Below are positions 1-64,000 of a stretch of DNA of 64,000 bases, one piece after another. The position numbers and the translations under genes are program-made. Below the pieces are notes generated by a model. That model was not told the DNA's origin. It was given only the letters and a program-made list of their open reading frames with translations, and searched no databases. Source of the stretch: Euprymna scolopes (taxonomy: Eukaryota); NCBI GenBank assembly GCA_053919585.1, contig CM132787.1; one strand, given 5' to 3'. Numbering within the stretch: position 1 is the stretch's first letter; each line of letters begins with the position of its first letter.

Positions 1-26244: not shown

Positions 26245-26660
26245 GCGGATACTAAATCTCCATTAGTAATAAAATTATGATTATTACTTTTGTTTATAAG
26301 GATTATTAAATATTTTCTTTCTTAATCTTCGTCAGAGAACATGAAAGTTGTGCCAAACTGTTCTATTAGGCGGAATTAATTTTACTCGTCTTGGGACCGG
26401 TATTCTCTTAGTTTACCAGTTTTTATATAATAGCAACATCTCTTCCGCGAGAAAGGGGTGCAGAAAGGCGTGCAGACTGGTTTGTAAGAAAGAAGTCTTG
26501 GTAAGGAGTTGATTTTCTATTCTGAGTATTATAAGCGGTACTCTCCAGATGCGACAGCAGTACACCATGTTCGGACGTATCTGGCTCTCATACAGGGTGA
26601 GGATATCATCCGGAGTAAAATACCCTTTGGACATGATACAATGATTTTCTAGCGACTATA
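26245..26660 (-). mobile_element. Degenerate LINE RT C-terminal remnant containing one monomer of the ~38-bp satellite; duplicate at 33555-33970
   Basis: LYESQIRPNMVYCCRIW; ggaagagatgttgct (RDVA codons); downstream LIPPNRT. Confidence 0.75.
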
Positions 26661-27012
26661 GCTTATTAGATTATACCTATTTGTTAGAAAACTTTTGTGA
26701 CCTTATCTTTCGGTTATTTAAACTAATGAAAAGCGATTATCCTCAACTAGTCAACCTGGTAATAATTTTAAGATATATATAGCGGTTGGAAAAAATAATG
26801 GAAATTAATCGAAAGCAGTGGTTTTCTGATGGCAGCCCCTCATGAAATCCAACAAACAGTTTTTGTTGAAACGAGATTATACAAATAATGTTAAGCTGTC
26901 CTGTAAGTTTGGGTGTCATGGTTTTGTGCTTGTTCTTCACAAGCCTTGCAAGGGCTCTACGATCTCTATCAGACAGTTTCTGCTTTCTTCCTGAATTTTG
27001 CTTAGAGGAAAA

Positions 27013-27904
27013 CTAGCTGCGTTGCCCGGTCGTACATTACCCTTTAACATGGTATTTTAATTTATGCAGATTGCGTATATTATAATAGAATCAATACTCT
27101 ATTGATTATGATATATTACTAGGAATAATTTGCNNNNNNNNNNNNNNNNNNNNNNNNNNNNNNNNNNNNNNNNNNNNNNNNNNNNNNNNNNNNNNNNNNN
27201 NNNNNNNNNNNNNNNNNNNNNNNNNNNNNNNNNNNNNNNNNNNNNNNNNNNNNNNNNNNNNNNNNNNNNNNNNNNNNNNNNNNNNNNNNNNNNNNNNNNN
27301 NNNTGTTTATAATATCACCTCAGCAGATATTTGGACTTGATGAGTGCCCTGGAAAAGTCACTTCTGATTAATGTTAAGTCTTAAAATATGAAAACAAAGA
27401 AATAATTTGCGACGATTTTAAATAGTAGCTCTTCTTTGACCGTAAATTGAACTCATTGATAAAAAATTAAAATTAAATGGCTGGATTGAACAAAGGATCA
27501 TTCGATTTGTAGTTGAATACTCTACAACTAAACTATATCTCCAGATTATAATAATTTTTTTTTTTTAATAAAGAAAAAGTGATTTCTTGAAATTATCTTC
27601 CTTGCCAGGGCTACACAAAATATTCCCCTGTAAAAATTATTCCTTTTATCTTAAGAGAGAAAAGCTGTTTTTAAGATTGGATTTTTTAGATTTTCGAGTC
27701 TTATCGGATGAATTTCTGTACAAAACTTAACACTTAATTTCTGTACAAAACTTAACACTTAATTTCTGTACAAAACTTAAGAACACTACCAGATATATAA
27801 ATTAGCTTTGTGTGAAATTTGCAAAAGACAGGTTCAGCGGTTTCGAAACCTTTGAGGAAGGAACTCTCACACACATACACACACTAAGTGAATTTTATAT
27901 AAGA
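27013..27904 (-). mobile_element. Helitron-like element with decayed tRNA-Cys-like segment; duplicate at 34311-35211
   Basis: Minus strand TCttatataaaa start and ccgggcaacgc..CTAG|T end; 27478-27543 reads gatatagtttagttgtagagtattcaactacaaatcgaatgatcctttgttcaatcc. Confidence 0.6.
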
Positions 27905-29942
27905 GTTGCGATGTTATTTTTTTTTTTTGCCATTTCCTTATACACAGTTCCAACATCTCAGTAACTTCAGTTACAGTAGCACTCGCTACACGGGCACTAA
28001 CAATCTCCCTTCTTTAAAAATCTGACAGATCTGTCATTTAATTTGTTTTTACTGACATGCATTATCTAAATTAAAAAAAAAGAATCAGATAATCAATTCG
28101 GGACAACAATAAGGATAAATTAAATTTAAAGCAACAATTTGGTAATTATTTTCAAATTCCCCATCCCTAACATTTACAAGCAATATGAATTAAAAAAATC
28201 GATTGAGGACATTGCCAAAGCTTCACAAAAAGAAAGTGGGCTCCTTTTACCGTACTAGAAAATTACTCACACTTGAGAGTATCCTACATATCTACAAAGC
28301 TACCATTTGTCCATGCATATTTTCACACGGATACTTAACCTCCATTAGTAATGCATAAAATTATAATTTTTACTTTTGTTTATAAGAATTAATAAATATT
28401 CTATTTCTCAATCTTCGTCAAAGAACATAAAATTTGTGCCAAACTGTTCTATTATGCGGAAATTATTCTTCTCGTCCTGGGATCGATATTCTCTTTGTTT
28501 AACAGTTTTTATATAATTAGCAACATCAATTTTTAGTTTATCAGTTTTTATATAATTAGCAACATCTCTTTTTATTTTACCAGTTTATATATATAGTTAG
28601 CAACATCTCTTTTTAGTTTACCAGTCTTTATATAATTAGCAACATCTTTTTTAGTTTACTAGTTTTTATATAATAGCAACCTCTCTTTGTAGTTTACTAG
28701 TTTTTAAAATATTAGCAATATCTCTTTTAGGTAACCAGTTTTTAGATAATATCAACTTCTCTTTTAAGTTTACCAGTTTTTATAAAATTAGCAACACCCC
28801 TTTTAAGTTTACTAGTTTTTATATAACAACATCTCTTTTTAATTACCAGTTTTGATATAATTAGCAACATCGCCTTTTAGTTTACACGTTTTTATATCAT
28901 AGAAAAACTCAAGTTATGAATTTTTATATAATTAGCAACATCTCTTTTTAATTTACCAGTTTTTATATAATGAGCAACATATCTTCTAGGTTTACAAGCT
29001 ATAGTAAATTAGCAACATCTCATTATCGTGTACCAGTTTCAATATAATAGCAACCCCTTTCTTAGTGTACCAGTTTTTATATAATAGCAATATCTCTTTT
29101 TAGTTTACCAGTTTTTTTATAATAAGCAACATCAATTTTTAATTACCAGTTTTTATATAATAGCAAATTCTCTTTACCAGTTTTGATATAATTAGCAATG
29201 TCGCTTTTCAGTTTAATAGTTTCTATATAATAACAGCATCAGTTCTTAATTATGAGTTTTTGTATAATTAGCAACATCGTTTGTCAGTTTAACAGTTTTT
29301 ATATAATTAGCAACATCGCCTTTTAGTTTACAAGTTTTTATATAATAGCAACTCTCTATTTAGTTTAAGAGGTTTTATATAATTAGCAACACCTCTTTAT
29401 AATTTACCAGTGTTATATAATTAGCAAAATATCGCTTTTTAGCTTACAAGCTATAGTAAATTAGCAACATCCCTTTTTCGTGTACCAGTTTCAATATAAT
29501 AGCTTTATCTTTGCTATGTCTACCTGTTTTTATATAATAGCAACATATCTTTTTAGTTCACCAGTTTTTATATAATTAGCAAAATCTCGTTCTAGGTTAT
29601 AAGTTGTATATATTAGCAACATCTCTTTTTAACTTGCCTAGTTGTTATATAATTAGCAACTTCTCTTTTTTAGTTTACCAGGTTTTATGTAATGAAGAAC
29701 ATTAGCAACATCTGTTTTTAGTTTACCAGTTTTATATAATAGCAACTTCTCTTTTTAACTCAACTTGTATTTATATAATTAGCAACTTCTCTTTTTAGTT
29801 TACCAGTTTTTACATAATTAGCAACATTAGTAACATCTCTCTTTAGTTACCCGGCTTTATATAAAAGCAACATCTCTTTAAGTCTAGTAGTTTTTATATA
29901 ATTAGTACACATCTCTTTTTAGTTTACCAGTTTTATATAATA

Positions 29943-31228
29943 TTAGGTTGTCCGGAAAATAATGGCCAATTTTAGAGAAAAAGGATTTATTAATCAAATA
30001 GGTGACACTAGACGTTGAAATTAGTCAAAGTATTATCCTTAAACAGCCATGCATTTTTGCCATCTATCAACTAGATCATTTATGCCTCGTTGATAAAAAT
30101 TCTTTGGCTTAGATGCTAAGAAATCTTTGAAAAAAGATTCAACCTCTGGATTAGATCTGAAAGTTTTGTTGCTTAAAAAAGCGGCTAAATGCTTGAAAAA
30201 AATGGCAGTCCGTGGGTGAAAGATCTGGAGAATAAGGAGGATGTGGTAAGTTTCGTATCCCAAATCTGTGAGTTTCTGCAGTGTCATTCTCGCAACATGA
30301 GGCCGTGCATTATCGTGGAGCAGGATTGGACCACGCCTATTCACTAATGCAGGTCTCAATTTTTGTAAATGATGATGCATTTCTTCGAGTTGATTGCAGT
30401 AAACCTCTGCCGTGATGCTCTGATTAGCATCCAGAAAGCTGTAATGAATAACACCAATTGCACACCACCAAACAGTCAGCATCATCTTCTGTTGGTGAAA
30501 CTTTGGCTTTGGAAAATGTTTGGGTGGTTCATCACAATCAAGCCATTGACCTGATCGTTTCCGATTATCGTAAAGGATCGACTTTTTGTCACAGGTGACT
30601 ATTCGGTCAAGAAATGGATCATTAATGTTTCGCAAAAAGAGCATCGAACACACTTCAAAACGTCGAGCTTGTTGATTTTCATTGAGCTGTAATGTGGGAC
30701 CCATTTGTCGAGCTTTTTCACCTTGCCAATTTGCTTCAGATGGTCCAACACTGTTGAACTGCTGACACCAAGTTCCCGAGACATTTCCCTATTACTTTGC
30801 CGTGGGGTTTGCTCAACAATGGCTCTCAAATTTTCATTGTCAAGATTAGATGGCCGTCCTCTACCTTCTTCATCTTTAAGGCTCTCATCACCACTACGAA
30901 ATTTCTGAAACCACCTTCGTACTGTTCTATCACTTGTGATGCCTTCTTCTCATGCCCTATTGATATTTGCAATTGTTTGAGAAGCATTGTTACTAAGTTT
31001 AAACTCATGCAGGAAAAGTAATCGTAATTCTTCTTTTCTCATATTCCAAATTATGGGCTTATTCGCTCATAAAACGTTTTCTGAAAGAAAAAAGTAAGAA
31101 ATTATTAAAGAGCACATATAAATCAATAATCATGTTGATGTTTACCTGAAATATAATAAAAATCCTATGATAAAATCCAATTTCAAAACAGACTTCCTGA
31201 AATGGCCATTATTTTCCGGACAACCTAA
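29943..31228 (-). mobile_element. Full-length mariner (1286 bp, cecropia/Hsmar1-like)
   Basis: TIRs ttaggttgtccggaaaataatggcca, TA TSD, empty site visible at about 43600. Confidence 0.95.
30039..31042 (-). pseudogene. Mariner D,D34D transposase, disrupted by a stop and frameshifts
   Basis: MRKEELRLLFLHEFKL..., WVPH, TCDKK, HDNARPH, frameshifted YSPDLSP. Confidence 0.9.
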
Positions 31229-31742
31229 TAGCAACTTCAATTCTTAGTTTTACAGTTTTGATTAAATTAGCAACATCTATTTAAGTTTACCAGTGTTATA
31301 TAATTAAAACATTTTTACCAGTTTTTTATAATAACCACTTCTTTTCTTAGCTTACCAGTTTTGATATAATTAGCAACATCACTTTTCAGTTTGCCAGTGT
31401 TTGTATAATAGAAACTTCTCTTCTTAGTTTACCAGTTTTGATATAATTAGCAACACACCCTTTCAGTTTAATAGTTTTTATATAATGACAGCATCTCTTT
31501 TTAATTACTAGTTTTAATAAAATTAGCATCATCTCTTCTCAGTTTATCAGTTTTTATATTATTAGCAACATCTCTTTTTAGTTTACAAGTTTTATATAAT
31601 AGCAACTCTCTATTTAGTTTATTCGCTTTTATATAATTAGCAACATCCTTTTTTAATTCACCAGTTTTATATAATTAGCAAAAATCCCTTTTTGGTTTAC
31701 AAGCTATAGTAAATGAGCAACGTCTCCTTTTCTTGGACCAGT

Positions 31743-32100
31743 GGAAGAGAAAAGGGCATCCCCCACTACACCACGAAGTCTATTTTGAACTCTGTCAAGA
31801 CAGGATAAGCTGCTTCTAGCACCTCCTGCCCCGATGTGGCAACAGTACTCCATCGTTGGCCGAACCTGGCTTTTATACAGGTAGAGAATTGCATCAGGAG
31901 TGAGATTTCTACTGGAGCGGTAGAAGGATCCCACAATTTCCCAATGGATTTGATATATGTGTTCCATTTCAGATCGGGAGTAAAGGTCAATCCCAGAAGC
32001 TTGTCAAAACATGAAGGCTCCCCAAGACGAGAGCCATTCATTTCAATTGATGACAGCTGGACATCAGAGCATAGATGATGTAAAGATAGAAGCTTGGTTT
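31743..32100 (-). mobile_element. Duplicated LINE family A fragment
   Basis: YKSQVRPTMEYCCHIGAG; copy of 24370-24730. Confidence 0.9.
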
Positions 32101-35100
32101 TGATTACTAGAATTATAATTACTCGCAAGATCAGTGGACGAGGGAGAAATATACTGAATCAACAAATATGTTTTGATAAAGCTGATATTTTTGTGGATAG
32201 TGCAAAAATTAGTTTTTTGGACTAAAAACTTATAATACAAAAAAATAAAAGTTTATTAACATATCTATGAAAATAAATTGAAAACATAAAACTGACCCAA
32301 ATTAATAAGTAATAAGACTCAGAAAGTAATATAGTGATACATAGTTCAATACAAATAATAAAATTATATTGTAAGACATAATCTTTAAATTACTCATTCA
32401 GTTCAGAACTTATTAGCAGACATTGTTCCTTTTTTGCCCTGTTTCTTTCCAATGTTCCCTTTTTTACGTAAATTCTCGCTGACTTCTTTGTTCGATGCAC
32501 GTCTAAATTACCACAAGTTCCTTTTTCACACAATTACAACAATGATCATATATTATTATTATAATGATATTCGAAAATGAGACTACATCAAAGGGAGATC
32601 ACTCTCATATTCTTGTGCAGGGTTGTTAGATTGACTTTATTTGGCCTTTTTTAAAGCGTAAAATACGGTGTAAGAAAGGAACAAAACGAATATTATATAG
32701 ATACGCTGTCTAGTTGCATAATGTTGCTGATATATATCACGAAGGAATCTGTGCTATACGGGACTCCCATCCCTAAAGAAAAAAAAAGGATAATCCCTGG
32801 GAGAATGGTATAATAGCAATAGAATAAAACTACACTAACATATGCGCAAAAAAAGGAGGCGGTAATTCTAAGGAGGAGGATCCTGTGACACTAAACCATA
32901 TACAATACTACCTCTTTCCTGAAACACTGGACAGAGTTCATTAGTTTGCAATAGTATAGAAAGCTGTAGTATTAAAGATAGTAATACGGTGTGGAATGGT
33001 AAAATTGTCGCCCTAAAAAAGACATGGTTCCATTTCCGTTTGATGAAAACCAGTTTTCTTTATTTGGTGGAGACCATTTACTAGTTAGCCTGTTGTGTAC
33101 ATATCCCAAGAGCGATAGGGACCTTCTATCATGTTTGAAAGTGTCACAATGTTCAACGAGAGAGATCGGAGATGCGCCGCTGTACAACTCATGCTCTCTA
33201 CCGCTCCAAGTTATGATGCCAGGAACTACTTCGTGTGGTCATACATCGAGAACATCACCAACGTGACCTCTCACAACACCAAATCCACCCTGATCGCCGC
33301 GGTCCGTCGAGTATTCGACGAATATTCGCCGAGCTCCTGTTGGCGCTCATGGAAAAGGCATGCTCCGGGTTCCAGACCTGTATCAAGACGGTGATTAAAA
33401 CTGAAAGCGGCTACATTGAATAGATGTAAGCTCTGCTACATAAAGTTACCTGAATTGATTTTTTCAATAAAAGTTTTAAAATATAGCTGTAGTGTTGTTT
33501 TCTTTAGGGCGACTGATTTATCGTTCCACCCTGTCATATAATTTAGGTTTCAAGCGGATACTAAATCTCCATTAGTAATAAAATTATGATTATTACTTTT
33601 TTTTATAAGGATTATTAAATATTTTCTTTCTTAATCTTCGCCAGAGAACATAAAAGTTGTGCCAAACTGTTCTATTAGGTGGAATTAATTTTACTCGTCC
33701 TGGGACCGGTATTCTCTATGTTTACCAGTTTTTATATAAGAGCAACATCTCTTCCACGAGAAAGAGGTGCAGAAAAGCGTGCAGACTGGTTTGTAAGAAA
33801 GAAGTCTTGGTAAGGAGTTGATTTTCTATTCTGAGTATTATAAGCGGTACTCTCCAGGCGCGACAGCAGTACACCATGTTCGGACGTATCTGGCTCTCAT
33901 ACAGGATGAGGATATCATCCGGAGTGAAATACCCTTTGGACATGATACAATAATTTCTAGCGACCATAGCTTATTAGATTAGACCTATTTGTTAGAAAAC
34001 TTTTCTGACCTTATCTTTCGGTTATTTAAACTAATGAAAAGCGATTATCCTCAACTAGTCAACCTGGTAATAATTTTAAGATATATATAGCGGTTGGAAA
34101 AAATAATCGAAAGCTGTGGTTTTCTGATGGCAGCCCCTCATGAAATCCAGCAAACAGTTTTTGTTGAAACGAGATTATACAAATAATGTTAAGCTGTCCT
34201 GTAAGTTTGGGTGTCATGGTTTTGTGCTTTTTCTTCACAAGCCTTGCAAGGGCTCTACGATCTCTATCAGACAGTTTCTGCTTTCTTCCTGAATTTTGCT
34301 TAGAGGAAAACTAGCTGCGTTGCCCGGTCGTACATTACCCTTTAACATGGTATTTTAATTTATGCAGATTGCGTATATTATAATAGAATCAATACTCTAT
34401 TGATTATGATATATTACTAGGAATAATTTGCNNNNNNNNNNNNNNNNNNNNNNNNNNNNNNNNNNNNNNNNNNNNNNNNNNNNNNNNNNNNNNNNNNNNN
34501 NNNNNNNNNNNNNNNNNNNNNNNNNNNNNNNNNNNNNNNNNNNNNNNNNNNNNNNNNNNNNNNNNNNNNNNNNNNNNNNTGTTTGTTTATAATATCACCT
34601 CAGCAGATATTTGGACTTGATGAGTGCCCTGGAAAAGTCACTTCTGATTAATGTTAAGTCTTAAAATATGAAAACAAAGAAATAATTTGCGACGATTTTA
34701 AATAGTAGCTCTTCTTTGACCGTAAATTGAACTCATTGATAAAAAATTAAAATTAAATGGCTGGATTGAACAAAGGATCATTCGATTTGTAGTTGAATAC
34801 TCTACAACTAAACTATATCTCCAGATTATAATAAATTTGTTTTTTTTTAATAAAGAAAAAGTGATTTGTTGATATTATTTTCCTTGCCAGGGCTACACAA
34901 AATATTCCCCTGTAAAAATTATTCCTTTTATCTTAAGAGAGAAAAGCTGTTTTTAAGATTGGATTTTTTAGATTTTCGAGTCTTATCGGATGAATTTCTG
35001 TACAAAACTTAACACTTAATTTCTGTACAAAACTTAACACTTAATTTCTTTACAAAACTTAACACTTAATTTCTGTACAAAACTTAAGAACACTACCAGA

Positions 35101-35798
35101 TATATAAATTAGCTTTGTGTGAAATTTGCAAAAGACAGGTTCAGCGGTTTCGAAACCTTTGAGGAAGGAACTCTCACACACATACACACACTAAGTGAAT
35201 TTTATATAAGAGTTGCGATGTTTTCCTTTTTTTTTGCCATTTCCTTATACACAGTTCCAACATCTCAGCAACTTCAGTTACAGTAGCACTCGCTACACGG
35301 GCACTAACAATCTCCCTTCTTTGAAAATCTGACAGATCTGTCATTTAATTTGTTTTTACTGACATGCATTATCTAAATTAAAAAAAAAAGAATCAGATAA
35401 TCAATTCGGGACAACAATAAGGATAAATTAAATTTAAAGCAACAATTTGGTAATTATTTTCAAATTCCCCATCCCTAACATTTACAAGCAATATGAATTA
35501 AAAAAATCGATTGAGGACATTGCCAAAGCTTCACAAAAAGAAAGTGGGCTCCTTTTACCGTACTAGAAAATTACTCACACTTGAGAGTATCCTACATATC
35601 TACAAAGCTACCATTTGTCCATGCATATTTTCACACGGATACTTAACCTCCATTAGTAATGCATAAAATTATAATTTTTACTTTTGTTTATAAGAATTAA
35701 TAAATATTCTATTTCTCAATCTTCGTCAAAGAACATAAAATTTGTGCCAAACTGTTCTATTATGCGGAAATTATTCTTCTCGTCCTGGGATCGATATT

Positions 35799-36060
35799 CT
35801 CTTTGTTTAACAGTTTTTATATAATTAGCAACATCAATTTTTAGTTTATCAGTTTTTATATAATTAGCAACATCTCTTTTTATTTTACCAGTTTATATAT
35901 ATAGTTAGCAACATCTCTTTTTAGTTTACCAGTCTTTATATAATTAGCAACATCTTTTTTAGTTTACTAGCTTTTATATAATAGCAACCTCTCTTTGTAG
36001 TTTACTAGTTTTTAAAATATTAGCAACATCTCTTTTAGGTTACCAGTTTTTAGATAATAT
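35799..36060. repeat. ~38-bp minisatellite, array 2, left part
   Basis: Same units as 28491-28752. Confidence 0.95.
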
Positions 36061-39000
36061 ATTTTTTTTTATTACATTTTCACCCCAAACAAGGCACATT
36101 GCCACTTTGGTGTAGGGGGCTACTATCAGGGGAAACATCGACTGGGGTACTATGTAGGGATTAGGGCAGCGAGATGTTGGTTCACGTTGCACTTGAACTT
36201 ATGCATGTCAGTACAGTTGGGGAAGCAGTGACCTGGAATGGAATTCCAAAGTCTAGCTGTTCTGGGGAAGAAACTACTGGAGTAGAAAGATCTTTTACAT
36301 CTAGGGATCTCTACAGTGTGGGGGTGGGATTTTGCAGCTTGTCGGGTCTGTCGAGGGTGTTCACGTCGTGGGGGCACGTGCTTGCAGTTCTTCAGAGCAT
36401 TCACCATTATAATACTTGTAGAACAGGCAGAGGGATGCAACGTTTCGACGATGGGACAGAGGCTGAAGTTTAGATGCCAGTTTAGGGCCTATCAGATTTG
36501 CGACTCTCTTTTGAACCCTGTCAAGGAGCGATAGACTAGTAGCCGATGCACCGGCCCAAATATGACAGCAATACTCCATACATGGGCGAATAGTGGCCTT
36601 ATAGAGGTACAGGATACTTTCGGGTGTTAGAAGTTTTCTAGCACGGTAGAGAGAGCCCACCTTCCTTGCAGCGGCCCTGGCAATGCTCTCGATGTAATTG
36701 TTCCAACTCATGTTTCCTGTGAACGTTAGGCCAAGGAGCTTGAGAGACGTACTCTCAGATAAAGAGTCGTTGGCCATTGCTATAGGTGGTAGAGAAGGTT
36801 TCTTGTAATTATTGAATGAGACCAGTTTTGTCTTGGTGGCATTGAACGTTACCATCCATTTTTGTCCCCATTCCACTACTGATTGGAGGTCATCCTCTAG
36901 TGTTTCTGCCATTACTTTAGATATATGTTCATTTGTTTTCCTGTCGTGCCTGTTATAGAGTGTGGTGTCATCAGCATATATACCCATCTCAGAGGCAATT
37001 TTGTCGGAGAGGTCATTTATGAATATCAGGAACAGCAGAGGTCCAAGGATAGATCCCTGGGGCACTCCCGCATTTATATCATATTGTTTAGATGTACGAC
37101 CGTCGAGGACAACCTGGATTTTTCTCTTATCTAAGAAGGATTTAATTATGTTAAGTATTCTACCAGTGATACCGTAAGATCTAATCTTCCTGAGGAGACC
37201 CTCATGCCATACCCTGTCAAAAGCCTTAGATATATCTAGAGCTACCGCTCTGCCCTCTCCCGCTTTGTCCAGTGAATGGTATATGCGTTCAGAGATTACA
37301 GTGAGGATGTCTGCCGTGGAACGGGCTTGTCTAAATCCATATTGATGGTCGGTCAGAAGTTTAGCATCTGTAAGGTGCTGGACTAGAGCATGGTTAATTA
37401 AGGTCTCAAATATTTTGGCAAAAAGTGGGAGGAGGCTAATAGGGCGATAATTTAATGGGTCAGTTCTTTCGCCAGAATTCTTGAATACTGGTACTACAGA
37501 AGCAGTTTTCCAACAGCTCGGAAAACAAGATTCATTAAGGCATTTGTTGTAGAGTTTGGAGAGAACTGGAGCTACTTCGGCTGAGCACTTTTTTAATAGC
37601 ACAGCTGGGATGAGGTCGGGTCCACATGCTTTGGAAGTGTCAAGGTTTTTTATGATAGCATGGACCTGAGCAGGGGTGATTTTCAGATCGTCTAGCGTGG
37701 CGTCTGTCCGCATAGGAAATTGAGGTAGGGGGTGGTTTAGAGGGTCCAGTGTGGAGTTTGAGGCAAGTCGACTGGCAAGCATGTTAGCCTTCTCGGTTGC
37801 TGAGCAAAGAACCTCGTGATTGTTAGTTAGTGGTGGAATTGTTGATTGCCCATTATTTACTACACTGTTGTAGATTTTCCAGAAGTCACGAGTTCCTAGT
37901 TTTTGTGCTTCGATGCGCTTTTTAGTGGTTTCCGTAAATTCCCTCTTAGCTGTCGCTATTTCTTTCTTAACGTTACTTATAGCTTCTATGTACTTCTGTC
38001 TGTTTGAACTGGACTTATGTCGGTTAAACCTGCGGAATGCATGCTGCCTTTGAGCAATGGCAGTTGCGCAAGTCGAAGTAAACCATTAGGGAGAGTGGGG
38101 CTTGCTAAAGAATTTCCGCATGGGAACATGCGCTTCGATTGCAGTTTTGAACCATTCAGTGGTCTCGGTTGCACACTGTTCAGCAGGAAGAGAAAAAATA
38201 TTTCCCCATGGGGCGTCTCTGATAAGATCTCTGATAGCTTCCCAGTCAGCCTTATTATAATATCTCGTTGTTTTGGGCACTGGCTCTTCAGTTTTGGGTC
38301 TAGAGTTTAGGGCGATTTCAACCATTATCACCGCATGATCAGCGTTCCCAAGTGGGCTGTCGGCTTTCGTTACACAATCATCAGGAACTGTGGTCAGAAA
38401 CAGATCTAATAGTGATGCGTGTTGTTCTTCCTGATCAGGGAAGCGGGTTGGAAAAGTAACAATTTGCGATAGGGAGTGAGATACAGAGAAGCTATGAGTT
38501 GCGCTACCTGCTGCATCTGTGTAAGTAGAGAATCCAAGCCAGTTTTTGTGATGGACATTAAAGTCGCCAAATACATGTACTTGGGCGCTAGTGTCGAAGG
38601 AGAGTGCTGTGTCTATGCTGTCAGATACTTTGTTTATTATGGTGCAGTCTTGGGTCGAGGGAGAGCGGTAGAGAAAGTAAAAGTAGCTAATGTTGTGTTG
38701 CATGATTAGTCTAAAGCACATAAAGGCTTGATCATCCGTTTCTAGGTTTGTTTCTCTAGTCAAGGGAAGGGTATTACGAATGTAAACTCCAAGTCCGTGC
38801 ATATGTCTTTCAGAGTCCTTACGGCAGAGTGGGAGATATCCAGGCATGTTAAAGTAGTTAGAGGGGATGGAGGAGTGTAGGTTAGTCTCACTTAGTGCTA
38901 AGATATCCGGGGTATTTGTTAGGAGAAATACTTCGACATCAGCTAAATTAGTTCTAAGCCCACGGATATTTGTGAATGCAAGCCTCAAGGGAGGAGGCAA

Positions 39001-42000
39001 GTTGGATTTGTTTGACCCTAAGCCTGGTTTAAGCTTATTTTTAGATTGTACTGTCATCATGTTTTTTAACGAGTTTCAGTTGGGTTAGGATAAACCGAAC
39101 AGGAGATTATGCAGAATATCCCACATGCCCCACAAGTAGACCATCAGCTGACCCTCCATCAACTAGGACTGTGGCCTCAGGAAAGCCCACCGGGGATGAG
39201 TGTAGGGTCCCTTTCCATGCGCGCCATGGCACTGCAAACAACCTGATATTATTCAACTGTTGATGGAGCAGCCGCTCTAAGCGCTACCAAAGAGTTAGGG
39301 CTCCTGTACTACCAGTCGAAACAGCAGCCAGTAACTGTCAATCCGGTACCCTCAACCCATCAGAGGAAGGTCAACCCAATCTAATTGCTCAGGCATATGT
39401 GGTACTCAAGCATTCTCAAGTGCCCAGCTTTAGGGATGGGGTGTGTCGGGAGTGGGGAAACGGCGTTCATTGCCCTAGACAAGAAACAAGATCTACCACT
39501 GGGTGTTTCTGTCGAATCACTGTGATAGTATCTCTGCGCCTGACTAATAGGCAAAGAAGGAGTATGGAAGCCGGGCGATAGGCAGGACCTATCTACTCCT
39601 TAAGCATTTTAGGTTTGCAAACCGGTAATTTGATTGAGTCACCAGCTTAGTTTCAGAGTTTTCCTTCTCCTAGACGGATGATCTGGAAAGATCTACTGGG
39701 TCCGTCACCACTGAGAGGGTTTGCTCCGCGCCTGGGTTCTAATCCAGGTATTTCTGCGACCCCGCGTGGTTAGTTAATGTTATTGGGTTAGTTTGTAGAG
39801 GTTATATCTGCTAAATAGTTACACTCCTCAAAGTGGATTAGGGACATTGTTATTTCATTGTTACTCGATAAAGGGGTTGAGTAGAGCTCATGCAGTGTAA
39901 GCAACTATGATTGTAAGGAGGCTTGTTAGGAGGAGATAATGTGGTCTGAGGCTTTCTCTTTTGTATATATATATATTTTTTATTTTTTCCTTTTATTTTT
40001 TTTATTTTATTTTTTTTTATTCATGTGAGCTTGGGTCTAGTATAATATTAGAGTGTGAGTAGGTGTTAAGAATTGAACTACGAGTTGTGCCCAAACTATA
40101 TTTTAGATGATAGCAGGGCATGAGATGCGAGTGCAATATAGTACGGGTAAAACAGTAAGTTTTGAGTCATGTGTAATTTGGTAAATAGATATATGGGCTG
40201 GTTTTAGTAGGTAACCTGGTTAAAAAAGGGCATTACTATGCTTTCATTTCCATTGCTATTGGGAGAGGGTATAGGTAAAAATTCGTGCAGTGGAAGCAGC
40301 TAAATTTGCTACAGTATTGGATTGAGAGAGACGAGTTAATGTATGGTTAGATATAGTTTTGTAAGTTTAGGAATGAATGATTAGATATGGTTTAGTAGGT
40401 TTAGGATTAGGATAAAGTGTTAGGGTATGATTTACTTGTTATTAGAAATTCTGATTTGGTGCCCAAACCGAATATTTAGTAAGACTGAAAGATAAGCTAT
40501 GCTCAGTATAGATACAAGAGAACATTTGATATGGAGTACAGTTATACCTGATAGATATAGGTTATTGCATATGTTGTAAATATAGTTAAATATAGATGGA
40601 TGGATAAGTAGTATTGTATACGAATGCATGGAATTTTGGGCAATTTGAGTAAGTTGCCTTTAGACTACAACGAAGGAGAATGACTTCGCCTTTCTCTTAA
40701 TATCCGGAAGTTTTTATTTCAATGAGTACCGGTTTAGTTTGTGTAATGATTATTGCAATACTATCTCTTAATAAAGAGATATTAATGGTTGCTGTTCATT
40801 ATAGATTACTTTAAGTCAATGTATAGGACTATGGCTAGTAAGTATTTACTTAGAAGCTTGGTTTTGGGTTAGGAGTTTTAATCAGGAGCATGCCTAGGAA
40901 ATTTTGGTTGTTAATGGGTATCGATTTACGAGTCTGTTAGGGTCAAGGGCGGAGAGCAAGGACCCCTCTAAGTTACGTGACAACGGATTAGGTTAAGTGG
41001 CAACTTGAGAAATAGAGCAGTTTGATTTGTTAGTGATCAGGAGAAAGAGAATTTAAGTAAAAAATAAAAAAGTTTGTCATGCAAACAGACAATGCAGTCA
41101 TCTTGGAGGTAAAGTATCTATAGGGGGTACTTAGTATACAACCAGCAGTAGTTTTGAGAGGAATTTTAGGTACAATAGTTTCATGGTTTGTTGTACAAGT
41201 CCGTAGTCTAGGTCAGGGACGAAGCACTTCTAATATTGCAACTGGGTGTATCTAATTTTAAAAGTAGTTGAATAGAGTATTATGAGGTGTTCTACTTAGC
41301 TTAGGGATAGAAAGAAAATTTAAGGTAATATTCAGAGTGATACAAGCAATTTCATGAGGATTAGATATATGATCACTGGATGTTATGCTGCTCAGAAGAA
41401 TTCTTGTATCTATTCGGAAGGATGTCTTGGTGATATAAGATTTGAGAAATTAAGAGTCTGAGGATACAGAAAGTTGTGAGCTGATGAGGATTCAGTACAG
41501 GCGATTATATATAGTTAACAAAGGTGGTTTAGTTTAGTACGCACGTATTGTACATATTAAGTATACTGCTTCAGTTCTATCCTCTATTGTAAAGGAAACC
41601 CCGTCTGCATTTCGATTGGCAATTTTGTCAAAAGAGGAAATTTAAAACAGCTTATCTAATTTTTGATGATATCAGTTTATAGACAATTGTACAGACTGAT
41701 AGAATGTTGTGTCAGACATAGGAGCCCATCGTCTTCGTATTTTGATGAAATGATGGATCAAGGGATCAAGAGCATAGGTGTCCGGAAAGGAAATGGCAGT
41801 GTACAAGGAATGGGGGGGTCATTGATATCTTATTAACGTTATTTTAATTGAGAAAATTAACATTAAAAAAAAATAACCTTGCGATGGCTGATTTATATTA
41901 AGTAACGTACTTAAATAAAGTTTTCATATCCTCTAAATAAATTAGCATAATTTCTTTTTTTTTTTAACCGAGTTTATCTTTACTATAGCATTGACTTATT

Positions 42001-42440
42001 ATTTAAGTGAGATGGGATTTGTAAACTGCGAAATGGTCTATTTAAGTGGAGAAAATTATCGGTTACAATATGCCTGGAAATGTAAAGAATATTTGCTTTA
42101 AATTTCATGCTAAACAGTTAAAGATTTTACTTAGCTTTGGTTTTCTTTTCTTGGACACTCGAGACTAAAAACCAGGGTGGTCGTTTCTCTTGGCCTCGCA
42201 AGGTCAAATGGCATTTGTAGTACCAAGATGCTATCTATTCAGTAGAGGACTTGGTAGGCTACTTTAGGGGGAGGGGGTCACTTAGTGAAAAGTTCACATT
42301 TGGCGGCGCGACAATGTTTCCTCGCTTGTGTATCATTTTCAGAGATATTAATGTTAACAATTGAATACGCGTTCCAAACAAATATGATGGAAATAAAATA
42401 ATAGCATATATAACGTAAAATAATAGCATATATAACGTAC
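36061..42440 (-). mobile_element. 6.4-kb insertion: single-ORF CR1/L2-group LINE with A-tail and ~3.4-kb non-coding 5' region
   Basis: Absent from duplicate copy 1; AATAT at both junctions (36056-36060, 42441-42445); T-tract at the left end. Confidence 0.8.
36150..39060 (-). pseudogene. LINE ORF2 (APE endonuclease plus reverse transcriptase, ~970 codons), one in-frame TAA at 38086 and one frameshift near 36385
   Basis: TNIRGL, LSET, GDFN, LDLFL, ADH (APE); YRPISLL, QYGFR, DISKAFD, GVPQGSILGP, YADD, LLGL (RT); SSFFPRTARLWN tail. Confidence 0.95.
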
Positions 42441-45400
42441 AATATCAACTTCTCTTTTAAGTTTACCAGTTTTTATAAAATTAGCAACACCCCTTTTAAG
42501 TTTACTAGTTTTTATATAACAACATCTCTTTTTAATTACCAGTTTTGATATAATTAGCAACATCGCCTTTTAGTTTACACGTTTTTATATCATAGAAAAA
42601 CTCAAGTTATGAATTTTTATATAATTAGCAACATCTCTTTTTAATTTACCAGTTTTTATATAATGAGCAACATATCTTCTAGGTTTACAAGCTATAGTAA
42701 ATTAGCAACATCTCATTATCGTGTACCAGTTTCAATATAATAGCAACCCCTTTCTTAGTGTACCAGTTTTTATATAATAGCAATATCTCTTTTTAGTTTA
42801 CCAGTTTTTTTTATAATAAGCAACATCACTTTTTAATTACCAGTTTTTATATAATAGCAAATTCTCTTCTTAGTTTACCAGTTTTGATATAATTAGCAAT
42901 GCCGCTTTTCAGTTTAATAGTTTCTATATAATAACAGCATCAGTTCTTAATTATGAGTTTTTGTATAATTAGCAACATCGTTTGTCAGTTTAACAGTTTT
43001 TATATAATTAGCAACATCGCCTTTTAGTTTACAAGTTTTTATATAATAGCAACTCTCTATTTAGTTTAAGAGGTTTTACATAATTAGCAACACCTCTTTA
43101 TAATTTACCAGTGTTATATAATTAGCAAAATATCGCTTTTTAGCTTACAAGCTATAGTAAATTAGCAACATCCCTTTTTCGTGTACCAGTTTCAATATAA
43201 TAGCTTTATCTTTGCTTAGTCTACCTGTTTTTATATAATAGCAACATATCTTTTTAGTTCACCAGTTTTTATATAATTGGCAAAATCTCGTTCTAGGTTA
43301 TAAGTTGTATATATTAGCAACATCTCTTTTTAACTTGCCTAGTTGTTATATAATTAGCAACTTCTCTTTTTTAGTTTACCAGATTTATGTAATGAGGAAC
43401 ATTAGCAACATCTGTTTTTAGTTTACCAGTTTTATATAATAGCAACTTCTCTTTTTAGTTTACCAGTTTTTACATAATTAGCAACATTAGTAACATCTCT
43501 TTTTAGTTACCCGGCTTTATATAAAAGCAACATCTCTTTAAGTCTAGTAGTTTTTATATTATTAGTACACATCTCTTTTTAGTTTACCAGTTTTATATAA
43601 TAGCAACTTCAATTCTTAGTTTTACAGTTTTGATTAAATTAGCAACATCTATTTAAGTTTACCAGTGTTATATAATTAAAACATTTTTACCAGTTTTTTA
43701 TAATAACCACTTCTTTTCTTAGCTTACCAGTTTTGATATAATTAGCAACATCACTTTTCAGTTTTCCAGTGTTTGTATAATAGAAACTTCTCTTCTTAGT
43801 TTACCAGTTTTGATATAATTAGCAACACACCCTTTCAGTTTAATAGTTTTTATATAATGACAGCATCTCTTTTTAATTAGCAGTTTTAATAAAATTAGCA
43901 TCATCTCTTCACAGTTTATCAGTTTTTATATTATTAGCAACATCTCTTTTTAGTTTACAAGTTTTATATAATAGCAACTCTCTATTTAGTTTATTCGTTT
44001 TTATATAATTAGCAACATCCTTTTTTAACTCACCAGTTTTATATAATTAGCAAAAATCCCTTTTTAGTTTACAAGCTATAGCAACGTCTCCTTTTCTTGG
44101 ACCAGTTTCAATATAATACCAACGTCTTTTCTTAGTGGACCATATAGTGGTTTATATAATTGCAACATCTCTTTTCTTCTCAATTTACCAGCTTTTACTT
44201 AATATAAACTTCTCTTCTTAGTTTACCAGTTTTGATTAAATTAGCAATATCCCTTTTTAGTTTACCAGTTTTATATAATAGCAAAATTTCTACTTATTTT
44301 ACCAGTGTTTTATAATAGCCACTTCTCTTCTTAGTTTACCAGTTTTTATAGAATTAGCAACATCAATTTTAGTTTACCAGTCTTTATTATTTAGTAACAT
44401 TCCTTTTTTAGTTTACTAGTTTTTATATAATAACAAAAGCTCTTTTTAATTACTAGTTTTTATATAATTAGCAACATCCATTCTCAGTTTCCCAGGTTTT
44501 ATATAATTAGCAACATCTCTTTTAGTTTACAAGGTTTTATATAATAGCAACTCTATTTAGTTTATGAATTTTTATATAATTAGCAATATCTCTTTTTAAT
44601 TTATCAGTTTTAATATAATTAGTAACATCTCTTTTTAGTATGCAAGCTATAGTAAATTAGCAACATCTCTTTTTAGTGTAACAGTTCGAATATAATTGCA
44701 CCCCCTTTCTTATTGTACCAGTTCTTATATAATAGTTACATCTTTTAGTTTACCAATTTTCATATAATTAACAACATCGCTTTTTAGTTTACCAGTTTTA
44801 TATAATAGCAACATCTCTTTTTAACTTAACCAGTTTTTATATAATTAGCAACATCTCCTTTTACCAGGTTATATATAATGAGCAACATTAGTAACATCCC
44901 TTTTTAGTTGACCAGTTTTTATATAATAGCAACATCTCTTTTTAGTTTACCAGTTTTTTTATATAATTAGCAACCTTAGCAACACATCTTTTAAATTTAC
45001 TAGTTTTATATAATAGCAACGTTTATTTTAACTTAACAAGTTTTTATATAATTAGCCACTTCTATTATAGTTTACCAGTTTTTACATAGTTAGCAACATT
45101 AAAAACATCTTTTTTAGTTTATAAGTTTAATATAATAGCAACATCTCTTTTTAGTTTACCAGTTTTTATATAATATCCACTTCTCTTCTTAGTTAACCAG
45201 TTTTATATAATAGCAACATCTTTTCTCAATTTACCAGTTGTTATATAATAGCCACTTCTCTTCTTAGTGGAACATCTTTGATTAAATTAGCAACATCACT
45301 TTTTTGTTTTCCAGTTTTATATAATAGCAACATTTCCTCTTATTTTACCAATTTTTTTATAATAGTCACTTCTCCTCTTAGTTTACCAGTTTTTATATAA

Positions 45401-45638
45401 TTAGCAACACCCCTTTTCAGTTTAATAGTTTTTATATAATAGCAACTTCTATTCTTAGTTTACCAGTTTTATATAATAGCATCATCGCTTCTTTGTTTAT
45501 CAGTGTTTTATATAATAGCAACATCTCTTTTTAATTTACCAGTTTTTCTGTAATTGCAACTTTTCTTCTTAGTTTATTTGTTTTTACATAATCGCAATAT
45601 CTCTTCTTATTTTACCAGTTTTCATATAATAGCAATAT
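42441..45638. repeat. ~38-bp minisatellite, array 2, right part
   Basis: Visible periodicity; 42441-44106 matches array 1 without the mariner. Confidence 0.95.
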
Positions 45639-45770
45639 TTAAGCTGGTAGATCTAGCGCTAGTCCCCCCCATCTTTTGAGGATAAAAGAGTCTCCAATCT
45701 AATAGGTCAAGGCCTATCAACCAAACTGCAACCTCTGTTCCATCGCTTTAATCTTTCGTCCTTCTGTCAG

Positions 45771-45838
45771 TTTTTTTTTTTTTACACAGTGATCACCACT
45801 TATCAAGGCCCGGAAGCCACTCAGGGATAAGGGTTATT
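45771..45838 (-). mobile_element. Extremely 5'-truncated LINE family A (3' tail only); similar at 46044-46120 (minus) and 49860-49930 (plus)
   Basis: taacccttatcc..gagtggc..gccttgataag..gtga..A-tail, as at 53885-53950. Confidence 0.8.
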
Positions 45839-47204
45839 ATGTCTGCAGACAAAGAATTCTTACTAACTTATTTTTCGACCTAACTTATTTTTCAATATGT
45901 TTTTAATTTTCTATTGTTCGTTCTTCTCTAACTGACCTTATTTTAATTCAGTTTTCATAAAAAGAATTGGAGAATTAAAATTCCTTTTCAACAATATATC
46001 TATTTTATGTGAAGCTGAACAATGCAAAATTCCTTTCTGAATCTTTTTTTTATACATAGGCATCACCACATTATCAAGGCCAATAGGCCACTCAAGGATA
46101 AGGGTTAAAGATTGTACATTAGAAATTGGACAATATAGTAATCATTAGTAATGAAAATTTGGAAAATTTGATAACTTATATGGAAACAGTTTTACAAAAG
46201 ATGTGCTCAGATGAATTCATAGCACTTGATTCCCTTTTTATTGTAGAGGTTTCTAGATGCCGAAAATCCATTTGCTCTAGCCTTATTTTCAACTCTGGTT
46301 TTGGAATTATCCCTCTGTATTTCATATTTCCACGACTATACTAAAATGCAGAACTTTAAATTTAATGTTAACAGATATCTCGCTGCTCAACACACTACAT
46401 AGTCTCCTGTAGAAATGATCCCAGGTAATAGCCCTTTTCCTACCAAATGTTGATATGCATCGTTTAGGATGAATAAAAGTTTAAAACAAATGAAGAAAAA
46501 GATATTTTGATATTAATGCAAAATACACAAGGCGTTTTCATTATTTTATCTAAACACTGTATATGAATAGCTATAGATAAAACAAACATAGATTCATCAA
46601 CAGCTACAGGAGAAAATAAAGTAGGAATGAATGTATATGAGGTATTAATTAAAAGGGTCAAACGTGTAGGCAGAGAAACCGTTCCATGAAATGGCCAGAA
46701 ATCCATTCGTGTATGGGAAAGACTCAAGATCCGTTTGTCTAAGACAAACATCGGATTAACAAGAGATTTGGGATTTACGAGGTTTTCTCTTTGTTTGAAA
46801 AACAAAAGAGCATTCTGATTGGTCAACATTTCTATGACGTATCTGCACTTCCGGGTTAGAAAATATTCGAAGAAAACTTTACATGAGATTATATAAAGAT
46901 AAACCTGATCGATTCATCCGTCAATGCTTGCCCATGACTCGAAGAAATCGTACACAAACTTACCCCTTTCCCGAGTAAAGACGTAATGGGTAAGATATTC
47001 CTTTTCGCTTTCCTACTTTCTCTTTCTCACAGAAAAGATTTTGTTAGTATATTTCTGCGCTATCCCATTGAACTAAAAAGAAAAAAAAAAGATTACAAAA
47101 ATAACTGCAAGCAGAGATAATCCACGCCGTCTGAAATAAATTCAGAAAAAATCCTTCACTCATAATAAACTATCAACGGTAGATGTTATTCTCTTTAGAC
47201 CATC

Positions 47205-47409
47205 AGAAATTGTTTACATGTTTTGTAACGCACGATAGTTCAGTCCTATTCTATAAAATATTAATAACAACAACTATTAGAAAGACTTACATTAGAAAAC
47301 AAATAGCAAATAGGACAACAATGATATCAGAAAGAAATCTGTCATCTATATATCAAATAAATATGAGTAAGTCAATGCTTGATGCTGTTTTTTCCTATAA
47401 GACTCTAGA

Positions 47410-47461
<52 letters not shown>

Positions 47462-47962
47462 TATACATATATATTTATCTCGACGATTATATATTAGGTT
47501 GGTGCAAATAAATAAATAGTTTTTATATTTTTTTTGTCTGGCAAATAATTTACGCCGCTAAACTACACATTTACCAAAACAAAAAATAAACGCACGCATT
47601 AATGTTTATAAACGTTATTTTTGTAGGTTCACAAAATCGTTAGTTTTCTTAGGACAGCGATCCCTTCTGCCGAAATATCTAGTGGAGAGGGTATCAGATA
47701 CTCCTTTTTGGGGCGATTACGTTTACCTGAATCCACAGAACTGTATAAATGTCTCCCTCATCATCCTCATATGTATTGGCCCAATATGAACTCCGCATAT
47801 CCCTTAAAAATGTCCCCCGCTATTCAACAATTGTTCACGTGTTTGTCAACCCACGATAGTTCAGTCCTATCCTATTGAAATAATAGTAGCAACAACTATC
47901 AGAACGACTTACATTAGAAAGCAAATAGCAAGTAGGACAACGATGATATCAGAAAGAAATCC

Positions 47963-48011
<49 letters not shown>

Positions 48012-48276
48012 TACAATACGTTTACCAAGGTAATCAAAATGGTAAACTTAAAATATATTATAAATATTAAAGAGTTAATGTTTACAAGTAAAGTAATCTC
48101 AACCAGATGTAAAAGCTCAATAAAGCCGAAAAGGAAATATAGCTTATAATATGAACACATGATTAATAAAACATGTTAAAAGACATCTTGAAAAAGAGTT
48201 AAAAACATATTTAATTTTAAAAAAGGAAGCACAAGATAAGTGGATAGTCCTTAATCCGCGGAGTTTCGAAGATATT

Positions 48277-48347
<71 letters not shown>

Positions 48348-49249
48348 ATATATAAAAGCGAAAATATGTGTGCATTTTTTTATGTATGTCCGGTAAAGGT
48401 TTTTTTTTTTTGGGGGGGGGTTCTCGGGTTGGTCGTTCATTCTCATAATTTTTTTCATACTGTCTAAATTATAATATCTACCAGTTACGAATGGAGGTCG
48501 CGTCGATCTTTAATTTGTCCGACTTTTACACACTATTTTCGAGATTTTTTTTTCACTCGCCTTTGTTTCGCTTTTCAGGATAAAACCGAAACTGAATCTG
48601 TAGCATCAGATCTCTTGTAACAAGGACGTTCAGAAAAACAATAAAGTTTGATCAATGCGGGGGAAGCCTCTTATATCAGACAATTGCTATTCATTGGAAC
48701 ACTCCCCTTTTTATAGGGAGCTGATTTTCCCCTCACCAACATCTTGGGAAAACAAACAGCCAAAGTTGGGGGAAAAAAAGACAAAAAGAAAAAAAAAAAC
48801 AGCCTCGCTTCGAAATATCACTGCGAGATATGTTTGACCTTATTAGCATTACAATCGCGCATCTAAGTTTTAATTGTCAAATTAAATCACTTTTTTGTTA
48901 CTTTACCGTGGTGGGCGAGTGAGTTACATGCTATGATTTTTTTCCACCTTCGCCTTAAGGTTCCAGGTTCGATCCTACCTACCAAAACTTTTTTCTTTTT
49001 CTTTTACTATATGGGCAGTTCTTTTTTCCGATTTTTTAAAGAAGTTTAACATCGTTTTTTGTGACCCCCCAAAACACACACACCTCCAAACACTCGGGCA
49101 ACGCCGGGCACTCCGCTAGTTCTAAATAAAATAAATATGAGTAAGTCAATGCTTGATGCTATTTTTTTCTTTAGAACTAGAAATAATAATAATTTATAAT
49201 ATATCTCTATATCTTCTATTATCTAGTAGATTGGTGCAAAAATAATGCC

Positions 49250-49250
<1 letters not shown>
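47205..49250. repeat. Older local duplication; second copy split by an insertion
   Basis: 47205-47520 matches 47828-47965 joined to 49120-49250. Confidence 0.7.
48345..49119 (+). mobile_element. Non-autonomous Helitron-like element with B-box cassette
   Basis: TCtatatataaaag start; ctcgggcaacgccggg plus CTAG|T end; GGTTCGATCC at 48967. Confidence 0.75.
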
Positions 49251-49292
<42 letters not shown>

Positions 49293-49326
49293 GTCAAAAA
49301 CGACATTATTTTTGCACTAAACGAAT
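49226..49326. mobile_element. Mariner mini-MITE (MADE1-like): two TIRs around (TA)n
   Basis: ttggtgcaaaaataatgccgtttt / aaaacgacattatttttgcactaa. Confidence 0.7.
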
Positions 49327-50061
49327 AAAAGTCACTTTGTGTATATGTGTGTGTGTGCGCGCGGTGGGTGTGAGTTCCGTTTTTATAGGTTCCAAAACGG
49401 CTGAGCCTATCTTTTGCAAATTTCACACAAAGATAATTTATATGTCTGGCGGTGTTCTTAGATATGTTTTGTACAGAAATTCATCCGATAAGAATCGAAA
49501 ATCGAAAAAATCCGATCTTAAAAATAATCTTTCTTCTCTTATAGATGAAAAGGATTTTTAAGTTACCCCGGTGTAACCTTGGCCGGTGTAATGTAAAATA
49601 TTCTTTTTTTTATCTTTATAATTATATTTAAGAGACGAAAAACTATTTTTAAGACCGTCAAGCCCAAATATCAGCTGACGTGATATTGTAAACAAACACA
49701 GACGGAATTCGATGAACAATATTATCATTATTATTTTTTTGATTTTCTTGTTTTGCGAAATAGTCCATATAGATAAAATATTCCTAGCAATATATACTAC
49801 TCGATAGAGGATTGATTCCCCCAATACTAATGATTACTACAATACTATCTCGTTGATTACTGTACACGCAATAACCCTTATCCGTGAGTGGCCTTTAGGC
49901 CTTGATAAATGGTGACCTCCATATAAAAAAGAAAAAAATTCTTCATAAATTATCATTTATGGTGACTAAAAGAAAAGAAAAAAAACAATACCTTTGATAT
50001 TATAAAGTTTTGAGATGAGGATAGAAAATTCCAATATTTTACTGTTACAATCTAGGGTGTT

Positions 50062-51125
50062 TTTTTTCACAACGTTTCGATCGATATAACCTTCGACTTT
50101 CTTTATGTTTATCTTCGCGAACTCGAGTATTTTTTCTGTCGAACAATGCTTCGGACGACATAATCTTCGACATTCTTCAGGTGTCTCTTGTCGAACTCAG
50201 GAGTCTTTCTTTTTGAACTTGGAATCTGCATAGAATTTCGAACGGAATCCTTTATTTAATCCACGGTTTAGCATCTTCACGTACTATAATCCATGACTGT
50301 TTAAGAGTACTAAGAAATGTCCAAGAGTATTGCCTGGACTAAGGATTGAACCTTAATCCTTAATAGAATGTAACTTACAATTGAAGTTTGCTAAGTAACG
50401 GGTGTCCAAAAAGTCACCGAAGGATTTTGAACTTAAATCAATTCTTCATTTTTGATGGCATCTTTCTGTAATTTTAATACAATCTGACTAAGATGATAGA
50501 AAATTTCCAAAAATAAATGCAAACTTCAAGCAATCTTTTATTTACGAAAAATAAAATCTTTTAAATGTTGCCTATTTTCAGCTTTGCATACTTGTGCTCT
50601 TTCCAAAACATTATTCCTGACAAATTGCAGAATCTCTGGATTGCGATTTAATCCTCTTATTTCGTTCCTGATGTTTTCCTTGAGTTTTTGCAATGTTTGG
50701 GGTTTGTTAATATAGACTCGTTCTTTAAAATATTTCCACAAGAAAAAGTCGGGACTAGTCAAGTCTGGGGAACGTGGTAGGCATTTGCCATTGGCATAGC
50801 GAGAGGTAATGTTGAGTCAAAACAATTGACCTCTGCTTTTGGTAAAACATTTTCACAACTTGCGTGCGTTGTTCAATAATATACTTATCCATAATTAATT
50901 TTCAAAATATTATCTATAAAATATCTGAAATGGAGCAAAAAATAACCATTAATGGTAAAATGACAAAGATTTTCAATCCTTGAGTGACTTTTGGACACCC
51001 TATACTTGGTTCTTTACGCCACAAGGTCGTGCAGATTTTTTGAGTTCGACAGAAATATTCGCAAGTTCGATAAAATACACCTGAAGAACGTTGGAGGTTA
51101 TACCGACCGAAACCTTATGAAAATA
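50062..51125. mobile_element. Penelope-like non-autonomous element with inverted hammerhead-like termini
   Basis: cacCTGAAGA..stem..GAAA at 51077-51113; inverted degenerate copies at about 50070-50110 and 50140-50185. Confidence 0.5.
50399..51001 (-). mobile_element. Internally deleted Tc1/mariner element (rosa/maT-like)
   Basis: TIRs gggtgtccaaaaagtcac / gtgacttttggacaccc; PRSPDLTSPDFFLWKYFKERVY. Confidence 0.85.

Positions 51126-64000: not shown

What the first reader, a model, noticed from the sequence alone, without database searches (positions are those of the whole stretch)
26245..31742. Birth of a satellite caught beside its unexpanded ancestor: ~38-bp array derived from LINE RT coding sequence
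Seen: 26245-26444 and 28328-28530 are paralogous. At 26404-26444 a single monomer sits between TCTCTT direct repeats inside a decayed LINE (minus strand agagatgttgct, the RDVA codons of the SHRRDVA motif). At the paralogous position the same unit is expanded into kilobases of array (28491-31742, 35799-36060, 42441-45638). Established: minisatellites can be seeded by slippage between short flanking direct repeats. Inference: seed, source element and product all lie within about 2 kb.
Basis: partly seen in the sequence, partly recalled or inferred. Interest (0 to 1): 0.7.

Follow-up and report, generated by a model that had tools for sequence, protein, structure and literature searches.

The report
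Old minisatellite from a Helitron–LINE junction
A 39-base repeat found only at this locus grew from a 35-base stretch spanning the end of a Helitron transposon and the LINE gene it landed in; an unexpanded copy of that stretch survives 2 kb away, but the array is old, and this genome holds several other arrays built from LINE coding sequence.

Summary
26239-26440 and 28321-28527 are 86% identical. One 35-nt unit sits between TCTCTT hexamers at 26404-26444, and the same unit (consensus 38-39 nt) forms kilobases of array.

The interpretation needs five corrections.
1. The shared flank is not LINE. It is the last ~170 nt of a ~0.6-kb non-autonomous Helitron. The unit is a chimera of 8 nt of Helitron end and 27 nt of minus-strand LINE that carries the RDVA codons.
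2. The array did not expand inside a paralogous LINE. The Helitron end plus array lies inserted in a different, plus-strand LINE, whose two halves flank it with ~13 nt missing.
3. The three array blocks are two copies of one array. A 7.3-kb tandem duplication made them, and a mariner-like MITE and a 6.4-kb LINE inserted later.
4. It is a single-locus minisatellite of ~3.5 kb, not a satellite. The unit occurs nowhere else in the 5.9-Gb assembly.
5. It is old. Monomers are 74% identical pairwise, with no higher-order structure.

Probes for three LINE motifs found at least five other LINE-coding-derived arrays in this genome. Earlier notes of this scan report more on other DNA of the same genome. 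This is a tidy but ordinary example of a known process.

The parts
24054..25465 (-). LINE-X, a decayed LINE ORF2 C-terminal part with ..LQSLSHRRDVASLSLLYHYFHGKCSSEL.. and tail. Position 24369/24370 is the left breakpoint of the 7.3-kb tandem duplication.
   Evidence: ORFs; tblastn with LINE-I protein aa 317-473, E 1.7e-47; junction alignment A2
26239..26411 (+). Seed copy (Y): truncated 3' end of a non-autonomous Helitron (family T), ending ..GGTATTCTCTTAG, followed by host T at 26412. 26295-26411 matches the T family. 26239-26294 is shared only with the array-side copy.
   Evidence: hairpin CCGTCC/GGACGG, CTAG, flanking T in 14 of 16 clearly read copies; 5' end A|TCTCTATTTATATAAAG in other copies
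26404..26444 (.). Unexpanded 35-nt unit (26404-26438) plus the second TCTCTT (26439-26444): 8 nt of Helitron end and 27 nt on the LINE side, including the RDVA codons on the minus strand.
26412..26640 (-). LINE-Y fragment (ORF2 C-terminal region ..YFTPDDILTLYESQIRPNMVYCCRIW .. PLSRGRDVA), cut at its 3' side by the Helitron.
   Evidence: tblastn E 3.7e-8 and 3.2e-9; DNA alignment with other LINE copies through ..GAAGAGAYGTTGC
27134..27303 (.). Assembly gap between seed and array. Its length is estimated and it was not filled.
28167..28320 (+). Left half of the plus-strand LINE-P (LINE-I aa 352-402, ..KATICPCI), into which the Helitron end plus array is inserted.
   Evidence: tblastn E 3.4e-16; DNA alignment A3
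28321..28490 (+). Array-side copy (Z) of the truncated Helitron end, 86% identical to 26239-26404 and sharing 14 derived changes with it.
28491..29942 (+). Array, duplication copy 1, first part (~38 units).
   Evidence: TRF; monomer listing
29943..31228 (.). Mariner-like MITE (TIR TTAGGTTGTCCGGAAAATAATGGCC, TA target duplication) inserted in one monomer. Absent from copy 2.
   Evidence: high depth as a dispersed repeat
31229..31742 (+). Array, copy 1, second part. It ends at the duplication junction 31742|31743.
31743..36060 (+). Second copy of the duplicated unit: LINE-X' (31743-32812), seed copy Y' (33548-33749), gap (34432-34579), LINE-P left half, Helitron end Z' (35629-35797) and the array start (35798-36060).
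   Evidence: self-comparison at 94-97%; A1
36061..42440 (-). Full-length LINE (LINE-I; APE endonuclease and RVT_1) inserted into array copy 2. Target duplication AATAT.
42441..45633 (+). Array, copy 2, remainder (~83 units). 42441-43485 equals 28748-29786 at 97.6%, and 43598-44106 equals 31226-31742 at 97%.
45634..45785 (+). Right half of LINE-P (about aa 407-458: ..IW.. KRVSNLIGQGLSTKLQPLFHR..). About 13 nt of LINE-P (GAGTATTGCTGTC in LINE-I) are missing between the halves.
   Evidence: tblastn E 1.4e-11; A3

Best explanation
A locus-specific, old minisatellite whose unit was born at the junction of two transposons.

Shown:
- A ~0.6-kb non-autonomous Helitron (5' TC after host A; 3' hairpin, CTAG, then host T) sits with its 3' end against a decayed minus-strand LINE just downstream of the RRDVA codons.
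- At that junction a TCTCTT in the Helitron end and a TCTCTT in the LINE's Arg-Arg codons lie 35 nt apart.
- A ~210-nt copy of this junction (170 nt of Helitron end plus the unit) lies 2 kb away, inserted in a different, plus-strand LINE with ~13 nt of target lost.
- In that copy the unit stands as ~90 tandem copies (3.46 kb).

Inferred:
- The patch was copied locally at the DNA level, for example by templated capture at a break.
- The first duplication arose by misalignment of the two TCTCTT repeats (Haber-Louis type slippage or unequal exchange).
- Growth continued by unequal exchange until the units had diverged too far to misalign.

Later events (shown):
- A 7.3-kb tandem duplication has one breakpoint inside the array and the other in a neighbouring LINE, next to that LINE's own RRDVA codons.
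- A mariner-like MITE then inserted into copy 1 and a 6.4-kb LINE into copy 2.

The array has no ORF and no Rfam match. Nothing points to a function.
For: - Paralogy of the junction.
- Helitron identity of the flank: 22 other copies share the sharp boundary and hairpin; of the 16 read clearly, 14 have host T after the CTAG/CTAA end. The 5' end is A|TCTCTATTTATATAAAG in about 10 copies, and the family has hundreds to more than 1,400 candidate loci.
- LINE identity of the other side: the seed is continuous with 230 nt of LINE ORF2 C-terminal coding sequence, and LINE-I has Exo_endo_phos and RVT_1.
- Seed and array flank are sisters: 14 shared derived changes against the Helitron consensus, the same truncation point and the same Helitron|LINE junction.
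- The junction is unique: the 30-32-nt core at up to 2-3 mismatches occurs only at this locus in 5.9 Gb.
- Insertion into LINE-P: the flanks are LINE-I aa 352-402 and about 407-458 on the plus strand.
- Unit versus consensus: the seed unit equals the array consensus except for the T-run length and one T.
- Age: monomers are 85% identical to the consensus and 74% pairwise, with no lag structure or gradient. The two duplication copies are 97.6% identical in register.
- Duplication junction and TE insertions with target duplications.
- Array present in contigs of two samples of organism A and of organism B at 97-99%.
Against: - The right end of the array shows no remnant of the seed's LINE body, so the size of the copied patch, and whether it already held several units, are unknown.
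- The period is 38-39 nt in the array against 35 in the seed.
- The T run of the array (TCTTTTTAG) is nearer to the Helitron family consensus (TTCTTTTAG) than to the seed (TCTCTTAG). The donor may therefore have been an earlier state of the junction rather than today's 26404-26444.
- Only ~13 nt (GAAGAGATGTTGC) of the LINE-side part align securely to other LINE copies. The next ~20 nt align only if a 14-nt deletion is assumed.
- The array-side flank has more private changes than the seed (10 vs 3), which is unexplained.
- A collapse of a short array back to one unit at 26404-26444 would look the same as never having expanded.
Confidence: 0.75

Rival explanations
1. One reading: two paralogous decayed LINE copies, one of which expanded a piece of its own RT-coding sequence in place, so that the whole shared flank and the unit are LINE.
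For: The unit contains the RDVA codons, and the seed is continuous with LINE coding sequence. True in-place LINE expansions of this kind exist elsewhere in the genome, at L089 and L091.
Against: The shared 165-nt flank belongs to a Helitron family with its own sharp terminus. The array's right flank is a plus-strand LINE half that continues the sequence left of 28321, not a minus-strand LINE body.
Confidence: 0.05
2. Reverse polarity: the array came first, and the single unit at 26404-26444 is a collapsed or copied array edge that joined a LINE at the RDVA motif by microhomology.
For: A single unit between direct repeats is also the end state of array contraction. The array T run resembles the Helitron consensus more than the seed does.
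Against: In the seed both halves of the unit are continuous with their parent elements: 120 nt or more of Helitron on one side and 230 nt of LINE on the other. The array has neither LINE body nor a second parent. The seed is closer to the Helitron consensus than the array flank is (3 vs 10 private changes). An 11-13-nt match to LINE in every unit would need a separate origin.
Confidence: 0.1
3. The 7.3-kb 'tandem duplication' is an assembly artefact, with two haplotypes laid in tandem. There would then be one seed and one array, with MITE and LINE insertion polymorphisms.
For: N gaps at the same relative place in both copies. 3% divergence and TE presence/absence could be allelic in a polymorphic invertebrate.
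Against: The junction 31742|31743 is seamless, has no N and only ~2 nt of shared letters, and joins an array unit to the inside of a LINE. Copy 1 is preceded by that LINE's own tail. Contigs could not test the junction.
Confidence: 0.12
4. The Helitron end itself drove the amplification, for example by faulty termination of rolling-circle replication at the hairpin/CTAG reiterating end plus flank.
For: The unit starts in the last 8 nt of a Helitron. Earlier notes of this scan report Helitron-associated arrays in this genome (unchecked).
Against: None of 22 other copies of this Helitron family has a tandem repeat at its 3' junction. The Helitron copy here is a 170-nt 3' fragment without a 5' end, so it could not be mobilised. 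Comparable arrays arise from LINE sequence with no Helitron nearby.
Confidence: 0.04

Closest known systems
Transposon-derived minisatellites initiated between short direct repeats (Haber and Louis model; survey by Ahmed and Liang 2012, PMC3389668)
   Same: The unit is cut out of transposon sequence. In the unexpanded state it is bounded by a 6-nt direct repeat, within the 5-20-nt range reported for 300 human cases. Growth is by local duplication of units.
   Different: Here the unit spans the junction of two different transposons (Helitron end and LINE coding sequence). The expanded copy is a relocated patch, not the original site.
Satellites and minisatellites derived from LINE or other retrotransposon coding sequence (examples tabulated in Paço et al. 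2019, PMC6947457, such as the LINE-1-derived PROsat of Phodopus and CR1-derived chicken centromeric repeats)
   Same: A short stretch of LINE ORF2 sequence is reiterated. In this genome clean in-place examples exist at L089:1861-3056 and L091:1282-1427.
   Different: Those are abundant or centromeric satellites, or lie inside their parent LINE. This array is 3.5 kb, occurs at a single locus, and only about a third to three quarters of its unit is LINE.
Tandem repeats carried inside Helitron/Helentron non-autonomous elements of bivalves and DINE-TR1 of Drosophila (PMC7492417; Dias et al. 2015 as cited in PMC6947457)
   Same: A non-autonomous Helitron is physically associated with a tandem array, reportedly in a mollusc genome.
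   Different: There the repeats are internal to the element and spread with it. Here the array lies outside the 3' terminus, is not carried by other copies (0 of 22) and did not spread.

Membership tests
Minisatellite born by slippage between flanking direct repeats (Haber-Louis) | Unexpanded state with one unit bounded by a short direct repeat | tested here: met
   TCTCTT at 26404-26409 and 26439-26444, 35 nt apart
Minisatellite born by slippage between flanking direct repeats (Haber-Louis) | Array period equals the distance between the direct repeats, and each unit boundary carries one fused copy of the repeat | tested here: inconclusive
   Period 38-39 against 35. The difference is a longer T run and one extra T. 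Unit boundaries read ..CATC|TCTTTTTAG, compatible with a fused TCTCTT
Minisatellite born by slippage between flanking direct repeats (Haber-Louis) | Both flanks of the array match both flanks of the unexpanded unit | tested here: not met
   The left flank matches (86%). The right flank does not and is the other half of a plus-strand LINE. This is explained by relocation of a patch, not by in-place growth.
Satellite DNA (multi-locus or long heterochromatic arrays) | Many copies at several loci or very long arrays | tested here: not met
   All 14 and 13 genome-wide matches of the unit core lie in this window. The array is 3.46 kb. Contig depth over the array is 8-40, against 1e3-1e6 over neighbouring dispersed repeats.
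Helitron (the shared flank, family T) | 5' TC and 3' CTRR termini, insertion between host A and T | tested here: met
   3' end ..TATTCTTCTAG (or CTAA) followed by T in 14 of 16 copies read. 5' end TCTCTATTTATATAAAG after host A in most clear boundaries, one directly after another element's CTAG.
Helitron (the shared flank, family T) | Short palindromic hairpin a few nt before the 3' end | tested here: met
   CCGTCC-NNN-GGACGG 7 nt before CTAG, conserved in 22 copies
Helitron (the shared flank, family T) | Rep/helicase protein (autonomous partner) | not tested
   The ~0.6-kb copies are non-coding. No autonomous partner was sought.
LINE (non-LTR retrotransposon), source of the RDVA part | Homology to an ORF2 with endonuclease and reverse transcriptase | tested here: met
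   LINE-I has RVT_1 (E 3.3e-37) and Exo_endo_phos_2 (E 1.7e-10). The seed's LINE fragment matches its aa 381-409 (E 3.7e-8) and continues to ..PLSRGRDVA. This region lies C-terminal to the Pfam RT domain. The clade was not determined.

The most novel reading that the evidence does not exclude
The LINE family here may be an unusually productive source of minisatellites. Probing the genome with only three 10-nt LINE motifs at 34-42-nt spacing found at least five further arrays built from ORF2 C-terminal coding sequence (units of 21-39 nt, some 96-97% homogeneous). This could reflect a LINE-specific mechanism, such as template switching during or after reverse transcription, or nicking by the LINE endonuclease, rather than generic slippage. 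The array in this window would then be one old product of that process.
Probability: 0.12. Interest if true: 0.5.

Novelty: new member of a known kind. Interest (0 to 1): 0.2.

Why it matters
The locus keeps every stage of a minisatellite's history. These are the two parent transposons, their junction with the flanking direct repeats, a relocated copy that expanded, and the later duplication and transposon insertions that date it. That makes it a good teaching example, and a small data point for how tandem repeats start, which Ahmed and Liang found unexplained for most transposon-derived repeats in human. It does not change what is known. Transposon-derived minisatellites are common, and this genome holds several cleaner and younger examples.

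Tried and rejected
- Reading the array's right flank as a minus-strand LINE continuing from the unit. By eye it looked plausible, but tblastn places a plus-strand LINE there and blastn finds no similarity to the seed's LINE body.
- Reading the duplication junction as homologous recombination within the RDVA motif. Both breakpoints lie 15-22 nt beyond a GCAACGTCTC motif, but the actual switch shares only ~2 nt.
- Higher-order repeats or a gradient along the array. TRF lists 76-77-nt periods, but the identity of monomers at lags 1-8 is flat (0.73-0.745), and identity to the consensus or to the seed shows no trend.
- Coding or RNA function of the array. There is no ORF of 50 aa or more inside it and no Rfam family in 24000-46500.
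- RRDVA as a special hotspot. Control motifs from two other LINE regions also hit LINE-derived arrays, so no specificity is shown.
- Testing the duplication junction and copy number with public reads. Only short contigs were available, so depth and the junction could not be judged.
- Relating the MITE to the mariner-like remnant at 25630-26115: no similarity.
It was rerun by reference.
- The organism was not identified here. 'Mollusc' comes from earlier notes only.
Full report
**Observation.**
blastn aligns 26239-26440 with 28321-28527 at 86% over 207 columns, E 5.5e-65, and MAFFT agrees (A1).
- Homology begins abruptly at 26239/28321 and ends after one repeat unit.
- TCTCTT stands at 26404-26409 and 26439-26444. 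The reverse complement of the RDVA codons stands at 26432-26443.
- Tandem Repeats Finder reports a 38-39-nt array at 28490-29941, 31314-31731, 35798-36058 and 42446-45635, with 67-83% matches.
- The assembly gap 27134-27303 lies between seed and array. No feature crosses it, so only the stated ~2-kb distance depends on its estimated length. I did not try to fill it.

**Large-scale structure.** A self-comparison shows a 7.3-kb tandem duplication.
- 24370-25465 matches 31743-32812 at 94%.
- 25508-27133 matches 32818-34431 at 97%.
- 27304-28752 matches 34584-36060 at 97%.
- 28748-29786 matches 42441-43485 at 97.6%.
- 31226-31742 matches 43598-44106 at 97%.
- Both copies have an N gap at the same relative place.

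So there are two seeds (26404 and 33713) and two copies of one array.
- Copy 1 (28491-31742) carries a 1,286-bp mariner-like MITE at 29943-31228, with a TA target duplication inside one monomer.
- Copy 2 (35798-36060 plus 42441-45633, 3.46 kb) is split by a 6.4-kb LINE with target duplication AATAT. That LINE encodes an APE endonuclease and RVT_1.
- At the duplication junction, copy 1 follows the array of copy 2 up to 31742. It then switches to position 24370 inside a neighbouring minus-strand LINE, with ~2 nt shared and no N (A2).
- I take the duplication as real (about 0.85). The available public runs were only short contigs and could not test it.

**What the shared flank is.** A genome search with the seed region found hundreds of candidate loci.
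- Twenty-two other copies, aligned, all share one sharp boundary. Read on the window's plus strand it is ..GAATTAATTTTACTCGTCCTGGGACGGGTATTCTTCTAG, followed by T, and the sequence beyond is unrelated.
- This is a 6-bp-stem hairpin lying 7 nt before CTAG, with host T after it in 14 of the 16 copies read clearly.
- About 600 nt upstream, copies begin A|TCTCTATTTATATAAAGTTAG. One begins directly after another element's CTAG.
- These are the defining ends of a non-autonomous Helitron. So 26239-26411 and 28321-28490 are truncated Helitron 3' ends, not LINE tail.
- The seed and the array flank share 14 changes against the family consensus, the same truncation point and the same junction, so they are sisters.

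**What the unit is.**
- In the seed, the Helitron ends at 26411 (..TCTCTTAG).
- From 26412 the minus strand reads as LINE ORF2 C-terminal sequence..YFTPDDILTLYESQIRPNMVYCCRIW .. PLSRGRDVA (tblastn E 3.7e-8 and 3.2e-9).
- At DNA level it follows other LINE copies through GAAGAGAYGTTGC. The next ~20 nt align only if a 14-nt deletion is assumed.
- The 35-nt unit is therefore 8 nt of Helitron end plus 27 nt of its LINE target.
- The first TCTCTT lies in the Helitron end, where a change shared by seed and array flank created it. The second lies in the LINE's Arg-Arg codons.
- The array consensus equals the seed unit except for a longer T run and one extra T.
- Because each half of the unit is continuous with its parent element only in the seed, the single-copy arrangement is the ancestral type.

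**Where the array sits.**
- The sequence right of the array has no similarity to the seed's LINE body.
- With the protein of the intact LINE as query, the left neighbour of the array-side Helitron end (28167-28319, plus strand) matches aa 352-402 (E 3.4e-16). The right neighbour of the array (45684-45785, plus strand) matches aa 425-458 (E 1.4e-11).
- The DNA alignment shows the plus-strand LINE resuming at about 45634, with ~13 nt missing (A3).
- The Helitron end plus array is thus an insertion into another LINE.
- The junction core occurs nowhere else in the 5.9-Gb assembly: 14 and 13 matches at up to 2-3 mismatches, all in this window.
- Two independent transpositions landing 2 kb apart are therefore unlikely. 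I infer a local DNA-level copy of a ~210-nt patch, followed by expansion.

**Age and dynamics.**
- Forty-nine well-delimited monomers of copy 2 are 85% identical to their consensus and 74% pairwise. There is no lag structure and no gradient towards either end.
- The two duplication copies of the array are 97.6% identical in register over 1 kb, so unit turnover had essentially stopped before the duplication.
- The array has no ORF and no Rfam match.
- Short contigs from two samples of one organism and from a second labelled organism lie on the array at 97-99% and at low depth, consistent with a single-copy locus shared among close relatives.

**How ordinary it is.**
- None of 22 other copies of this Helitron has a tandem repeat at its 3' junction, so the Helitron end looks incidental.
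- Pattern searches for three LINE motifs repeated at 34-42-nt spacing found further arrays made of ORF2 C-terminal coding sequence:
  - a 35-nt unit x34 in place inside a LINE (L089:1861-3056, 97% matches);
  - a 36-nt unit x81 (L090:1963-4884);
  - a 21-nt RRDVANL unit x7 in place (L091:1282-1427);
  - a 38-nt LDRVQ unit on C33;
  - a 39-nt YCCHIW unit on C28.
- Earlier notes of this scan list more LINE-, SINE- and Helitron-derived arrays in the same genome, including one at 18074-20745 of this window. I treat those as leads only.
- In human, 23% of minisatellites and satellites derive from transposons, and 300 of them are flanked by 5-20-nt direct repeats (PMC3389668).

**Verdict.**
The unit is a Helitron-LINE junction chimera, the expanded copy is a relocated patch, the array is old and private to this locus, and the three blocks are two copies of one array.
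- It is a new member of a well-known kind, and of low general interest.

Noticed in passing
L089:1861-3056 (G000:C36:82230861-82232056): A young 35-nt x34 minisatellite (97% matches) built in place from the LQSLSHRRDVA codons of a minus-strand LINE. LINE sequence lies on both sides.
   Followed up: partly
L090:1963-4884 (G000:C30:66145463-66148384); L091:1282-1427 (G000:C32); G000:C33:46933620-46938456; G000:C28:69415237-69419341: More LINE-coding-derived arrays: a 36-nt SHRRDVA unit x81, a 21-nt RRDVANL unit x7 in place, a 38-nt LDRVQ unit over ~4.8 kb, and a 39-nt YCCHIW unit over more than 4 kb. The flanks of the C30, C33 and C28 arrays were not read.
   Followed up: partly
window 24370-31742 and 31743-45638: A 7.3-kb tandem duplication. 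One breakpoint lies inside the array and the other inside a LINE, 22 nt beyond that LINE's own GCAACGTCTC (RDVA) motif. Both copies have an assembly gap at the same relative place.
   Followed up: partly
window 29943-31228: A 1.29-kb mariner-like MITE (TIR TTAGGTTGTCCGGAAAATAATGGCC, TA duplication). Contigs of one other organism (run X4) show it at very high depth, with a ~715-bp internally deleted form.
   Followed up: no
window 25630-26115 (+): Remnant of a mariner/Tc1-like transposase C-terminus (ends ..SGYIE) just left of the seed's Helitron fragment. No termini were identified.
   Followed up: no
L037 (G000:C10:19011958-19015050) and L080 (G000:C2:68917904-68921034): Helitron T copies stacked head to tail. 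Two copies lie 633 bp apart in L037. In L080 a T 5' end follows directly on another element's CTAG.
   Followed up: no
window 28321-28490 vs 26239-26404: Against the Helitron consensus, the array-side flank has 10 private changes and the seed flank 3. The asymmetry is unexplained; possible causes are mutagenic surroundings of the array or conversion.
   Followed up: no
window 27711-27780 and 34993-35087: A perfect 25-nt tandem repeat (AATTTCTGTACAAAACTTAACACTT) with 2.8 copies in duplication copy 1 and 3.8 in copy 2. This is one unit gained or lost since the duplication.
   Followed up: no
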